In this document: one piece after another, positions 1 to 10,490 of the stretch
Layout: each line of letters opens with the position of its first letter
Numbering within the stretch: the first letter of the stretch is position 1
Source of the DNA: a virus
Reading direction: 5' to 3' (one strand)
Length of the DNA stretch: 10,490 nucleotides
UHGV virus genome: UHGV-0050635
Notes under the pieces: generated by a model
Seen by the model: the letters and a program-made list of their open reading frames with translations, nothing else
The model's database searches: none
What the model was told of the DNA's origin: nothing
Translations under genes and position numbers: made by a program

Positions 1-611
1 TTTTCAAGGATCGAAACTTCTGGGTTTTCGTCATATTTATTGTGGGGACGTGGTCTTTCTATAACATTTTTGATCAACAACTTTTTCCTGTCTTTTATGC
101 AGGTTTATTCGAATCACACGATGTAGGAACGCGCCTGTATGGTTATCTCAACTCATTCCAGGTGGTACTCGAAGCGCTGTGCATGGCGATTATTCCTTTC
201 TTTGTGAATCGGGTAGGGCCAAAAAATGCATTACTTATCGGAGTTGTGATTATGGCGTTGCGTATCCTTTCCTGCGCGCTGTTCGTTAACCCCTGGATTA
301 TTTCATTAGTGAAGTTGTTACATGCCATTGAGGTTCCACTTTGTGTCATATCCGTCTTCAAATACAGCGTGGCAAACTTTGATAAGCGCCTGTCGTCGAC
401 GATCTTTCTGATTGGTTTTCAAATTGCCAGTTCGCTTGGGATTGTGCTGCTTTCAACGCCGACTGGGATACTCTTTGACCACGCAGGCTACCAGACAGTT
501 TTCTTCGCAATTTCGGGTATTGTCTGCCTGATGTTGCTATTTGGCATTTTCTTCTTGAGTAAAAAACGCGAGCAAATAGTTATGGAAACGCCTGTACCTT
601 CAGCAATATAG
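1..611 (+). CDS. MFS transporter, LacY/oligosaccharide:H+ symporter family, C-terminal fragment (5' end lies outside the window; frame is open from nt 3, stop TAG 609-611)
   Basis: Reading frame is open from the window edge to 611. Translation aligns by eye with the LacY C-terminal half (GTR.YGY...NR.G.KNALL...KYS/ITS.F..R.S.TI.L motifs) and contains multiple hydrophobic helices. Probable host flank gene. Confidence 0.8.
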   Translation, partial: FKDRNFWVFVIFIVGTWSFYNIFDQQLFPVFYAGLFESHDVGTRLYGYLNSFQVVLEALCMAIIPFFVNRVGPKNALLIGVVIMALRILSCALFVNPWIISLVKLLHAIEVPLCVISVFKYSVANFDKRLSSTIFLIGFQIASSLGIVLLSTPTGILFDHAGYQTVFFAISGIVCLMLLFGIFFLSKKREQIVMETPVPSAI

Positions 612-622
612 ACGTAAACTTT

Positions 623-662
623 TTCCGGTTGTTGTCGATAGCTCTATATCCCTCAACCGGAA
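623..662 (+). terminator. Inverted repeat just downstream of the transporter stop (ttccggttg ... caaccggaa, 9-bp stem, ~22-nt loop); weak terminator or recombination-site candidate
   Basis: Perfect 9-bp inverted repeat seen in sequence at 623-631 / 654-662. No strong U-tract follows, so terminator function is uncertain. Confidence 0.3.
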
Positions 663-1140
663 AATAATAATAGTAAAATGCTTAGCCCTGCTAATAATCG
701 CCTAATCCAAACGCCTCATTCATGTTCTGGTACAGTCGCTCAAATGTACTTCAGATGCGCGGTTCGCTGATTTCCAGGACATTGTCGTCATTCAGTGACC
801 TGTCCCGTGTATCACGGTCCTGCGAATTCATCAAGGAATGCATTGCGGAGTGAAGTATCGAGTCACGCCATATTTCGCTATCAGGATTCTGTGTGATGGT
901 TACATCGCCCGGCCCAGGGCTGTTTAGTCATCAGCGCTTTCTGACAGTGCTGAGATTTCAACCTGTTGCAGTAAAAATGAGTAGATATAAGGCAAGTGTG
1001 CTGCCAAACCCATCTTTTACGGGGTGAAGGTAGATTTCGTTTGAAGGGTATCTGGTGTCCCCTGCAGACATCTACTTGGCGCGGCAGGGGATTGATTGGA
1101 ATGATGTTTTTTAGATGTGAAAAATATTTTACCCGCTATT

Positions 1141-1341
1141 TTACCCATTGGCGCGGCTTAAGAGCTTATTTTTGAATTCACAATGGTCACGATATAACCA
1201 TCTTGCTCGTCCGTGGATAACTTTGGCTTTTGGCAGGTCGCCGGACTTAATCCGGTCGTAGATGAAGGTTTTACCGAAGCCAGTATCGGCCATGATGAAT
1301 TTCAAATCAACCAGTGAATCAGGCTGTAGTTCGTGTTGCAT
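1141..1341 (-). CDS. AlpA/Xis-family small DNA-binding protein (putative excisionase or prophage regulatory protein)
   Basis: 66-aa ORF with ATG at 1341 and a GGAGA motif 8 nt upstream. The translation LVDLKFIMADTGFGKTFIYDRIKSGDLPKAKVIHGRARW matches the AlpA/phage-excisionase HTH signature (TG.S.STIY ... G.FP.P.K.G.RA..W). Confidence 0.7.
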   Translation of the reverse strand: MQHELQPDSLVDLKFIMADTGFGKTFIYDRIKSGDLPKAKVIHGRARWLYRDHCEFKNKLLSRANG

Positions 1342-1383
1342 GAGTGCTATCTCCGAATAGGGAATCGAACCTGCAAATCAGGT

Positions 1384-1407
1384 AATAAAAAAACCGCATT
1401 GATGCGG
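1384..1407 (-). terminator. Rho-independent terminator on the - strand between the upstream 114-aa gene and the xis-like gene
   Basis: On the - strand, hairpin ccgca-ttga-tgcgg is followed by TTTTTTTTATT. Confidence 0.6.
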
Positions 1408-1435
1408 CGATGGTAGGTCTGGATATCTTGATAAA

Positions 1436-1461
1436 TGAAAATGCCTCATCGAGTGTGAGGC
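1436..1461 (-). terminator. Terminator-like hairpin immediately after the stop of the 1465..1809 gene (- strand)
   Basis: Stem gcctca/tgaggc with a 7-nt loop; on the - strand it is followed by ATTTTCATTTA. Confidence 0.4.
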
Positions 1462-1464
1462 GGG

Positions 1465-1809
1465 TTAGTCCTTGCGTAGCTCGCTAATTCTTCTGTAAGT
1501 CTCTGGTGCTTTGTTTCCGTGTATCTTCATTTCAGACTTCAACAGAGCAACGAGTGAATCCCATTCGTTGAGGATTCCTTTGAATGCCGGAACGCGCTTT
1601 GCAACCTTGTCGAATGAATCTCTGATTTCTGGAATCTGCTCAACAAGTGCAACGCATCGTCGGAAATCGGCTGCATCATGTGGAGCGCCGAAGTGATGAC
1701 CATAGATATTCTTTTTCAGTCCACATGCGATTGAGGCAAGAGTTGCGCTACTGATGCCGACATCGCCAGTCGATTGCCATTTCAAAACCTTCATAGCCAA
1801 ATCTGACAT
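1465..1809 (-). CDS. Hypothetical phage early protein (114 aa)
   Basis: ORF with ATG at 1809 and GGAGA 6 nt upstream. Same orientation as the left operon. No family recognised. Confidence 0.7.
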   Translation of the reverse strand: MSDLAMKVLKWQSTGDVGISSATLASIACGLKKNIYGHHFGAPHDAADFRRCVALVEQIPEIRDSFDKVAKRVPAFKGILNEWDSLVALLKSEMKIHGNKAPETYRRISELRKD

Positions 1810-1822
1810 TTCTTGTCTCCAT

Positions 1823-1879
1823 AAAACAAAACTCGCCGTAGCGAGTTCAGATAAAAGAAAACCCGCACTCGGCGGGTTC
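1823..1879 (-). terminator. Two tandem intrinsic-terminator hairpins on the - strand (1861-1879 aacccgc-actcg-gcgggtt plus T-tract; 1831-1846 actcgc-cgta-gcgagt plus T-tract)
   Basis: On the - strand each GC-rich stem-loop is followed directly by a T-rich run (TTCTTTTATC and TTTTGTTTTAT). They sit downstream of the 2158..2400 transcription unit and just upstream of the 1809 start codon. Confidence 0.5.
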
Positions 1880-1898
1880 GCATTCGTTCAAATTGCGT

Positions 1899-2180
1899 TT
1901 ACTTCTTGGCGTTCTGTTCATCCATATCGATATACCATGGGTTGCTTCCCTTGGGCATGTTTAACGACTGCTCGCGATAGTATCTGATGCGCTCCATGAA
2001 ATACTCGCGTGAGTGCTCAGGTTGCTCTCATGATACCTGCTCAGTGATAACAGGTATGTTAAGGCGCTCTCTGTACTCCATGCCTGATGCTGCAAGGTCA
2101 ACGTTTACCTTGTTCTGTTTTTCTTTCGATTTCTCGGCGATGTTATGCCTGACATTGTCAACCCGCCTCCTTCTGAACAT
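1899..2180 (-). pseudogene. Small ORF interrupted by a single in-frame TGA (50-aa N-terminal ORF 2028..2180 plus 42 further in-frame codons to 1899); possible nonsense pseudogene or a 50-aa basic protein
   Basis: Manual translation of the - strand: MFRRRRVDNVRHNIAEKSKEKQNKVNVDLAASGMEYRERLNIPVITEQVS-TGA-EQPEHSREYFMERIRYYREQSLNMPKGSNPWYIDMDEQNAKK. No convincing RBS. Overlaps the 3' end of the 2158..2400 gene by 23 nt. Confidence 0.25.
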
Positions 2181-2400
2181 AACGGTTATAAATCAGTCCC
2201 TGAGGGCCATAAGGAAGCGGGATGTGCAACTCCTCTGGTTCAGAAACTATCCATTCTCCGGCCATCTCCGCTGGAGAGGTAATGATAAGTTGTTTGCTAA
2301 TAAAAGGACCACTCCTCTCAACAACAAGCTTACCATCTTCATTAATAAAAGCTTGGATGTCAGGTGTGCTTCCACACTTGGTGATGCAGCGTTTGAACAT
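2158..2400 (-). CDS. Hypothetical small protein (80 aa, MFKRCITKCGSTPDIQAFINEDGKLVVERSG...); moron-like gene with its own promoter. Alternative start at 2415
   Basis: ORF on the - strand with ATG at 2400 (upstream in-frame ATG at 2415). Immediately downstream of an extended -10 promoter element inside an AT-rich intergenic island. Confidence 0.55.
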   Translation of the reverse strand: MFKRCITKCGSTPDIQAFINEDGKLVVERSGPFISKQLIITSPAEMAGEWIVSEPEELHIPLPYGPQGLIYNRYVQKEAG

Positions 2401-2424
2401 TTTGTGTCCCCCCATTTTATGTAC

Positions 2425-2445
2425 GGGGTAATTATAACACATTGA
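2425..2445 (-). promoter_or_regulatory. Candidate sigma70 extended -10 promoter (TGTTATAAT on the - strand, forward 2431-2439) driving the 2158..2400 gene
   Basis: Perfect TGnTATAAT read on the - strand, in a ~75% AT intergenic region (2443-2526). No good -35, as is typical of extended -10 promoters. Confidence 0.4.
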
Positions 2446-2526
2446 AATATAGTAATATTTGACGTAGATTTCTTTTGATCTATAAGCGATTTTTTAATGC
2501 TTTTAAGTTATAAATACTTGTTTTCA

Positions 2527-3198
2527 TCACCCATCTTGCTGCGGTGCTACTATTGAAAAGTGCTCACACCCTTTAGCCCAAATAGTTTTGATAGTTGTCC
2601 AACTGACTGGAACCTTGATTTCGATTCTCCCGCTACAGTCACAAGTTTCGCAATCATCATCACCAAAGCATTCCGGGCAGCTTATAAACGTAGTTTCTGA
2701 AAATTCACCGGATAGCACACCCTTAGCGCCGTTCTCGGCTGTTAGTCTCTTCGGCACCATGACCCAACCATCCGGAATTACCGGAGAGTTGCCGGGTTCT
2801 TTAATGTGCAAGCGAGGCTCACCATCTTTTGGCTCAGGCCACTGGCGCTCCATGTTGATCTTCAATTTATCTTCCATAGCAGCGGTAATTTCAGCATCGC
2901 TGATGCCAGCACGGCGCTGTGAATCCCACAACAGAAACTGCATATCAGCCCACTCGCTAAGATCGTCTGGTTCGGCTGCGGCTTCCAGTGCCTCTTTTGA
3001 GAGGTGTTTCAGTGGACCAATGGGGCCAACGCAGCCAAATGTGGAGTCAGACCATTTGGCATGCTCGTGGCGAATCTGTTCGCGTTCCAGTGATGCCAGT
3101 GCAATTCGTGCCAGTTCCATTTGTTCGCCACGAGTAAGCCCGTTTTCAAGCGGATTTTTAATGAATAATTCGATACGTTCTTTGGTAATAGTGGTCAT
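2527..3198 (-). CDS. Putative MazG-like (all-alpha) dNTP/NTP pyrophosphohydrolase domain protein with a Cys-rich C-terminal domain (223 aa)
   Basis: ATG at 3198 with AAGGTGA upstream. The N-terminal region (EQMELARIALASLEREQIRHEHAKWSDSTFG ... DMQFLLWDSQRRAGISDAEITAAMEDKL) resembles the phage dATP/dGTP pyrophosphohydrolase/MazG-like fold. The C-terminus carries CPECFGDDDCETCDC. Family assignment is from recalled motifs, not a search. Confidence 0.5.
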   Translation of the reverse strand: MTTITKERIELFIKNPLENGLTRGEQMELARIALASLEREQIRHEHAKWSDSTFGCVGPIGPLKHLSKEALEAAAEPDDLSEWADMQFLLWDSQRRAGISDAEITAAMEDKLKINMERQWPEPKDGEPRLHIKEPGNSPVIPDGWVMVPKRLTAENGAKGVLSGEFSETTFISCPECFGDDDCETCDCSGRIEIKVPVSWTTIKTIWAKGCEHFSIVAPQQDG

Positions 3199-3200
3199 AG

Positions 3201-3392
3201 CTATTTCACCTTAATCTCAACATTTCGCAGCTTTAGCTCTACTGGCAGGTCTGACTTTCCTGTTAATGCTAATGCGAGATTTTCTGGGGTAATGAGAGCA
3301 GTTATTGCTTTCCCCATTGCCAGACGAATAATTATTCGTATTTCGCGATCGTCACATGCTCCTGGTCGAACGATTGATATTTGTCCGTCCAT
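3201..3392 (-). CDS. Hypothetical small protein (63 aa, MDGQISIVRPGACDDREIRIIIRLAMGK...)
   Basis: ATG at 3392 preceded by AAGGAG at 6-nt spacing. Its start lies 1 nt after the stop of the upstream gene. The longer track ORF (to 3434) begins with TTG and lacks an RBS. Confidence 0.55.
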   Translation of the reverse strand: MDGQISIVRPGACDDREIRIIIRLAMGKAITALITPENLALALTGKSDLPVELKLRNVEIKVK

Positions 3393-3393
3393 C

Positions 3394-3822
3394 TCACTCT
3401 CCTTTGATGCGAATGCCAGCGGCGCGGGAATCATTCCATCGCTTTACTTCTTCACGAATTACGTCAATGCATTCTTTCGAATCCATTAGGTAATCTTCAT
3501 CAAAAAGACGTTCCTGTTCGTTTTCTATCGCAACAATGATTGCTTCAACTAACTTTTGTGCCTGAGAACCACTTTCTAACTCTGCAATGCGCTTCTCTGC
3601 GGCTTCCAGCTCATCCAGCAGCGCCCGAACTACATCAGCGGTTTTCTGGCACTGGTCAACAATGCTAACGTCACAACCAGTATCGAAACCGTCCTCAGTT
3701 TCAAAGCGGGTCTCTACAGAGTCGCCGTCGATATCAGATGGTTCGAACCCGGCAATGTTTTCCAGAATGCCGATTATGCTTTCTGCGCTATGACGTAATG
3801 CGCGTTTATCGATGTTGCTCAT
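3394..3822 (-). CDS. Hypothetical acidic coiled-coil protein (142 aa)
   Basis: ATG at 3822 with AAGGAG 7 nt upstream. ATGA start/stop overlap with the upstream gene indicates translational coupling. Confidence 0.75.
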   Translation of the reverse strand: MSNIDKRALRHSAESIIGILENIAGFEPSDIDGDSVETRFETEDGFDTGCDVSIVDQCQKTADVVRALLDELEAAEKRIAELESGSQAQKLVEAIIVAIENEQERLFDEDYLMDSKECIDVIREEVKRWNDSRAAGIRIKGE

Positions 3823-4250
3823 GACCGCACTCCTTTGCGAAGCTGGGAAGCAAATTCACGGATAGTGTCATCAAGGTCTGGACACAACAGATTGTCAGCA
3901 AACATCTCTACCCCCTGCGCCCGTACTTCAGCCAGGAAAGCGTCGGTGGCTGGGGTGTCTGATTGCAGAGACTTTGCGCGATAGTCATTCCACCCTCTTG
4001 CATACATGGGATTAACTTGCACTCCATCTTTTACGCAATATGCCTGCCCTCCACGGTTGATAACCTCGATTTCGTCCATAGCGCCAGACTTCAGCCCCGC
4101 ATTCTCCGCTGCCAGCGCCGCGCACTTGGCCTCCGCTTCAGCAAATTTACGCACCAGATATTCAGCGTTTGTTTCGTTAACCTTTAAATCTCGTGGGATG
4201 CATTTACCTTTCAGAAATCCATCCATCTCAATTAGTGACATTTGTTTCAT
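3819..4250 (-). CDS. Hypothetical protein (143 aa)
   Basis: ATG at 4250. ATGA overlap with the stop of the upstream small gene. Part of the coupled leftward operon. Confidence 0.75.
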
Positions 4251-4411
4251 TTCTTCCCACTCCGCAACATCGCATTCAGATATTTGTTTTGATTCACTGA
4301 TGGAAAAGAATTTCTCTTAAGCAATTCCTCTCTCGATGGCATTGGCTTTACGCGTTGGCGAATAATCATTTCTGCCGGAAGAATGCCGGGATTGTATGCA
4401 AGTCCTCTCAT
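4247..4411 (-). CDS. Hypothetical small protein (54 aa from ATG 4411; alternative in-frame starts at 4429 and 4444)
   Basis: GAGGAA lies 6 nt upstream of ATG 4411. The longer track ORF (to 4561) overlaps the neighbouring gene by 140 bp and is unlikely in full. The stop overlaps the next start (ATGA). Confidence 0.45.
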
Positions 4412-4421
4412 GGTAAATTCC

Positions 4422-4715
4422 TCAGTCATTACTGATAGCGCCATAGCGTGAGCGGTAATTACGCAGGCGCGGGTCAATTTCAGGGAAGTGGGTATATGTG
4501 GCTTTGCGGAATGGTCGGATTGATGTCTGGTAAATTCGCTCGCGTTCTTCTTTCTCTGCAAGCCATATACAATGGCGAAATTCCTTTTCCTCTTTCGTTT
4601 CCTGCGGTAGCGACATTATCCGGTCGTAGTTTTTCCTGAATTTATCCAGCACCTCCGATACGGAATTGCCGGAACAGCGGCGCGGGTCATCCGCACCATA
4701 CTGAGGCGCTGGCAT
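4422..4715 (-). CDS. Hypothetical protein (97 aa)
   Basis: ATG at 4715 with AGGAGAA 5 nt upstream, 14 nt downstream of the ssb stop. Confidence 0.7.
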
Positions 4716-4728
4716 GATTTTCTCCTGA

Positions 4729-5235
4729 TTAAATTGCGTGAATAGCGTGACGAGGGAAGGGGAGAGTTACTGGTGCAAAGGGTATATCGTCGTCAAAATC
4801 CATCGGAGGTTCGTTGTGTTGTGCTGGTGATGATTGCCGCTGTGGCTTCTGTGATTGCCTGCTGGCTGCTTGTTGTTTGCTGTCGCCAATGCCGCCAAGC
4901 ATTTGCATCACGCCATTAATTCCGACATGAACCTCGGTTGTGTAACGGTCTTGCCCTGACTGGTCTTTCCACTTTCTGGTTCTCAGCATTCCCTCGAAAT
5001 AAATCTGATCACCTTTTTTCACATACTGCCCCACGACCTCAGCCAGTTTCCCGGATACAGCAACACGATGCCATTCAGTCAATTCCTTTTGCTCGCCAGT
5101 ATTTTTATCTAGCCATTGTTCTGACGTGGCTATTGTCAGGTTAGCGAACGCTGTTCCTGATGGTGAGTATCGAACTTCCGGGTCTTGTCCTACCCGACCA
5201 AGGATAATCACCTTATTTACGCCTCTGCTTGCCAT
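4729..5235 (-). CDS. ssb: Single-stranded DNA-binding protein (phage-encoded SSB) with an unusual 15-aa C-terminal extension beyond the DDDIPF tip
   Basis: Translation [23 protein letters not shown]...TEWHRV...GQDRYTTEV...[11 protein letters not shown] is collinear with E. coli SSB (OB fold, Gly/Gln-rich linker, acidic tip). Here the reading frame continues [15 protein letters not shown] before the stop at 4729-4731. Confidence 0.9.
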
Positions 5236-5943
5236 TTATGCCGCCTGTTTTAGTTCGTTAACTCTGATGTTCATTACCTGAACGCATTTAGCCTGCGCCT
5301 CCTCGTTGCCAGCCATTAATTGCCAGTCACGCTGATAACGCTCGATGAGTTTTTTCTTGTCAGTTTCTGTTGACGCATAATCGCTGAAGTCTTTCAGGAT
5401 TTGTTCGCAGTCAACCGATGGAGATTTCTGGTTGGTATTTTCTGGTGATGGTTTGTTATCTGATGCTGGGATTGCCCATCCCGGCAGTGATGGAGGGAGC
5501 CAGTAAAATCCTGTTCCATCCTTCAGTTTTGCCCTGTGCCACCCCTGCTTTTTATCGAGAGATGTTTGTGCGAAACCTTCCTCAAGGTTATACAGATACC
5601 GACCGATTCCCCACTGAACGGCAGCGCGCTTCATTGCACCGGAACGACCGCCTTTGACGGCTTCTACCTGCGTGTTTTCAGCAGCATCCCATTTGGTTAC
5701 CCATTCGGAATCAATCTTGATTGATATGCCGCATTCAACTCCGCCGTTGTTGGGAATATCGCGGTATTCATTGCGCCATCCTGCTTTGCCGCAAACATCG
5801 TCCAGGCGCTTCATGATTGCCCGGTTCGTGACATAAGCCAGCACCATAGCCCACACCTTGCCATCGCGTGTTTTACCGCTTTGCTGTATTCGCCATTCGA
5901 TATCTTCAGGGCTGAATGGCTCATCGAATTTGTTCAAATCCAT
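5236..5943 (-). CDS. Rad52/Sak-like single-strand annealing protein (phage recombinase), 235 aa
   Basis: ATG at 5943 with GAGGTGA upstream. Motifs KAGWRNEY ... GGVECGISI ... GGRSGAMKRAAVQWGIGRYLYN resemble the Rad52/22-family SSAP core. The stop abuts the ssb start (TAAATG). Confidence 0.7.
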   Translation of the reverse strand: MDLNKFDEPFSPEDIEWRIQQSGKTRDGKVWAMVLAYVTNRAIMKRLDDVCGKAGWRNEYRDIPNNGGVECGISIKIDSEWVTKWDAAENTQVEAVKGGRSGAMKRAAVQWGIGRYLYNLEEGFAQTSLDKKQGWHRAKLKDGTGFYWLPPSLPGWAIPASDNKPSPENTNQKSPSVDCEQILKDFSDYASTETDKKKLIERYQRDWQLMAGNEEAQAKCVQVMNIRVNELKQAA

Positions 5944-6042
5944 AATTCACCTCAGAATGGACACGGCCCAAGGAAATAACGCTGATTTAATACTTCGACT
6001 CGGGACAAATTAAGGCATACCCGCATTCCTTCGCGGTCGCCA

Positions 6043-6201
6043 TTATGGCGATACCAGAGAGCTTTCTGCGTGTACATGCGTCTCTGTAACTTGCTCTCCT
6101 TCACTGTGGTTGCAAGTGACATGAATATCTCCTTCGTTACCGATTAATTCTTTCATCTGACGAATGAATTCTTCGTCTGACCAGTTATCCGTAAAACTCA
6201 T
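6043..6201 (-). CDS. Hypothetical small protein (52 aa) in the position lambda kil occupies (immediately after and overlapping cIII)
   Basis: ATG at 6201 overlaps the TGA of the cIII-like gene (ATGA). Assignment is by position only; no sequence similarity to Kil is claimed. Confidence 0.45.
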   Translation of the reverse strand: MSFTDNWSDEEFIRQMKELIGNEGDIHVTCNHSEGEQVTETHVHAESSLVSP

Positions 6202-6368
6202 GGACGGCCTTGTTGTTTCAAAATATCCCAAAGCTTTTCGAGCAAACTTTTCATTCTTGGTTGTTTAAAGTCTGCTCCGGTTAAAATATTTTTTCGTGAA
6301 TGCTGTACCGATAAAATCGGGTTGAAAGGGCGAACCGATGCCGCCCCTGCAATAGCGAACTGTTGCAT
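6198..6368 (-). CDS. cIII: cIII-like protein (putative FtsH/HflB inhibitor that stabilises cII), 56 aa
   Basis: ATG at 6368 with AGGAG 7 nt upstream. The N-terminus MQQFAIAG and the SLLEKLWDILKQQG segment parallel lambda CIII (MQYAIAG ... SLLERITRKL...IDILNQPG). Position in the operon matches. Confidence 0.6.
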   Translation of the reverse strand: MQQFAIAGAASVRPFNPILSVQHSRKNILTGADFKQPRMKSLLEKLWDILKQQGRP

Positions 6369-6432
6369 AGGATGCTCCTTCTGTTTGATTGCATAACGAA
6401 AACGCCTCAAGTGAAGCGTTATTGGTATGCAT

Positions 6433-6459
6433 ATAAAAAAGCCCTCACACTGGAGGGCG
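6433..6459 (-). terminator. Rho-independent terminator on the - strand upstream of cIII (tL-like, presumably overridden by N)
   Basis: On the - strand, stem gccctc-cagtgt-gagggc is followed by TTTTTTATAT. Confidence 0.6.
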
Positions 6460-6520
6460 AAGAAGATTTCCAATAATCAGAACAAGTCGGCTCCTGTTTA
6501 GTTACGAGCGACATTGCTCC

Positions 6521-6548
6521 GTGTATTCACTCGTTGGAATGAATACAC
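6521..6548. repeat. Perfect 9-bp inverted repeat (gtgtattca N10 tgaatacac) in the intergenic region
   Basis: Seen directly in sequence. Candidate protein-binding site or RNA hairpin within the pL transcript. Confidence 0.5.
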
Positions 6549-6592
6549 AGTGCTGTGTTTATTCTGTTGTTTATGCTAAAAATAAAGGCCGA

Positions 6593-7216
6593 CTATGCGG
6601 CCTCGGAAGGAAGTCCAATCATCTTATTCAAATCTTCTACCCGTAAAGCAGGAAGTGCTGTACTTGCTTTATCTGCTTCTTTTGGTAGCAATTCTTTGCT
6701 TTCAGGCCAAACCTCAATAAGTCGCTTAACTGTTGTGACTGAGTTCAAAGCAGCCCATACATTTGATTCGATATCCTTTTTCTTGGCTTCAAGTTTTTGT
6801 TGCAATGCGCAGATTTCATCAAACCTTTTTGTTATTTCGTGTTCTGCGCTAAACATGCATTTATCTTTTATCGGAGTAGGGAGAAATATATCTTCGCCGT
6901 TGCCGTCTTTCCCATATGAATGCCATCCAACCCTTCTGCCAGATACAGTCAGATAAATTGAAGTAGAACGAAAATCGTATGAGTAAAATGAACATCCCAT
7001 CTTTCCAAGTTCTTCACTTATAGCTACCAACTTGGATGATAACTGATCCACTTCCTCAGTTTTCTTTTTACCGCCAAACGCAATAACTCTGGCGTCAAGT
7101 GCAAGCTGGTTCTTTAACTTTGTTACTTCTTCAAGCTCAGTGAAAACCCCAGACTTAATTAAAGCGTTACGAGCGATTTCCTCTTTCATTCTCGTAGTTA
7201 AGCGGATTGATGACAT
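6593..7216 (-). CDS. Hypothetical protein (207 aa) in the accessory hotspot between cIII and ral
   Basis: ATG at 7216 with GAGGA 6 nt upstream (the track ORF starts at an upstream TTG). No predicted transmembrane character and no recognisable family. A hairpin overlaps the stop codon (6585-6602). Confidence 0.7.
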   Translation of the reverse strand: MSSIRLTTRMKEEIARNALIKSGVFTELEEVTKLKNQLALDARVIAFGGKKKTEEVDQLSSKLVAISEELGKMGCSFYSYDFRSTSIYLTVSGRRVGWHSYGKDGNGEDIFLPTPIKDKCMFSAEHEITKRFDEICALQQKLEAKKKDIESNVWAALNSVTTVKRLIEVWPESKELLPKEADKASTALPALRVEDLNKMIGLPSEAA

Positions 7217-7252
7217 ATTAATTCCTCTCAAATAAGAAAATAAAGGCCACCA

Positions 7253-7453
7253 TCAGGCAGCCTTGTTGTTCAGTTCACCAAGTTCTCTGGCAATCATTGC
7301 CGTCGTTCGTATTGCCCATTTATCGACATATTTCCCATCTTCCATTACAGGAAACATTTCTTCAGGCTTAACCATGCATTCCGATTGCAGCTTGCATCCA
7401 TTGCATCGTTTGAATTGTCCACACCATTGATTCTTATCAATAGTCGTAGTCAT
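7253..7453 (-). CDS. ral: Ral-like restriction alleviation protein (66 aa)
   Basis: Translation MTTTIDKNQWCGQFKRCNGCKLQSECMVKPEEMFPVMEDGKYVDKWAIRTTAMIARELG... matches my recollection of lambda Ral nearly residue for residue, and the gene sits at the lambda ral position between N and cIII. Confidence 0.7.
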   Translation of the reverse strand: MTTTIDKNQWCGQFKRCNGCKLQSECMVKPEEMFPVMEDGKYVDKWAIRTTAMIARELGELNNKAA

Positions 7454-7523
7454 ACGGATAGTCCTGGTATTGTTCCATCACATCTTGAGGATGCTCTTCG
7501 AACTCTTCAAATTCTTCTTCCAT
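7437..7523 (-). CDS. Candidate micro-ORF encoding a 28-aa highly acidic/aromatic peptide (MEEEFEEFEEHPQDVMEQYQDYPYDYDY); not in the supplied ORF track
   Basis: ATG at 7523 preceded by GAGGTGA at 4-nt spacing. The stop TGA at 7437-7439 overlaps the ral start region by 17 nt. Found by manual translation. Confidence 0.35.
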   Translation of the reverse strand: MEEEFEEFEEHPQDVMEQYQDYPYDYDY

Positions 7524-7578
7524 ATCTCACCTCAAATAAGTGGTTTGCTGCGAAAAAGTAAAACAATGATATTCACTT

Positions 7579-7845
7579 CTATTTGTCATCGTGTAAGTGA
7601 CGCAGGTTATTAACTCGCGGCCAGTAATATTTTGGCTTGGCACGAGATCCGGGTCTTGGACCTACGCAAACTATATAGCTCTCTTCTTTCCTCGGAAGGC
7701 CAGGTGCATCTAGCAGACGGCCTAGTTCGAATTTTTTTACGTTGACACCAGGAGGAATCACCTCGACGATAAACCCGATTTTTACCTTCGTTACACCGTT
7801 TGATGAGCTTGACCATTTAACTTCATCGTTCAATTTGAACTTCAT
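7579..7845 (-). CDS. Hypothetical protein (88 aa; alternative ATG at 7848)
   Basis: Tandem ATG codons at 7848 and 7845 with GAGG just upstream. Located directly after the N-remnant stop, i.e. in the position of the first gene downstream of N. Confidence 0.65.
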   Translation of the reverse strand: MKFKLNDEVKWSSSSNGVTKVKIGFIVEVIPPGVNVKKFELGRLLDAPGLPRKEESYIVCVGPRPGSRAKPKYYWPRVNNLRHLHDDK

Positions 7846-7853
7846 CATTAACC

Positions 7854-7955
7854 TCAATCGTAATAAGCTGGAATTGATTTTCCGCGTTGTTTCTGGCGGC
7901 CTGAGCAGGTCACACCCATTTCACTGCGTGGCTTGCTGTAATAAATTCGGTTAGT
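7854..7955 (-). pseudogene. Remnant of the 3' end of a lambda-like N gene (33 in-frame codons: TNRIYYSKPRSEMGVTCSGRQKQRGKSIPAYYD) downstream of nun
   Basis: Manual translation of the - strand between the nun terminator and the 88-aa gene gives a peptide closely resembling the lambda N C-terminal region (..YSKPGERGITCSGRQKIKGKSIP..). There is no RBS and it begins after an in-frame stop. Confidence 0.5.
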
Positions 7956-7960
7956 TCAGA

Positions 7961-7985
7961 CAATAAAAAACCCACCGAAGTGGGC
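7961..7985 (-). terminator. Rho-independent terminator on the - strand immediately after nun
   Basis: On the - strand, stem cccac-ttcg-gtggg is followed by TTTTTTATTG. Confidence 0.65.
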
Positions 7986-8314
7986 TATGACCATTTTTTA
8001 TTTGGATTTCGTTGGTGAGCGTGATTAACAACTCTGTGCATTACATCCTCATATTTTTCATCTTCAATTTTTTCGACATCGCGAGGAAATGGTGTTGCTA
8101 ATGCTTTGTCAACTTTATCCATTGGGTCTTCATTAATCTTATATTCAGGACCGTCATCTATAGCATTAAATCCAGGTGTTACACCGTTTTTTAATGCATA
8201 TGCTATCCTCTTTTCCCATCTCGCTATTCTCCTCCTGTCTCGAGATGTAAGACCTCTATCAGATACTTTTCTGTTTTGTCCGCGGTCAGGATTAACATAA
8301 ATAGTCTTTTTCAC
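7985..8314 (-). CDS. nun: Nun-like transcription termination / phage-exclusion protein (HK022 Nun type), about 109 aa
   Basis: Contains the arginine-rich motif DRGLTSRDRRRIARWEKRIAYALK and the C-terminus ...NPNKKWS with the penultimate Trp characteristic of HK022 Nun. Start is uncertain: GTG 8314, ATG 8317 or ATG 8323. Confidence 0.8.
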   Translation of the reverse strand: MKKTIYVNPDRGQNRKVSDRGLTSRDRRRIARWEKRIAYALKNGVTPGFNAIDDGPEYKINEDPMDKVDKALATPFPRDVEKIEDEKYEDVMHRVVNHAHQRNPNKKWS

Positions 8315-8325
8315 CATAAGCATAC

Positions 8326-8631
8326 TCAATAAGCACCGTACGGTAGTTTACTGTACAATTTTATTTTTTGGACTGCATGTATTTTGTTTCCTAATGGGTT
8401 TGAATCTTTGTAATAAATACTTCTATTTTTTCGAACGACTTCTTCTTTCTTCTTGCAGCAAAGGATTCCTAGTGATGCTGCTTTGTCTGCTTTGACGCAA
8501 CCAGAGAGCTTTAGCGCAATTTTTCGCGCCAGTGCTTCATTACTGCGTCGCTCGGCAATAAGTTCTGCTCTGCGAGCTTTGTAGCGGCTTTTTGCCGTAC
8601 CTTTGGATTCTTTCCAGACAATGGTTACCAT
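8326..8631 (-). CDS. N: N-like transcription antiterminator, phage-21-type arginine-rich motif (101 aa)
   Basis: ATG at 8631 with AAGGAG 6 nt upstream. The N-terminal GTAKSRYKARRAELIAERR is the phage 21 N ARM as I recall it. The C-terminal region resembles N-family tails. A cognate nutL lies upstream. Confidence 0.8.
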   Translation of the reverse strand: MVTIVWKESKGTAKSRYKARRAELIAERRSNEALARKIALKLSGCVKADKAASLGILCCKKKEEVVRKNRSIYYKDSNPLGNKIHAVQKIKLYSKLPYGAY

Positions 8632-8741
8632 GATGGTCTCCTTTAAGTGGCTTTGGCGCATGACGCGTCGAGGTGCTTATCTTCTCGATCGCTGTCTTGC
8701 AGCTGCAATTCGCGCCATCCCCAAAACCACTCAAGTTCTGG

Positions 8742-8781
8742 TCTCAACGGTTAGGTTGAGAGTCCGTCGATGTTAAAGAGC
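8742..8781 (-). promoter_or_regulatory. nutL: boxA (GCTCTTTAACA, forward 8771-8781) and boxB hairpin (TCTCAAC-CTAACC-GTTGAGA, forward 8742-8761)
   Basis: Read on the - strand between pL and N. BoxA matches the lambdoid boxA consensus family. BoxB is a 7-bp stem with a CUAACC loop, and a near-identical boxA and loop occur at nutR. Confidence 0.6.
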
Positions 8782-8827
8782 CTGCCAATCTGTTCCGTTT
8801 GGCTTCCAGCGTCCTGCTGATGGCTTA

Positions 8828-8881
8828 AATTTAAGACTTCTTAATTTATTGGTCAAGTGCATTTTTGAAGAAAACTTAATT
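8828..8881 (-). promoter_or_regulatory. OL/pL: two P22-type operators (8829-8846 ATTTAAGACTTCTTAATT; 8864-8881 TTTGAAGAAAACTTAATT) overlapping a leftward promoter (-35 TTGACC forward 8851-8856, -10 TAAATT forward 8828-8833)
   Basis: Operators fit the P22 c2 consensus AnTnAAG-N4-CTTnAnT. The promoter hexamers on the - strand are separated by a 17-bp spacer. Confidence 0.6.
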
Positions 8882-8920
8882 TTATGGGCGTGAATTTAGT
8901 TTGTCTTTGATTTTTAACGG

Positions 8921-8948
8921 GAAATAAAAAAGGGGCGAAAGCCCCTTA
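8921..8948 (-). terminator. Rho-independent terminator of the repressor transcript (- strand)
   Basis: On the - strand, stem aggggc-tttc-gcccct is followed by TTTTTTATTTCC. It overlaps the c2 stop codon. Confidence 0.7.
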
Positions 8949-9596
8949 AGGAAGGTTTGCTAGCTTGGCATCAACGACAACGCCAATGATTTTACAGTTC
9001 CCATTGATTTCAATCATTGGGTATTGTGGATTGAGTGGTTTCAGGAATTTTCTACCGGCATCAATAACTAACTTTTTGAATGTCGCCTCGTTTTCTCCTT
9101 CAAGTTTGGCGACTACCAACTTTCCATTACGTGGTTCGACTTCTGGGTCGACGAGAATAATCATCCCCTCAGGAATACTCAGTCCTGCCGGGGCAGTCAT
9201 TGAATCGCCTTTAACGTCGAGCCAAAAAGAGTCTTCAGAACAATCTACCGTTGTGTCGTACCAGTTATCTATTGCACGCCTATGATATGGCTCTACAGCT
9301 TCCATCCAACATCCTGCGCTTACCCAACTAATTAGAGGATACGAACCTCTTGGATCATGCCTGCTGTGATAGGCAATGTTTGAAAGACTATCCTCTCCTT
9401 TCAACAGGTAATCAGGGGAGCACTGCAAAGCCTTGGCTAAGGCCAATAGGTTTTCGCCATTGGGCTCAGTTTCAGATCGCTCCCATTGGGAAATAGCAAC
9501 ATTAGACACGCCAACCATCTTGCCAAGGGCAGCCTGCCTAATCTTGAGTTCTTTTCTGCGAGCGCGAATACGCTCACCCATCAGTTGTGTATTCAT
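8946..9596 (-). CDS. c2: Phage repressor, P22 C2 type (LexA/S24-like autocleaving repressor with N-terminal HTH), 216 aa
   Basis: Translation MNTQLMGERIRARRKELKIRQAALGKMVGVSNVAISQWERSETEPNG...IIGVVVDAKLANLP is nearly identical to my recollection of P22 C2. P22-type operators flank it on both sides. Confidence 0.9.
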   Translation of the reverse strand: MNTQLMGERIRARRKELKIRQAALGKMVGVSNVAISQWERSETEPNGENLLALAKALQCSPDYLLKGEDSLSNIAYHSRHDPRGSYPLISWVSAGCWMEAVEPYHRRAIDNWYDTTVDCSEDSFWLDVKGDSMTAPAGLSIPEGMIILVDPEVEPRNGKLVVAKLEGENEATFKKLVIDAGRKFLKPLNPQYPMIEINGNCKIIGVVVDAKLANLP

Positions 9597-9662
9597 AGTT
9601 AAGACATCTTAAATAAACTTGACTTAAGATTCCTTTGGTGGATAATTTAAGTGTTCTTTAAT
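9597..9662. promoter_or_regulatory. OR region: three P22-type operators (OR3 9597-9614, OR2 9622-9639, OR1 9645-9662) with pR (-35 TTGACT 9619-9624, -10 GATAAT 9641-9646) and divergent pRM
   Basis: AGTTAAGACATCTTAAAT and ATTTAAGTGTTCTTTAAT are perfect matches to AnTnAAG-N4-CTTnAnT; ACTTAAGATTCCTTTGGT has one mismatch. The region lies between divergent c2 and cro. Confidence 0.7.
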
Positions 9663-9676
9663 TTCGGAGCGAGTCT

Positions 9677-9862
9677 ATGTACAAAAAAGATGTTATTGAC
9701 CACTTCGGAACCCAGCGTGCTGTTGCTAAAGCACTAGGCATTAGCGATGCAGCAGTCTCTCAGTGGAAAGAAGTTATCCCAGAGAAAGACGCCTATCGAT
9801 TGGAAATCGTTACAGCTGGCGCCCTGAAGTATCAAGAAAGTGCTTACCGCCAAGCGGCATAA
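9677..9862 (+). CDS. cro: Cro repressor, P22 type (61 aa)
   Basis: Translation MYKKDVIDHFGTQRAVAKALGISDAAVSQWKEVIPEKDAYRLEIVTAGALKYQ... matches recalled P22 Cro. GGAG RBS upstream. Confidence 0.9.
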   Translation: MYKKDVIDHFGTQRAVAKALGISDAAVSQWKEVIPEKDAYRLEIVTAGALKYQESAYRQAA

Positions 9863-9870
9863 GCAAATTG

Positions 9871-9910
9871 CTCTTTAACAGTTCTGGCCTTTCACCTCTA
9901 ACCGGGTGAG
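9871..9910 (+). promoter_or_regulatory. nutR: boxA (GCTCTTTAACA 9871-9881) and boxB hairpin (TCACC-TCTAACCG-GGTGA 9893-9910)
   Basis: Same boxA as nutL and a boxB loop sharing CUAACC with the nutL boxB. Located between cro and c1, as in lambda. Confidence 0.55.
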
Positions 9911-9959
9911 CAAACATCAGCGGCAAATCCATTGGGTGTGCCGCTATAACTCAATATCA

Positions 9960-10000
9960 ATATAGGAAAATTAACAAATGGCACAAGCAAGCTACAGCAA
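9960..10000 (-). promoter_or_regulatory. Candidate pRE (cII/C1-activated establishment promoter): TTGC-N6-TTGC on the - strand (forward 9987-10000)
   Basis: The - strand reads TTGCTGTAGCTTGC overlapping the 5' end of c1, the classical arrangement of the cII binding site at pRE. Confidence 0.5.
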
Positions 10001-10274
10001 GCCAACACAGCGAGAAATTGATCGCGCTGAAACTGATTTACTCATCAACCTGTCAACGCTTACCCATCGCGGTCTGGCAAAGATGATTGGCTGTCATGAA
10101 TCGAAGATAAGCAGAACGGACTGGAGATTTATTGCTTCGGTCTTGTGTGCTTTCGGAATGGCATCAGACATCAGTCCGATTAGCAGGGCTTTTAAGTATG
10201 CGCTTGATGAAATCACAAAGAAAAAATCCCCGGCCGCCACCGAGGATTTTAAGCAAATTGATATGCAATTCTGA
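9978..10274 (+). CDS. c1: cII-like transcriptional activator (P22 C1 type), 98 aa
   Basis: HTH region plus C-terminus [18 protein letters not shown] paralleling lambda cII (..KKRPAATERSEQIQMEF). Position after cro and nutR. Confidence 0.85.
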
Positions 10275-10306
10275 GGGAATTACTGGATCAATCCACAGGA
10301 GTAATT

Positions 10307-10453
10307 ATGACAAAACAACTCAGTCCTTACCAGGACAAAATTCACAAACACATACTACGTGATCGCTTCCTGTCCAGCTTCAAGCAGCCTGGTCGATTTC
10401 GGGCTGAGTTGGAAAAGGTGAAGCTGATGCAGAAGGAGAAAGGTCATGAGTAA
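10307..10453 (+). CDS. Small hypothetical protein (48 aa), P22 orf48-like, between c1 and the replication gene
   Basis: ATG at 10307 with AGGAG 6 nt upstream. Manual translation [48 protein letters not shown]. The stop overlaps the next start. Confidence 0.55.
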
Positions 10454-10490
10454 TCTTGCAACCGTAACACATTTAAGGCCTTCACAACGG
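10446..10490 (+). CDS. 5' end of the next rightward gene, probably the O-like replication initiator (truncated by the window edge)
   Basis: ATG at 10446 with AGGAGAAAGG upstream, overlapping the orf48-like stop. Only 15 codons are visible ([15 protein letters not shown]), so the identity is positional. Confidence 0.35.

Follow-up and report, generated by a model that had tools for sequence, protein, structure and literature searches.

A prophage excisionase gene that borders host DNA with no integrase beside it raises the question of whether the integrase was lost or lies elsewhere. We addressed this question for a 10,490 nt stretch of the virus genome UHGV-0050635 (in the following called the window), in which a small xis-like gene on the reverse strand faces the end of a host transporter gene across a non-coding gap.

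The gap extends over exactly 529 bp (612–1140), from the stop codon of the left gene (611) to that of the xis-like gene (1141). This agrees with the first-pass annotation, which had described about 530 bp free of ORFs of 60 aa or more next to a LacY-family host gene, an assignment borne out by Pfam (LacY_symp, E=6.8e-93). The host gene is the 3′ part of cscB, which in related strains belongs to the chromosomal sucrose cluster cscR-cscA-cscK-cscB and is annotated there as “oligosaccharide MFS transporter”. An ORF scan yielded no ORF of at least 60 aa in 612–1140 on either strand, and the longest ORFs overlapping the gap have 59, 44, 43 and 43 aa. The lack of a 60-aa ORF across 529 bp carries no statistical weight. 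To look for integrases, we used tblastn with five tyrosine integrases as queries, IntS of K-12, IntS of MEI008, a P4-like and a lambda-like integrase, and one integrated at sbcB. None matched within 612–1140, in line with the missing integrase noted in the first-pass annotation, and across the entire 10.5-kb window no integrase-like coding sequence was found, the best E-value of 0.33 being noise. ARAGORN predicted no tRNA gene in the window; the 15-nt argW fragment described below is too short for this tool.

The 529 bp fall into a host segment and the phage side of an attR site, which have different histories. Read from cscB, 441 bp of host DNA are followed by a 15-bp core, a phage arm of 73 bp and then the stop codon of the xis-like gene torI. 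It is very likely that the gap is host DNA plus attR and that this prophage uses the recombination module of KplE1/CPS-53, HK620, Sf6 and Kapi1, in which int belongs at the other prophage end.

Table 1 Features of the attR region and its flanks, in coordinates of the window.
Position	Strand	Feature	Evidence
1..611	+	cscB 3′ end (sucrose permease, LacY family; host, left flank)	Pfam LacY_symp, E=6.8e-93
612..1052	.	Host DNA from the end of cscB to the argW attachment site (B arm of attR), not phage	Genome matches, empty site, alignment
621..664	.	Perfect 11-bp-stem hairpin directly 3′ of the cscB stop codon	Arms 621-631/654-664, 22 nt between
700..986	-	Decayed internal DUF4942 fragment (about residues 38-151 of a 280-aa protein) with in-frame stop and frameshift	tblastn, Pfam
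1017..1148	-	43-aa chimeric ORF	Compared translations; coding status doubtful
1053..1067	-	attR core, second copy of the 3′-terminal 15 nt of tRNA-Arg(CCU) argW (CTGCAGGGGACACCA)	Exact match
1058..1091	.	8-bp inverted repeat TCCCCTGC / GCAGGGGA, 18-nt spacer	Arms 1058-1065/1084-1091
1068..1164	-	Phage arm (P arm) of attR, overlapping the last 24 nt of torI	Similarity to K-12 attR and HK620/Sf6 attP
1085..1097	-	IHF-like site AATCAATCCCCTG, one mismatch to WATCAANNNNTTR	Motif scan
1125..1147	-	Two tandem copies of the direct repeat TATTTTACCC (GGGTAAAATA when read on the torI strand) that overlap the torI stop codon	Equals HK620 “repeat_region attP” 1441-1463
1141..1341	-	torI, excisionase / recombination directionality factor of the KplE1/HK620/Sf6 module	66/66 residues identical to PDB 1Z4H
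1342..1397	-	torI upstream region, phage-side end of the shared recombination module	HK620/Sf6 similarity stops at 1397
1393..1408	-	Terminator-like hairpin (GCCGCATCAATGCGGT plus T-run) between ORF114 and torI, at a mosaic boundary	Terminator scan

The host–phage junction

The 15-mer forming the 3′ end of argW (as reverse complement, CTGCAGGGGACACCA) is present as a single exact copy in the window, at 1053–1067, against a chance expectation of 0.01. In K-12, the same 15-nt remnant of argW is annotated as pawZ. We aligned four types of attachment site: attR from the window, attB, attP from HK620/Sf6 and attL from MEI008. The window reads as the left half of attB joined to the right half of the HK620/Sf6 attP, and the MEI008 attL as the left half of attP joined to the right half of attB; the sole block common to all four sites is TGGTGTCCCCTGCAG. 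Strand exchange took place in this core.

The end-points of database matches lead to the same junction, where the core joins host attB to phage attP, which is the structure of an attR. From the phage side, all 17 matching free-phage records (HK620, Sf6, Kapi1, HK633, IME10, HZ41 and others) show similarity only from position 1053 rightward, at 96.6–97.6% identity. Two further records in the free-phage list are prophage-derived with host flank and were kept outside of the 17. In a prophage from a genome with another host flank, similarity to the window starts at 1056. From the host side, segment 612–1067 is found in about 2,600 of the 5,426 complete E. coli genomes, where the match mostly ends at 1067 and a tRNA-Arg is often annotated at that position; in a listing spread across these matches, about 6 of the 40 matches listed continued through the P arm.

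The first-pass annotation had pointed to the uninterrupted locus in related strains as the place where the prophage boundaries could be defined. An empty attB is present in the prophage-free strain FDAARGOS_433, in the order cscB-441 bp-argW-yfdC, which puts the boundary in the window at 1053–1067 and assigns 612–1052 to the host. The prophage boundary in the window is thereby placed to the base. Because 612–1052 is conserved host DNA that abuts an intact argW in prophage-free strains, the gap is not the product of a prophage deletion, as had been considered. The first reading had also listed an att remnant among its options. An att site, with core and P arm, indeed lies within the gap, but it is an apparently intact attR and not a remnant.

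The core published for KplE1 is CTGCAGGGGACACCAT (PMC2951348). Fifteen of its 16 bases match exactly at 1053–1067, corresponding to the 3′ end of argW, and the 16th base is host-derived. The block of identity with the csc-type attB therefore comprises 15 bp compared with the published 16–17 bp, because the base following the CCA end of argW differs in csc-type strains: the flank in the window is the csc cluster, that in K-12 is dsdC.

The torI gene and the phage arm of attR

The product of the xis-like gene is identical in 66 of 66 residues to the “Tor inhibition protein” TorI of E. coli K-12 (PDB 1Z4H), and its counterpart in related genomes carries the annotation torI. TorI is an excision factor and an inhibitor of the TorR response regulator (PMC3509656, PMC2951348). 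A TorI-type recombination directionality factor gene is thus present at this prophage end. The gene had been labeled “Xis/AlpA-like”. The first half of this label is functionally correct because TorI is an experimentally established excision factor; the second half found no counterpart in Pfam, where Phage_AlpA gave no match to TorI at E≤0.01 and the sole match to an excisionase-type helix-turn-helix domain, HTH_17, stayed below threshold (16.9 bits vs a cut-off of 27).

Upstream of torI, the “phage integration” promoter and cII site annotated in HK620 (1664–1702) correspond to window positions 1348–1386. Similarity to HK620 and Sf6 stops at 1397, and a terminator-like hairpin lies at this boundary. 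Other prophages share the early genes from 1388, 1435 or 1816 on, with different int/xis pairs at other sites; L015 and L018, for example, possess the same early genes together with a lambda-type Exc+Int pair at another site, torS. Ten contigs encoding an identical 223-aa protein were all different mosaics, and the highest coverage of the window among the 5,426 complete genomes was 67%. The recombination module is a separable cassette. Beyond it, PHROG matches delineated an ordinary lambdoid early-left operon plus immunity region in the 9.4 kb of prophage contained in the window, with ORF114, a dATP/dGTP pyrophosphohydrolase-like protein, Ea22-like, Abc2, SSB, an Erf/Rad52-type annealing protein, cIII, Ral, an N-like antiterminator, a Nun-like ORF, CI, Cro and CII.

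The P arm is homologous to experimentally used attR and attP sites including the arm repeats. It is 100% identical to MEI008 and 96–97% identical to the K-12 attR and the HK620/Sf6 attP, and the distance of 73 nt from the torI stop codon to the core, like the sequence itself, is as in the K-12 attR. Five substitutions set it apart from HK620, Sf6 and K-12 (positions 1079, 1080, 1083, 1104 and 1121), all of which spare the core, the arm repeats and the IHF-like site. We set the right limit of the P arm at 1164, where the 135-bp attR substrate of the published in-vitro assays ends (PMC3509656). Judged by homology, the functional attR would extend from about 1030 to 1164, because primer attR-IHF2, which bounds this 135-bp substrate, matches exactly at 1145–1164 (PMC3509656).

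Binding sites on attR were assigned solely by homology (the HK620 annotation) and motif. The tandem repeats at 1125–1147 include a TAAA motif, a reported feature of the IntS arm-type (P′) sites on attL (PMC2951348), and are probably the arm-type sites of attR for IntS. A candidate IHF site is placed at 1085–1097 by its motif; published excision assays used IHF with attL and attR substrates (PMC2951348, PMC3509656). The TorI site motifs GTTCG, GATCG and GTCCG were absent from 1040–1170, which agrees with a published map that locates all five TorI sites on attL (PMC2951348).

The core is also spanned by a short ORF on the torI strand. Its first 32 codons equal those of the ORF annotated as hkaB in HK620 and as gene 17 in Sf6, both of which span the attP core, and after the core it continues into host sequence.

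From these elements, the following course of events can be proposed. Since the order in the free phage is torI-attP-intS, integration via the 15–16-bp core at the 3′ end of argW would split the module. The gene intS with its own promoter would then lie in attL beside argW, tens of kb away, and torI would remain beside attR, adjoining whatever is located downstream of argW, here cscB. IntS expression is low and autoregulated from a promoter inside attL (PMC2951348), and TorI, which binds attL, is needed to steer recombination toward excision (PMC2951348, PMC3509656). In published assays with K-12 and HK620 substrates, IntS, TorI and IHF recombined attL with attR into attP and attB (PMC2951348, PMC3509656). 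As known for K-12 and HK620, TorI made upon induction would also here bind the five attL sites and form an excisive intasome with IntS and IHF, in which attL and attR are brought into synapsis. Strand exchange in the core of this copy would release a circle with torI-attP-intS and restore cscB-441 bp-argW. This sequence of events would involve no loss of DNA from the gap.

The closest described system is KplE1 (CPS-53) of K-12, with an identical TorI, the same core, spacing and argW site, and a P arm that is 96% identical. There, attR lies beside dsdC and intS-attL beside argW (PMC2951348, PMC3509656), so that the host flank past the core is dsdC in K-12 but the csc sucrose cluster in the window. 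The prophages differ further, as KplE1 is a 10-kb remnant without repressor, whereas the prophage in the window is lambdoid, with N, CI/Cro/CII, Erf, SSB and Abc2. The P22-like phages HK620, Sf6 and Kapi1 (Lederbergvirus) are 96.9–97.6% identical to the window at the DNA level from the core through torI to 1397, and the attP core and arm repeat annotated in HK620 coincide with 1053–1067 and 1125–1147. In these phages the site is a free-phage attP with int across the core, in the window host DNA lies there instead, and beyond 1397 the mosaic of early genes differs from that of HK620 and Sf6. With lambda, the module shares a small winged-helix excision factor, a heterobivalent tyrosine integrase, IHF and arm-type sites, and the early-left operon in the window is lambdoid. 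In lambda, however, attP lies beyond int, leaving xis and int together at one prophage end, whereas attP lies between the two genes in the torI module, in which intS also has its own autoregulated promoter within attL (PMC2951348).

Position of the integrase and other readings of the gap

The first-pass annotation had applied the lambda rule, according to which the integrase adjoins xis near attL, and had read the lack of an integrase as a sign of a deleted or grounded prophage or a deletion scar. This rule is inapplicable here: the annotations of HK620 and Sf6 show int on one side of the attP core and the torI homolog (hkaC and gene 18, respectively) on the other. Because attP lies between them, int and xis come to lie at opposite ends of the prophage, as also stated for Kapi1 (bioRxiv 10.1101/2021.11.03.467220). 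Instead of the integrase next to the excisionase that characterizes a lambda-type prophage end, the window has an att core 73 nt from the torI stop codon.

Looking at complete chromosomes, K-12 has the order argW-intS … torI-pawZ-dsdC, and the relative ACN001 the order cscB-gap-torI … intS-argW-yfdC. In the relative MEI008, which is 100% identical to the window over 612–1345, about 45 kb separate torI from intS and argW. In both ACN001 and MEI008, prophages of 42–45 kb carry an intact intS beside argW, followed by yfdC, at the far end. These two close relatives speak against a deleted integrase, a grounded prophage or a deletion scar as the reason for the arrangement. The torI-attR junction is a published, already known architecture, for which a deletion is unnecessary as an explanation, and no open biological questions become testable through this finding. 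Its use lies in annotation. Where attP separates xis from int, an excisionase gene without an adjoining integrase does not indicate a crippled prophage, and the halves of the IntS/TorI module are found in roughly one quarter to one third of complete E. coli genomes. In addition, DNA to the left of 1053–1067 can be treated as host DNA from the variable argW-csc/dsd hotspot.

Among the other readings, the one that fares best holds that the far-end integrase or attL has been deleted or inactivated, leaving torI and attR as an orphan half of the module. It is compatible with the gap being attR and concerns only DNA outside of the window, which ends in the cII/replication region, short of attL at the far prophage end. 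Decay is common at this locus: ACN001 has a truncated portal gene, KplE1 of K-12 is a 10-kb remnant, and the enterotoxigenic strain ETEC L7_E1373 keeps just an N-terminal stub of intS beside an IS200/IS605 element. Against such a grounded state, both relatives checked from end to end retain an intact intS beside argW, and even the K-12 remnant retains intS and excises (PMC2951348). Moreover, intS is commoner than torI. Among the 5,426 complete genomes we found torI with its arm in 1,405 and intS with its arm (at least 80% coverage) in 1,864; these counts, which are totals and not per-genome co-occurrences, show no sign of torI being usually orphaned. The 9.4 kb of prophage in the window, with the ordinary early-left operon and the CI/Cro/CII region assigned by PHROG, argue in the same direction. 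We therefore regard a grounded prophage as unlikely.

Another reading is that the 441 bp of 612–1052 encode an uncharacterized non-coding RNA or regulatory element. The segment is 91–100% identical across about 2,600 genomes, and it contains a strong hairpin at 621–664 and, at 1005–991 on the minus strand, a weak terminator-like site. The hairpin corresponds to an inverted repeat first reported at 623–662; it exists and is perfect over 11 bp, with arms extending beyond the positions given then (Table 1). Its folding energy of −17.3 kcal/mol (z=−3.07 vs shuffles) exceeds chance. It was missed by the terminator scan and is not a canonical intrinsic terminator, because on both strands a U-run precedes it and an A-run follows it. 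The two good terminator-like sites found in 500–1500 are both located upstream of torI, outside of the gap, and promoter-like sites in this region occurred only at the level of shuffled sequence. A search of Rfam 15 yielded no match, neither in the whole window at gathering thresholds nor in 560–1420 at E≤1, leaving the sRNA proposed for the gap unsupported. Furthermore, about two-thirds of the segment consist of a frameshifted, stop-bearing DUF4942 fragment (see below), recent common descent within E. coli accounts for conservation at this level, and K-12-type strains lack the segment altogether. An RNA or regulatory element here is thus very improbable.

The second inverted repeat noticed at first, at 1060–1089 with a 16-nt spacer, also exists, with revised coordinates (1058–1065/1084–1091) and a spacer of 18 nt. 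This 8-bp dyad connects the core, in which one arm lies, with the P arm, which contains the other. Neither arm is changed in K-12, HK620 and Sf6, whose spacers differ at 1079, 1080 and 1083. An 8-bp inverted repeat has an estimated chance expectation of about 0.6 in a region of this size, and the folds on the two strands are unexceptional (z=−1.1 and −1.8 vs shuffles). With folding no better than shuffles on either strand, a structure linking core and P arm was dropped as a candidate. That the dyad is a functional IntS or transcript-end element is less likely than the island scenario given below.

The weakest reading, an integrase once located between torI and cscB and since lost or decayed past recognition, draws on the lambda analogy alone and has next to no probability, since tblastn with the five integrases found nothing in 612–1140, the DNA is colinear base for base with the empty-site host DNA to 1067 and the free-phage attP from 1053, and the torI-to-core spacing is the one found in the K-12 attR, which is experimentally active; at the sequence level, the attB/attP/attL/attR alignment refutes it.

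The host segment between cscB and argW

Within the host part of the gap, whose 91–100% identity among genomes is given above, we detected the remains of a gene. By tblastn, residues 76–151 of a full-length DUF4942 protein from strain C9 matched 700–927 with 51% identity, E=7e-19 and one in-frame stop, and a colinear weak match placed residues 38–65 at 903–986 in another frame (E=0.047). The Pfam model DUF4942 (PF13708) gave E=1.9e-5 and 24.8 bits, just under the cut-off of 25. Full-length E. coli DUF4942 genes share 73–76% DNA identity with the fragment, and PGAP annotated a DUF4942 pseudogene at this spot in related genomes. No intact DUF4942 ORF exists at 700–986, only an internal piece of about 95–115 codons with a stop and a frameshift.

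In strain C9, the DUF4942 gene is the last gene of an island of the CP4-44/CP4-57 type that adjoins a tRNA-Ser gene and encodes Ag43, antirestriction, RadC-like and CbtA/YeeU proteins, among others. The piece at 700–986 is a relic and no gene, and it probably derives from an older CP4-type island.

The argW-dsdCXA/csc site is a recombination hotspot that is often targeted by lambdoid phages, with prophage “Argw*W” in E. coli W as an example of an occupant (PMC11251922, PMC3032704). The passages on this locus in these two sources, citing Jahreis 2002 and Moritz & Welch 2006, place the csc cluster next to argW, where it replaces dsdC and part of dsdX. We found no substantive difference between the described hotspot and the locus in the window. 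Directly past the argW core, K-12-type chromosomes differ from csc-type ones, and the former are without the 612–1052 segment. Within the hotspot literature covered, we found no description of a DUF4942 relic between cscB and argW.

These comparisons suggest that the host segment may be debris of an earlier island. The 441 bp might be the stump of a CP4-type island once inserted at argW, in which case csc would have reached E. coli, or become fixed beside argW, by serial integration and decay of islands at this tRNA gene, with the prophage as the latest occupant. We hold this scenario only tentatively. No second copy of the argW core that could bound an older island was found in 42 kb of the relative ACN001, and the orientation of the relic relative to argW, compared with the intact C9 island, does not fit a simple model. 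A decayed version of the locus is seen in ETEC L7_E1373, in which cscB is followed by 79 bp and then by the IS200/IS605 element, with the intS stub beside argW.

A decayed gene and the attachment core beside cscB

The 441-bp host segment separating cscB from the argW attachment core (window 612-1052) contains a decayed internal piece of a DUF4942 gene, which spans about residues 38-151 of 280 and carries both an in-frame stop and a frameshift. Such genes typically stand last in islands of the CP4-44/CP4-57 type; the argW tRNA site beside the csc cluster was therefore probably occupied earlier by an older element.

Features in the host segment, across the attachment core and in the early region (window coordinates)
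Feature	Position	Strand	Remark
DUF4942 gene, decayed internal piece	700-986	minus	between cscB and argW att core
43-aa ORF	1017-1148	minus	integration-split form of HK620 hkaB / Sf6 gene 17
68-aa ORF, ATG start	7610-7816	minus	between Ral gene and Nun-like ORF
Nun-like ORF	7985-8329	minus	PHROG match
N-like antiterminator gene	8326-8661	minus	

In the csc-type hosts, the base following the CCA end of argW is unlike the phage base (window 1052-1053, four-way alignment A2 of attR, attB, attP and attL), and the block of identity between attB and attP is therefore 15 bp long here. Lengths of 16 bp for K-12 and 17 bp for Kapi1 are given in the literature. The 43-aa ORF lies across this core. Its counterparts in the related free phages, HK620 hkaB and Sf6 gene 17, are small ORFs spanning attP; the first 32 residues agree with them and host-encoded residues follow directly after the core. 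It is doubtful that this ORF is coding.

Only the last 611 nt of cscB lie inside the window, and these read open. Among the csc-type strains compared, the gene is intact in MEI008 and CRE51, and has an internal stop and a pseudogene annotation in ACN001 and FDAARGOS_433 (L001, 19364-20611, and L003, 1753-3000; L numbers denote the related E. coli loci compared).

Other occupants and remnants at argW

The integrase gene intS with its arm was found in 1,864 complete E. coli genomes versus 1,405 for the excisionase gene torI with its arm. O157:H7 strains carry intS, and, among the matches listed, further O157:H7 records match the host segment without a torI feature. Host-segment matches in the O157:H7 identity class end at position 1067 in a spread sample of the matches listed. 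Together, these observations suggest that, in some argW prophages, the right end that goes with IntS is a different one or has been lost.

The locus in ETEC L7_E1373 (NZ_LR882990.1; L020, 4001-6359) really is a grounded remnant. There, an IS200/IS605 element (tnpB/tnpA) sits 79 bp after cscB, intS is reduced to an N-terminal stub adjoining argW, and torI, attR and the host segment past position 690 are all lost. In GCA_964257835.1 (L014, 11857-13511), argW looks to be occupied in tandem: a P4-like integrase gene lies within about 180 bp beyond torI and the att core, and belongs to a different island with PapB, an IS element and HsdR-like genes downstream. Superficially, this arrangement resembles an excisionase gene next to its integrase gene.

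Mosaic boundary and early genes

A terminator-like hairpin marks a sharp mosaic boundary at window 1388-1408, just upstream of torI. The early-left genes of this prophage (ORF114, theta-like, 223-aa pyrophosphohydrolase) recur in other E. coli (L011, L013, L015, L018), where they adjoin three different int/xis modules at sites other than argW: beside sbcB and, with a lambda-type Exc+Int, beside torS.

The 68-aa ORF had no PHROG match at E<=1e-5, and the DNA around it (about 7565-7850) is covered by none of the related loci compared. The ORF immediately downstream of the N-like antiterminator gene matches a Nun-like transcription termination factor (PHROG 5632, E=4.8e-71). The presence of both N-like and HK022 Nun-like genes in a single prophage is unusual.

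Follow-up and report, generated by a model that had tools for sequence, protein, structure and literature searches.

Lambdoid phages are typically mosaic. Among those integrating at argW, KplE1, HK620, Sf6 and CUS-3 have an uncoupled arrangement in common, with intS on the attL side and torI on the attR side (PMC2951348). The Sf6 map illustrates this layout: int is found at 16781-17938, attP at 18099-18114 and the torI homologue at 18188-18388, so that the attP core is located between the two genes.

The stretch of DNA analysed here (the window, 10,490 nucleotides) is, with a probability of roughly 0.9, the attR junction between the Escherichia coli chromosome, on its cscB side, and a temperate lambdoid prophage integrated at argW, from which the window extends across the entire pL operon and the immunity region as far as the beginning of the replication genes. 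The best match alternates by segment between Sf6/KplE1, HK022, mEp235, lambda/21 and DNA present only in prophages. An earlier note on this DNA had described a contiguous mosaic lambdoid early-left operon with its immunity region, running to the window end, and that description holds.

The attR junction and the integrity of the prophage

The host flank, outside the prophage, is composed of the 3' end of cscB (42-611, plus strand; sucrose/oligosaccharide MFS permease), which every matching E. coli genome annotates as an oligosaccharide MFS transporter, and of 440 bp of intergenic DNA separating cscB from the argW position (612-1052). Genomes with an empty site, such as strain Y5, align at 100% identity to window positions 560-1067, and in them argW begins at window position 1053. 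Alignments to phages and prophages begin at 1053, while the host-only match stops at 1067; prophage DNA therefore begins at 1053 rather than at 612, where the earlier note had placed the start of the region. The interval 1053-1067 (minus strand) is the 15 bp att core, TGGTGTCCCCTGCAG, the reverse complement of CTGCAGGGGACACCA. It is a duplicated copy of the argW 3' end which sets the attR-side limit of the prophage, and direct comparison showed it to agree with the 3' end of argW as well as with the attP core of Sf6. The attR phage arm follows at 1068-1140, upstream of torI, and was recognised from its similarity to Sf6 and KplE1: positions 1053-1408 share 95.8% identity with Sf6 18100-18454 and about 97% with the KplE1 attR-torI region of K-12-derived strains. 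Published work on this module (PMC2951348) suggests that protein-binding sites would be located in the arm.

The first gene of the prophage, torI (1141-1341, minus strand), encodes a 66-aa excisionase (recombination directionality factor) of the KplE1/Sf6 type, 100% identical in translation to Sf6 gp18 and to ACN001 TorI; it was assigned to PHROG 66 (excisionase) and bears the PGAP name 'response regulator inhibitor TorI'. Six types of integrase, or remnants of them, were sought within the window and none was found, in agreement with the earlier note, which had seen no integrase at the att-proximal end and had considered the prophage possibly defective or domesticated on that account. The missing integrase is, however, not a sign of decay. 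Because attP is located between int and xis in the KplE1/Sf6/HK620 module, intS is expected outside the window, beside the intact argW at the opposite end of the prophage; the absence of int from the torI end is thus the normal layout and carries no information on decay. The complete genome 90-9280 harbours a related prophage, likewise integrated in argW, which is bounded by argW-intS on one side and by torI-cscB on the opposite side. Its order is yfdC, argW, intS, P22-like late genes, Q, nin, replication genes, cII, cro, repressor, N, Nun, Rad52, torI and cscB, with intS adjoining argW about 43 kb from the torI end and a full P22-like late region in between. In 11 further contigs, a 66-aa gene in the torI position is found directly beside cscB or dsdC, without an adjacent integrase.

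A defective, grounded or domesticated remnant, unable to excise after the loss of its integrase, is an unlikely reading of the window, although more than the lack of an integrase or a fragment of it speaks in its favour. KplE1 of K-12, at the same site, has been described as defective (PMC2951348). The prophage of ACN001, the closest relative by coverage among complete E. coli genomes (none of which covers more than 67% of the window), looks defective as well, with a portal fragment directly after ninF. Moreover, the window contains one decayed-looking gene, an ORF similar to DNA polymerase III theta (HolE) at 1902-2180 (minus strand), whose translation is interrupted by an in-frame TGA at 2028-2030 and whose ACN001 copy is annotated by PGAP as 'theta, internal stop'; judging from the reading frame, it is probably a pseudogene. 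Finally, only one end is reached by the window, and the far end, with intS and the late genes, could be truncated. Against a remnant, an int-less torI end is standard in this module, and all the named genes of the window, regulatory and early ones included, are full length in comparison to their homologues. The att core, torI, the operators and the nut sites are all intact, their sequences matching those of functional phages exactly or almost exactly, and only 3 base differences over 8.9 kb separate the window from another prophage, which speaks against long-term decay. The prophage arm is an ordinary, intact-looking early-gene arm of the common mosaic lambda/P22-like type, of which the window shows the attR end only.

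An imm21 block with a hybrid N gene

The prophage repressor (8946-9596, minus strand; 216 aa) combines an HTH domain with an S24 LexA-like autopeptidase (Pfam PF01381 and PF00717). With 100% identity to the phage 21 translation and 94% to P22 C2, it is, as far as its sequence tells, the imm21 repressor, equivalent to P22 C2. Cro (9677-9862, plus strand; 61 aa) is likewise 100% identical to phage 21 and 98% to P22, while at DNA level the immunity region (8409-10314) shares 97.6% identity with phage 21 against 83.5% with P22. The OR operators, with pRM and pR, were placed at 9597-9676 on the basis of identity to phage 21 and a promoter scan, which predicts pR from a -35 at 9619 to a -10 at 9646; OR is the same as phage 21 over 91/91 bp and has 4 differences from P22. 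On the other side of the repressor gene, the OL operators, pL and the post-repressor terminator occupy 8800-8947 (minus strand), a segment with the same sequence as the phage 21 region annotated as OL1-3 and terminator, in which promoter and terminator scans predict pL (-35 at 8856 to -10 at 8828) and the terminator of the repressor gene (8947-8930).

Both nut sites have boxA-boxB sequences identical to phage 21. In nutL (8742-8781, minus strand), boxA GCTCTTTAA is found at 8781-8773 and the boxB hairpin at 8761-8742; the site was aligned with phage 21 and P22, and the corresponding positions of the phage 21 record carry the annotations boxA-L and nutL. The same boxA opens nutR (9870-9910, plus strand; boxA 9870-9878, boxB hairpin approximately 9891-9910), which was recognised from its sequence and falls inside the 97.6% block, for which the phage 21 record has boxA-R and nutR annotations. 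The N antiterminator (8326-8631, minus strand; 101 aa) is a hybrid: BLASTP identity to phage 21 N is 78% overall and 57/60 in residues 1-60, and the arginine-rich motif is identical, whereas the C-terminus corresponds to the remnant of N that precedes nun in HK022, as determined by tblastn and by the boundaries of the DNA blocks. As immunity and N/nut are both of phage 21 type, they form one imm21 block and not two modules.

Rightwards, on the plus strand, cro and nutR are followed by a cII-type activator (9978-10274; 98 aa), with 97% identity to HK022, 99% to mEp235 and 88% to phage 21; its product is identical in related contigs, where it is assigned to Pfam Phage_CII. A DUF2740 protein, homologue of P22 orf48 (10307-10453), is 100% identical to HK022 and mEp235 and 85% to P22, and is assigned to PF10872 in related contigs. 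Based on its translation, the start of an O-like replication initiator gene (10446-10490) continues beyond the window; Phage_rep_O is found at the same position in the GCA_048222465.1 prophage described below (L010).

Mosaic composition of the pL operon

Leftwards from N, all genes are encoded on the minus strand. The HK022-type transcription arrest/exclusion factor Nun (7985-8323; 112 aa; PHROG 5632, E 5e-71) is 97% identical to HK022 and 98% to mEp235, and directly after it a hairpin resembling an intrinsic terminator (7969-7986) was detected by consensus scan and in the sequence. It is followed by a cargo gene encoding a conserved 89-aa hypothetical protein, 'p92' (7579-7848; PHROG 11941, E 7e-46). 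A tblastn search of 50,697 phage records returned no matches for p92; the protein is found in about 50 of the 5,426 complete E. coli genomes and in 31 protein clusters. Its AF2 model (pLDDT 84), for which the PDB search gave no significant match, predicts a small beta barrel of SH3/chromo-barrel-like type.

Next are an acidic 28-aa ORF resembling lambda orf28 (7437-7523, identified by translation), which precedes ral, and the restriction alleviation gene ral itself (7253-7453; PF11058, E 1.5e-47), whose product is 97% identical to those of lambda and phage 21. A second cargo gene (6593-7216) encodes a 207-aa Nmad5-domain protein (PF18757, E 3e-71), 97% identical to mEp235_037. The CIII-family protein (6198-6368; 56 aa; PHROG 550, E 4e-22) is divergent, with just 28% identity to lambda CIII and to P22 C3 and 100% to HK542, mEpX1, HK140 and SPN9CC; it is presumed to be an FtsH inhibitor, and no kil gene is present beside it. 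Two small overlapping ORFs (5952-6201 as a whole), one at 6043-6201 (52 aa) and one at 5952-6122 (56 aa), are 100% identical homologues of Sf6 gp30 and gp29 (PHROG 2123 and 1723, respectively). The recombination genes begin with a single-strand annealing protein of the Rad52/Rad22 family (5236-5943; 235 aa; PF04098, E 5e-26), 100% identical to Sf6 gp28 and mEp235_032, whose C-terminal 79 aa are Erf-like, with 63% identity to the P22 Erf C-terminus. It is accompanied by a phage SSB (4729-5235; 168 aa; PF00436, E 8e-36), 99% identical to that of mEp235, and by the anti-RecBCD protein Abc2 (4422-4715; PF11043, E 5e-63), 93% identical to P22 and 97-98% to HK022, Sf6 and mEp235.

Between abc2 and torI, a DUF2737 protein (4247-4411; 54 aa; PF10930, E 2e-31) and the ea region are encoded. 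The latter comprises a 143-aa protein (3819-4250; PHROG 614, E 1.5e-52) with 39% identity to the P22 eaE region; an Ead/Ea22-like protein (3394-3822; 142 aa; PF13935, E 4e-9), whose exact sequence is found on at least 24 contigs; a small protein of 63-77 aa (3201-3434; PHROG 1222, E 4e-39), called as 63 aa in related contigs; an EaA-like protein (2527-3198; 223 aa) with a DUF550 dATP/dGTP pyrophosphohydrolase domain (PF04447, E 7e-42) and a Cys-rich C-terminus, 62% identical to the P22 eaA region; a further small protein of 80-94 aa (2158-2442; PHROG 9613, E 3e-51); and, beyond the theta-like ORF, a 114-aa protein (1465-1809; PHROG 1229, E 7e-52) with 98% identity to an HK022 ORF. A mismatch map places a crossover with the HK022-type lineage inside this last gene, at about 1577-1659.

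Alignment to the reference phages bears out the earlier note on HK022-type Nun, lambda-type Ral, the Rad52 and SSB module and the phage-21-type N/nut system. Its P22-type immunity, in turn, has to be replaced by that of phage 21, and its lambda-type cIII by the HK542/mEpX1/SPN9CC allele.

By analogy with the homologues, the imm21 repressor bound to OL and OR would keep pL and pR closed until SOS induction, when self-cleavage through its S24 domain would lift repression. The pL transcript would then pass nutL, where the phage-21-type N would make RNA polymerase resistant to terminators, allowing expression in the order nun, 89-aa protein, ral, Nmad5, cIII, Rad52-family annealase/SSB/Abc2, ea genes and torI. 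TorI, together with IntS, would direct excision. Nun may arrest transcription on superinfecting lambda-type phages, the phage itself having boxB sites of phage 21 type, while Ral may relieve type I restriction, Abc2 modify RecBCD and CIII protect CII.

Relation to known phages and prophages

An assembly chimera of an argW prophage and an HK022-site prophage from the same genome, sharing about 4.6 kb of near-identical DNA, is very improbable: although window 1-6201 matches two argW prophages with another immunity region (L012, L016) at 99.95%, 1577-10490 matches the HK022-site prophage L010 at 99.97%, and the overlap of about 4.6 kb exceeds the span of short reads, lambdoid mosaics naturally arise by recombination in exactly such shared segments, many independent complete genomes (e.g. 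90-9280 and L032) join argW/torI ends to imm21-N-Nun, and the sequence, free of Ns and of breaks in composition, gives no internal hint of a join.

With P22 the argW-integrated prophage has in common C2 (94%), Cro (98%), Abc2 (93%), an OR differing at 4 positions in 91 bp and the EaA-like and orf48-like genes, but the immunity-region DNA is only 83.5% identical, and P22 has another nut boxB, another N (gp24), erf, abc1, arf, kil, c3, sieB and gene 17, with int beside xis and its own att site. The likeness to phage 21 (OL657228) covers repressor and Cro (100%), OR, OL, nutL and nutR (identical), N (57/60) and ral (97%); phage 21, however, has exo/bet/gam, kil, a lambda-like cIII, ea10 and int/xis at icd, lacks Nun and differs in the N C-terminus. 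HK022 shares Nun (97%) and the DNA of 7968-8443 (96.8%), including the 3' part of N, which survives as the HK022 remnant, but it has no functional N, uses put RNA and carries another immunity region.

The KplE1 (CPS-53)/Sf6/HK620/CUS-3 module has the core in the argW 3' end, an attR arm at 96-97% identity and torI at one end of the prophage, the opposite end being where intS is to be expected. Unlike the present prophage, Sf6 has a 434-like immunity region, another N and no Nun, and KplE1 is a remnant without the CI regulator module (PMC2951348).

Among sequenced phages, mEp235 (JQ182731 / NC_019708) matches 52% of the window at 97.7% identity, reaching 99.2% from nun to DUF2740 (7890-10453), 97% in Nmad5 and 96.7% in the Rad52-SSB stretch. 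The two have in common the order N, Nun, Nmad5, cIII, Rad52, SSB, Abc2 and an imm21-type repressor and Cro. In contrast, the int/xis and att of mEp235 are of HK022 type, and it has kil, a lambda-like cIII and an exonuclease gene but neither ral nor the 89-aa gene nor the ea genes that the window carries at 1810-4260. A prophage of E. coli GCA_048222465.1 (contig JBBWCI010000005.1; L010, L024) matches 1388-10490 in one piece (99.8% identity, 87% of the window), with 3 mismatches only over 1577-10490; it is located beside torS, however, and its ea genes are adjoined by HK022-type Exc and Int in place of torI and argW by cscB.

The host junction at argW

The window is the attR-proximal early arm of a lambdoid prophage integrated at argW, and its first bases belong to the host. 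They encode the last 189 codons of an MFS permease, which in matching E. coli genomes is annotated as an oligosaccharide MFS transporter of the csc sucrose cluster. When window positions 560-1400 were compared with 5,426 complete E. coli genomes, two classes of matches emerged. Genomes with an empty site align to 560-1067, with a minus-strand tRNA-Arg gene beginning at the equivalent of 1053, and the alignment of genomes and phages sharing prophage DNA only (K-12 derivatives, Sf6 and Kapi1) begins at 1053. The two classes overlap over 15 bp, 1053-1067 (TGGTGTCCCCTGCAG), whose reverse complement is the final 15 nt of argW; this stretch matches 15/16 nt of the annotated Sf6 attP core and coincides with the change from host-only to phage-only matches. 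The boundary between host and prophage is marked, as in the module of KplE1, Sf6 and HK620, by an att core that reproduces the argW 3' end. Since the two classes of matches overlap at 1053-1067, the prophage begins at 1053 and not at 612, where the earlier note had placed the start of the region; 612-1052 is host DNA. In the annotation of some genomes, this interval between cscB and the position of argW carries a fragment with a DUF4942 domain, which may be left over from an earlier island at this tRNA gene.

Integrase placement and prophage integrity

The first prophage gene, torI (1141-1341, minus strand), has a 66-aa product that shows 100% identity with Sf6 gp18 as well as with the protein named 'TorI' by PGAP (WP_001163428.1). 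It encodes a TorI-type recombination directionality factor adjoining attR, the arrangement typical of the KplE1/Sf6/HK620 module. Remnants of six types of integrase were looked for within the window and none was found, in agreement with the earlier note, which had taken the lack of an integrase as a sign that the prophage was possibly defective. That interpretation is not supported, as it rests on a misunderstanding of how the recombination module is laid out. In the Sf6 record, int occupies 16781-17938, the attP core 18099-18114 and the torI homologue 18188-18388; because attP lies between int and xis, integration must part these genes and leave one at each end of the prophage. The lack of an integrase at the torI end is therefore expected in a normal module of this kind and is uninformative on decay.

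The same layout is found in the relatives of this prophage. In KplE1, the intS promoter overlaps attL beside argW and the transcription of intS and torI is uncoupled, and HK620, Sf6 and CUS-3 have the same recombination module (Panis et al., PMC2951348). The complete E. coli genome 90-9280 carries a prophage of ~43 kb at the same site, in the order yfdC, argW, intS, tailspike, P22-like virion genes, lysis genes, Q, nin, replication genes, cII, cro, repressor, N, Nun, Rad52, torI, cscB, so that intS stands beside argW at the end opposite torI. In 11 further contigs, retrieved through exact-protein look-ups, the 66-aa gene directly adjoins cscB or dsdC with no integrase alongside. The window covers ~9.4 kb of the prophage. 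A position of intS beside argW at the attL end is seen in 90-9280 and implied by the Sf6 map; if the prophage is intact, a second copy of CTGCAGGGGACACCA is expected at that end. For argW-integrating phages of the KplE1/Sf6/HK620 type, the absence of int beside the excisionase must not be counted as decay, because attP sits between the two.

Within the window, all named genes are full-length in comparison with their homologues, and the regulatory sites show no difference from phage 21. The sole visible lesion is a single in-frame TGA (2028-2030) in an ORF homologous to DNA polymerase III theta (HolE) at 1902-2180 on the minus strand, presumably at the position where the VEREQPEH motif of HolE has its arginine. 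The copy in E. coli ACN001 also has an internal stop according to PGAP, and the region is near-identical in the fetched contigs L009-L016. As regards whole prophages, that of ACN001 (NZ_CP007442), which has the highest window coverage among the complete-genome matches, is internally deleted and probably defective: at 19250-20700 of the fetched locus (L001), ninF runs straight into a fragment of an antirepressor gene and an N-terminally truncated portal gene. The prophage of 90-9280 is essentially complete, save for its nin region, which has an inserted IS element and contains a few gene fragments.

Immunity, early operon and cargo genes

Phage 21, P22, HK022, lambda, Sf6 and mEp235 were fetched, and all proteins of the window, together with its DNA, were compared with them locally. 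The repressor (8946-9596) is 100% identical to that of phage 21 and 94% identical to P22 C2, and Cro (9677-9862) is 100% identical to its phage 21 counterpart and 98% identical to P22 Cro. At the nucleotide level, 8409-10314 shares 97.6% identity with phage 21, whereas the identity to P22 is 83.5% over 8767-9880. OR is the same as in phage 21 over 91/91 bp and shows four differences from P22; OL and nutL are identical to phage 21, with a different boxB in P22, and nutR falls inside the 97.6% block. Repressor, Cro, OL and OR would therefore, by sequence, all have the specificity of imm21, and the P22 immC label was rejected on alignment. What the earlier note had described as P22-type immunity alongside a phage-21-type N/nut system is one contiguous imm21 block, and P22 is a homologue whose operators are almost identical. 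The operators of P22 and phage 21 are reportedly closely similar, and this likeness, together with the OR and OL alignments, makes the P22 label near in function though not in origin.

The N/nut part of the earlier description was correct. Residues 1-60 of N (8326-8631) are identical to phage 21 N at 57/60 positions, the arginine-rich motif GTAKSRYKARRAELIAERR included, and this motif, together with the phage 21 boxB hairpins, points to phage 21-type antitermination. The C-terminus of N departs from phage 21 and matches DNA which HK022 has kept upstream of nun (7968-8443, 96.8%). N is in this sense a hybrid, its 3' part (8326-8443, minus strand) corresponding to DNA retained by HK022 as a non-coding N remnant (about 9070-9280 of the fetched HK022 locus, L006), which overlaps putL and lies upstream of nun. 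There are hints here that the nun region of HK022 derives from an N-nun phage resembling the prophage in the window.

Among the genes that follow, Nun, a putative exclusion factor, is of HK022 type, as proposed, with 97% identity to the HK022 translation over 100% of its length. PHROG 5632 spans positions 1-112/112 and the C-terminal ...NPNKKWS is present, consistent with a full-length protein with an N-terminal arginine-rich motif and a C-terminal tail predicted to interact with RNA polymerase. N and nun abut at 8326-8329, the start codon of nun falling 3 bases upstream of the stop codon of N. A strong terminator 3' of the repressor gene (8947-8930) bears on the expression of nun in a repressed lysogen. 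The likeness of Ral to lambda was likewise confirmed, at 97% identity to both lambda and phage 21. The attribution of cIII (6198-6368) to lambda type was rejected on alignment: its product is 28% identical to lambda CIII (pairwise E 0.025) and to P22 C3, and 100% identical to the proteins of HK542, mEpX1, HK140 and SPN9CC, and a tblastn search at E<1e-3 gave no match in lambda, 21, P22, HK022, Sf6 or mEp235. With PHROG 550 matching at E 4e-22, the gene can be assigned to the CIII family at the profile level only, and "lambda-type" is therefore wrong.

The module described as Rad52 and SSB in place of exo/bet stood up to comparison. It consists of a Rad52-family annealase (PF04098; 100% identical to Sf6 gp28), an SSB (PF00436; 99% identical to that of mEp235) and the anti-RecBCD protein Abc2 (PF11043; 93-98% identical to the reference phages). 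Neither similarity to kil, sieB, exo, bet, gam and abc1 nor remnants of them were found in the window, and the module is a Rad52/22 annealase, SSB and Abc2 set of Sf6/mEp235 type, without exo, bet or gam. The C-terminal 79 aa of the annealase (5239-5475, minus strand) share 63% identity with the C-terminal end of P22 Erf, and two unrelated annealase cores therefore have a common tail domain.

Two genes of the pL operon were considered as cargo. The first, at 6593-7216 on the minus strand between ral and cIII, encodes an Nmad5-domain protein (PF18757, E 3e-71) also present in mEp235; the functional data found for this family are limited to Dhillonvirus, in which phages with point mutations in nmad5 evade Tmn defence (PMC11846954). 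The second, an 89-aa gene at 7579-7848 on the minus strand between nun and ral, has a GAGG ribosome-binding site, is preceded by a terminator-like hairpin 3' of nun, and occupies the region of sieB in lambda and P22, where sieB lies on the opposite strand. It is carried by about 50 of 5,426 complete E. coli genomes (~1%), and tblastn against 50,697 sequenced phage records gave no match to its product. A homologue search returned 31 clusters, all of hypothetical proteins, which make up a small family conserved within Enterobacterales. Gene callers often omit the gene on related contigs. The AF2 model of the protein is confident (pLDDT 84) and depicts a small SH3/chromo-barrel-like beta barrel, for which Foldseek against the PDB returned generic SH3, chromo-barrel and L19-like matches only, none significant (best E 0.06). 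None of ten cargo proteins compared matched PADLOC defence models at E<=0.01, an Rfam search at E<=0.1 found no RNA family, and NCBIfam supplied no further names. It seems rather unlikely that the 89-aa protein or the Nmad5 protein is a new anti-defence or superinfection-exclusion factor.

Mosaicism and exchange of integration cassettes

The early region is mosaic, as the earlier note had claimed, and its best match switches segment by segment. Sf6/KplE1 is closest over 1053-1408 and HK022 over 1388-1826; 1827-3198 is present in the ACN001 prophage and 3199-3926 in prophage contigs only. HK022 is again the best match over 4137-4718, followed by mEp235/Sf6 (4729-6201), the HK542-type cIII (6202-6374), mEp235 (6375-7236), lambda/phage 21 (7237-7551), a prophage-only segment (7552-7890) and once more mEp235 (7890-10453), itself composed of HK022, phage 21 and again HK022. 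Judged from these alignments, the pattern is one of standard lambdoid mosaicism.

By megablast, no more than 67% of the window is covered by any one of the 5,426 complete E. coli genomes. Closer relatives were obtained from exact-protein look-ups with the Ea22-like, Nmad5, N and 89-aa proteins. The draft E. coli genome GCA_048222465.1 (prophage loci L010 and L024) aligns with 1388-10490 as one piece at 99.8%, and all but three of the mismatches lie before base 1577. Over 1-6201, two argW prophage contigs (L012 and L016) show three mismatches to the window, the first of them at 1660. The prophage at L010 adjoins torS, and its Exc and Int, both of HK022 type, directly border the ea genes; its near-identity to the window, which carries torI at argW, therefore places one early region on two integration cassettes. 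The crossover, as located by these mismatches, is at about 1577-1659, within the 114-aa ea gene that is common to them; upstream of it the window is identical to the argW/cscB prophages, and downstream it shows three differences in 8.9 kb from the prophage with HK022-type int/xis at torS. This is a clean example of the swapping of integration cassettes, an early region of ~8.9 kb being found three bases apart with torI at argW and with the HK022 int.

The original observation is thus real but ordinary. The arm joins imm21 and the N/nut system of phage 21 to HK022 Nun, Ral, a Rad52/SSB/Abc2 module of Sf6 type and torI of KplE1/Sf6 type. Beyond the correction made here and the cassette swap, it is a routine arm of an E. 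coli lambdoid prophage, with modules already sequenced at 96-100% identity.

Follow-up and report, generated by a model that had tools for sequence, protein, structure and literature searches.

A conserved box and extended -10 element ahead of orf80, a small gene of lambdoid Escherichia coli prophages, and its putative role as a moron-type promoter

Introduction

Does a small gene that lies inside an early phage operon, behind an AT-rich spacer with a perfect extended -10 element, form a transcription unit of its own? This question is raised by a stretch of 10,490 nucleotides from the virus genome UHGV-0050635, which was analysed over its whole length and is called the window below. A previous interpretation made from the letters alone (the sequence-only reading) took an AT-rich island, an 80-aa gene and tandem terminators for a promoter–gene–terminator cassette, and regarded such a cassette as the hallmark of a moron for lysogenic conversion or defence. 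The term moron stands for an accessory gene unit of a phage genome that is transcribed independently, and many known lambdoid morons encode exclusion functions (PMC3594210).

Results

The orf80 unit in the leftward early operon

The window corresponds to the left arm of a P22-like/lambdoid prophage of E. coli. The following features define the setting of the 80-aa gene, which we call orf80.

8946-9596, minus strand: CI-type repressor
9978-10274, plus strand: CII gene; a cro-like gene is divergent from the CI-type repressor
2527-3198, minus strand: DUF550 pyrophosphohydrolase-domain protein of 223 aa, the upstream neighbour of orf80
2400-2158, minus strand: orf80, 80 aa (ATG at 2400, TGA at 2160-2158), a hypothetical protein in RefSeq (WP_000476264.1)

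The leftward early operon runs on the minus strand and encodes Nmad5, an Erf/Rad52-like recombinase, SSB, Abc2, DUF2737, Ead/Ea22 and the DUF550 protein; its last genes encode a protein of 114 aa and a TorI-like excisionase (1141-1341) and adjoin a host LacY-like transporter gene (42-611). The orf80 unit makes up a distal part of this operon on the same strand, and no terminator insulating it on the upstream side was found.

A mechanically called ORF of 94 aa begins at ATG 2442. This start falls within the -10 element described below and the extension is missing in diverged homologues, and we therefore regard 80 aa as the correct length.

Conservation of orf80 and properties of its product

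The sequence-only reading had described the ORF as belonging to no recognisable family. Searches of Pfam, NCBIfam, PADLOC and PDB sequences agreed with this and gave no match to orf80, and the only family recovered was PHROG 9613, annotated as 'unknown function'. With PADLOC-DB 2.0, no family reached E <= 1 for orf80, P0005 or the three neighbouring proteins. No mention of WP_000476264 was found in the literature.

Besides one homologue of 70% identity, a word-indexed search recovered only near-identical proteins from E. coli and variants with frameshifts or fusions. Four more lineages, with proteins of 74-79 aa and 45-52% identity, were added by an exhaustive HMMER search of 1.84 billion representatives together with a profile search, and one of them came from Pectobacterium. 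Large repeat proteins from the HMMER search (P0014-P0016) were additive-score artefacts and were discarded. Scans of GTDB genomes and of metagenomes yielded no further orf80 lineage. The ORF is conserved in related prophages, as the sequence-only reading required, with lineages at 45-70% identity.

In the alignment of eight orf80 sequences, 15 positions were invariant. Comparison with the homologue in L038 gave a dN/dS of about 0.19, and the differences between these two genes fell mainly on third codon positions (34, compared with 19 at first and 18 at second positions); in deeper pairs the synonymous sites were saturated, with pS up to 0.96. Polymorphisms among the E. coli copies comprised 11 nonsynonymous changes, one of them nonsense, and seven synonymous ones, which indicates that recent constraint within E. 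coli is only moderate. Judged by its substitutions, orf80 is a real conserved gene under purifying selection.

With a pI of about 5 the orf80 protein is acidic; it is not hydrophobic, and neither a membrane segment nor a secretion feature was found in it. Structure prediction, which had been suggested for the 80-aa protein, was successful in part. With an alignment of four sequences AlphaFold2 gave an unusable model (pLDDT 42); after the HMMER search had added three lineages, the alignment of eight sequences gave a six-stranded all-beta model with a pLDDT of 78.9 and a pTM of 0.68. No informative fold match followed from it: the best structural neighbours were PilZ and split beta-barrel folds, which are generic matches of small barrels, and the c-di-GMP-binding motifs of PilZ, RxxxR and (D/N)xSxxG, were missing from both the 80-aa sequence and the family alignment. 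The fold search with this model found no nuclease, NTPase or toxin fold. Since enzyme motifs and membrane segments are lacking, the most probable mode of action of orf80 is the binding of another protein.

Distribution and genomic positions of orf80

Eighty-four complete E. coli genomes contain the 721-bp unit at 1820-2540, with 99.7-100% identity. The spacer ahead of orf80 occurs in 88 of the 5426 complete E. coli genomes (about 1.6%), always complete and always beside orf80. One of the carriers is E. coli IAI1 (NC_011741.1), with the unit at about 810.6 kb, and the gene is also carried by related prophages of other Enterobacterales, for example Pectobacterium. Among the isolated phages of INPHARED, neither orf80 (by tblastn) nor the spacer was found.

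The position of the gene varies. In L040 and L049 orf80 is located just ahead of a 158-aa gene, xis and int, in L046 it is in the nin region ahead of HNH, NinG and Q, and in L005 and L038 it follows the replication genes of a Rac-like prophage; the distal end of the leftward early operon, next to xis/int, is one of its sites. We looked for conserved neighbours and found none besides a theta gene, which is present in only two lineages; elsewhere the neighbours belong to no common family. Downstream of orf80 the window has the 114-aa gene and L040 the 158-aa gene, and a comparison showed these two to be unrelated.

The spacer and its extended -10 element

The region between the DUF550 gene and orf80 contains the following elements.

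2401-2526, minus strand: AT-rich non-coding spacer of 126 nt (27.0% G+C), holding the orf80 promoter region
2465-2482, minus strand: inverted repeat TAGAT-N8-ATCTA, overlapping the CTACGTC box
2461-2467, minus strand: CTACGTC box, immediately 5' of the -35 position (about -44 to -38 relative to the predicted start)
2439-2431, minus strand: extended -10 element TGTTATAAT (hexamer at 2436-2431), a perfect match to the consensus
2422-2424, minus strand: predicted transcription start, 7-9 nt past the -10 hexamer by the sigma-70 position rule
2413-2407, minus strand: G-rich ribosome-binding site GGGGGGA, ahead of ATG 2400

The spacer is as AT-rich as first noticed, with a G+C content of 21.4% in the part at 2443-2526 compared with 44.8% in the window. 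The perfect TGnTATAAT that had been reported on the minus strand upstream of the ORF was also confirmed: TGNTATAAT occurs a single time in the window, as TGTTATAAT. By chance, 0.28 matches to TGNTATAAT are expected per window, and at least one was found in 47 of 200 shuffles. A lone TGnTATAAT in 10.5 kb is therefore not significant by itself, and the promoter gains its significance only from conservation across lineages and not from the match to the consensus.

In sigma-70 promoters, transcription starts at a set distance past the -10 hexamer. No recognisable -35 element precedes the hexamer of orf80, and the sequence at 17-nt spacing is AATATT. Extended -10 promoters without a usable -35 element are sufficient for open-complex formation in characterised E. 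coli cases, and the putative orf80 promoter resembles these E. coli (TGn) sigma-70 promoters in having TGnTATAAT without a usable -35 element; it differs from them in the invariant CTACGTC box. On the plus strand, a possible antisense promoter (TTGACG-16-TATAAG, 2459-2486) was rejected, as TTGACG is present in only three lineages and the -10 hexamer is without its final T in all of them. A search of Rfam gave only sub-threshold noise, and no tRNAs were found.

Conservation of the CTACGTC box and the -10 element

We aligned the upstream regions of orf80 from the window, L036, L038, L039, L040, L049 and L046, and CTACGTC was invariant in all seven. Within the window, the exact sequence TCTACGTC is found only at this box. 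The order of elements is CTACGTC, 20-21 nt, TGnTAnnnT, 36-50 nt and ATG, and it was kept in all five deep lineages tested, in which protein identity is 45-70%, synonymous sites are saturated (pS 0.62-0.96) and the flanking genes differ. Outside the box and the -10 element the spacer is unconserved between deep lineages. When regions of about 130 nt were shuffled, the box together with the spacing and the extended -10 element had a frequency of no more than 5e-5 per region, and the CTACGTC box alone was present in 0.1-0.4% of them.

The -10 hexamers of the seven lineages are TATAAT (twice), TATGCT, TATGAT (three times) and TATATT, and the TG of the extended element is kept in six of them, the variant copy L036 having CG. 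In L039, L040 and L049 the CTACGTC sequence is duplicated at a distance of 21 nt. Of the overlapping inverted repeat, the window, L039, L040 and L049 have a perfect copy and L036 and L038 an imperfect one (TAGAC), and L046 has none. The sequence data thus describe the putative promoter as a compact conserved module of box and extended -10 element, and the box itself is probably a site for a regulator. We compared it with the sites of CII, Arc/Mnt, RcsB, SdiA, MetJ, IHF and Lrp, none of which fits.

A scan of IMG/VR with the composite pattern gave 80 loci, of which nine represent the E. coli cassette already known. The others look like chance matches in coding DNA, and no second class of genes with this promoter was found.

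A theta pseudogene downstream of orf80

The gene that follows orf80 is a remnant.

2180-1899, minus strand: pseudogene of DNA polymerase III theta (HolE/Hot-like; PF06440, PHROG 1105)

It overlaps the last 23 nt of orf80 and sits between orf80 and the terminators. Its identity was supported by three comparisons: the N-terminal ORF of 50 aa matched PF06440 with an E value of 3.4e-15 (56 bits, cut-off 34.6), the remnant matched PHROG 1105 at 2.4e-32, and the sequence with the stop repaired scored 91.4 bits with NCBIfam NF008207, just under the cut-off of 97. The native start of theta is ATG 2155-2153 behind AGGAGG at 2171-2166. Intact phage thetas begin with MSQWNIAAKSK, MSDWNIAAK or MSGHSIAAKSK, and the window reads ATG-TCA-GGC at 2155-2147. 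A deletion of one nucleotide after ATGTCAGGC (past 2147), at codon 3/4, where the window has GGCAT and L038 has GGCCAT, puts this start out of frame. The second lesion is an in-frame TGA at 2030-2028, at a codon for Arg in intact thetas.

The damage is not limited to the window. In all E. coli genomes that were inspected, PGAP marks theta with 'internal stop', and theta was damaged in 30 of the 31 E. coli-type loci of IMG/VR, mostly by the TGA and by frameshifts in L034, L035 and L036, whereas orf80 was intact in 30 of the 31. L033, the sole copy without an internal stop in theta, carries a nonsense codon in orf80.

The window type and L038 are the two lineages with the order orf80–theta. The pairing is therefore older than the split between them, and it is not universal. 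Phage theta genes are commonly preceded by a non-coding spacer of their own. The gene after orf80 is homologous to theta, as are P1 hot and the theta genes (PF06440) of lambdoid phages such as HK639, KO-TP1 and SEN34; in contrast to P1, HK639 and KO-TP1, orf80 precedes it in the window type and L038 only, and unlike P1 hot and the lambdoid theta genes it is a pseudogene in the window, with both the frameshift and the TGA. We propose from these sequences that the ancestral unit was an operon of two genes, orf80 and theta, and that orf80 would be its only surviving product in the window. According to a statement in PMC7556043, which cites Chikova and Schaaper (2005, 2007), P1 Hot, the characterised phage theta, is expressed both in lysogens and during lytic growth, and this would fit an ancestral orf80–theta operon expressed in the lysogen.

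Terminators and the exchanged block

Both terminators on which the unit had been said to end do exist.

1850-1879 (1879-1859), minus strand: first intrinsic terminator, with an 8-bp stem including five G-C pairs and a T-rich tail
1820-1848 (1848-1829), minus strand: second intrinsic terminator, part of a conserved flanking block
2527-2763, minus strand: 3' part of the upstream gene, encoding the C-terminal cysteine-rich domain of the DUF550 protein, which travels with the cassette

The 83-nt stretch that contains both terminators folds with a z of -2.4. The sequence-only reading had ended the unit at the orf80 stop codon (2158), but the terminators are located about 280 nt beyond it, with the theta pseudogene between. 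In the window the terminator thus comes after the theta remnant and not directly after orf80, whereas the orf80 stop codon of L039 and L040 is directly followed by a strong intrinsic terminator.

The two terminators differ in origin. The first is inside an exchanged block at 1865-2763. The block with the second is common to many lambdoid and Stx phages, and 1820-1864 is about 98% identical to 933W, VT2-Sakai and others. The related phages N7 and Stx1a_EH2115 lack 1865-2763, with matches to the window on either side of it. In N7 the match covers 1807-1864, the other breakpoint is near 2764, and the block is replaced by about 313 nt that code for another C-terminus of the upstream gene. Identity with L001-L004 runs through 2527-2763, although the N-terminal parts of the upstream gene differ; between prophages the annotation of the upstream genes varies, as DUF550, DnaJ, Ead/Ea22 or DUF551, and the C-terminal cysteine-rich domain is common to them. 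The E. coli block consists of the C-terminal domain of the upstream gene, the spacer, orf80, the theta remnant and the first terminator. Because it includes this domain, its arrival is better described as a mosaic replacement than as a clean insertion.

A possible leader hairpin

The sequence after the -10 element is partly complementary to the ribosome-binding site.

2410-2428, minus strand: possible leader hairpin, in which CCCCGU (2428-2423) would pair with AUGGGG (2415-2410), overlapping the ribosome-binding site

The hairpin of the window has a dG of -10.3 kcal/mol and a z of -1.8, and 13 of 200 shuffles folded as well. L038 has a hairpin with different arms (UGGUUC/GGAGCCA), of -10.9 kcal/mol and z -3.5, which was equalled by none of 200 shuffles. 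The hairpin is weak in L039 and L040 and absent in L049 and L046. A layout of a -10 element followed by CCCC...GGGG was also seen ahead of the theta genes of KO-TP1 and L038. Since the predicted start coincides with or follows the 5' arm, the hairpin could form only in read-through transcripts, and we suggest as a hypothesis that it might mask the ribosome-binding site in such RNA. Davis, Simons and Kleckner reportedly described in 1985 a fold-back inhibition of this kind in IS10 and IS50, directed against transcripts that enter from outside. The window and L038 share with it a sequence past the -10 element that is complementary to the ribosome-binding site, as a predicted pairing only; they differ from it in that the statistics of the orf80 hairpin are weak (z -1.8 in the window) and that it is absent or marginal in four lineages.

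Discussion

We interpret the locus as a mobile accessory transcription unit of the moron type, which a promoter of its own would keep active in the repressed prophage, and put the probability of this interpretation, which is drawn from sequence comparison, at roughly 0.6. Transcription would start near 2424 from the extended -10 sigma-70 promoter, which has no -35 element, and the CTACGTC box upstream of the -35 position would probably be bound by a regulator. The local transcript would encode the small, acidic, soluble and predicted all-beta orf80 protein, cross the Hot-like theta remnant and stop at the terminator of the cassette, with the terminator of the neighbouring block as a backup. 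In the repressed prophage the local promoter alone would feed the unit, and read-through by antiterminated transcripts of the early left promoter would be added during lytic growth. The protein itself would most probably act through a protein partner.

The architecture resembles that of morons. Juhala et al. are said to have described lambdoid morons in 2000, with the HK97 gene 15 element and lambda bor and lom. Like these, the unit has a small accessory gene with a putative sigma-70-type promoter of its own and an intrinsic terminator inside a phage operon, and its position differs between genomes, also in other genera. As extra DNA relative to related phages it agrees with a moron only in part: N7 and Stx1a_EH2115 lack it, but the exchange is a mosaic replacement. 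The promoter is suggested by the extended -10 element, which is conserved together with the gene in seven lineages, and the terminator at 1879-1859 belongs to the exchanged block. The variable position and the terminator directly after the gene in two lineages support a moron-like architecture, and the description of the locus as a promoter–gene–terminator cassette, as far as it can be judged from the conserved box and -10 element and the terminator 3' of the gene in L039 and L040, is upheld. The description as a unit of a single gene is incomplete, as the locus contains an orf80–theta pair with a dead second gene. This second gene distinguishes it from lambdoid morons, and so does the E. coli block, a replacement that includes the 3' end of the upstream gene and not an insertion. 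Most characterised moron products are membrane or surface proteins, in contrast to the soluble, predicted all-beta orf80. Also unlike the definition of a moron (PMC3594210), the coding G+C content is not deviant, being 45.7% in orf80 and 46.3% in the theta remnant, close to that of the window; only the spacer deviates.

Three other explanations were considered. The cassette may be a decaying relic that once delivered phage theta with orf80 co-transcribed and is now functionless, carried along by block recombination. Theta has two lesions in the window and is damaged differently in other copies, which would fit this, as would the nonsense mutation in orf80 of L033, the ratio of nonsynonymous to synonymous polymorphisms in E. 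coli (11 to seven), the truncated and fused orf80 variants P0006-P0009, and the near-identity of the copies across hosts, which is what recent spread would leave. A functionless cassette is nevertheless hard to reconcile with the fact that orf80 stayed intact in all but one of the loci in which theta was almost always broken, with promoter elements that are intact in almost all copies, with the long-range dN/dS, and with lineages that have no theta at all and keep orf80 and the promoter, and we consider decay of the whole unit unlikely. It is also conceivable that there is no autonomous promoter, the spacer being a junction of modules and orf80 being expressed only from the antiterminated early left operon. 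About a quarter of the shuffles contain a TGnTATAAT per window, AT-rich DNA is rich in -10-like strings, orf80 is on the operon strand with no terminator upstream, and its neighbours (Abc2, SSB, Erf-like, Ead/Ea22, DUF550) are typical early accessory genes. A mere junction would not readily account for a -10 element with TG and a box kept at a fixed distance despite saturated silent sites and differing flanks, while the remaining spacer is unconserved between deep lineages, and this explanation appears quite improbable to us.

The third explanation retains the cassette and assigns orf80 to defence, superinfection exclusion or a toxin–antitoxin pair, close to the lysogenic-conversion or defence role that the sequence-only reading had proposed. 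The architecture, the location in hot spots of accessory genes and the exclusion functions of many known lambdoid morons (PMC3594210) speak for it. The protein does not: there was no PADLOC match for orf80, its homologue or the neighbours, the fold search offered neither a nuclease, NTPase or toxin fold nor any other informative match, and orf80 is a soluble, acidic protein that, unlike exclusion proteins of the SieB, Cor or gp15 type, has no membrane segment and no secretion feature. Moreover, the only conserved partner gene is theta, and that in two lineages only. We found no support for the proposed role and regard a defence function as very improbable.

Within the moron-type interpretation, the single elements could be joined further, with the CTACGTC box as an operator, the leader as a filter for the promoter of origin, and orf80, once co-transcribed with phage theta, as a new small protein acting on the epsilon–theta proofreading module of the host replisome. 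This combination is a long shot; if it were true, orf80 would be translated from the mRNA started locally in the lysogen and not from the lytic read-through RNA.

The gene map of the locus is corrected in two respects, orf80 having 80 aa instead of 94 and the theta remnant being added with its native start. The mildly novel points are only the conserved CTACGTC box and the linkage of orf80 with theta; the practical value is modest, and no long-standing question is opened or settled. The orf80–theta linkage gives one concrete lead to the function of orf80, and if the promoter is active in lysogens, orf80 would be one more prophage accessory gene that is expressed in the host.

Early left operon and prophage end

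The early left operon encodes a 212-aa protein with a match to Nmad5 (nucleotide modification associated domain 5, PF18757; E 3e-71):

6593-7231, minus strand, protein matching Nmad5

In the whole window we counted 26 terminator-like sites, mostly on the minus strand, where shuffled sequences gave an expectation of 10.8; strong sites in the leftward operon include those at 8947, 7986, 7264, 6604, 6458, 6420 and 1408. This pattern fits an antitermination-dependent operon with many separately terminated units.

At the prophage end, an excisionase gene adjoins a host gene:

1141-1341, minus strand, TorI-like excisionase gene
42-611, plus strand, host LacY-like MFS transporter gene

No integrase gene lies between the two (window 42-1341), and no tRNA gene was found in the window. 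In the prophage KplE1, int and xis occupy opposite ends, and the arrangement seen here, an excisionase beside a host gene with no integrase between them, resembles that layout.

Surroundings of the cassette

The 223-aa DUF550 protein encoded upstream of orf80, the 80-aa ORF, ends in a cysteine-rich domain:

2527-2763, minus strand, C-terminal domain (CxxC, DnaJ-zinc-finger-like)

This domain is ~99% identical among the E. coli prophage genes compared with the window (loci L001-L004), and the N-terminal parts of the genes sharing it are of four kinds, DUF550, Ead/Ea22, DUF551 and 'DnaJ'. Such a combination is domain shuffling in the ea gene region.

The orf80 leader has the same layout as the theta gene leaders of Klebsiella phage KO-TP1 (L173) and the diverged lineage L038, in which TATAAT is followed immediately by a CCCC...GGGG hairpin with the ribosome-binding site inside it. 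In another diverged lineage, L046, a second perfect TGTTATAAT (L046 2540-2560) precedes the CTACGTC box by 9 nt.

The cassette also contains a theta remnant:

1899-2180, minus strand, DNA polymerase III theta (HolE/Hot) pseudogene

A TGA at 2030-2028 interrupts its reading frame, and just past the native ATG (2155-2153) one nucleotide has been deleted. Other copies of the cassette have different theta lesions; only the copy in L033, of the E. coli type, has no internal stop in theta, and its orf80 has a nonsense codon. Several deposited orf80-family 'proteins' (P0002, P0003, P0006-P0010) are frameshifted or deletion-fused forms, in which orf80 is joined to an out-of-frame theta start peptide or to a 77-aa upstream ORF, or is reached by read-through from the DUF550 gene. 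These aberrant forms show that the surroundings of the cassette are still undergoing small rearrangements.

Follow-up and report, generated by a model that had tools for sequence, protein, structure and literature searches.

A probable PL-operon tail of abc2 and four mosaic ea genes in a lambdoid prophage of E. coli

The five small genes at positions 3201–4715 of UHGV virus genome UHGV-0050635 (10,490 nucleotides, hereafter the window) most probably form the tail of a PL operon, in which abc2 is followed by four mosaic ea genes; we put the probability of this reading at about 0.8. The five would be neighbours in a hotspot of recombination and counter-defence genes rather than the parts of one machine. 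We propose that the block lies promoter-distal within the early-left (PL) operon of an E. coli prophage of the HK75/HK620/P22 lambdoid type, and that recombination at conserved gene-boundary sequences may shuffle the region. As an accessory region it is a classic lambdoid mosaic rather than a new module, and nothing in it is new in kind, with near-identical annotated relatives for every gene.

Gene content and layout of the block

The block and its neighbours comprise the following features; the five block genes are numbered from abc2 onwards.

4422..4715, minus strand: gene 1, abc2, anti-RecBCD protein 2, 97 aa (Pfam PF11043, PHROG 656, identity to P22 Abc2)
4247..4411, minus strand: gene 2, DUF2737 small basic protein, 54 aa, pI 11 (Pfam PF10930)
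3819..4250, minus strand: gene 3, EaE/hkaH/Oad2-family protein, 143 aa, pI 5.09 (PHROG 614, BLASTP to HK446 gp27)
3394..3822, minus strand: gene 4, Ead/Ea22-like protein, short form, 142 aa, pI 4.34 (Pfam PF13935)
3201..3392, minus strand: gene 5, hkaF-type small protein, 63 aa (HK620 hkaF, PHROG 1222)
3391..3420, minus strand: junction island, the gene 4 C-terminal codons AAGIRIKGE containing the gene 5 ribosome-binding site AAGGAG (at least 80% DNA identity)
2527..3198, minus strand: DUF550 / dATP-dGTP pyrophosphohydrolase-domain protein with an EaA-like N-terminus (Pfam PF04447, E 7e-42)
5235..4729, minus strand: SSB, immediately upstream of abc2 (Pfam PF00436, E 8e-36)
5943..5236, minus strand: Rad52-family (Erf-like) single-strand annealing protein, SSAP (Pfam PF04098, E 5e-26)
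6046..6201, minus strand: HK75/HK446 Gp33 homologue (tblastn)

The five consecutive ORFs described in a first-pass annotation of this DNA are real genes, each with many conserved homologues, and the good ribosome-binding sites ascribed to them are present, every ATG start being preceded by a strong Shine–Dalgarno sequence (AGGAG, GAGGA, GGAG or AAGGAG). The same annotation had the genes linked throughout by ATGA or 1-nt junctions. This is correct for three junctions, two ATGA overlaps (-4 nt each) and a +1 nt spacing, and fails for the first, at which abc2 and DUF2737 are separated by 10 nt. Genes 3 and 4 both contain AAGGAG within their C-terminal codons. Because the last codons of one gene thus supply the ribosome-binding site for its successor, translation may be coupled from each gene to the next along the block. 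For gene 5, the 63-aa start appears better supported than the alternative 77-aa ORF, because AAGGAG lies seven nt upstream of it and the annotated length of HK620 hkaF is 63 aa.

Equally tight packing continues on both flanks, with gaps of 0 nt between the SSAP gene and ssb, 13 nt between ssb and abc2, and 2 nt between gene 5 and the DUF550 gene. The unbroken string is therefore one of eight genes, running from 5943 to 2527 with successive gaps of 0, 13, 10, -4, -4, 1 and 2 nt, and the boundary drawn around five of them is arbitrary. A promoter and terminator scan found no promoter-like or minus-strand terminator-like site between 6100 and 2400, and a single message would carry the block together with the upstream recombination genes. 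None of the five proteins matched an NCBIfam family, and PADLOC returned a defence-system match neither for these nor for the neighbouring genes. At Rfam gathering thresholds there was no RNA family in the window, nor were there any tRNAs.

Family assignments of the five genes and their neighbours

The view that no family could be recognised in the block has to be abandoned, since all five proteins fall into known ones (PF11043, PF10930, EaE/hkaH, PF13935 and hkaF). The first-pass annotation had itself named homology to lambdoid ea proteins as what would speak against its reading, and such homology is what was found.

Gene 1 matches Pfam PF11043, Anti-RecBCD_p2, over its whole length (1–97 of 97, E 4.9e-63, 209.8 bits against a cut-off of 25), and PHROG 656, ‘abc2 anti-RecBCD’. 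It is 93% identical to P22 Abc2, 96% to HK620 hkaJ and 97% to the Abc2 proteins of HK75 and HK446. Abc2 is a characterized hijacker of RecBCD whose structure on the enzyme has been solved, and Pro68 of the P22 protein is the proposed occupant of the PpiB active site (PMC9836394). Against PDB 8b1t chain A gene 1 scores E 1.7e-57, with Pro68 and the motif IRPFRK both kept. It shares with P22 Abc2 (PDB 8b1t/8b1u) its 97-aa length and its site downstream of a phage annealing-protein gene, and differs from it by seven substitutions, with just L5Q and L32R inside the ordered, RecC-bound part. Gene 1 is thus Abc2, and we infer its RecC binding and RecBCD modification from the P22 protein at 93% identity.

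Within the PL operon, gene 1 follows directly on the phage recombination genes (SSAP–ssb–abc2), and the order is the same in P22, HK620, ES18, HK75 and HK446. The immediate surroundings differ from those in P22: Abc2 there has a partner, Abc1, whereas the window has an SSB gene in place of abc1, and the annealing protein is of the Rad52-family, Erf-like HK75 type rather than P22 Erf. The SSAP is 99.6% identical to HK75 gp32 and the SSB 98.8% to HK75 gp31, while the Gp33 homologue, over 52 of 56 residues by tblastn, is 92% identical to HK75 gp33 and 88% to HK446 gp33. Together with Abc2 at 97%, these make up the HK75-type locus studied in an unreviewed preprint on the P2 OLD nuclease, in which Gp33 of HK75/HK446 is reported as an OLD trigger (bioRxiv 10.64898/2026.07.10.737580). 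On the other side of the block, the DUF550 protein aligns with the N-terminal portion of P22 EaA at 62% identity.

Gene 2 matches Pfam PF10930 over 1–53 of 53 positions (E 3.4e-32, 110.5 bits, cut-off 25) and is the equivalent of P22 orf56 (77% identity), HK620 hkaI (98%) and HK97 gp38; like gene 5, it encodes a small basic protein. All 63 residues of gene 5 are the same as in HK620 hkaF, and the protein matches PHROG 1222 (E 1.9e-39). Its homologues form 84 protein clusters, all from Enterobacteriaceae or phage and all labelled ‘hypothetical’.

Gene 4 appears to be a short coiled-coil protein of the Ead/Ea22 family. It matches Pfam PF13935, Ead_Ea22, with 37.6 bits (cut-off 27, E 4e-9), an identical NCBI protein is named ead/Ea22-like, and it shares with the family the N-terminus, the pivot ALLDELEAAEKRIAELE and the tail AAGIRIKGE. 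A comparison of its family profile with lambda Ea22 gave an hhalign probability of 99.7%. Significant BLASTP alignment of gene 4 itself to lambda Ea22 was limited to the last 8 residues. Common to gene 4, lambda Ea22 and P22 EaD are an N-terminal MS.I..QALR, the coiled-coil pivot LLDE.E..KRIA.LE and the tail AGIRIKGE. Gene 4 is shorter (142 aa against 182 for Ea22 and 197 for EaD), with a much shorter putative coiled coil. Lambda Ea22 biases development toward lysogeny, and its C-terminal alpha/beta dimer domain has been solved (PMC10834534); by BLASTP to Ea22 and by PDB sequence match this domain is absent from gene 4, whose C-terminal module is instead predicted to be all-helical.

PDB sequence searches with genes 2–5 gave a best E of only 0.46. 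AlphaFold2 models of genes 3 and 4, built on alignments of 34 and 30 homologues respectively, were of low confidence (pLDDT 53 for gene 3 and 63 for the whole of gene 4, with gene 4 helices at 54–84 and 87–105 reaching ∼65). A Foldseek comparison of the gene 4 model with the PDB, the kind of structure search proposed earlier as a route to remote homologues, returned nothing below E 0.25, and the weaker matches are regarded as meaningless. Of the description of genes 3 and 4 as two acidic coiled-coil proteins, the acidity holds for both; a significant heptad signal was present only in gene 4, over three heptads at residues 63–85, a level reached in a crude test by 4 of 300 shuffles. Gene 3 has a predicted 27-residue helix and gave no significant heptad signal in the same kind of crude shuffle test. 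The idea that the two are acidic coiled-coil DNA mimics like gp5.9 was set aside, acidity being the sole evidence for it and gene 3 having no significant heptads.

Mosaicism of the block in related loci

The order of the block is known from other phages. HK620 hkaJ–hkaI–hkaH–hkaG–hkaF and ES18 genes 46–40 have the same five families in the same order and with the same junctions, HK75 is syntenic as well, P22 reads abc2–orf56–eaE–...–eaD–eaI, and HK446 reads gp33–erf–gp31–abc2–gp29–gp28–gp27. The outer genes of HK620 are nearly those of the block (hkaF identical, hkaI 98%, hkaJ 96%), whereas its middle genes are other mosaic variants, hkaH (160 aa) being 45% identical to gene 3 and hkaG (238 aa) alignable to gene 4 in the tail region only.

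We compared the block with 80 viral IMG/VR loci carrying an Abc2 at least 97% identical. Sequence of abc2 and DUF2737 is common to 76–80 of these, and DUF2737 directly follows abc2 in 79, so that the two genes are almost inseparable. For gene 3, 53 loci have its 5′ third and 2–7 its variable stretches; at 80% or more identity and coverage the gene is present in three. Gene 4 sequence occurs in 2–4 loci apart from islands shared by 17–20 and by 41, and any match to the gene in eight; gene 5 occurs in 10, and genes 3–5 appear in varying combinations. With DNA identity of at least 80%, ∼41 of the 80 loci have the junction island; the gene 4 sequence flanking it is found in 2–8.

Against eight near-identical loci, mosaic breakpoints were found at 4718 (the abc2 start), at 3388/3389 (the gene 4/5 junction, as in loci L093 and L096), at 6201 and at 1388; recombination breakpoints coincide with gene boundaries. 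Other E. coli prophages carry the exact block as well, at 98.9–99.97% identity. The stretch from abc2 to gene 4 is ∼99% or more identical in all eight places with the exact gene 4 protein, and these places differ in the recombination modules upstream, the genes downstream and the site of integration. Because they were chosen on gene 4 and are recent copies, they are of little use for judging long-term linkage. Conservation of the block as a unit, which the first-pass annotation had taken as a measure of its module, is thus seen in these other E. coli prophages and is lost over the 80 loci, where only DUF2737 stays with abc2.

The near-invariant pair of abc2 and DUF2737 might be a functional couple. 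The narrower idea that DUF2737 is a partner specific to Abc2 was weakened on two counts: the gene also lies beside gam-type loci (HK97 gp38, according to the HK620 annotation), and its core (residues 23–54) is also found in virulent Jerseyvirus and Kagunavirus phages, the Jerseyviruses carrying DUF2737 without Abc2.

Gene 3, counter-defence and alternative readings

Gene 3 belongs to the family of EaE, hkaH and HK97 gp37. It has no Pfam match, but it matches PHROG 614 (E 1.5e-52) and is 44% identical to HK446 gp27, Oad2 (BLASTP, E 3e-38), 45% to HK620 hkaH, 47% to HK75 gp28 and 39% to P22 EaE (E 7e-10). It occupies the slot straight after abc2 and DUF2737, as in HK446, HK75, HK620, ES18 and P22. 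P2 OLD, an abortive-infection nuclease, is a tRNase fired by phage tampering with RecBCD; according to the July 2026 unreviewed preprint, Oad2 binds and directly blocks it, and was enough alone to inhibit OLD in a library screen (bioRxiv 10.64898/2026.07.10.737580). Oad1 is an unrelated vibriophage inhibitor. The first 36 residues of gene 3 are ∼92% identical to Oad2, both proteins have an EAKC..LAAENAG.K helix, a 14-residue motif and a QLRKG tail, and both operons carry a Gp33-type gene. Gene 3 differs in lacking a 21-residue helix segment of Oad2, and the central and C-terminal modules of the two are unrelated. Of 5426 complete E. coli genomes, 141 (∼2.6%) carry the central module of gene 3 (3960–4085, residues ∼57–97).

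An anti-defence role for gene 3 is plausible on this homology and synteny, and gene 3 would then be a counter-defence protein of the Oad2 kind, with P2 OLD itself not assumed as its target. According to the preprint, the HK75 homologue, at 54% identity to Oad2, has no inhibitory effect on OLD (bioRxiv 10.64898/2026.07.10.737580), and membership of the EaE/Oad2 family is therefore a poor predictor of activity; at 44%, gene 3 is more distant still, too distant to expect the same target. Since P22 Abc2 does not trigger P2 OLD (PMC12445682), the linkage of abc2 and eaE is also not simply that of a trigger and its antidote. The divergent central module may instead set which immune sensor is blocked. 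Tentatively, and against the odds in our estimate, gene 3 could be an Oad2-type inhibitor of new specificity, with its central module aimed at another RecBCD-guarding sensor (an OLD-family or a Gabija- or PARIS-like ATPase-nuclease, or a retron). Of the host takeover or anti-defence suggested in the first-pass annotation, the former thus holds for Abc2 as a RecBCD hijacker and the latter gains from the relation of gene 3 to Oad2; neither draws on the acidic coiled-coil argument on which the suggestion had been based.

A case for a single dedicated functional module, in which the five proteins would assemble co-translationally into a complex, could be made from the ATGA overlaps and 1-nt spacing, from the intact recurrence of the exact block across several different prophage backbones, and from fusions of genes 3 and 4, which are matched in one protein by PHROG families 14548 and 368 and mentioned as Oad2 fused to EaD/Ea22 in the unreviewed preprint (bioRxiv 10.64898/2026.07.10.737580). 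We nevertheless consider it improbable. Only DUF2737 travels with Abc2 (79 of 80 loci), while genes 3, 4 and 5, in 3, 8 and 10 loci, assort independently; the flanking ssb and DUF550 genes are coupled just as tightly; the eight near-identical places are recent copies picked via gene 4; and Oad2 needed no partner to inhibit OLD in the screen. Another reading, which we regard as possible but unlikely, makes genes 3–5 modulators of the lysis–lysogeny choice of the lambda exo–xis type, acting via host stress or replication pathways and not in counter-defence. The block lies at the equivalent position between recombination genes and xis, gene 4 belongs to Pfam Ead_Ea22, and Ea22 of lambda and Stx phages is reported to favour lysogeny and the exo–xis region to affect lysogenization and induction (PMC7093339, PMC3824215, PMC10834534). 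However, gene 4 shares with lambda Ea22 just the termini and the coiled-coil pivot, without its solved C-terminal domain, OLD inhibition is the sole experimental datum for the gene 3 family, and DUF2737 is also carried by virulent phages, which make no lysogeny decision. The two roles, lysogeny modulation and counter-defence, are not mutually exclusive.

The P22 ea genes are non-essential in the laboratory, and conservation in the block is concentrated at gene ends and in short internal islands, as would be expected if genes 2–5 had no function of their own and were filler whose conserved ends act as recombination linkers. We find this highly improbable, because the ORFs stay open and in frame over thousands of homologues (7842 matches for gene 3 and 1700 for gene 4) and one family member, Oad2, has a demonstrated activity. 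Moreover, the helix insertions in relatives of gene 3 measure 21 or 28 residues, that is whole heptads, which argues for selection on the protein.

We return to the PL-operon tail of abc2 and mosaic ea genes as the preferred reading. Its architecture was already described two decades ago for P22, HK620 and ES18, and one counter-defence family with experimental support, Oad2/EaE, can now be placed directly downstream of abc2. The window is useful as a pointer, combining a gene 3 variant of that family with an HK75-type locus that includes the reported OLD trigger. If gene 3 does have a new specificity, the EaE family would be a modular, fast-swapping library of inhibitors.

A gene string in the left arm of a lambdoid prophage

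The window covers the left arm of an E. coli lambdoid prophage, with these features.

42..611, fragment of a host LacY-like MFS transporter gene
1141..1341, torI/xis
3198..2527, minus strand, DUF550 gene, 2 nt downstream of gene 5
3392..3201, minus strand, gene 5, hkaF-type, 63 aa
3822..3394, minus strand, gene 4, Ead/Ea22-like, 142 aa
4250..3819, minus strand, gene 3, EaE/hkaH/Oad2 family, 143 aa
4411..4247, minus strand, gene 2, DUF2737, 54 aa
4715..4422, minus strand, gene 1, abc2, 97 aa
5235..4729, minus strand, ssb, 13 nt from abc2
5943..5236, minus strand, Rad52-family annealing protein gene, joining ssb (gap 0 nt)
6201..6046, minus strand, Gp33 homologue, 52 aa
7253..7453, ral (leftward operon)
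8326..8661, N-like gene (leftward operon)
8946..9596, cI (immunity region)
9677..9862, cro (immunity region)
9978..10274, cII (immunity region)

The first-pass annotation had taken genes 1–5 for a tightly coupled module. Reading of the minus strand confirmed its five consecutive ORFs. Each starts with ATG behind a good Shine-Dalgarno site, which for genes 3 and 4 (AAGGAG) lies within the final codons of the preceding gene, and the gaps at successive junctions from gene 1 to gene 5 are +10 nt, −4 (ATGA), −4 (ATGA) and +1 nt. Such tight packing is not peculiar to these genes, as it extends to the annealing protein gene, ssb and the DUF550 gene; a consensus scan from 6100 to 2400 revealed neither a promoter-like site nor a minus-strand terminator-like site. 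Because the flanking gaps are equally short and no such site interrupts the region, genes 1–5 are one stretch of a longer string of eight genes, not a delimited unit.

The left end of the prophage (1053–1388) has torI/xis and no integrase gene, a layout shared with HK620 and KplE1, in which attP separates int from xis. Elsewhere, near-identical prophages change at 1388 to a lambda-type Exc and integrase adjoining torS, and the integration module has therefore been swapped. The gene immediately downstream of ral, itself an anti-restriction gene, is on the minus strand (6593–7231); its 212-aa product contains a full-length Nmad5 domain (nucleotide modification associated domain 5, PF18757, E 3e-71) and may be a further accessory for counter-defence or DNA modification. 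The DUF550 protein (dATP/dGTP pyrophosphohydrolase domain) resembles EaA at its N-terminus and is rich in Cys over a C-terminal stretch, CPECFGDDDCETCDCSGRIE; its gene is itself mosaic, other loci having just short islands in common with it.

Families of genes 1, 2, 4 and 5

The first-pass annotation recognised a family for none of the five genes, wrongly, as all belong to described ones (PF11043, DUF2737, PHROG 614/EaE, Ead_Ea22 and hkaF). The order abc2, DUF2737, EaE-like, Ead-like, small gene, EaA/DUF550-like is that of P22, HK620 and ES18. With every gene in a described family and an arrangement that published phage genomes also show, the block is of a known kind.

Gene 1 is Abc2, with a full-length match to PF11043 (E 5e-63) and 93% identity to P22 Abc2 and 96–97% to the HK620, HK75 and HK446 proteins; against PDB 8b1t (E 2e-57), Pro68 is conserved. 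P22 Abc2 does not inhibit RecBCD; Abc2 is proposed to enable phage recombinase loading on the ssDNA product of RecBCD, and host PpiB is proposed to act on Pro68 (PMC9836394). Given the identity to P22 Abc2 and the presence of only two substitutions within the ordered RecC-bound part, gene 1 would be expected to act in the same way, its presumed partners being the HK75-type annealing protein and SSB encoded just upstream. P22 Abc2 does not trigger P2 OLD, an abortive-infection nuclease (PMC12445682).

Gene 2 (DUF2737, E 3e-32) is the counterpart of P22 orf56, HK620 hkaI and HK97 gp38, and gene 5 and HK620 hkaF are 100% identical. The DUF2737 core (residues 23–54) is also present in virulent siphoviruses, namely the Salmonella phage SETP3 (locus L086, 2441–2596) and many Jerseyvirus and Kagunavirus records, where its neighbours are nin-like small genes (NinH- and NinZ-like) and Abc2 is not close by. 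Its presence in these virulent genomes speaks against a role tied to lysogeny or to Abc2.

Gene 4 exceeds the Pfam Ead_Ea22 threshold (37.6 bits vs 27), and an identical protein at NCBI is already called ead/Ea22-like. Lambda Ea22, which favours lysogeny, is tetrameric: a short N-terminal part is followed by a long coiled coil and, at the C-terminus, a dimer domain (PMC10834534). Gene 4 resembles it in its N-terminal motif, pivot sequence and tail (AGIRIKGE), but is without its C-terminal domain; in the family alignment, modules recombine freely between these fixed points. The pivot of gene 4 is a putative coiled coil, with a three-heptad signal at residues 63–85 by a crude test (higher than in 296 of 300 shuffles). 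A low-confidence AlphaFold2 model (pLDDT 63) consists of one helix, a beta-hairpin and three further helices, and Foldseek against the PDB gave nothing significant; for this protein the models support ‘largely helical with a short coiled coil’ and nothing beyond. Its role may be developmental or anti-defence. The C-terminal module (3430–3570) is present in 301 of the 5426 complete E. coli genomes, and plasmids account for 136 of its 319 places. Two of the listed plasmids have ∼110 kb and an ead/Ea22-like annotation; these plasmids may be phage-plasmids.

Gene 3 and the reported OLD inhibitor Oad2

Gene 3 has no Pfam family and matches PHROG 614 (E 1.5e-52), with identities of 45% to HK620 hkaH, 47% to HK75 gp28, 44% to HK446 gp27 (E 3e-38) and 39% to P22 EaE. 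According to a July 2026 preprint, P2 OLD is a tRNase that switches on once RecBCD is compromised and is triggered by Gp33 of HK75 and HK446; Oad2 (HK446 gp27, described there as a relative of P22 EaE) binds OLD and prevents it from becoming active, and the HK75 homologue, with 54% identity to Oad2, fails to inhibit it (bioRxiv 10.64898/2026.07.10.737580).

The GenBank record of HK446 has the order abc2, gp29, the DUF2737 gene gp28 and then gp27, in the position of gene 3. The first 36 residues of gene 3 and Oad2 are ∼92% identical, and the EAKC..LAAENAG.K helix, a further motif and the QLRKG tail are common to both; gene 3 nevertheless lacks 21 residues of helix, and the central and C-terminal modules are unrelated. 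The Gp33 homologue, beginning MSFTDNWSDEEF, is 88–92% identical over 52 residues to HK446 and HK75 Gp33, and the window's Erf-like, SSB and Abc2 proteins show 97–99.6% identity to their HK75 counterparts. Together, the homology and shared position with Oad2, the Gp33 homologue and the HK75-like proteins suggest that gene 3 may be a counter-defence protein of the Oad2 kind, a tentative reading to which we give a probability of about 0.4; we do not claim P2 OLD itself as the target. As for the earlier proposal of host takeover or anti-defence, it is right in the case of Abc2 and plausible in that of gene 3, for the latter on grounds other than those originally given.

The final residues of the Gp33 homologue are unlike both HK446 and HK75 Gp33. 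Among length variants of the EaE/Oad2-family helix, the differences are of exactly 21 or 28 residues (three or four heptads). The name ‘HNH endonuclease’ that databases give to some of the 171-aa variants was probably transferred from EaE–HNH fusions. The AlphaFold2 model of gene 3, of low confidence (pLDDT 53), has a long helix (26–52), a small beta-sheet (61–79) and C-terminal helices.

Conservation and shuffling of the block

We took 80 IMG/VR loci whose encoded Abc2 is at least 97% identical to that of the window and scored them against every window protein and against the window DNA. DUF2737 follows abc2 in 79. A gene 3 relative comes next in 54, only three of them at ≥ 80% identity over ≥ 80% length; gene 4 is detectable in eight loci and gene 5 in 10. 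The DNA profile is equally uneven: abc2 and DUF2737 are common to 76–80 loci and the first third of gene 3 to 53, the variable stretches of gene 3 (4080–3961 and 3900–3841) to 2–7 and the island between them (3960–3901) to ∼40. Most of gene 4 is common to 2–4 loci, with islands at the coiled-coil pivot (17–20 loci) and the gene 4/5 junction (41 loci). Only the abc2–DUF2737 pair is therefore near-constant; genes 3–5 vary, and a five-gene module is not supported. About 15 loci (for example L017, L018, L020 and L045) have an extra ∼287-nt gene (Sf6 gene 24-like, 96 aa) between abc2 and DUF2737, as with ES18 gene 45 and HK446 gp29; the window is without it.

Some part of the block is matched by 2279 of 5426 complete E. 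coli genomes, but ≥ 80% of it by only one; the central module of gene 3 is found in 141. An exact copy of the gene 4 protein is encoded on 24 contigs. Eight of its places were examined, and in each of them abc2, the 143-aa gene and the 142-aa gene are identically spaced at 98.9–99.97% DNA identity; DUF2737 is called as a gene in only three, although the alignment with window DNA runs through it in every one. The surroundings differ: ERF and gp31 replace Rad52 and SSB, DUF551 replaces DUF550, and a lambda-type integrase lies at torS or other attachment sites, with breakpoints exactly at gene boundaries (4718, 3388/3389, 6201 and 1388). From this identical spacing within differing surroundings, we conclude that the exact combination is a recent, mobile cassette, and that over longer times the region shuffles module by module, in the textbook mosaic pattern of classical lambdoid phages.

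Follow-up and report, generated by a model that had tools for sequence, protein, structure and literature searches.

A widespread class of mobile-element SSBs extends beyond its acidic tip with a conserved peptide that likely rewires docking

The stretch of viral DNA analysed here (10,490 nucleotides of UHGV virus genome UHGV-0050635, hereafter the window) encodes an SSB, a protein that binds single-stranded DNA, in which the acidic tip, normally terminal, is followed by 15 further residues. With a probability of about 0.55, we consider this to be a genuine prophage ssb gene of a widespread mobile-element class, whose products combine the acidic tip with a selected hydrophobic/basic peptide of ~15 residues and are likely rewired in their docking. 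The existence and breadth of the extension, together with the selection acting on it, are well supported by sequence comparison, and the peptide characterises a large class instead of being a peculiarity of the window locus. More than a dozen genome-maintenance proteins are regarded as docking at the SSB tip. In the solved SSB complexes, two parts of the terminal Phe are bound: the ring, which enters a hydrophobic pocket, and the negatively charged carboxylate (PMC6393309). A large set of phage and plasmid SSBs would thus break with the rule accepted for the docking of SSB partners.

Results

The ssb gene occupies positions 4729–5235 on the minus strand and is a single intact open reading frame encoding 168 amino acids, with an ATG start and a TAA stop at 4729–4731. 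The product matches Pfam PF00436 (E 7.7e-36), aligns with phrog_44 over residues 1–167 and is matched by phmmer to the E. coli SSB structure 1eqq (E 1.3e-56). It begins with a predicted OB-fold domain for ssDNA binding and oligomerisation (residues 1–113, 4897–5235; from the Pfam match to residues 6–104 and AF2), which is followed by a Gln/Ser/Pro-rich disordered linker (residues 114–142, 4810–4896; from the sequence and AF2 pLDDT values below 50) and by the acidic SSB tip motif (residues 143–153, 4777–4809), which lies internally here and includes DDDIPF (residues 148–153, 4777–4794). Between Phe153 and the stop codon there are 15 more residues (154–168, 4732–4776), delimited by the sequence, the class consensus and the pS/pN values described below; at the extreme 3' end of the gene, a 9-nt tandem duplication (CACGCTATT/CACGCAATT, 4732–4749) encodes HAI-HAI. 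All of these elements lie on the minus strand. Judged from its sequence, the protein has the OB domain, the disordered linker and the DDDIPF tip of a bacterial-type SSB (PF00436), and departs from that type in a single respect, namely that the tip is not terminal. A programmed frameshift that would free the tip was sought by eye and discarded: a +1 shift after TTT gives ...IPFHQ before a stop and no stop comes early in the -1 frame, so that neither ends in DIPF.

An AF2 model of a single chain, computed with a 41-sequence alignment, shows an OB fold with strands between residues 8 and 113 and pLDDT values of ~70–87; from residue 114 on the pLDDT is below 50, with the exception of one residue, and the extension is predicted to be disordered. 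Docking of the tail onto the OB fold of its own chain finds no support in this model, in which the pLDDT stays under 50 over practically the whole of residues 114–168 and which represents one chain, tetramers and partners being outside its reach. The PDB matches between the window protein and E. coli SSB stop at residue 153, and no solved structure in the PDB search covers residues 154–168.

The gene is carried by a mobile element and is not the chromosomal ssb locus, as indicated by its lambdoid operon and its near identity to phage HK75. Directly upstream, a gene for a single-strand annealing protein of the Rad52/Rad22 family (5236–5943, minus strand; PF04098, E 5e-26; phrog_1097) abuts ssb, its TAA stop running into the ssb ATG (TAAATG). 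The anti-RecBCD gene abc2 (4422–4715, minus strand; PF11043, E 4.9e-63) lies on the other side, with its Shine-Dalgarno sequence AGGAG immediately 3' of the ssb stop. These three genes belong to the early-left operon of a lambdoid prophage, in which Ead/Ea22 is also present, and a cI-like repressor, cro and cII are found at 8946–10274. The pairing of annealing protein and Abc2 is that of the P22/Sf6-type module; abc1 is missing from the window module and its slot is taken by ssb. The idea that P22 Abc1 bears the same tail, as a peptide common to genes upstream of abc2, was abandoned, since Abc1 has no such tail. An earlier note, made from the sequence of this DNA, had described both a DDDIPF tip followed by 15 residues before the stop and a neighbouring Rad52-like annealase, and in these two points it was right.

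Across a 901-bp segment comprising ssb and abc2, the window is 98.7% identical to HK75, 98% identical to mEp235 and mEpX2, and ~90% identical to Salmonella phage epsilon34. The SSBs of HK75, mEp235 and epsilon34 have the same 15 terminal residues as the window protein, and that of mEpX2 also carries the tail. Among 5,426 complete E. coli genomes, a 108-nt probe spanning both tip and extension showed the two to be contiguous in at least 270. Eighty IMG/VR loci with the same annealase were also compared; as these were fetched through the annealase and represent its 80 closest relatives, they sample one module and not SSBs in general. The extension is fused to ssb in 60–61 of them, while 18–19 are split, with an ssb that ends in DIPF and a downstream open reading frame that ends in the extension; the extension DNA is missing from none of the 80.

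In a collection of 5.8 billion proteins, ~108 of the 120 closest clusters carry the extension, down to 66% identity. It is exactly 15 residues long in every extended cluster except a Salmonella cluster of 588 members (P0001), where it has 12 residues and ends ...PRHAI, corresponding to a single copy of the 9-nt repeat unit. Extended clusters come from at least eight enterobacterial genera (E. coli, Salmonella, Klebsiella, Citrobacter, Enterobacter, Kluyvera, Pluralibacter, Phytobacter and Tatumella being represented) and from an uncultured phage, and the variants are conservative (e.g., APIGLQHPAHFIYSI, SPVGLQYGKHRVYAL and APVGLPYPRHCIYLI). One genome per species was scanned with a degenerate DNA pattern that imposed [AS]P[VIM], which gave at least ~120 stretches, many of them chance matches; because this count is a lower bound and the first residues were imposed, the scan conveys the breadth of such tails and not their frequency. 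Among these matches are extensions in Morganellaceae (APIGLPYPRHAIYVI), in one Pasteurellaceae genome (APVHHSHSKITIYSI), in Alteromonadales and relatives (14 residues, APIGLQYPALLSVM) and in Pseudomonas (11 residues, APISRLLLNII, or 9 residues). Searching a library of 1.84 billion representatives with the tail alone gave 16 matches, mostly fragments; clustering at 50% identity hides tails in this library, so the search was uninformative except for one protein, P0212, in which another OB scaffold has the same tail.

The extension is also found outside lambdoid SSBs. A tblastn search with a 28-residue tail matched 104 phage records, including virulent myoviruses in which the tail terminates proteins of 310–410 residues (PVP-SE1 gp38, KB57_040 and nieznany gp212). 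PVP-SE1 gp38, the only myovirus protein that was compared directly with the window SSB, has the tail alone in common with it. A relative of gp38, Bas52_0087, is 41% identical to it over the full length but ends in a free ...FDDDIPF without the extension, so that extended and free forms coexist in the two-OB family too. Bas52_0087 has been described as the SSB-like trigger of the DRT10 defence system (bioRxiv 10.64898/2026.04.29.721553). The tail is present in 88 plasmids, of which 58 are conjugative. Its recurrence in independent phage, prophage and plasmid sequences goes far beyond chance. Since it occurs on phage SSBs, on plasmid SSBs and on unrelated scaffolds, tip and extension behave as one mobile-element SSB module.

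The genes next to extended ssb genes are diverse. Divergent members in Klebsiella, Tatumella and an uncultured phage lie directly after Rad52-like genes, with variable genes downstream. The 15-residue motif adjoins RecT in Providencia and ERF in Proteus, Xenorhabdus and Vibrio phage V039C, and related shorter extensions adjoin RecT, YqaJ, Sak4-like AAA_24, Gp157 and RdgC-like genes. For the SSB-like genes of rV5-like virulent phages, no annealase is annotated in the flanks shown. Across these neighbourhoods, the extension is independent of the type of recombinase beside it.

Conservation acts on the peptide. The class consensus is [AS]-P-[VI]-[TG]-L-[PQ]-[FY]-[PG]-[RK]-[HN]-x-[IVL]-[HY]-x-[ILV]-COOH, and the window extension fits it at all positions. 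In 27 distinct tip-plus-extension sequences, the extension has a pS of 0.71 (saturated) and a pN of 0.31, giving a pN/pS of 0.43 from 15 codons with saturated synonymous sites; the corresponding ratio for the tip is 0.14. Conserved positions of the extension are each encoded by 4–13 different codons. Because codons vary while residues stay, it is the peptide that is conserved and not the DNA, and these codon data indicate that purifying selection maintains the extension at the amino-acid level. The imposition of AP[VIM] in the genome scan means that conservation of residues 1–3 is not independent there. In the tip, F153, P152, D148 and F147 are invariant across 41 relatives, and DDDIPF as a whole is nearly invariant beneath the extension.

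Relatives with a canonical tip reveal how the two parts can be separated. All close relatives examined in the Rad52-like module that end in DIPF (e.g., P0013) have an HNH endonuclease gene exactly between the Phe and Ala codons, as compared at the junctions of Sf6 (L004), Salmonella (L140/L141) and E. coli (L137/L138). Two HNH versions, only ~47% identical to each other, occur among the split loci. The cassette starts just after the Phe codon with TAGGAG, which combines the ssb stop with the Shine-Dalgarno sequence of the endonuclease; it lacks a stop for its own frame, which continues as ...PDE[A/E]-PVTLPF... through the former 3' end of ssb. In the window, the equivalent point between the codons of Phe153 and Ala154 (4776–4777, minus strand) is unoccupied: there is no HNH open reading frame between the Phe codon and the extension, and TTT GCA CCA is unbroken, as in an uninterrupted allele. 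The junctions thus indicate that the canonical-tip SSBs of the lambdoid module are secondary, having arisen through an HNH cassette placed between the Phe and Ala codons. The opposite view, that the extension is native to the HNH protein and was fused to ssb by deletion, was rejected, as most HNH homologues are tailless and extended SSBs occur far beyond HNH contexts. Most of the 77 HNH homologues end shortly past ...WHKHNKPIY with unrelated tails, and those with the tail sit inside ssb genes, which assigns the tail to ssb and implies its capture by the endonuclease. In nieznany, an HNH relative (42% identical) and the extended SSB-like gene overlap at the 3' end of the latter, which suggests that this HNH family targets SSB-tail-encoding DNA. 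The existence of viable free-tip variants in nature (the HNH-split forms, Sf6, ES18 and Bas52_0087) means that the extension is not essential.

Discussion

We envisage an SSB that would coat the ssDNA of the element while being wired differently into the SSB interaction hub of the host. With Phe153 no longer C-terminal, the alpha-carboxylate of this residue would be lost, and docking in the SSB-Ct pockets of ExoI, RecQ, PriA, chi and others should therefore weaken or vanish. By analogy with the known complexes, it is plausible that the masked tip alters docking of host partners. The conservation of a specific sequence suggests that the extension is more than a cap, and most likely it would serve in docking or in regulation, presenting a hydrophobic C-terminus that is new. 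Because it is common to elements with different recombinases, or with none seen, its target is likelier to be a host factor or an intrinsic property of the SSB than a cognate annealase; such a factor would probably be one common to Enterobacterales and Vibrionaceae. The near invariance of DDDIPF counts against a tip that is simply disabled, and the tip could still bind partners internally or be unmasked by processing.

On a more speculative note, tip and extension together may constitute a portable, host-directed peptide that gamma-proteobacterial phages and conjugative plasmids graft onto any ssDNA-binding scaffold. Such a peptide would disconnect the ssDNA of the element from host SSB partners (nucleases, helicases and restart proteins) and, at the same time, would act on one specific host factor by recruiting it, blocking it or evading it; a nuclease, the replisome or a sensor through which host defence detects phage SSBs are examples. 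We regard this proposal as possible rather than probable; if it is true, an unrecognised takeover or anti-defence device is present in the best-studied interaction hub of bacterial DNA metabolism. PVTLPF bears a possible resemblance to clamp-binding hexapeptides such as QLSLPL; the Xenorhabdus variant, PIGKQY, is without the central Leu.

Other functions for the peptide have to be weighed. Its hydrophobic end (..HAI, ..YVI or ..HCI) might be a tag for proteases of the ClpXP, Lon or ClpAP type, or else a cap that can be removed, making the SSB short-lived or exposing DDDIPF-COOH after processing. C-terminal tags ending in -LAA or -KAI direct ClpX, the tail is predicted to be disordered with an aliphatic end in all variants, and Ala-Pro follows the Phe in nearly all members from the protein search, where it was not imposed. 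Moreover, an almost invariant DDDIPF under the extension is what would be expected if the tip is used after unmasking, which is why we retain this explanation, albeit as an unlikely one. It is weakened by the lack of any cleavage site or protease to point to, and by virulent phages that carry the extension with no obvious need to clear SSB. A Lon tag like that of SulA was discarded for the window variant, since 2278 of 5000 shuffles scored as high in local alignment with the 20 C-terminal residues of SulA; in other variants the likeness is weak (p ~0.01–0.03 before multiple testing). Specialisation for the adjoining Rad52-like annealase, which had been suggested at the outset, would make the extension a private handle, turning the SSB away from host partners and towards the annealing protein that is its cognate. 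A Rad52_Rad22 gene always adjoins the extended ssb of enterobacterial lambdoid prophages, and precedents for such contacts exist: Red-beta binds the SSB C-tail (PMC6393309), and Sak4 needs the last six residues of HK620 SSB, so that C-terminal residues of a phage SSB can set annealase specificity (PMC5928155). However, the same motif accompanies RecT and ERF, it occurs on IncN plasmid SSBs and on rV5-like phage proteins without an annotated annealase in the flanks shown, and Sf6, ES18 and the HNH-split prophages pair the same Rad52-like annealase with SSBs whose tip is free. The suggestion is thus unsupported, and we judge a private handle to be decidedly improbable.

There are also explanations that assign no role to the peptide. 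A neutral scar, left by gene fusion after deletion of an HNH gene or by loss of a stop codon, could account for the complete identity of the 45 nt to the 3' end of Sf6 gene 26 and for the known SSB-HNH fusion reading frames (P0131 and P0134), and the free-tip variants are viable. Yet most HNH homologues lack the tail and the tailed ones lie inside ssb genes, SSBs from different orders, and unrelated scaffolds too, bear the extension without an HNH gene in the vicinity, and its length and motif have been kept despite saturated synonymous sites; the odds of a scar are accordingly very low. The earlier note had allowed for a common neutral variant among phage SSBs: common it is (~108 of 120 clusters), but neutrality does not fit the purifying selection seen (pS 0.71 against pN 0.31). 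A similarly slim chance attaches to conservation of the nucleotide sequence itself, as a region from which translation of the downstream gene is initiated, a boundary for recombination or a homing site. The 45 nt are identical in epsilon34 and the window while the rest of ssb is only ~90% identical, and this segment coincides with a mosaic junction and with the point of HNH insertion. On the other hand, codons vary freely across the class while residues are kept, and the downstream gene differs, being abc2, an Rv2179c-like exonuclease gene, unknown genes or, in plasmids and myoviruses, convergent genes. Finally, the error once suspected, by which sequencing or assembly would have removed a stop after DIPF, has nothing in its favour and is refuted: independently sequenced phages (HK75, mEp235 and epsilon34, with an identical tail) have the same frame and tail, as do plasmids, metagenomes (60 of 80 IMG/VR loci) and the 270 or more complete E. 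coli genomes.

We therefore return to a genuine, selected extension that likely rewires docking. No description of the motif or of extended SSB tails was found in the literature, with few subscription journals within reach, nor was a study of the tail in SSBs of the HK75 group. Databases label the extended proteins simply as 'ssb', and the sole prior trace found is a GenBank note on Sf6 gene 26, which records 14 residues in common with an 'E. coli SSB'. If the extension acts as we suggest, element-coated ssDNA may be handled unlike that of the host, and a further partner or regulatory step may exist for extended SSBs. Nature offers paired alleles for comparison, both in the fused extension and the HNH-split free tip and in PVP-SE1 gp38 and Bas52_0087, and the exact insertion between tip and extension shows cleanly how a mobile endonuclease gene can keep the harm to its host gene to a minimum. 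The class also bears on the choice of SSB/annealase pairs in recombineering, on the reading of phage SSBs as triggers of defence systems and on the annotation of extended SSBs.

Compared with known systems, the window protein shares with chromosomal E. coli SSB (1eqq/4mz9) the OB fold, the disordered linker and an identical tip motif. E. coli SSB ends at Phe177, and the docking epitope includes the free carboxylate of this residue (PMC6393309), whereas in the window 15 conserved residues continue past the Phe. The closest counterparts are the SSBs of HK75 (gp31), mEp235, mEpX2, epsilon34 (gp35), g341c, ECP1 and CP-1639, which agree with the window in gene, module and extension, although some phages of the HK75 group have a gene for an Rv2179c-like 3'-5' exonuclease between ssb and abc2 that is absent from the window. 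Sf6 has the same annealase/ssb/abc2 module, but its gene 27 SSB ends ...DDSDIPF and an HNH cassette separates the tip from the extension, which instead terminates gp26; this HNH protein has the same last 14 residues as the window SSB, and the identity extends to the 45 nt of coding sequence and to the ribosome-binding site of abc2 just after it. The SSB of HK620, studied with Sak4 (Hutinet et al. 2018, PMC5928155), occupies the same genomic slot as the window ssb and has C-terminal residues that set partner specificity, yet it is a distant protein that ends in NDYPPF with a free C-terminal Phe and no extension.

The likeness reaches beyond lambdoid phages. The SSB of IncN conjugative plasmids (e.g., pYNKP001-NDM) is of the PF00436 type with tip and extension ending as in the class, but its gene adjoins repA and antirestriction genes, and the region shown contains no annotated annealase. 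Lastly, the two-OB SSB-like proteins of Vequintavirinae and Stephanstirmvirinae (PVP-SE1, KB57 and nieznany) have an N-terminal body unrelated to the window SSB and nevertheless end in the same tip-plus-extension module, ...[QP]YGRNF[IL]HC[IF], which in PVP-SE1 gp38 and KB57_040 reads ...[QP]YGRNFIHCI.

Recombination at the end of ssb

The junction between the DDDIPF tip and the 15-residue extension of the prophage ssb is a recombination hot spot. The Phe|Ala codon boundary at this junction (window 4776|4777) is the exact point at which an HNH endonuclease cassette has been inserted in relatives, namely in phage Sf6 (L004 2037-2528), in Salmonella (L140/L141 3457-3960) and in E. coli (L137/L138 2983-3470). 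The inserted cassettes belong to the Sf6 gp26 family and exist in two versions that are ~47% identical. Their first bases, TAGGAG, provide the ssb stop codon and the Shine-Dalgarno sequence of the cassette in one, while the cassette itself carries no stop codon and ends in a C-terminus borrowed from the ssb extension. In L137, a second HNH gene (PF13392) is located between the annealase gene and ssb.

Further rearrangements are found around the tail. The last six ssb codons of the window (4732-4749) consist of a 9-nt tandem duplication, CACGCTATT CACGCAATT, which encodes HAI-HAI; in Salmonella, the large cluster P0001, with its 588 members, carries a single copy and terminates in ...PRHAI. Among the proteins recovered by the searches, P0131 and P0134 are SSB-HNH fusion ORFs around the tail, P0204 has an internal deletion within the extension, and P0199 is a chimeric ORF in which the SSB linker, tip and extension are joined to another N-terminus (Ead/Ea22-like only as judged by eye).

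The same endonuclease family also lies near other SSB genes. In the virulent Phapecoctavirus Escherichia phage nieznany, a 42%-identical HNH gene of this family (L150 2556-3050) overlaps the final codons of an SSB-like gene that is unrelated but also extended, and an 'ssb | endonuclease' arrangement is annotated at the matches in phage morffagbaw and Pseudomonas phage PsgM04F as well. The family may home to DNA that encodes SSB tails.

Other features of the window and of the pattern scan

At the left edge (42-1341), the 3' part of a gene for a LacY-like oligosaccharide MFS transporter (42-611, + strand) is followed first by ~530 bp that contain no convincing ORF and then by a 66-residue excisionase/AlpA-like ORF (1141-1341, - strand). 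Since no integrase gene, nor any tRNA, is present between the host gene and the early-left operon, the prophage integrase may have been lost or be located elsewhere. The operon additionally encodes a dATP/dGTP pyrophosphohydrolase-domain protein (PF04447; 2527-3198, - strand) as well as an Nmad5 protein, described as 'nucleotide modification associated' (PF18757; 6593-7231, - strand); both may have nucleotide-pool or counter-defence functions.

The DNA pattern scan recurrently matched a short conserved stretch, translated as K[LF]P[ED][IM]DDIPFAPICKLYIALGECAS, in many Chitinophagaceae genomes (MAG loci L021, L023, L034, L047, L072, L076, L081, L084, L092, L112 and L132). Stops often break its frame; the stretch probably represents a conserved element, non-coding or RNA, with no relation to SSB.

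The extension on other scaffolds

The same extension is encoded by SSB genes of IncN conjugative plasmids and of one large non-mobilizable Salmonella plasmid, examples being pYNKP001-NDM (IncN; L153 2006-2539) and the plasmid locus L154 (2551-3087); in total, the tail was matched in 88 PLSDB plasmids. The tail-only search also returned P0212, a 161-residue OB-type protein that ends in ...EPPMEFTDDIPFAPFGLQYSSHAIHSL and whose N-terminus, MPHTITGQIRKDVFTKTGSS..., is unlike that of a canonical SSB as judged by eye; it would be another carrier of tip and extension if its scaffold were confirmed as distinct. In rV5-like phages, the homologous two-OB SSB-like proteins PVP-SE1 gp38 (L146 1355-2584) and KB57_040 (L147 1367-2587) possess the 15-residue extension, whereas Bas52_0087 (L152 9982-11208), the published trigger of DRT10, does not, which makes them a natural pair with which to probe the role of the extension.

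Follow-up and report, generated by a model that had tools for sequence, protein, structure and literature searches.

A Rad52/Sak-type annealase, SSB and Abc2 encoded side by side in a lambdoid prophage: a recombination module probably served by host RecBCD

Genes of the early-left recombination module

The DNA analyzed here (the window) is a 10,490-nucleotide stretch of the virus genome UHGV-0050635, whose positions 4729..5943 are filled exactly by two back-to-back minus-strand ORFs. These encode a Rad52/Sak-type single-strand annealing protein (SSAP) of 235 residues, hereafter the annealase (5236..5943), and a bacterial-type SSB of 168 residues (4729..5235). Together with its neighbors, this region probably constitutes the Rec module that an E. 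coli lambdoid prophage carries in its early-left (pL) operon, in which small accessory ORFs, the annealase, the SSB, Abc2 and a DUF2737 protein follow one another in this order. All of the module ORFs are intact, and they are likely to be co-transcribed as a tightly packed set. The window is a prophage copy located at the csc/TorI (KplE1-type) site, with cscB as the host gene. The missing integrase gene beside the excisionase gene was considered as an anomaly and dismissed, as the excisionase is the TorI of a KplE1-type element; the integrase of such an element lies at the opposite prophage end. No tRNA gene was found in the window. The Chi sequence (GCTGGTGG) does not occur in it either, which is uninformative because only 0.14 occurrences are expected by chance.

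Two small minus-strand ORFs precede the annealase gene. The first (6043..6201) encodes an acidic 52-residue protein of PHROG 2123 (E = 1.2e-41), is located just after cIII at the kil/arf position, and shares 80 nt with the next ORF in a different frame. A single pairwise comparison with P22 Arf gave only a 7-residue SDEEFI match (E = 0.013), so that homology to Arf is unsupported. The second (5952..6122; PHROG 1723, E = 9.4e-36) encodes 56 residues with no Pfam or NCBIfam match and occupies the position of P22 arf, directly upstream of the annealase gene and separated from it by an 8-nt spacer containing GGTGA. It is the equivalent of HK75_33 and Sf6 gene 29, and its position and length are as in HK75 and mEpX2.

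The annealase matched Pfam Rad52_Rad22 (PF04098) with an E-value of 5e-26 and 91.9 bits (cutoff 20.3), its residues 4–136 being aligned with positions 7–153 of the 153-position profile, and PHROG 1097 with an E-value of 3.5e-130. Its homologues numbered 5594, and PF04098 was found in all 120 among the matches listed. When the AlphaFold2 model (mean pLDDT 85.5) was compared with the PDB using Foldseek, yeast Mgm101 (9yi9; E = 1.3e-4) and human RAD52 (5jrb/8rjw) were the best matches with a probability of 1.00, and the match after them was approximately 100-fold weaker in E-value. The assignment to the Rad52 family is based on the Pfam profile together with the predicted fold, since phmmer against PDB sequences gave no RAD52 match. 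An earlier note on this DNA, which had proposed a Rad52/Sak-like SSAP, is borne out in this respect. The annealing core (residues 1–135; 5539..5943, minus strand) is predicted to adopt the Rad52 β-β-β-α fold, with strands at residues 15–24, 30–38, 56–63, 68–77 and 80–89 and helices at 40–51 and 93–110. It is the most conserved part of the protein in an alignment of 38 homologues, where K97, K105 and R106 of the segment VKGG..MKRAAVQWG are invariant; as candidates for the basic residues that line the ssDNA groove, these may be equivalent to RAD52 K152/R153. Membership of the Rad52 family predicts that the annealase would form a ring oligomer and anneal strands independently of ATP. The core is followed by a small three-stranded sheet (residues ~123–160; 5464..5577, minus strand), modeled by AlphaFold2 with strands at 126–128, 136–139 and 145–149, in which W148, P151, W156 and P159 are invariant in the same alignment. 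This sheet resembles a WW domain, although the similarity to that of PRP40 was non-significant in phmmer (E = 0.1), and it is kept in non-enterobacterial relatives that match residues 1 to ~160.

Beyond a disordered linker (163–175), three helices (179–192, 196–209 and 214–234 in the model) make up a C-terminal domain (residues 179–235; 5239..5409, minus strand) that is common to P22 Erf. BLASTP against Erf gave 63% identity over 79 residues (E = 2e-30), a similarity confined to the C-termini, and no match to the ERF family (Pfam PF04404) was found at E ≤ 0.01, the Erf-type N-terminal core being absent. A profile comparison with the Rad52/Sak and Erf families, as the earlier note had proposed, hence gave a match to Rad52 and none to the Erf core, with only the C-terminus being Erf-like, and the “Erf-like” label given to the annealase in PHROGs and RefSeq reflects only this common domain. 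Judged from the alignments, it appears to be a portable domain, and a swap of the Erf C-terminal domain has previously been described (PMC2629481). We also considered the domain as an adaptor to Abc2-RecBCD, which is not our leading idea: the Sak4 of HK620 co-occurs with Abc2 without such a domain, Abc2 is functional in combination with lambda Bet (Murphy 2000, cited in PMC5928155), divergent relatives retain the domain without detectable abc2, and the same domain occurs alongside Abc2 alleles that are 55% to 100% identical.

On the minus strand, the annealase stop codon and the ssb start codon form a TAAATG junction (read from 5238 to 5233), as the earlier note had observed, and this zero-spacer arrangement suggests translational coupling. 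It recurred in 69 of 80 related annealase loci taken from IMG/VR, while an HNH_3 gene is inserted there in the other 11. The SSB consists of an OB-fold domain (PF00436, E = 7.7e-36, residues 6–104), a Gln/Pro-rich linker and an acidic DDDIPF motif. It matched the solved bacterial SSB 7f2n with 199 bits (E = 4e-58) and the 178-residue SSB of 1eqq/4mz9 with 194 bits (E = 1e-56), and is approximately 70% identical to 7f2n and 1eqq over the first ~115 residues. DDDIPF lies at residues 148–153 and is followed by 15 more residues, so that the C-terminus has no free terminal Phe; the 15 extra codons and the stop (4729..4776, minus strand) were defined by protein alignments and blastn. The same extension was present in 58 of the 80 loci, and the SSB ended at IPF in the remaining 22.

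In other loci, an HNH-like gene occupies the same spot, and its 3′ end has the same DNA sequence as the 15-codon tail. For one such locus, blastn matched the window from 4774 to 4729 and onward with the 3′ end of the HNH ORF, while the ssb body was only 76% identical. Extension and HNH-like gene are a strict either/or, the gene being present in 22/22 loci of one form and the extension in 58/58 of the other. The tail was also considered as merely a conserved leader of abc2, which was rejected because the tail sequence is absent from the spacer between abc1 and abc2 of P22. It is conceivable, though quite unlikely in our estimate, that the cap is not a neutral scar. A capped SSB might no longer recruit host tail clients (ExoI, RecQ, PriA and others), or might bind differently to the Erf-type C-terminal domain of the annealase, and would then reserve the single strands made by RecBCD-Abc2 for the phage annealase; the either/or pattern would reflect a homing-endonuclease site in ssb that switches the SSB tail between its capped and canonical forms.

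Downstream of ssb, a 13-nt spacer (TCAGGAGAAAATC; 4716..4728, minus strand) contains the abc2 ribosome-binding site AGGAG and, according to the gap classes in the 80 loci, is where optional genes for a DnaQ-like exonuclease or an HNH-like protein are inserted in relatives. It leads to a 97-residue Abc2, the P22-type anti-RecBCD protein 2 (4422..4715, minus strand; PHROG 656), which matched Pfam PF11043 over its full length (1–97/97; E = 4.9e-63, 209.8 bits) and shares 88/97 residues (~91%; E = 1.7e-57) with P22 Abc2 of PDB 8b1t chain A, including Pro68, the PpiB site. This identity suggests that the present Abc2 also binds RecC and alters RecBCD, as P22 Abc2 does for the E. coli enzyme (PMC9836394). 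Abc2 was described to convert RecBCD into a 5′-3′ exonuclease (Murphy 2000, as cited in PMC5928155), and its effect on RecBCD was still called incompletely understood in the 2022 structural paper (PMC9836394). The next gene (4247..4411, minus strand) encodes a small DUF2737 protein of 54 residues from an internal ATG, the PF10930 match (E = 1.9e-31) covering residues 51–103 of the long ORF. DUF2737 is a conserved follower of abc2, like P22 orf56 and HK75_29, and its position is kept in P22, HK75, mEpX2 and epsilon34.

Nuclease genes in the window and in related loci

No nuclease-family match was obtained with Pfam, PHROGs or NCBIfam for any window ORF of at least 40 residues, and the 10 ORFs of unknown function in the window gave no NCBIfam match. 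In 160 related loci, tblastn detected none of lambda Exo, Bet and Gam. The previous statement that the window has no 5′-3′ exonuclease gene therefore holds, as far as sequence profiles see, and so does the distinction from lambda exo/bet/gam. That Abc2-encoding phages lack a phage exonuclease is a textbook-level point about P22. The flanking ORFs yielded no nuclease family, and neither of the two outcomes named beforehand as speaking against the earlier reading, namely a 235-residue protein outside the SSAP families or a clear exonuclease next door, was observed.

Among the 80 IMG/VR loci, ssb and abc2 accompanied the annealase gene in every one, and lambda exo, gam and bet in none. The junction of ssb and abc2 carried an Rv2179c-like (DnaQ/DEDD) 3′-5′ exonuclease gene in 24/80 and an HNH-like ORF in 22/80, and 29/80 had the compact arrangement. 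Sixteen divergent Enterobacterales relatives of the annealase (<90% identical; 49–87% identity) mostly kept ssb, and abc2 was detectable in none of them by tblastn at E 1e-3, a threshold at which a divergent Abc2 could be missed. Because the pair is kept in these relatives without detectable abc2, it is not strictly dependent on Abc2.

Source of the resected strands

The identities of the components, their arrangement and their strict co-occurrence were established here, and for each biochemical step we draw on the literature on P22 Abc2 and on Sak4-SSB of HK620. By this analogy, the module is best explained by Abc2-redirected resection by host RecBCD combined with SSB and Rad52-like annealing, to which we assign a probability of roughly 0.7. 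Abc2 would bind the RecC subunit of host RecBCD, as in P22, and convert the enzyme to a Chi-blind form that carries out resection, leaving 3′ single strands. These would be coated by phage and/or host SSB, and the Rad52-like ring would anneal the coated strands to complementary single-stranded DNA, which could be a second resected end or lie at a replication fork. Such annealing could support recombination-dependent growth, concatemer formation and mosaic exchange. The module would lack its own nuclease because Abc2, probably its link to the host nuclease and not itself a nuclease, supplies one indirectly. HK75, a viable phage with the same gene order and 96% nucleotide identity, is in favor of this explanation. 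In HK620, Abc2 gave no stimulation of oligonucleotide recombineering (PMC5928155); this null result is expected because oligonucleotides need no resection, and it gives no positive support either.

Alternatively, the annealase and SSB could be self-sufficient on pre-existing single-stranded DNA, for instance in lagging-strand gaps or at ends that RecJ/RecQ or other host enzymes have resected, with Abc2 acting only protectively in a Gam-like manner. The pair without detectable abc2 in the divergent Enterobacterales is in line with this idea, although tblastn may have overlooked a diverged Abc2. The mEp234 type, in which seven phages combine SSB and SAP without an anti-RecBCD protein (PMC12315714), and HK620, where the stimulation of Sak4 in the oligonucleotide assay was due to the SSB alone and Abc2 added nothing (PMC5928155), point in the same direction. 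Against it, abc2 co-occurs strictly (80/80) in the E. coli/Salmonella lineage, and Abc2-modified RecBCD is not blocked but keeps its helicase and 5′-strand degradation (P22 literature, PMC5928155, PMC9836394). We hence regard self-sufficiency as unlikely.

It is very unlikely that the module is decayed, i.e., that its own nuclease, DnaQ-like or HNH and located between ssb and abc2, was deleted and its function impaired. Near-identical loci do carry the DEDD exonuclease or the HNH-like ORF exactly at this junction, and the 3′ end shared by the window ssb and the HNH ORF resembles a deletion or insertion scar. However, plaque-forming HK75 has exactly the same compact arrangement, which is as frequent as 29/80 and was recorded as a type for 27 phages, and the ORFs show no damage. 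Moreover, the optional nucleases are 3′-5′ DEDD or HNH enzymes, not 5′-3′ resection enzymes, and selfish mobile elements are common among HNH genes (PMC12315714).

An exonuclease of unrecognized fold in the adjacent ORFs (114, 94 and 92 residues, and the 143-residue EaE-like protein at 3819..4250) is scarcely to be expected: several neighbors have no Pfam or NCBIfam family, but they are “ea” accessory genes, which vary among modules that are identical in other respects. The 143-residue protein is a P22 EaE homologue (40% identity) whose AlphaFold2 model (mean pLDDT 54) was too poor for a fold search and whose predicted secondary structure is mostly helical. Some of its database homologues are named “HNH endonuclease”, a name that we rejected; it probably spread from EaE-HNH fusions such as epsilon34 gp31, since the protein has neither the HNH Cys/His motif nor a Pfam HNH match.

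Abc2-redirected RecBCD thus remains the best explanation, and the observation from which this analysis started is explained by known biology and not refuted. Reliance on host nucleases, one of the two options originally offered, would be realized through the P22-type Abc2. The other option, a partner among the adjacent unknown genes, was right in that a partner is present next door, whereas that gene is the well-known abc2 and not a nuclease. The case serves as a worked example in which a seemingly missing partner is a 97-residue hijacker gene just outside the region first singled out (4729..5943). The partner of the Erf-type C-terminal domain (the SSB tail or Abc2-RecBCD) and the partner choice of the capped tail could matter for recombineering with annealase/SSB pairs.

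Comparison with known recombination modules

The annealase shares its predicted N-terminal fold and Pfam family with RAD52, Mgm101 and Sak of the lactococcal phage ul36, whereas its sequence identity to RAD52 and Mgm101 is only 12–16%, and relative to these three proteins the phage lineage has added the WW-like hairpin region and the helical C-terminal domain of the Erf type. Lambda Red (exo-bet-gam) likewise combines a Rad52-superfamily annealase with RecBCD handling at the same operon position, but it has its own 5′-3′ exonuclease, blocks RecBCD with Gam and contains no SSB. The window does not qualify as lambda Red-type, having no YqaJ/lambda-Exo gene next to the annealase gene and no Gam. 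The hkaM-sak4-ssb-abc2 module of HK620 is built in the same way from a small ORF, an annealase, a cognate SSB and Abc2, and its SSB stimulates the annealase via the C-terminal tail (PMC5928155, Hutinet et al. 2018). In contrast, its RecA-like Sak4 and DUF669-type SSB are not homologous to the window proteins.

P22 (arf-erf-abc1-abc2-orf56) resembles the window in gene order and pL position, between kil/cIII and orf56 (DUF2737), in its Abc2 (~91–93% identical) and, as described above, in the annealase C-terminal domain. P22 also has no phage exonuclease, and its resection is attributed to Abc2-modified RecBCD. The window differs by the Rad52/Sak core (PF04098) instead of the Erf core and by a bacterial-type SSB at the abc1 position, and neither Abc1 nor a convincing Arf homologue was found in its module. 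The claim that the module stands in place of P22 erf/abc is thus not borne out, because abc2 lies 13 nt downstream of ssb and the annealase carries the Erf C-terminal domain; from these alignments, it appears to be a module of the P22 type in which the annealing core has been swapped and ssb replaces abc1.

Modules of the ES18/epsilon34/mEpX2 type contain the same annealase, SSB (91–99% identity) and Abc2, but a 182-residue Rv2179c-like (DnaQ/DEDD) 3′-5′ exonuclease (Pfam E = 1.3e-73) or HNH genes are added, either between ssb and abc2, where the window has only the 13-nt spacer, or between the annealase gene and ssb. The closest counterpart is HK75 (HK75_30 to HK75_33), which has the same order of 56-residue ORF, 235-residue annealase, 168-residue SSB with the same 15-residue tail, 97-residue Abc2 and DUF2737, is ~96% identical in nucleotides over 4200..6500, and has no nuclease gene in this module either; its right arm contains NinB/Orf and RusA and no exonuclease. 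Unlike HK75, the window has Nmad5, ral, and N-like and Nun-like genes on the upstream side of the module and a different set of ea genes downstream of it, and the small ORFs that separate cIII from its annealase gene are arranged as in mEpX2 and not in the HK75 kil pattern. Such modules were described as early as the genome papers on Sf6, ES18 and epsilon34, and were formally catalogued in 2025, when the HK75 functional type was defined as anti-RecBCD, SSB and SAP without a nuclease and assigned to 27 of 325 lambdoid phages (PMC12315714, Table 1; Zheng/Casjens/Smith et al., Genome Res 2025). The window fits this definition in gene order, spacing and its 96% identity to HK75, and the module is hence not new but a member of this already catalogued type.

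Annealase and SSB at 4729..5943

The interval 4729..5943 is composed of exactly two ORFs with no remainder. The first (235 aa; 5236..5943, minus strand) matched Pfam Rad52_Rad22 over residues 4-136 with 91.9 bits against a cutoff of 20.3 (E = 5e-26), and its AlphaFold2 model, computed with 38 homologues as input (mean pLDDT 85.5), gave yeast Mgm101 and human RAD52 as the top PDB matches at a probability of 1.00, the next being approximately 100-fold weaker. The second (168 aa; 4729..5235, minus strand) matched Pfam SSB (E = 7.7e-36) and solved bacterial SSBs (E ~1e-57). The junction between them reads GCATAAATGGCA on the coding strand, where stop and start abut as TAAATG. The Rad52-like SSAP directly coupled to an SSB, which an earlier note had read from the sequence alone, was hence confirmed by Pfam match, model and junction.

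The C-terminal 79 residues of the annealase share 63% identity with the P22 Erf C-terminus (E = 2e-30), and no similarity was detected between the N-terminal cores of the two proteins. Judged from this comparison, the annealase is a chimera of a Rad52-type core and an Erf-type C-terminus, the latter modeled as a three-helix bundle (residues 179-234) following a disordered linker. Non-enterobacterial relatives match residues 1 to ~160 only and are missing the Erf-type domain. A small three-stranded sheet at residues ~123-160 (5464..5577, minus strand), with W148, P151, W156 and P159 invariant, is retained even in distant relatives of this kind; it resembles a WW domain, and its match to the PRP40 WW domain was not significant (E = 0.1). 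The C-terminal helical domain of lambda Beta binds lambda Exo. It also binds the SSB tail (cited in PMC12315714), and by this analogy the Erf-type domain is probably a partner-binding domain, for which an SSB tail would be a likelier partner than Abc2, encoded next to ssb. The idea of an Abc2-specific role is weak, as relatives without detectable abc2 also have the domain, phage HK620 pairs Abc2 with an annealase lacking it, and it is invariant while Abc2 alleles span 55% to 100% identity.

The DDDIPF tip of the SSB is not terminal in the window, where it is followed by 15 further residues (4729..4776, minus strand). The DNA of these 15 codons and the following spacer exactly matches the 3' end of a Cys/His-rich HNH-like ORF (159 aa), where this is present between ssb and abc2. 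In IMG/VR, 80 loci have an annealase 99-100% identical to that of the window; the 22 of them that carry this ORF all have an SSB that stops at IPF, and the extended SSB, seen on both ssb sequence types, occurs in each of the other 58. In the comparison locus L082 (~6190..6670), the remaining ssb is only 76% identical to that of the window, and the tail sequence was not found in the P22 abc2 leader. Since SSB-tail recognition is reported to control annealase compatibility (10.1101/2020.04.14.041095; PMC5928155), the extended tail is the sole mildly interesting part of the locus.

Prophage setting and search for a nuclease

The window corresponds to the left arm of an E. coli lambdoid prophage. 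Nearly all genes lie on the minus strand, running from the immunity region with cI (8946..9596), cro (9677..9862) and cII (9978..10274) to the host sucrose permease gene cscB (42..611). The prophage end lies between cscB and a TorI-type excisionase gene (1141..1341). No integrase or tRNA gene was found on this side (42..1341), which fits a KplE1/CPS-53-type element with the integrase at the other end, and the attachment site should lie in the 530-nt non-coding stretch 612..1140.

All plausibly sized ORFs on the operon strand were compared with Pfam and PHROGs, and the unknowns also with NCBIfam; none, including those flanking the module, matched a nuclease family. The assignable neighbours were DUF2737, Ead/Ea22-like, a dATP/dGTP pyrophosphohydrolase-domain protein, TorI excisionase, Nmad5, Ral, N-like, Nun-like and cIII. 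The largest unassigned ORF (143 aa; 3819..4250) is a homologue of P22 EaE (40% identity) without an HNH motif, and its AlphaFold2 model (pLDDT 54) was too poor for a fold search. Nothing points to a cryptic nuclease in the window, and the right arm of phage HK75, a complete sequence with the same module, has NinB/Orf and RusA and no exonuclease.

The pyrophosphohydrolase (MazG-like, DUF550) domain occupies residues 42-137 of a 223-aa protein (2527..3198, minus strand) with a Cys-rich C-terminal extension, CPECFGDDDCETCDCSG; profiles do not make it a nuclease, and it possibly has a nucleotide-pool or anti-defence role. The Nmad5 gene (nucleotide-modification-associated domain 5; 212 aa; 6593..7231, minus strand; Pfam E = 3e-71) is flanked by ral and cIII within the pL operon, a position at which HK75 and P22 have no such gene. 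The N-like antiterminator gene (7985..8329, minus strand; PHROG 271, E = 7.6e-31) stands in direct tandem with a Nun-like transcription-termination (exclusion) gene (8326..8661, minus strand; PHROG 5632, E = 4.8e-71). In phage HK022 Nun replaces N, and HK75 is annotated with a Nun-like gene and without N, whereas the window prophage has both. Upstream of the annealase, ORFs of 52 aa (6043..6201) and 56 aa (5952..6122), both on the minus strand, share 80 nt that are read in different frames, and the same pair is annotated in mEpX2. Each has its own PHROG family (E = 1e-41 and 9e-36, respectively), labelled 'recombinase' on a basis that is not evident. No kil homologue was found between cIII and this pair.

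Abc2 and the proposed role of host RecBCD

The abc2 ORF (97 aa; 4422..4715, minus strand) begins 13 nt past the ssb stop, with an AGGAG ribosome-binding site in front. It matched Pfam Anti-RecBCD_p2 over positions 1-97 of 97 (E = 4.9e-63) and PHROG 656 ('abc2 anti-RecBCD'), and aligned end-to-end with the P22 Abc2 chain of PDB 8b1t (E = 1.7e-57), 88/97 residues being identical, including Pro68. This proline is described as occupying the active site of host PpiB in a paper that prefers the model of Murphy, according to which Abc2 attaches to RecC, causes RecBCD to act as if constitutively Chi-activated, and passes ssDNA to the phage recombinase (PMC9836394). The paper on the HK620 module describes Abc2 as converting RecBCD to a 5'-3' exonuclease (PMC5928155).

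The adjacent abc2 and this published P22 biology together account for the absent exonuclease: Abc2-redirected host RecBCD would feed the SSB and the Rad52-like annealase, to which we assign a probability of approximately 0.7. Components and linkage are observed, and we infer the biochemical steps from P22 and HK620. Upon induction or infection, the small accessory proteins, annealase, SSB and Abc2 would be translated from the pL transcript at a constant ratio, to which the zero-nt (annealase/ssb) and 13-nt (ssb/abc2) spacers would contribute. Abc2 would then bind RecC in host RecBCD, leading to Chi-independent unwinding and degradation of phage DNA ends with the 3' strand spared. This strand would be coated by phage and/or host SSB and annealed to complementary ssDNA by the Rad52-like ring.

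The main rival, clearly less probable, takes annealase and SSB as the true functional unit, using ssDNA from any source, with Abc2 only protective. It draws on relatives without detected abc2: when one genome per species was sampled, ssb lay immediately downstream of the annealase in most of 17 Enterobacterales relatives (L092-L108; 49-87% identity over the annealase core), while tblastn detected abc2 in none of them and only in a near-identical E. coli locus (L089). The strict ssb/abc2 co-occurrence in the E. coli/Salmonella lineage speaks against it; both genes are present in 80/80 IMG/VR loci. Near-identical module copies were also seen in L088 and L092, on contigs named 'Actinomycetes bacterium' MAG and 'Chryseobacterium sp.', labels most likely due to contamination or mis-binning of the assemblies.

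The compact arrangement of the window recurs in 29 of the 80 loci; a DnaQ-like exonuclease occurs in 24 and a 155-aa HNH_3 gene between annealase and ssb in 11, and lambda exo, bet and gam as well as P22 abc1 and arf are absent from all 80. A 3'-5' exonuclease is present in 6/17 Enterobacterales relatives (four Rv2179c-like, two DNA_pol_B_exo2). Such a DEDD enzyme (Rv2179c-like or PolB-exo-like) is the recurrent nuclease beside Rad52-like annealase and SSB in Enterobacterales (L092-L108; compared loci L002, 2036..2584, and L003, 1999..2547), and the 5'-3' lambda-Exo/RecE type was never found beside these pairs among the relatives examined. The 2025 survey of lambdoid phages calls a 3'-5' exonuclease in annealing modules curious (PMC12315714). 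Loss of an own nuclease by decay is improbable, and a nuclease hidden among the variable ea genes slightly more so. HK75, a viable phage, shows exactly this arrangement, and each optional nuclease either has the wrong polarity or is an HNH gene that is probably selfish. Redirection of RecBCD by Abc2 is preferred. The missing exonuclease, as judged from sequence profiles, and the missing lambda exo/bet/gam of the earlier note both stand, and of its two suggested sources, a host nuclease is favoured as RecBCD, while the neighbour-encoded partner is Abc2 and not a nuclease.

Comparison with known Rec modules

Megablast with 4200..6500 returned 411 phage records. HK75 has a gene order identical to the window at ~96% identity, including the 168-aa SSB. 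The annealase, ssb and abc2 genes are shared by mEpX2, mEp235, epsilon34 and g341c, in which an extra 182-aa gene separates the latter two and encodes an Rv2179c-like DEDD (DnaQ-type) 3'-5' exonuclease (Pfam E = 1.3e-73). In the window, cIII is followed by the 52-aa ORF, the 56-aa ORF, the Rad52-like annealase with its Erf-type C-terminus, ssb, abc2 and DUF2737 (4247..4411, directly after abc2 as in P22); in P22, the genes are arranged as cIII, kil, arf, erf, abc1, abc2, orf56. Compared with P22, the annealing core is exchanged and ssb sits at the abc1 position, while abc2 and then DUF2737 are kept. With full-length Abc2, the Erf C-terminus and matching gene order, the module is therefore P22-type with a swapped annealing core and ssb in place of abc1, and the earlier claim that it stands instead of P22 erf/abc fails, leaving that interpretation partly supported as a whole.

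Genes 33-36 of epsilon34 are described as Abc2, a possible nuclease, a bacterial-type SSB and 'Erf', a name resting only on the C-terminal 56 residues matching P22 Erf, and the same genome paper notes that Erf domain swaps had been discussed earlier (PMC2629481). The survey sorted the Rec modules of 325 lambdoid phages by functional type, reported DnaQ-like and HNH nucleases in them, and explicitly placed partner-domain shuffling outside its scope (PMC12315714). Its 'HK75' type (27 phages) combines anti-RecBCD, SSB and strand-annealing protein without nuclease, and its 'ES18' type (25 phages) is the same with a nuclease (PMC12315714). An analogue is hkaM-sak4-ssb-abc2 of HK620, whose annealase has no Erf-type C-terminal domain and is stimulated by its cognate SSB via the SSB C-terminal tail (PMC5928155). 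The arrangement in the window is hence not new, and belongs to a module type already described and catalogued.

Follow-up and report, generated by a model that had tools for sequence, protein, structure and literature searches.

The Nmad5 domain (Pfam PF18757, 'nucleotide modification associated domain 5') marks a widespread family of phage proteins. The name was reportedly given by Iyer and colleagues in 2013 on the basis of neighbouring nucleotide and base modification enzymes. In Yuavirus (M6, SN1, PAC9) and in cyanophage Pam3, Nmad5 lies in thymidine hypermodification clusters, between the aGPT-Pplase1/5-hmdU DNA kinase genes and a thymidylate-synthase homologue. In the gene order of phage M6, it adjoins the genes of the 5-NedU pathway. 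This pathway has been rebuilt in vitro from gp51 to gp54, without Nmad5 (PMC8989533).

The experimental literature on Nmad5 is the study of Tmn defence in Dhillonvirus phages SMA8 and SMS22 (Yamashita et al. 2025, PMC11846954). Phage escape from Tmn maps to a single Lys-to-Glu change in Nmad5, at K216; reversion restores sensitivity, and deletion of the gene gives no escape. The wild-type gene was uncloneable and is apparently toxic, and the wild-type protein does not protect against Tmn. The label 'DNA modification enzyme' used in that study rests on citation of a 2013 computational prediction (PMC11846954).

Closer relatives of the gene considered here are found in lambdoid phages: HK542 (gp33), APC_JM3.2, the PhiR12 series, and many Stx1a/Stx2a phages. 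Their proteins are 97-99% identical to the one described below and carry the same RefSeq annotation, and their genes sit at the same point of the pL operon, with N or ral immediately upstream and cIII downstream. Only the neighbouring cassettes vary (ral, nun, ea10, gp17, and an ORF for a 322-residue coiled-coil protein). The present copy lies in a 10,490-nucleotide stretch of viral DNA (the window), which corresponds to a lambdoid prophage's leftward early (pL) operon.

A single-gene cassette in the leftward operon

The gene is a frame of 207 codons that runs, in the ORF list and the sequence, from an ATG at 7216 to a TAG at 6593 on the minus strand. The ribosome-binding site, GAGAGGAA, is 6-13 nt 5' of the ATG. 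(A 212-residue version of the ORF with a TTG start is unneeded.) The product has a mass of 23.2 kDa and a pI of 7.65. The gene is 40% GC overall and 34% at GC3, a low GC3 shared with nun and ral and unlike that of the recombination genes.

The operon around it can be followed from the immunity region leftward. A cI-type repressor gene occupies 8946-9596, and the promoter scan finds a pL-like promoter (TTGACC, 17-nt spacer, TAAATT) at 8828-8856 on the minus strand. On the same strand lie an N-type antiterminator gene (8326-8661), recognized by its arginine-rich motif, a weak Pfam N_peptide match (E=0.004), and its annotation as N in phage mEp235; a gene for a Nun-type termination factor (7985-8323; phrog_5632, E=3e-70); and ral (restriction alleviation; 7253-7453; Pfam Ral, E=1.5e-47), the 5' neighbour of Nmad5. 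The 3' neighbour, also on the minus strand, is a non-coding region resembling LPR1/tL2a (6430-6596; blastn and terminator scan), which ends in a hairpin at 6441-6458. In lambda, LPR1 is an Hfq-bound small RNA from the ral-ea10 region that ends at terminator tL2a (bioRxiv 10.1101/2024.10.31.621285). Next comes a cIII-like gene of 56 codons (6198-6368, minus strand), which matches phrog_550 ('CIII anti-termination', E=1e-22) and nothing in a Pfam search; lambda cIII matches it at 78% identity over the 5' end and the sequence upstream. Genes for a Rad52-family annealing protein, SSB, and Abc2 follow downstream. The original prediction, made from the sequence alone, had named ral, cIII, and Nun as neighbours, and these assignments hold.

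Other features were noted along the same stretch. The antiterminator motif, TAKSRYKARRAELIAERR, is phage-21-like, and nun follows the N gene directly, as in mEp235; a terminator-like hairpin lies 3' of nun at 7986-7969. Between nun and orf28/ral is an ORF for a basic 88-residue protein (7579-7845, minus strand) that belongs to phrog_11941, of unassigned function, and has no Pfam match; it adds a further uncharacterised cargo gene to the interval. Two overlapping 56-residue ORFs (5952-6122 and 6043-6213, minus strand) separate the cIII-like gene from the Rad52-family gene, at the place of kil in lambda. Both carry the PHROG label 'recombinase' (phrog_1723 and phrog_2123), which looks carried over from neighbouring genes, and neither has a Pfam match.

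Comparison with lambda (blastn) delimits the inserted material. Positions 7237-7548 of the window are 96% identical to lambda ral and orf28, and positions 6430-6596 match the lambda intergenic region between ral and ea10 (LPR1 small RNA/tL2a) at 95% identity. These two stretches are contiguous in lambda, whereas in the window Nmad5 separates them. A direct repeat of about 18 nt (TGATrGTsGGCCTTTATTTT) stands at both junctions, and each copy forms a terminator-like hairpin; lambda has one copy only, which links ral straight to the LPR1 region. The terminator scan and the lambda alignment place the 5' copy at 7243-7264 (minus strand), where the hairpin AAGGCTGCCTGATGGTGGCCTT followed by TATTTTC ends ral, and the 3' copy at 6585-6604 (minus strand), where the hairpin GAGGCCGCATAGTCGGCCTT followed by TATTTTT overlaps the TAG stop codon of Nmad5. 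Relative to lambda, then, a single-gene cassette sits exactly between ral and the LPR1/tL2a region. The cassette is absent from lambda and is carried by HK542 and mEp235.

The window has Nmad5 where ea10 is absent; the next lambda homology is the cIII start region, from 6430. Ea10, the positional counterpart in lambda, was considered as an Nmad5 homologue and rejected (hhalign probability 0.2%).

The 5' edge of the cassette comes from a comparison of 82 related loci. A 20-nt leader that includes the ribosome-binding site (CTTATTTGAGAGGAATTAAT; 7217-7236, minus strand) is constant among them, and sequence further 5' varies with the upstream gene (N, ral, or others). The leader marks the edge because it is the sole upstream sequence that moves with the gene. 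No promoter was found inside the cassette in any of the 82 loci. Since only these 20 nt are constant upstream, the mobile unit consists of ribosome-binding site, ORF, and hairpin, and is promoter-less. The LPR1/tL2a region also lies 3' of Nmad5 in most of the 82 loci.

Family membership, fold and conservation

The original prediction had described a soluble 207-residue protein of no recognisable family. The protein is in fact a full-length member of Nmad5: residues 4-203 match positions 1-206 of the 206-position Pfam profile with 240.3 bits (cut-off 27; E=2.8e-71). It also matches phrog_1965 (E=1.5e-82), a PHROG entry without assigned function. In RefSeq, 12 of the 12 matches listed, sampled across the identity range, bear the label 'Nmad5 family putative nucleotide modification protein'. 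The sequence has the C-terminal signature of the family, SVTT.K.L...WPE..ELLP ... LPA....DLN..IGLP, as well as its N-terminal RLT...I..NA..K.G and GG motifs. This score, thousands of relatives, and a dN/dS of about 0.36 across 62 alleles establish the ORF as a real gene. Solubility, too, is borne out, because the protein contains no hydrophobic stretch (Kyte-Doolittle, 19-residue windows, maximum 0.6). The gene is a catalogued member of a widespread known phage family, and not a new kind of element.

A search for known defence or exclusion homologues in PADLOC, Pfam, PHROG, and NCBIfam returned Nmad5 or nothing: PADLOC gave no family at E<=1, and NCBIfam gave no match. (The 'NMAD' domain in validated and predicted defence systems of the DefensePredictor study was also considered; the supplement shows it to be Nmad2, PF18753, an unrelated family.)

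The family is large. Among complete E. coli genomes, 211 of 5,426 carry the gene, at 95-99% identity. A profile search of 1.84 billion representative proteins found 2,270 clusters at E<=0.001, 691 of them at E<=1e-10. Almost all of the best 150 of the 2,270 clusters are stand-alone proteins of about 200 residues, and longer members contain the Nmad5 domain alone, with no domain fusions. Single queries with three distant members gave no match among viral contigs; a narrower Nmad5 alignment as query reached 4 species-representative genomes.

The AlphaFold model is confident overall (pLDDT 84.8, pTM 0.70) and begins with a short N-terminal strand, followed by helices at residues 8-22, 24-47, and 50-72, and by a small β-meander at 86-100 with short strands. 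In the C-terminal part, a long helix (127-158) is followed by short helices (163-176) and by a tail of low confidence with a short helix at 193-199; confidence is low in the conserved tail at residues 184-192 and 203-207. The structural comparison suggested with the original prediction brought no solved relative to light: the best Foldseek match in the PDB has E=0.22, and a sequence-profile search of the PDB yielded coiled-coil noise alone. Among predicted viral structures (BFVD) there are 11 significant matches (E<=0.001), the best with E=6.4e-12 and a TM-score of 0.74. All of the annotated ones are Nmad5, and several are nameless. The protein thus has the predicted fold of other family members.

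Conservation was read from alignments of 18 and of 50 family members. In the 50 diverse members, five residues are invariant (G93, L166, L176, P178, and N197) and thirteen are nearly so: L6, I14, A18, G23, R43, G48, G49, T162, W170, P171, E172, L196, and G201. The same alignment of 50 members contains no conserved residues of catalytic type. As judged from these alignments, the pattern looks structural, not catalytic. Conservation is strongest in the last 55 residues (AALNSVTTxKRLIEVWPESKELLP...LPALxVxDLNKMIGLP). By eye, the C-terminal tail contains neither a β-clamp-binding motif (QL[SD]LF) nor an SSB-tail motif (DDDIPF).

The 82 E. coli loci encode 57 protein variants, whose changes cluster in residues 48-125; of the 60 variable sites, 43 lie between residues 51 and 150 (helix 3, loops, and β-meander). 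The N-terminal helices and the last 55 residues hardly vary.

Neighbours of Nmad5 in other phages

In the E. coli loci, Nmad5 always lies in the N-to-cIII interval, and the company it keeps there changes. Of 84 related loci, 51 have N as the upstream neighbour, 14 have ral, and 6 have Nun, with other genes in the remainder; at least 8 different neighbours occur. The 3' side is occupied by cIII, ea10, gp17, an ORF for a Lys/Glu-rich coiled-coil protein of 322 residues, or other small ORFs. Modules for immunity, replication, and recombination (Rad52 or Erf) differ around an identical Nmad5 protein. In Klebsiella, Providencia, Serratia, and other Enterobacterales, relatives with 40-60% identity show the order cI, N, Nmad5, recombination genes. 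Among the related enterobacterial loci, there is no constant partner gene. Neither the window nor any of 126 enterobacterial loci (84 E. coli and 42 other) has a thymidylate synthase, kinase, aGPT-Pplase, or glycosylase gene near Nmad5. This bears on the functional label of the gene and leaves its sequence membership in Nmad5 intact.

Two of the 3' companions deserve mention. The 322-residue coiled-coil ORF, which belongs to no Pfam family, occurs in many related prophages (for example, locus L009, 6798-7766), and a P22 gp17-family gene sometimes takes a position 3' of Nmad5 (locus L012, 6799-7110). Both are missing from the window.

These comparisons bear on the location claimed by the original prediction, a classic exclusion hotspot between cIII and ral. 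The N-to-cIII interval is indeed a site of variable cargo, and the gene does track with it in enterobacterial lambdoid prophages. The description as an exclusion hotspot between cIII and ral is loose, because lambda has ea10 and LPR1 there and carries sieB between N and ral.

More distant members occupy a variety of settings. Salmonella phage SPN3UB has Nmad5 in the nin region, and Edwardsiella phage eiAU has it after the primase-helicase gene. In an N4-like Klebsiella phage, it follows thymidylate synthase and precedes a block encoding a PD-(D/E)XK nuclease, primase, and SSB. An Oceanospirillum phage has a helicase gene, Nmad5, and then genes for a nucleoside 2-deoxyribosyltransferase and DNA methylases. 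In Vibrio phages, the gene lies amid small early genes; the copies of Dhillonvirus and of CP-T1-like Vibrio phages are lone genes on the opposite strand within structural modules. The family is thus often, though not always, near genes for DNA and nucleotide metabolism. Most sequenced Nmad5 phages are virulent or carry the gene in a lytic early module. These genomic placements, virulent phages included, argue that the family serves lytic growth.

The Yuavirus and Pam3 proteins belong to the same Pfam family as the window protein (E=3.8e-32) and have the same conserved C-terminal region, but lie among modification genes that the window gene lacks. The Dhillonvirus protein matches the same Pfam domain over its full length (E=2.8e-55), and the motif DKKLIKAWPE...LNEICGIP is common to both. 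However, it is longer (254 residues or more), its gene lies on the opposite strand in the head-gene module of a virulent phage, and BLASTP aligns it over the C-terminal ~100 residues alone, at 33% identity. Transfer of the Tmn and toxicity data to the lambdoid protein is limited by this partial alignment, which covers the C-terminal half. K216 of phage SM_A8 aligns with R165 of the window protein, a residue of the helix that immediately precedes the WPE motif.

Transcription and possible function

On the minus strand, the pL-like promoter is the sole consensus promoter upstream of Nmad5; a relaxed scan of 7190-7900 gave 8 of 12 matches at best. Such scans would miss weak promoters of the kind known for nun. 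According to the terminator scan, terminator-like hairpins stand between Nmad5 and both nun and ral. The likely source of transcription is pL, and N antitermination would have to carry transcription past the hairpins that follow nun and ral. Because no consensus promoter intervenes between pL and the gene, and because of these hairpins, Nmad5 can be read as a pL/N-dependent early lytic gene. Most likely, expression starts early in the lytic cycle or once the prophage is induced, and the repressed prophage does not express it.

We propose, with even chances of being right or wrong, that Nmad5 is a promoter-less pL cassette for an early lytic, non-catalytic protein that binds a conserved component of DNA metabolism. 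The cassette would have been inserted by recombination at the short boundary repeat between ral and LPR1/tL2a, and would be read from pL with the help of N antitermination, at an early lytic stage or following induction. The protein would act by binding and not by catalysis. Its binding part may be the most conserved element, the C-terminal helix and tail (TTVKRLIEVWPESKELLP...LPALxVxDLNKMIGLP, with TTVKRLIEVWPE as the helix); the tail as a binding motif is a guess, because AlphaFold confidence there is low. The presumed target would be conserved across bacteria and tied to DNA replication, recombination, nucleotide metabolism, or surveillance. Lambda Ea10, Ral, CIII, Kil, and Gam/Abc2 share with Nmad5 the operon, small size, and solubility, and probably the logic of early N-dependent expression. 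Of these, Ral, CIII, Kil, Gam, and Abc2 act on host proteins; by analogy, the operon neighbours Ral, CIII, Kil, and Abc2, which act on host factors, could serve as models for the mode of binding.

The family name implies something else: a catalytic or accessory part in a nucleotide or DNA base modification pathway, with phage DNA or the dNTP pool as substrate. The linkage to thymidine-modification genes in Yuavirus and Pam3 is real and conserved, and counts against a purely binding protein. The thymidylate synthase gene before the N4-like Klebsiella copy, the nucleoside 2-deoxyribosyltransferase and DNA methylase genes after the Oceanospirillum copy, and the presence in the window of a gene for a protein with a dATP/dGTP pyrophosphohydrolase domain (2527-3198) point the same way. 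However, such enzymes adjoin Nmad5 neither in the window nor in any of the 126 enterobacterial loci (84 from E. coli, 42 others), where it keeps company with N, ral, nun, cIII, ea10, and recombination genes; and the gene stands alone in the structural modules of Dhillonvirus and CP-T1-like Vibrio phages. The M6 pathway, moreover, runs in vitro without Nmad5 (PMC8989533). The protein has neither conserved residues of catalytic type nor an enzyme-like fold, although absence of invariant catalytic residues does not strictly exclude an enzyme or an enzyme subunit. A modification role is, in our judgment, improbable, and for the lambdoid members the evidence does not support the labels 'nucleotide modification' or 'DNA modification enzyme'. 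Protection of the lysogen, by a superinfection-exclusion or defence gene expressed from the prophage, was one half of the original prediction. The variable cargo space near ral and nun fits it (nun being an exclusion function), as does the low GC3, which like that of nun and ral suggests acquired cargo. SieB, RexAB, and Nun also share with Nmad5 a general location, the region left of immunity in lambdoid prophages. Nmad5 differs from them: it has no homology to these proteins, no promoter of its own in sequence scans, and no membrane segment, and its family extends beyond temperate phages. The exclusion proteins SieA, SieB, Imm, and Cor have a membrane segment; Nmad5 lacks one and has no PADLOC match. 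The cassette is promoter-less, with none detectable upstream short of pL, and terminator-like hairpins separate it from nun and ral. Most sequenced carrier phages are virulent or have the gene in lytic early modules. All this makes exclusion in the lysogen very improbable.

An anti-defence or host-takeover role is possible, as the Dhillonvirus escape from Tmn hints by analogy. In its narrow form, as a dedicated counter-defence protein that acts in lytic growth against one immune system (a KAP/Tmn-like NTPase or a DNA-sensing nuclease), this role, the other half of the original prediction, would suit the operon, which Nmad5 shares with the known counter-defence genes ral and abc2. Charge reversal at the Dhillonvirus equivalent of R165 allows escape from Tmn and deletion does not, as would be expected of a surface that engages a defence protein; the allelic variation in residues 48-125 could be a target-recognition surface. 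Yet wild-type Dhillonvirus Nmad5 gives no protection against Tmn (PMC11846954), and the conservation of the family all the way from phages of enterobacteria to cyanophages is more in keeping with a universal housekeeping target than with a single immune system. With its near-neutral pI, the protein is not a DNA mimic of the acidic Ocr/ArdA type. Nor does the 207-residue protein have a match in the supplementary files of one accessory-gene screen for counter-defence (PMC12373910). We consider so specialized a role rather unlikely.

A broader version of the proposed binding protein is tentative, and we lean against it while taking it seriously: Nmad5 would be misnamed, and would be a widespread effector of host takeover or counter-defence, with about 2,300 clusters at 50% identity, whose invariant C-terminal helix and tail dock on a universal bacterial protein of DNA metabolism or surveillance. 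If so, the lambdoid copy, a clean cassette in tractable phages, would be ideal for finding the target. If the family did act by binding a conserved host factor or an immune sensor, this would also explain how one point mutation allows Dhillonvirus to escape Tmn, and the family label should then change. The interest of the gene lies in the function of a very common phage family and in a fold without a solved relative.

The far-left accessory region of the window contains further genes. The pyrophosphohydrolase-domain protein has 223 residues (2527-3198, minus strand; PF04447, E=7.3e-42; DUF550 in RefSeq), and linkage of its gene to Nmad5 is inconsistent across other loci. Rfam and tRNA scans of the window were empty, and the window contains no integrase or tRNA gene. 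The left end (42-611) is the 3' part of a host gene for an oligosaccharide MFS transporter, followed by a TorI/excisionase-like ORF on the minus strand (1141-1341). With host sequence on the left and no integrase or tRNA gene, one end of the prophage is placed at about 611-1140.

Follow-up and report, generated by a model that had tools for sequence, protein, structure and literature searches.

An orphan 3' end of the N gene downstream of nun: a recombination scar widespread in Escherichia coli prophages

Lambdoid phages carry morons, the units described by Juhala, Hendrix and colleagues in which a promoter, a gene and a terminator are inserted between conserved genes. In this work we have analysed a stretch of 10,490 nucleotides of the virus genome UHGV-0050635 (hereafter the window). 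The block that carries its nun gene is likewise a single gene with a predicted terminator and a putative promoter of its own (annotated as such in phage O276), and it is likewise present or absent between collinear genes, phage 21 being collinear with the window on both sides and lacking the block. In contrast to the morons, the left end of the nun block lies inside a gene and gives N a new tail, its putative promoter lies within N coding sequence, and the displaced end of N survives downstream. This displaced end (hereafter the orphan) has the same C-terminal sequence, and the same overlap of stop codon and ribosome-binding site, as the N genes of lambda, phage 21, Sf6 (gp37) and HF4s, but, unlike them, it has neither the arginine-rich RNA-binding part nor the NusA-binding one, begins with no start codon or ribosome-binding site, lies past a terminator and shows no coding constraint.

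The nun gene of phage HK022 is reportedly expressed from the repressed prophage. Positions 8443..7968 of the window are 96.8% identical to HK022 and O276, and this stretch includes 37 codons of a diverged N tail that we call N-var. HK022 has putL in place of the 5' part of N and nutL and uses put RNA, whereas in the window a complete N/nut system stands beside nun; moreover, the HK022 nun is not followed by a canonical N orphan, and IS903 or another join is found there. The boundary sequences at lambdoid mosaic joints, such as bsq, a feature annotated in the same operon of Sf6, are also short stretches of high identity, common to genomes that otherwise differ, that mark module exchange. Unlike bsq, the orphan can be assigned to one particular essential gene, as its tail, and recurs after four or more different cargo genes.

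In lambdoid mosaicism, remnants of genes and short boundary sequences shared at the joints of modules are already familiar, and the orphan, though real, is a recombination scar of an ordinary kind that many E. coli prophages carry. The searchable full-text literature yielded no account of such a remnant of N behind nun; the classical HK022 papers (Oberto 1989, King 2000, Juhala 2000) lie outside that search and may contain one.

N, nun and the orphan tail in the window

On the minus strand, the orphan lies within the early-left operon of a lambdoid prophage (Table 1). In phage 21, boxA-L and nutL are annotated within the stretch that matches the window, and in mEpX1 and mEp235 a boxA is annotated at the place equivalent to the nutL boxA of the window. 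The nutL type (phage 21) agrees with the 21-type RNA-binding motif of the window N. The N protein itself joins a phage 21-type arginine-rich motif and middle region, at about 8492, to the diverged N-var C-terminal module, which ends in EEVVRKNRSIYYKDSNPLGNKIHAVQKIKLYSKLPYGAY and the stop codon. A 'nun gene promoter' is annotated in phage O276, which carries the HK022 region, and its hexamers are identical in the window; a consensus promoter scan of the window did not call them. The nun gene has 96.8% DNA identity to that of HK022, and Nun shows full-length homology to PHROG 5632 'Nun-like' (E 2.2e-69, positions 1-110). The nun terminator is the right end of the imported block, and homology with HK022 ends at 7968, while the filler that follows is kept as ATTG(T/G)CTGA in nearly all nun loci. 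The terminator stem reads CCCAC/GTGGG in the window and CCCGC-TCAG-GCGGG in HK022 (nt 1959-1980 of locus L002), the changes being two-sided and keeping the pairing; PA28-type loci have a degraded stem (CTTCGATAGA) and a shortened T tract.

Table 1. Features of the N-nun region of the window
Feature	Position	Strand	Remarks
P22 C2-like repressor gene	9596..8946	minus	
pL-like promoter (predicted)	8856..8828	minus	
nutL, phage 21 type	8742..8781	minus	boxA GCTCTTTAAC, boxB hairpin TCTCAACCTAACCGTTGAGA; within the 97% match to phage 21
N gene, 101 aa	8326..8631	minus	starts MVTIVW; PHROG 271, E 3.3e-30
nun promoter (predicted)	8350..8378	minus	-35 ATGCAG at 8378..8373, -10 TACAGT at 8355..8350; inside the N-var coding tail
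nun, 112-aa reading frame	7985..8323	minus	HK022-type transcription termination/exclusion factor; stop TAG at 7987..7985
Intrinsic terminator of nun (predicted)	7961..7986	minus	AGCCCAC-TTCG-GTGGGTT plus T tract; from terminator scan; stem-loop 7986..7969
Junction filler, nine bases	7956..7964	minus	ATTGTCTGA; TGA at 7958..7956 ends the orphan frame
Orphan N 3' end	7955..7857, stop 7856..7854	minus	33 codons, reads TNRIYYSKPRSEMGVTCSGRQKQRGKSIPAYYD followed by stop; 102 nt
Approximate crossover inside the orphan	7885..7895	minus	left, 21-type and other N tails; right, Sf6/HF4s-type QKQRGKSIPAYYD
GAGG Shine-Dalgarno sequence of the next gene	7852..7855	minus	overlaps the TGA stop of the orphan
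89-aa gene	7579..7848	minus	starts MMKFKLNDEV; PHROG 11941 (function unknown), E 6e-46, full-length
Second N remnant, 20 nt	7532..7551	minus	GCAGCAAACCACTTATTTGA, encoding a terminal SKPLI and stop; 21/lambda-type N end

In a tblastn search of 50,697 phage records (2.3 Gb), the orphan matches the annotated C-terminus of N from phage HF4s with 96.9% identity over 32 residues (E 1e-14), those of N7, Sf6 gp37 and SfI with 90-94% identity (90% for Sf6 gp37), and that of phage 21 with 79%; at the DNA level it is 95% identical to the HF4s N end over 102 nt. PHROG 271 'anti-termination protein N-like' matches it at profile positions 142-172 of 176 (E 3.2e-12), and the lambda N of PDB 6GOV, the solved antitermination complex, aligns with it at residues 82-109 (E 1.1e-6). 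Pfam gave no match to the 33-aa orphan and only a sub-threshold match to the full N, and translation of the plus strand of 7854-7955 contains no N-like peptide. These minus-strand matches, which with the N ends of phage 21 and lambda go far beyond chance, bear out the resemblance to a lambda-type N C-terminus that the first-pass annotation had noticed. Homology to intact N begins at 7952.

The NusA-binding part of lambda N lies at about residues 34-47, upstream of the end that binds RNA polymerase. The first-pass annotation had assigned the 33 codons to a region binding both RNA polymerase and NusA; the orphan corresponds to the C-terminal part of N that binds RNA polymerase, and the NusA-binding part belongs further upstream in N. 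The boxB-binding N-terminal arginine-rich motif and the middle region are also missing from the orphan, the motif being present in the separate gene at 8631..8326. As had been noted from the start, the orphan follows the nun terminator without a ribosome-binding site: the stem-loop precedes it, it lies 6-14 nt past the T tract, its frame is closed directly upstream by the in-frame TGA, and inspection of its head revealed neither start codon nor ribosome-binding site. Its only internal ATG (7919..7917) has no Shine-Dalgarno sequence before it. Of the features by which a functional N gene can be told, the orphan shows the homology and none of the others.

Three further candidates at this site were set aside. 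The minimum-energy RNA structure of 8000..7840 is no better than that of shuffled sequences (z -0.15), and a structured RNA element at the orphan was dropped for this reason. Read-through from nun into the orphan was rejected because the frames differ and both the terminator and the TGA stand in between. A plus-strand ORF of 70 aa (7742..7954), which covers the orphan together with the beginning of the 89-aa gene, found no support and is probably spurious.

Downstream, the motif TTGAGGT that closes the orphan also ends intact N in phage 21, HF4s and Sf6. The 89-aa gene that follows has a good ribosome-binding site and is a further insertion downstream of the orphan, absent at the equivalent place in phage 21, Sf6, HF4s and mEpX1. 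In E. coli YZ3-11 a stretch 98.8% identical holds this gene with no CDS annotated. The second N remnant is followed by GGTGAGATATG, the region in which the next small ORF usually starts, and window 7551..7300 is 98.4% identical to nt 1574..1825 of the phage 21 record (L006), in which N ends at 1593. The 89-aa gene has N ends on both sides, and Sf6 carries the same SKPLI-type remnant past its gene 36 (L005, about nt 1760-1790). The second remnant in the window and that in Sf6 thus indicate that insertions just past N have repeatedly left N ends behind.

Loss of coding constraint in the orphan

A 63-nt core, NRIYYRKPRSEMGVTCVGRQK, was compared between 63 nun-linked orphans and 80 intact N genes; the latter were retrieved by their 5' part only, and neither set was selected on its tail. 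Variants private to the orphans comprise 14 nonsynonymous and 5 synonymous changes, in agreement with the neutral expectation of 3.6:1 (binomial p 0.58), whereas those private to intact N comprise no nonsynonymous and 7 synonymous changes (p 2e-5), and the two sets differ significantly (Fisher p 0.0012). The Arg codon beside the junction is CGA, CTA, AAA, ATA or TTA in the orphans and almost invariant in intact N. Nucleotide diversity is four times higher in the orphan (0.080) than in the adjacent nun (0.021). Codon positions 1 and 2 of the orphan are equally variable (0.059 and 0.060), and the corresponding values for positions 1, 2 and 3 of nun are 0.014, 0.003 and 0.045. The internal ATG is changed to ACG, ATA or GTG in 8 of the 63 copies.

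Our results thus give no sign of purifying selection on the protein sequence of the orphan, which is an unconstrained remnant that drifts neutrally; the word 'fossil', used for it at the outset, fits a sequence with a neutral nonsynonymous ratio that its intact counterparts do not share. Neither indels nor premature stops were found among the 63 orphans, and much of the orphan polymorphism is common to functional N alleles and falls at third codon positions. Part of this polymorphism therefore looks as if it had been selected, which we attribute to repeated recombination with intact N and to the short length of the orphan; a weak constraint at the sequence level may also exist.

Origin, spread and mosaicism of the junction

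Between 9000 and 8409, through N, the window and phage 21 are collinear at 97% identity, and their homology resumes at window 7952..7890, which corresponds to nt 1501-1563 of the phage 21 record, inside N. Since the homology stops in N and resumes past nun, N was interrupted and its 3' end left downstream of nun, as had been supposed from the window alone. Compared base by base with this relative that lacks nun, the window shows no mismatch from 8699 to 8493 (207 nt), and past 8493 the divergence climbs from about 15% to about 51% towards the N stop codon, which places the left join at about 8493; the N-var tail, EEVVRKNRSIYYKDSNPLGNKIHAVQKIKLYSKLPYGAY, can still be recognised as an N tail beside that of phage 21, EEVERKQNRIYYSKPRSEMGVTCVGRQKIKLGSKPLI. 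HK022 and O276 share with the window exactly 8443..7968, that is, the 37 N-var codons, nun, the terminator stem-loop and the first T's. From the phage 21 breakpoints and this shared stretch, the imported unit is therefore read as the N-var tail with the nun promoter, nun and the terminator, a block that appears to reach from about 8492 to 7953. The first-pass annotation had proposed that nun, or an N plus nun cassette, was inserted inside a resident N gene; the insertion stands, and its cargo would be more narrowly the last third of a diverged N allele with the predicted nun promoter, followed by nun and its terminator.

We propose that the 102-nt orphan is a non-coding remnant of a lambda/21/Sf6-type N gene that was cut off by a recombined N-var/nun/terminator block, and we hold this reading with high confidence. 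The left join falls in homologous sequence, the conserved middle of N, at about 8493 in this lineage, and the right join is non-homologous and sets the terminator T tract and nine further nucleotides against the N codons N-R-I-Y-Y. The replacement C-terminal module brought by the block keeps N whole and probably functional; changes in the N-var tail between lineages are mostly synonymous or conservative, and this tail occurs in the plaque-forming phages mEp235 and mEpX1. The orphan itself may have persisted because it is short, because the gene that follows has its ribosome-binding site in the final bases of the orphan, and because, together with mid-N, it would give the nun block homology on both sides to phages with canonical N. 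Double crossovers could then move the nun block and swap the content downstream, the role of the orphan as a homology arm being suggested by mosaic patterns and not by observation of the process.

When IMG/VR was scanned with Nun as anchor, 67 loci were obtained in which the end of nun is complete. About 62 of the 67 have the same junction, TTTTTTATTG(T/G)CTGAAC(T/A)AA, followed by the orphan, and five HK022-type loci lack the orphan and have the terminator variant in which both sides of the stem are changed; the loci fall into 43 downstream haplotypes, the HK022-type included. The same junction is present in mEpX1, mEp235, PA28 and E. coli YZ3-11. Megablast of nun plus orphan found matches in 784 of 5426 complete E. 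coli genomes, a result that mixes nun loci with plain N tails and that we take as 'hundreds of genomes' and not as a count of orphans. All of 80 HF4s-type N genes, anchored by their 5' part, run straight into the canonical tail. Recurring as it does across nun loci, the junction is therefore old and inherited, common to many E. coli prophages, and not an event of this prophage; the earlier description of a recombination junction in a mosaic phage is right as to the junction, and other phages share the event.

The orphan is itself a mosaic. The matches of phage 21, mEp235 and PA28 stop at 7890, and those of Sf6, HF4s and mEpX1 go on to 7851. Among the nun loci, two orphan 5' haplotypes occur in all combinations with two types of 3' tail, a 21-type, QKMKLGSKPLI and stop, and an Sf6-type, QKQRGKSIPAYYD and stop. 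In most loci the N-var tail and nun are joined to a 21-type arginine-rich motif. Two IMG/VR loci (L070 and the partial L069) have them joined to an HF4s-type N head, MTVVITYLADDNARNRRRARR, and in L070 the N-var tail carries conservative changes (QKIKL to QRIRL). The nun block is thus found with N of two specificities and with orphan tails of two types, a pattern from which we infer that it has spread through homology in mid-N and in the orphan. In intact N genes the canonical tail follows heads of the lambda, 21, HF4s and P22 types, and it is thus a nearly universal stretch of homology among these phages.

Some loci depart from this arrangement. In HK022, which has no N gene, the 37 N-var codons, EVVRKNRSIYCKDSNPLGNKIHAVQKIKLYSKLPYGAY, lie directly upstream of nun (L002, nt 1501-1620; the same in IMG/VR loci L054, L061 and L062); the former N-var stop codon is TGG there, and the annotated nun promoter lies inside the N-var tail. 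In PA28-type loci (L007, nt 1670-2008; IMG/VR L063 and L066), N-var lacks its usual stop and continues for about 13 extra codons, PYGLIEYAYGEKDYLC and stop, across the start region of nun.

Other cargo genes and alternative readings

A scan for the conserved tail core gave 120 loci, which divide into 89 intact N genes, 15 orphans behind nun and 16 orphans behind other genes. Three types of cargo other than nun can be distinguished: type A (as in L117), with a P22-type N head and P22-type tail followed by an 88-aa zinc-finger-like protein (PHROG 20899); type B (L093), with an HF4s-type N head and P22-type tail followed by a 120-aa protein (PHROG 7374); and type C (L121), with an HK022-type putL followed by a 147-aa protein (PHROG 13686). 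A second scan found 16 loci of type A and 5 of type C (21 in all). At least four unrelated cassettes (nun and those of PHROG 20899, 7374 and 13686) thus sit between mid-N, or an HK022-type putL, and the orphan, and those with N upstream bring their own replacement C-terminal module of N, N-var or P22-type. Types A and C have the same spacer, ACATAAATAACC, before the orphan, despite their different cargo and terminators, and the orphan starts at the same AACC in these cassettes as in the nun junction; in all three cargo cassettes it starts within a few bases of the nun-type boundary. The cargo proteins have no PADLOC match, nor does Nun itself, and no Pfam family above threshold.

The nearly identical orphan boundary at which three unrelated cassettes end hints that N contains a hot spot for cargo. 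We tentatively suggest, as an idea that may well prove wrong, that lambdoid N holds such a hot spot, which has the canonical N tail as its constant right-hand arm and in which the polymerase-binding tail is swapped together with prophage-expressed cargo, and that the proteins of PHROG 20899, 7374 and 13686 are exclusion or defence genes like nun. If this were true, new prophage exclusion genes could be found at little cost by looking upstream of orphan N tails, and the RNA-polymerase-binding tail of N would be an exchangeable module.

What other explanations could account for the orphan? The query is short (33 aa) and basic, and a chance or low-complexity resemblance, the outcome that would have overturned the first-pass annotation, might be feared; against E 1e-14 and 97% identity to an annotated N, 95% DNA identity over 102 nt, and a profile match (E 3e-12) that falls exactly on the C-terminus of the N family model, this idea has practically nothing left to commend it. 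The orphan might instead be expressed, as a small peptide from the internal ATG (MGVTCSGRQKQRGKSIPAYYD) or recoded onto Nun or N, and act on RNA polymerase like the N C-terminus. None of the copies seen has its 33-codon frame interrupted, and it corresponds to a part of lambda N that is resolved in 6GOV; but the ATG lacks a Shine-Dalgarno sequence and is lost in some copies (see above), the frame differs from that of nun with a terminator and an in-frame TGA intervening, and the substitutions have a neutral nonsynonymous ratio, so that we regard expression as very improbable. Somewhat less remote, though still improbable, is a local origin, in which the N 3' end was duplicated as nun was inserted, and the upstream one of the two copies, constrained as N coding sequence and nun promoter, diverged in place without any foreign allele. 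The two copies are indeed homologous from end to end (NR.IYY.K....G......QKIKL.SK), and the upstream one does hold the nun promoter according to the O276 annotation. Nevertheless, that copy is 37-51% diverged from phage 21 N and yet abuts the 207 mismatch-free nucleotides, the same diverged tail accompanies nun in HK022, where the 5' part of N is missing, and it is also found on the HF4s-type N of L070; both occurrences fit a separate, recombined allele.

The alternative that we take most seriously, although we still judge it unlikely, is that selection has kept the orphan as a cis-acting piece, either for the start of translation of the next gene or as a landing pad for cassettes inside N. 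The TTGAGGT at the end, which overlaps the stop codon, is conserved and is the Shine-Dalgarno sequence of whichever gene comes next, and the common boundary of three unrelated cassettes, the spacer shared by types A and C and the absence of indels in 63 copies could all be read in this way. A ribosome-binding site, however, needs only the last 10 nt or so, and the remainder of the orphan has private substitutions at the neutral ratio and a diversity four times that of nun, while its usefulness in recombination follows from the structure of the locus and is no proof of selection. A drifting remnant of N, left by import of the N-var/nun/terminator block, is therefore the reading that we prefer.

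What does this mean for the prophages that carry nun? The comparisons fix the anatomy of the N-nun region for a large group of E. coli prophages, in which a working N would be kept by a borrowed C-terminal module that doubles as the predicted nun promoter, and in which the old N tail marks the exact place of the exchange. HK022, the textbook phage 'without N', retains 37 codons of an N tail before nun. Annotators should label the orphan a remnant, and neither leave it blank nor call it a gene. It is unannotated in the mEp records and in E. coli YZ3-11, and the PA28 record has N and a 45-aa ORF annotated and no nun.

What the first reader, a model, noticed from the sequence alone, without database searches (positions are those of the whole stretch)
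7985..8631. Tandem N antiterminator (phage-21 specificity) and Nun terminator (HK022 type) in one prophage
Nun is classically described in HK022, which lacks N and uses cis-acting put RNAs; Nun there blocks superinfecting lambda by binding lambda nut boxB. Here an intact phage-21-type N gene with cognate nutL and nutR sits immediately upstream of nun. The two ARM proteins must discriminate between boxB variants, since the resident boxB loop (CUAACC) differs from lambda boxB. This arrangement combines self-antitermination with exclusion of lambda-type competitors.
Basis: partly seen in the sequence, partly recalled or inferred. Interest (0 to 1): 0.65.

Follow-up and report, generated by a model that had tools for sequence, protein, structure and literature searches.

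The report
Phage-21 N gene carrying nun cassette
An E. coli prophage with the phage 21 immunity region carries, inserted in the end of its own N antiterminator gene, the HK022-type nun gene that should block rival lambda-type phages; the gene pair is real but already annotated in sequenced phages and is the usual home of nun.

Summary
On the minus strand, 8326-8631 encodes a 101-aa N protein. Its RNA-binding motif is identical to the solved phage 21 N peptide. 7985-8314 encodes a protein 108/109 identical to HK022 Nun. nutL and nutR match phage 21 exactly, and the window has no lambda-type boxB.

It is inferred, not demonstrated.

The arrangement is not new. Phages mEp235, mEpX1 and PA28 are annotated in GenBank with N next to Nun. 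Of 5426 complete E. coli genomes, 220 carry nun. 212 of them carry this N-nun module and one carries the HK022 putL-nun form, so HK022 is the exception.

New detail:
- nun sits in a 462-bp promoter-gene-terminator cassette inside the 3' end of N.
- The cassette is flanked by a 10-bp direct repeat.
- The displaced original N end still lies downstream (7854-7946).
- HK022's annotated nun promoter lies in a leftover piece of an N gene.

Side finding outside the window: about 29 clusters of Nun-like proteins share Nun's C-terminal arrest motif. Their N-terminal motifs copy different N proteins (lambda, 21, P22 types). They often sit in tandem next to a resident N. I found no paper on this.

The parts
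8946..9596 (-). cI repressor (216 aa, HTH + S24 peptidase), part of an imm21-type immunity region
   Evidence: Pfam HTH_3 and Peptidase_S24. Window 8409-10314 is 97.6% identical to phage 21.
8828..8856 (-). pL promoter (-35 TTGACC, 17-bp spacer, -10 TAAATT)
   Evidence: Promoter scan and sequence. It lies in the stretch 97% identical to the phage 21 pL/oL region.
8742..8781 (-). nutL: boxA GCTCTTTA (8774-8781) and boxB TCTCAACCTAACCGTTGAGA (8742-8761)
   Evidence: Identical to the annotated phage 21 boxA-L and nutL. Folds as a 7-bp stem with a CUAACC loop.
8326..8631 (-). N antiterminator, 101 aa, mosaic. Residues 1-58 are phage 21 type (ARM at 8-29). The last ~40 residues are the 'YKDSNPLGNKIHAVQK' allele.
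   Evidence: PDB 1NYB 22/22. PHROG 271, E=3.3e-30. Comparison with phage 21 N. The C-terminal allele also occurs with other ARM types.
8350..8378 (-). Pnun, the nun promoter, inside the N 3' coding region (-35 ATGCAG at 8373-8378, -10 TACAGT at 8350-8355, 17-bp spacer)
   Evidence: Sequence identical to the 'nun gene promoter' -35 and -10 annotated in phage O276, MH547045. Both hexamers are kept in PA28 and in the 65%-identical locus L010.
7985..8314 (-). nun, 109 aa from a GTG start (in-frame ATGs also at 8317 and 8323). ARM at residues 20-44; C-terminal arrest motif VVNHAHQRNPNKKWS.
   Evidence: PDB 6ALG 108/109 and 1HJI 26/26. PHROG 5632, E=1.8e-68. dN/dS 0.03-0.15 against HK022, mEp235 and PA28.
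7961..7986 (-). Intrinsic terminator after nun (AGCCCACTTCGGTGGGTT followed by TTTTTATT)
   Evidence: Terminator scan. Fold -10.3 kcal/mol, z=-2.9. The HK022 copy differs by a compensatory pair (CCCAC/GTGGG versus CCCGC/GCGGG).
8409..8418 (-). Upstream copy of the direct repeat ATTTATTACA (codons I-Y-Y of N)
7937..7946 (-). Downstream copy of the direct repeat ATTTATTACA. 462 bp lie between the two copies.
7854..7946 (-). Displaced original 3' end of N: 30 codons plus stop, IYYSKPRSEMGVTCSGRQKQRGKSIPAYYD*
   Evidence: 87% identical in DNA to the 3' end of phage 21 N. The translation equals the C-terminus of the natural N allele P0103. Present in mEp235, mEpX1 and PA28 as well.
9870..9909 (+). 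nutR: boxA GCTCTTTA (9870-9877) and boxB TCACCTCTAACCGGGTGA (9892-9909)
   Evidence: Identical to the annotated phage 21 boxA-R and nutR. Folds as a hairpin with a CUAACC loop.
9677..9862 (+). cro (61 aa)
   Evidence: Pfam P22_Cro, E=5.7e-28. Lies in the imm21-identical block.

Best explanation
The window is the early-left control region of a lambdoid E. coli prophage with phage 21 immunity. A promoter-gene-terminator cassette for nun (a 'moron', a self-contained extra gene unit) has been spliced into the 3' end of its N gene.

In the lysogen (inferred):
- cI shuts off pL, so N is not made.
- nun is transcribed from its own weak promoter, Pnun, which lies inside the N 3' coding sequence. Transcription stops at the hairpin terminator directly after nun.
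- Nun's arginine-rich motif binds the boxB hairpin of lambda-type nut RNA on the transcripts of a superinfecting phage.
- Nun's C-terminal segment (H93 to W108) then jams RNA polymerase translocation, so lambda-type phages are excluded.
- The resident boxB (CUAACC hexaloop) is not a Nun target.

On induction (inferred):
- pL fires and N is made.
- N binds its own phage 21-type nutL and nutR.
- The modified polymerase reads through the nun terminator into orf92, ral and the genes beyond.

What is shown and what is inferred:
- Shown: the genes, the nut sites, the promoter and terminator sequences, and their identity to characterised elements.
- Inferred from HK022 and phage 21 work: promoter activity, exclusion of lambda, lack of cross-reaction, and function of the mosaic N.
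For: - Nun is 108/109 identical to the solved protein, with the ARM and arrest motif intact.
- The N ARM is identical to the phage 21 N peptide.
- nutL and nutR are identical to phage 21, and no lambda boxB is present. Both boxB hairpins fold as expected.
- Pnun is identical to the promoter annotated in O276/HK022.
- A strong terminator follows nun, and it shows a compensatory change relative to HK022.
- Window 8409-10314 is 97.6% identical to the phage 21 immunity region.
- The cassette is flanked by a 10-bp repeat and followed by an intact displaced N 3' end.
- nun is under purifying selection in N-bearing phages (dN/dS 0.03-0.15).
- The module is present in 212 complete E. coli genomes and in mEp235, mEpX1, Kapi1 and PA28.
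- Published work says Nun acts specifically on lambda nut transcripts and that nun mutations do not affect HK022 growth or lysogeny (PMC5386594, PMC4496710).
Against: - No expression or exclusion data exist for this prophage or, as far as I could find, for mEp235-type lysogens.
- Pnun is a poor match to the sigma-70 consensus. My generic scan did not pick it up, so its position rests on a GenBank annotation. I could not read the primary paper (King et al. 2000).
- Conservation of the promoter hexamers is confounded by their lying in coding sequence.
- That Nun does not recognise the phage 21 boxB is recalled from Robert et al. 1987, not tested here.
- The phage 21 ARM combined with this C-terminal allele of N has not been tested for function.
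- N scores below Pfam's curated cut-off (18.4 versus 27.9 bits).
Confidence: 0.85

Rival explanations
1. nun is a silent passenger. It is an intact-looking relic that is not expressed, or not active, in this N-bearing background, and the pairing has no functional meaning.
For: - No direct expression data exist.
- Pnun is weak and was not found by the consensus scan.
- In PA28 the nun terminator stem has decayed, and GenBank annotates only a 45-aa fragment there.
Against: - dN/dS is 0.03-0.15 across lineages that differ at up to 20-30% of synonymous sites.
- The ARM and arrest motif are invariant.
- The PA28 reading frame is in fact intact over 109 codons.
- 212 genomes keep the module.
- The promoter hexamers and the terminator architecture are kept even in 65%-identical homologues.
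Confidence: 0.07
2. Nun acts on its own phage. It binds the resident nut RNA weakly, or acts untethered. Either way it serves as a brake on leaky pL/pR transcription or as a timer against N after induction, rather than (or besides) excluding rivals.
For: - nun is co-transcribed with N from pL after induction, so Nun levels should rise.
- Nun arrests non-nut elongation complexes at about 300 nM in vitro, and its overproduction is toxic (PMC5386594 and PMC4496710).
- N and Nun are always adjacent.
Against: - The Nun ARM shows no significant similarity to the phage 21 N ARM (1759 of 2000 shuffles score as well).
- The resident boxB differs from lambda boxB in loop size and sequence.
- In HK022, nun mutations change neither lytic growth nor lysogeny (PMC4496710).
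- In related loci the Nun-like ARMs always differ from the resident N ARM. That pattern fits targeting of non-self.
Confidence: 0.06
3. The mosaic N is non-functional, and the prophage is a defective remnant in which only nun matters.
For: - The C-terminal third of N is not the phage 21 allele.
- The Pfam N_peptide score is below the curated cut-off.
- The window shows only part of the prophage.
Against: - The ORF is intact, has a good Shine-Dalgarno sequence (AAGGAG), and belongs to a 229-member cluster.
- The same C-terminal allele is joined to at least four different ARM types in intact N genes.
- The viable isolated phages mEp235, mEpX1 and Kapi1 carry the same mosaic N.
Confidence: 0.02

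Closest known systems
Phage HK022 nun locus (pL - putL - nun - terminator)
   Same: - Nun protein is 108/109 identical.
- The 114 bp upstream of nun, with the annotated nun promoter, are the same.
- The terminator has the same architecture.
- DNA is 96.8% identical over window 7968-8443.
   Different: - HK022 has no N gene and no nut sites. It uses the cis-acting putL RNA.
- Upstream of nun, HK022 keeps only a 38-codon leftover of an N 3' end (97% identical to the C-terminus of this N).
- In this window that stretch is the live end of an intact N gene.
- The HK022 form was found in 1 of 5426 complete E. coli genomes, against 212 for the form seen here.
Phages mEp235, mEpX1, Kapi1, PDP110P1, PA28 and Stx1a-converting phages (N followed by Nun)
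   Same: - The same module: phage 21-type nutL, mosaic N, nun, terminator and displaced N 3' end.
- mEp235 is 99.2% identical over window 7890-10453.
- mEp235, mEpX1 and PA28 are annotated in GenBank/RefSeq as 'antitermination protein N' next to 'transcription termination factor Nun' or 'Nun-like'.
   Different: - Only the flanking genes differ (orf92, ral and Nmad5 here).
- The PA28 lineage is 90% identical, has a 1-nt deletion at the end of N and a decayed terminator.
- RefSeq calls both genes 'hypothetical protein' or 'regulator' in E. coli chromosomes.
Phage 21 immunity and N-nut region
   Same: - cI, cro, cII, pL, nutL, nutR and the first ~58 codons of N are 97-100% identical.
- The ral region is also 97.5% identical.
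   Different: Phage 21 has no nun. Its N runs straight into ral. This window has the nun cassette and orf92 in between, and a different N C-terminus.
Prophage exclusion morons in the pL operon (lambda/P22 sieB, lambda rexAB)
   Same: Each is a small exclusion gene inside or beside the immunity region. Each is expressed from its own promoter while the prophage is repressed and is read through during lytic growth. (The comparison rests on established knowledge. A sieB gene lies next to the Nun-like genes in Hafnia phage Pocitis76.)
   Different: The mechanism differs. Nun arrests RNA polymerase on a rival's nut-bearing transcripts. It does not act by abortive infection.

Membership tests
HK022 Nun transcription arrest factor | N-terminal arginine-rich motif (residues ~20-44) that binds lambda boxB RNA | tested here: met
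   26/26 identical to the Nun peptide solved in complex with lambda boxB (PDB 1HJI).
HK022 Nun transcription arrest factor | C-terminal RNA polymerase-arresting segment with H93, H98, H100, K106, K107 and the penultimate W108 | tested here: met
   Residues 11-109 are identical to PDB 6ALG chain N. The motif is invariant across the family alignment.
HK022 Nun transcription arrest factor | Own constitutive promoter, and a terminator that allows expression from a repressed prophage | tested here: met
   The sequence is identical to the annotated nun promoter of O276, and the terminator is present. Promoter activity itself is not testable here.
HK022 Nun transcription arrest factor | The lysogen excludes lambda (nut-lambda phages) but not phages with other nut specificities | not testable with these tools
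   This needs plating of lambda, lambda imm434 and lambda imm21 on the lysogen with and without nun.
Lambdoid N antiterminator, phage 21 specificity | N-terminal ARM of phage 21 N | tested here: met
   22/22 identical to PDB 1NYB. Residues 1-58 are almost identical to phage 21 N.
Lambdoid N antiterminator, phage 21 specificity | Cognate nutL and nutR (boxA plus a boxB hairpin with a CUAACC loop), downstream of pL and of cro | tested here: met
   Identical to the annotated phage 21 sites. The folds are confirmed.
Lambdoid N antiterminator, phage 21 specificity | C-terminal RNA polymerase-binding region of the phage 21 N type | tested here: not met
   The C-terminal ~40 aa are the 'YKDSNPLGNKIHAVQKIKLYS' allele, not phage 21's 'SKPRSEMGVTCVGRQKIKLGS'. 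The allele is a normal N C-terminus found with other ARMs. The protein is therefore an N with phage 21 RNA specificity, not phage 21 N throughout.
Lambdoid N antiterminator, phage 21 specificity | Match to curated N family models | tested here: inconclusive
   Pfam N_peptide scores 18.4 bits, below the 27.9 cut-off. There is no NCBIfam hit. PHROG 271 'anti-termination protein N-like' scores E=3.3e-30.
Moron (autonomous promoter-gene-terminator insertion in a phage operon) | Absent from an otherwise collinear relative, bounded by its own promoter and terminator, with visible insertion scars | tested here: met
   - Phage 21 lacks it.
- Pnun and the terminator bound the gene.
- A 10-bp direct repeat and a displaced N 3' end flank it.

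The most novel reading that the evidence does not exclude
nun is one member of a wider, apparently undescribed family of nut-targeted arrest factors.

The family:
- All members share Nun's C-terminal polymerase-jamming motif (DAMxxVVNHAHQRxPxKKW).
- Their N-terminal arginine-rich motifs are interchangeable and copy the N proteins of rival phages (lambda, 21, P22, HK620-like and other types).
- They travel as terminator-ended cassettes that insert into or beside N genes, singly or in tandem arrays.

The reading: N-plus-Nun is the general way a lambdoid prophage combines its own antitermination with targeted sabotage of other nut specificities.

Consequence for this window: the prophage would carry an anti-lambda warhead, and would itself be a predicted target of the variants that carry a phage 21-like ARM.
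Probability: 0.5. Interest if true: 0.75.

Novelty: already known. Interest (0 to 1): 0.35.

Why it matters
Taken alone, the locus is a textbook pair of elements that is already annotated side by side in sequenced phages, so it adds little.

Two points are still useful:
1. Textbooks present Nun as the peculiarity of an N-less phage. In E. coli genomes the reverse holds. nun almost always rides inside a phage 21-type N gene, and HK022 looks like a derivative that lost most of N. This reframes Nun as a self/non-self device built on ARM-boxB specificity.
2. The related Nun-like proteins with swapped ARMs suggest a testable arms race over nut-site specificity. They would also offer natural RNA-guided polymerase-arrest factors with different RNA addresses.

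Neither Pfam, NCBIfam nor PADLOC has a Nun model. Both genes are labelled 'hypothetical protein' or 'regulator' in RefSeq chromosomes.

Tried and rejected
- Pfam, NCBIfam and PADLOC gave no hit for Nun. Only PHROGs has a Nun family.
- I could not read King et al. 2000 on the nun promoters, Chattopadhyay et al. 1995 or Uc-Mass et al. 2008. The promoter position therefore rests on the O276 GenBank annotation. Nun's inactivity at phage 21 nut sites rests on my memory of Robert et al. 1987.
- Seven literature searches found no paper on N-Nun coexistence, on exclusion by mEp235 or Kapi1 lysogens, or on diversification of the Nun family. Absence from this open-access library does not prove that nothing has been published.
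- I tested whether Nun and N are homologous along their whole length, which would suggest that nun arose by duplication of N. A profile-profile comparison aligned only the N-terminal ARM region, at 49% probability. The short C-terminal resemblance (HAVQK versus HAHQR) was not supported. I left this open and do not claim it.
- I considered that the missing integrase next to the excisionase gene marked a defective prophage. I rejected this: the element sits at the csc locus (cscB/cscK; the neighbouring argW tRNA site is recalled from K-12, not tested here) with a TorI-type excisionase. My recollection is that in KplE1-type prophages the integrase lies at the other end, outside this window; that was not checked here.
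- I looked for lambda-type boxB or boxA in locus L008, which carries a lambda-type N behind Nun genes. I found none, and that N remains unexplained.
Full report
**1. What is in the window**

The window is part of an E. coli chromosome. Its left end (42-611) is the sucrose-locus MFS transporter gene, followed by a TorI-type excisionase gene at 1141-1341. The rest is the early-left arm and immunity region of a lambdoid prophage, read mostly on the minus strand.

Read in the leftward direction, that is, in the direction of pL transcription on the minus strand, the features are:
- cII 9978-10274 (+), nutR (boxA 9870-9877, boxB 9892-9909) and cro 9677-9862 (+)
- cI 8946-9596 (-) with its terminator
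- pL at 8828-8856
- nutL (boxA 8774-8781, boxB 8742-8761)
- N 8326-8631
- nun 7985-8314
- a terminator at 7961-7986
- a displaced N 3' end at 7854-7946
- orf92 (7579-7848, PHROG 11941, function unknown)
- ral 7253-7453
- an Nmad5-family gene 6593-7231
- recombination genes further left

**2. Checking the observation**

The 109-aa product of 7985-8314 is 108/109 identical to the Nun chain of the Nun-RNA polymerase cryo-EM structure 6ALG (E=3.8e-71). It is 26/26 identical to the Nun ARM peptide solved with lambda boxB, 1HJI. The only change from HK022 is S10R. The ARM, the three histidines, K106, K107 and W108 are all present.

The 101-aa product of 8326-8631 has residues 8-29 identical to the phage 21 N peptide of 1NYB. 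It matches PHROG 271 'N-like' at E=3.3e-30.

nutL and nutR are base-for-base the sites annotated in the phage 21 genome OL657228. Both boxB sequences fold into hairpins with a CUAACC loop. No lambda-type boxB is present on either strand.

**3.

The window from 8409 to 10314 is 97.6% identical to phage 21. This covers N codons 1 to ~74, nutL, pL, cI, cro, nutR and cII. The ral region 7237-7551 is 97.5% identical. The prophage therefore carries the imm21 immunity region.

HK022 matches only 7968-8443, at 96.8%. That match does not stop at nun. It runs 114 bp upstream, into what is here the last 38 codons of N.

Consequently N is a mosaic. The first 58 residues are phage 21 N. The C-terminal ~40 residues (KKKEEVVRKNRSIYYKDSNPLGNKIHAVQKIKLYSKLPYGAY) are another allele. 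This allele is a genuine N C-terminus:
- It is found fused to at least four ARM classes in intact N genes.
- Its more distant relatives are the C-termini of N proteins of P22-like Salmonella phages.

**4. The nun promoter lies inside N**

The GenBank record of the HK022/lambda hybrid O276 (MH547045) annotates a 'nun gene promoter' -35 (ATGCAG) and -10 (TACAGT). The identical sequence, with a 17-bp spacer, lies at window 8373-8378 and 8350-8355, inside the N reading frame.

HK022 and the window differ by a single base between this promoter and the nun start. That base creates the TGA stop codon of N in the window (TTGAG versus TTGGG).

The hexamers are retained in the 90%-identical PA28 lineage. 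They are also retained in a metagenomic locus whose Nun is only 65% identical and whose N has a different ARM (L010). Because the stretch is also coding, this conservation is only weak evidence for promoter function.

**5. nun is a cassette inserted in N**

Directly after the nun terminator the sequence resumes with ATTTATTACAGCAAGCCACGCAGTGAAATGGG. This is the 3' part of a phage 21-type N gene (87% identical to phage 21).

The stretch 7854-7946 reads IYYSKPRSEMGVTCSGRQKQRGKSIPAYYD-stop. This is exactly the C-terminus of a natural N allele, P0103.

The ten bases ATTTATTACA (codons I-Y-Y) occur at 8409-8418 and again at 7937-7946, with 462 bp between them. Those 462 bp contain the alternative N C-terminus with Pnun, then nun, then the terminator. 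Removing them in silico restores a 101-aa N.

The same scar is present in mEp235, mEpX1 and PA28, so the event is old and shared.

The nun terminator differs from the HK022 copy by a compensatory base-pair change. Terminators of the same design follow distant Nun-like genes.

Conversely, HK022 (and O276 and HK75) keeps upstream of nun a 38-codon N fossil that is 97% identical to this N C-terminus. The simplest reading is that the N-nun arrangement is ancestral, and that the HK022 lineage replaced nutL and most of N by putL. This is an inference. I could not check whether the older HK022 papers already noted it.

**6. How common is the arrangement, and is it known?**

Among phage records, nun occurs in 30:
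- HK022, its hybrid O276 and HK75 have no N.
- mEp235, mEpX1, Kapi1, PDP110P1, PA28, 06-3462 and eleven Stx1a-converting phages have the N-nun module.
- mEp235 (JQ182731) is annotated 'antitermination protein N' next to 'transcription termination factor Nun'. RefSeq does the same for mEpX1 and PA28.

Among 5426 complete E. coli genomes:
- 220 carry nun.
- 212 carry at least 80% of the 1051-bp pL-nutL-N-nun module.
- One carries the HK022-type putL-nun upstream region.

In RefSeq chromosomes both genes are labelled 'hypothetical protein', 'regulator' or 'transcriptional regulator'. Pfam, NCBIfam and PADLOC have no Nun model.

Seven literature searches found no paper that discusses N and Nun in one phage. 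The pairing is thus known at the level of database annotation, and is common, but seems undiscussed in the literature I could search.

**7. Mechanism**

Published work establishes four points for HK022 Nun (PMC5386594 and PMC4496710):
- It excludes lambda by binding lambda nut boxB RNA through its ARM.
- It blocks polymerase translocation with its C-terminal segment.
- It is present at roughly 100 nM in lysogens.
- It is dispensable for HK022 growth and lysogeny.

Given 99% identity, I infer the same activity here.

In the repressed prophage only Pnun drives nun, and the terminator confines that transcript. After induction, N made from pL recognises its own nut sites. The modified polymerase reads through the nun terminator, which then acts as the first N-dependent barrier of the left operon.

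Discrimination between the two ARM proteins is plausible on sequence grounds. The Nun ARM has no significant similarity to the phage 21 N ARM (1759 of 2000 shuffles score as well), and only marginal similarity to the lambda N ARM (181 of 2000). The two boxB types differ in loop length and sequence. That Nun is inactive at phage 21 and P22 nut sites is my recollection of Robert et al. 1987 and was not verified here.

nun is under purifying selection in the N-bearing lineages (dN/dS 0.03-0.15). This argues against a dead passenger.

**8. Rival explanations**

I considered three rivals and rate each as unlikely:
- A silent relic (0.07).
- A self-directed brake or timer on the resident phage's own transcription (0.06).
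- A dead N (0.02).

The evidence for and against each, and what would refute each, is in the Rival explanations section.

**9. Side finding: a wider Nun-like family**

A search with Nun found 60-68% identical homologues in Citrobacter and in metagenomes.

Their loci show nun next to N genes or N fragments in several configurations:
- putL-like sequence, then nun, then a 45-aa N 3' remnant, in Citrobacter braakii (L007).
- cI, nutL, an N with a different ARM, then nun (L010).
- putL-like sequence, nun, a second 97-aa gene, a terminator, and then a lambda-type N (L008).

The 97-aa protein joins an N-terminus resembling the phage 21 N ARM to a Nun C-terminus (VNHAHQRRPDKKWS). The two N-termini are MVKITINPAKDNSKNRRYKERGELIAKRK and MVTIVWKESKGTAKSRYKARRAELIAERR. 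The protein has its own family in Klebsiella, Enterobacter and metagenomes.

A profile of both groups, searched against 1.84 billion representative proteins, returned 29 clusters. All share DAMxxVVNHAHQRxPxKKW at the C-terminus, but their N-termini differ widely.

Several N-termini match N ARM classes far better than chance (0 of 2000 shuffles in each case):
- P0159 against lambda-type N (23/40 identical).
- P0173 against the HK620-like N class (24/44 identical).
- P0021 against phage 21 N.
- P0162 against the N of L010.

PHROGs models agree. The N-terminal parts of P0159, P0173 and P0176 hit the N family (PHROG 271). Their C-terminal parts hit the Nun family (PHROG 5632).

A cultured phage shows the architecture plainly. 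Hafnia phage Pocitis76 (OL512804) has cI, nutL, N, a Nun-like gene with a lambda-type ARM, a Nun-like gene with a P22-type N-terminus, and then sieB. Both Nun-like genes are annotated only as 'transcriptional regulator'. A Logan contig (L014) repeats this order. L015/L016 show N, a Nun-like gene, then a second N-like fragment.

In each locus where a complete resident N sits next to the Nun-like gene(s) (L010, L014, L015/L016 and Pocitis76), the Nun-like ARM differs from the resident N ARM.

I read this as a family of nut-addressed arrest factors with swappable ARMs. That reading is an inference from sequence. I found no publication on it, but the library does not cover subscription journals.

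**10. Verdict**

The arrangement is already annotated in public phage genomes and is the normal context of nun, so the locus itself is ordinary.

The added value lies in three points: the insertion anatomy, the inversion of the 'HK022 is typical' view, and the wider Nun-like family, which deserves its own follow-up.

Noticed in passing
window 7854-7946 (-), with the repeat at 8409-8418 and 7937-7946: A complete displaced 3' end of an N gene (IYYSKPRSEMGVTCSGRQKQRGKSIPAYYD*) lies downstream of the nun terminator. A 10-bp direct repeat brackets the 462-bp nun cassette. In-silico excision restores a natural 101-aa N allele.
   Followed up: yes
L002 (HK022 AF069308) ~1851-1976; L004 (O276) 1157-1276: HK022 keeps a 38-codon fossil of an N 3' end upstream of nun, 97% identical to this window's N C-terminus. 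Its annotated nun promoter lies inside that fossil. This suggests HK022 descends from an N-nun phage that swapped nutL and most of N for putL.
   Followed up: partly
L008 2501-3117, L009 150-766; proteins P0021-P0034: A second Nun-like family (97 aa) has an N-terminus resembling the phage 21 N ARM and a Nun C-terminus. It is encoded directly after, and overlapping, a canonical Nun homologue. It may be an exclusion factor aimed at phage 21-type nut sites such as those of this window's prophage.
   Followed up: partly
proteins P0155-P0179; L014; L015/L016 3001-3279; L017 (Hafnia phage Pocitis76 OL512804) 2001-2680: About 29 clusters of Nun-like proteins share the motif DAMxxVVNHAHQRxPxKKW. Their N-termini mimic lambda, 21, P22, HK620-like and other N ARMs. 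They often sit in tandem, next to a resident N with a different ARM. Pocitis76 has two in a row, annotated only as 'transcriptional regulator'.
   Followed up: partly
L008 3617-3940: A lambda-type N gene (ARM MDAQARRRERRAEKQAEWKAAN) lies about 500 bp downstream of two Nun-like genes, in a phage that has a putL-like element. No lambda-type boxB or boxA was found in the 5.3 kb fetched. Whether this N is an orphan or is functional remains unexplained.
   Followed up: partly
L012 (PA28 NC_041935) 1578-2223: In the PA28 / Stx1a-phage lineage, a 1-nt deletion changes the last residues of N and the nun terminator stem is degraded. RefSeq annotates only a 45-aa 'Nun-like' fragment, although the 109-codon nun frame is intact.
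   Followed up: partly
window 7579-7848 (-): orf92 (89 aa from the ATG at 7848, with SD GAGG) starts right after the displaced N stop codon. It matches PHROG 11941 (function unknown) and has no hit in Pfam, NCBIfam or PADLOC. Phage 21 lacks it.
   Followed up: partly
window 6593-7231 (-) and 7253-7453 (-): An Nmad5-family gene ('nucleotide modification associated domain 5', E=3e-71) sits directly downstream of the antirestriction gene ral in the early-left operon.
   Followed up: no
window 42-611 (+), 1141-1341 (-): The prophage abuts the sucrose-utilisation locus (an MFS transporter, cscB-like). At this end it has a TorI-type excisionase and no adjacent integrase.
   Followed up: partly
window 7985-8631, compared with RefSeq E. 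coli chromosomes (e.g. L005, L006): PGAP labels nun and N as 'hypothetical protein', 'regulator' or 'transcriptional regulator'. Pfam, NCBIfam and PADLOC have no model for Nun, so this exclusion gene is invisible to standard annotation and to defence-system finders.
   Followed up: yes
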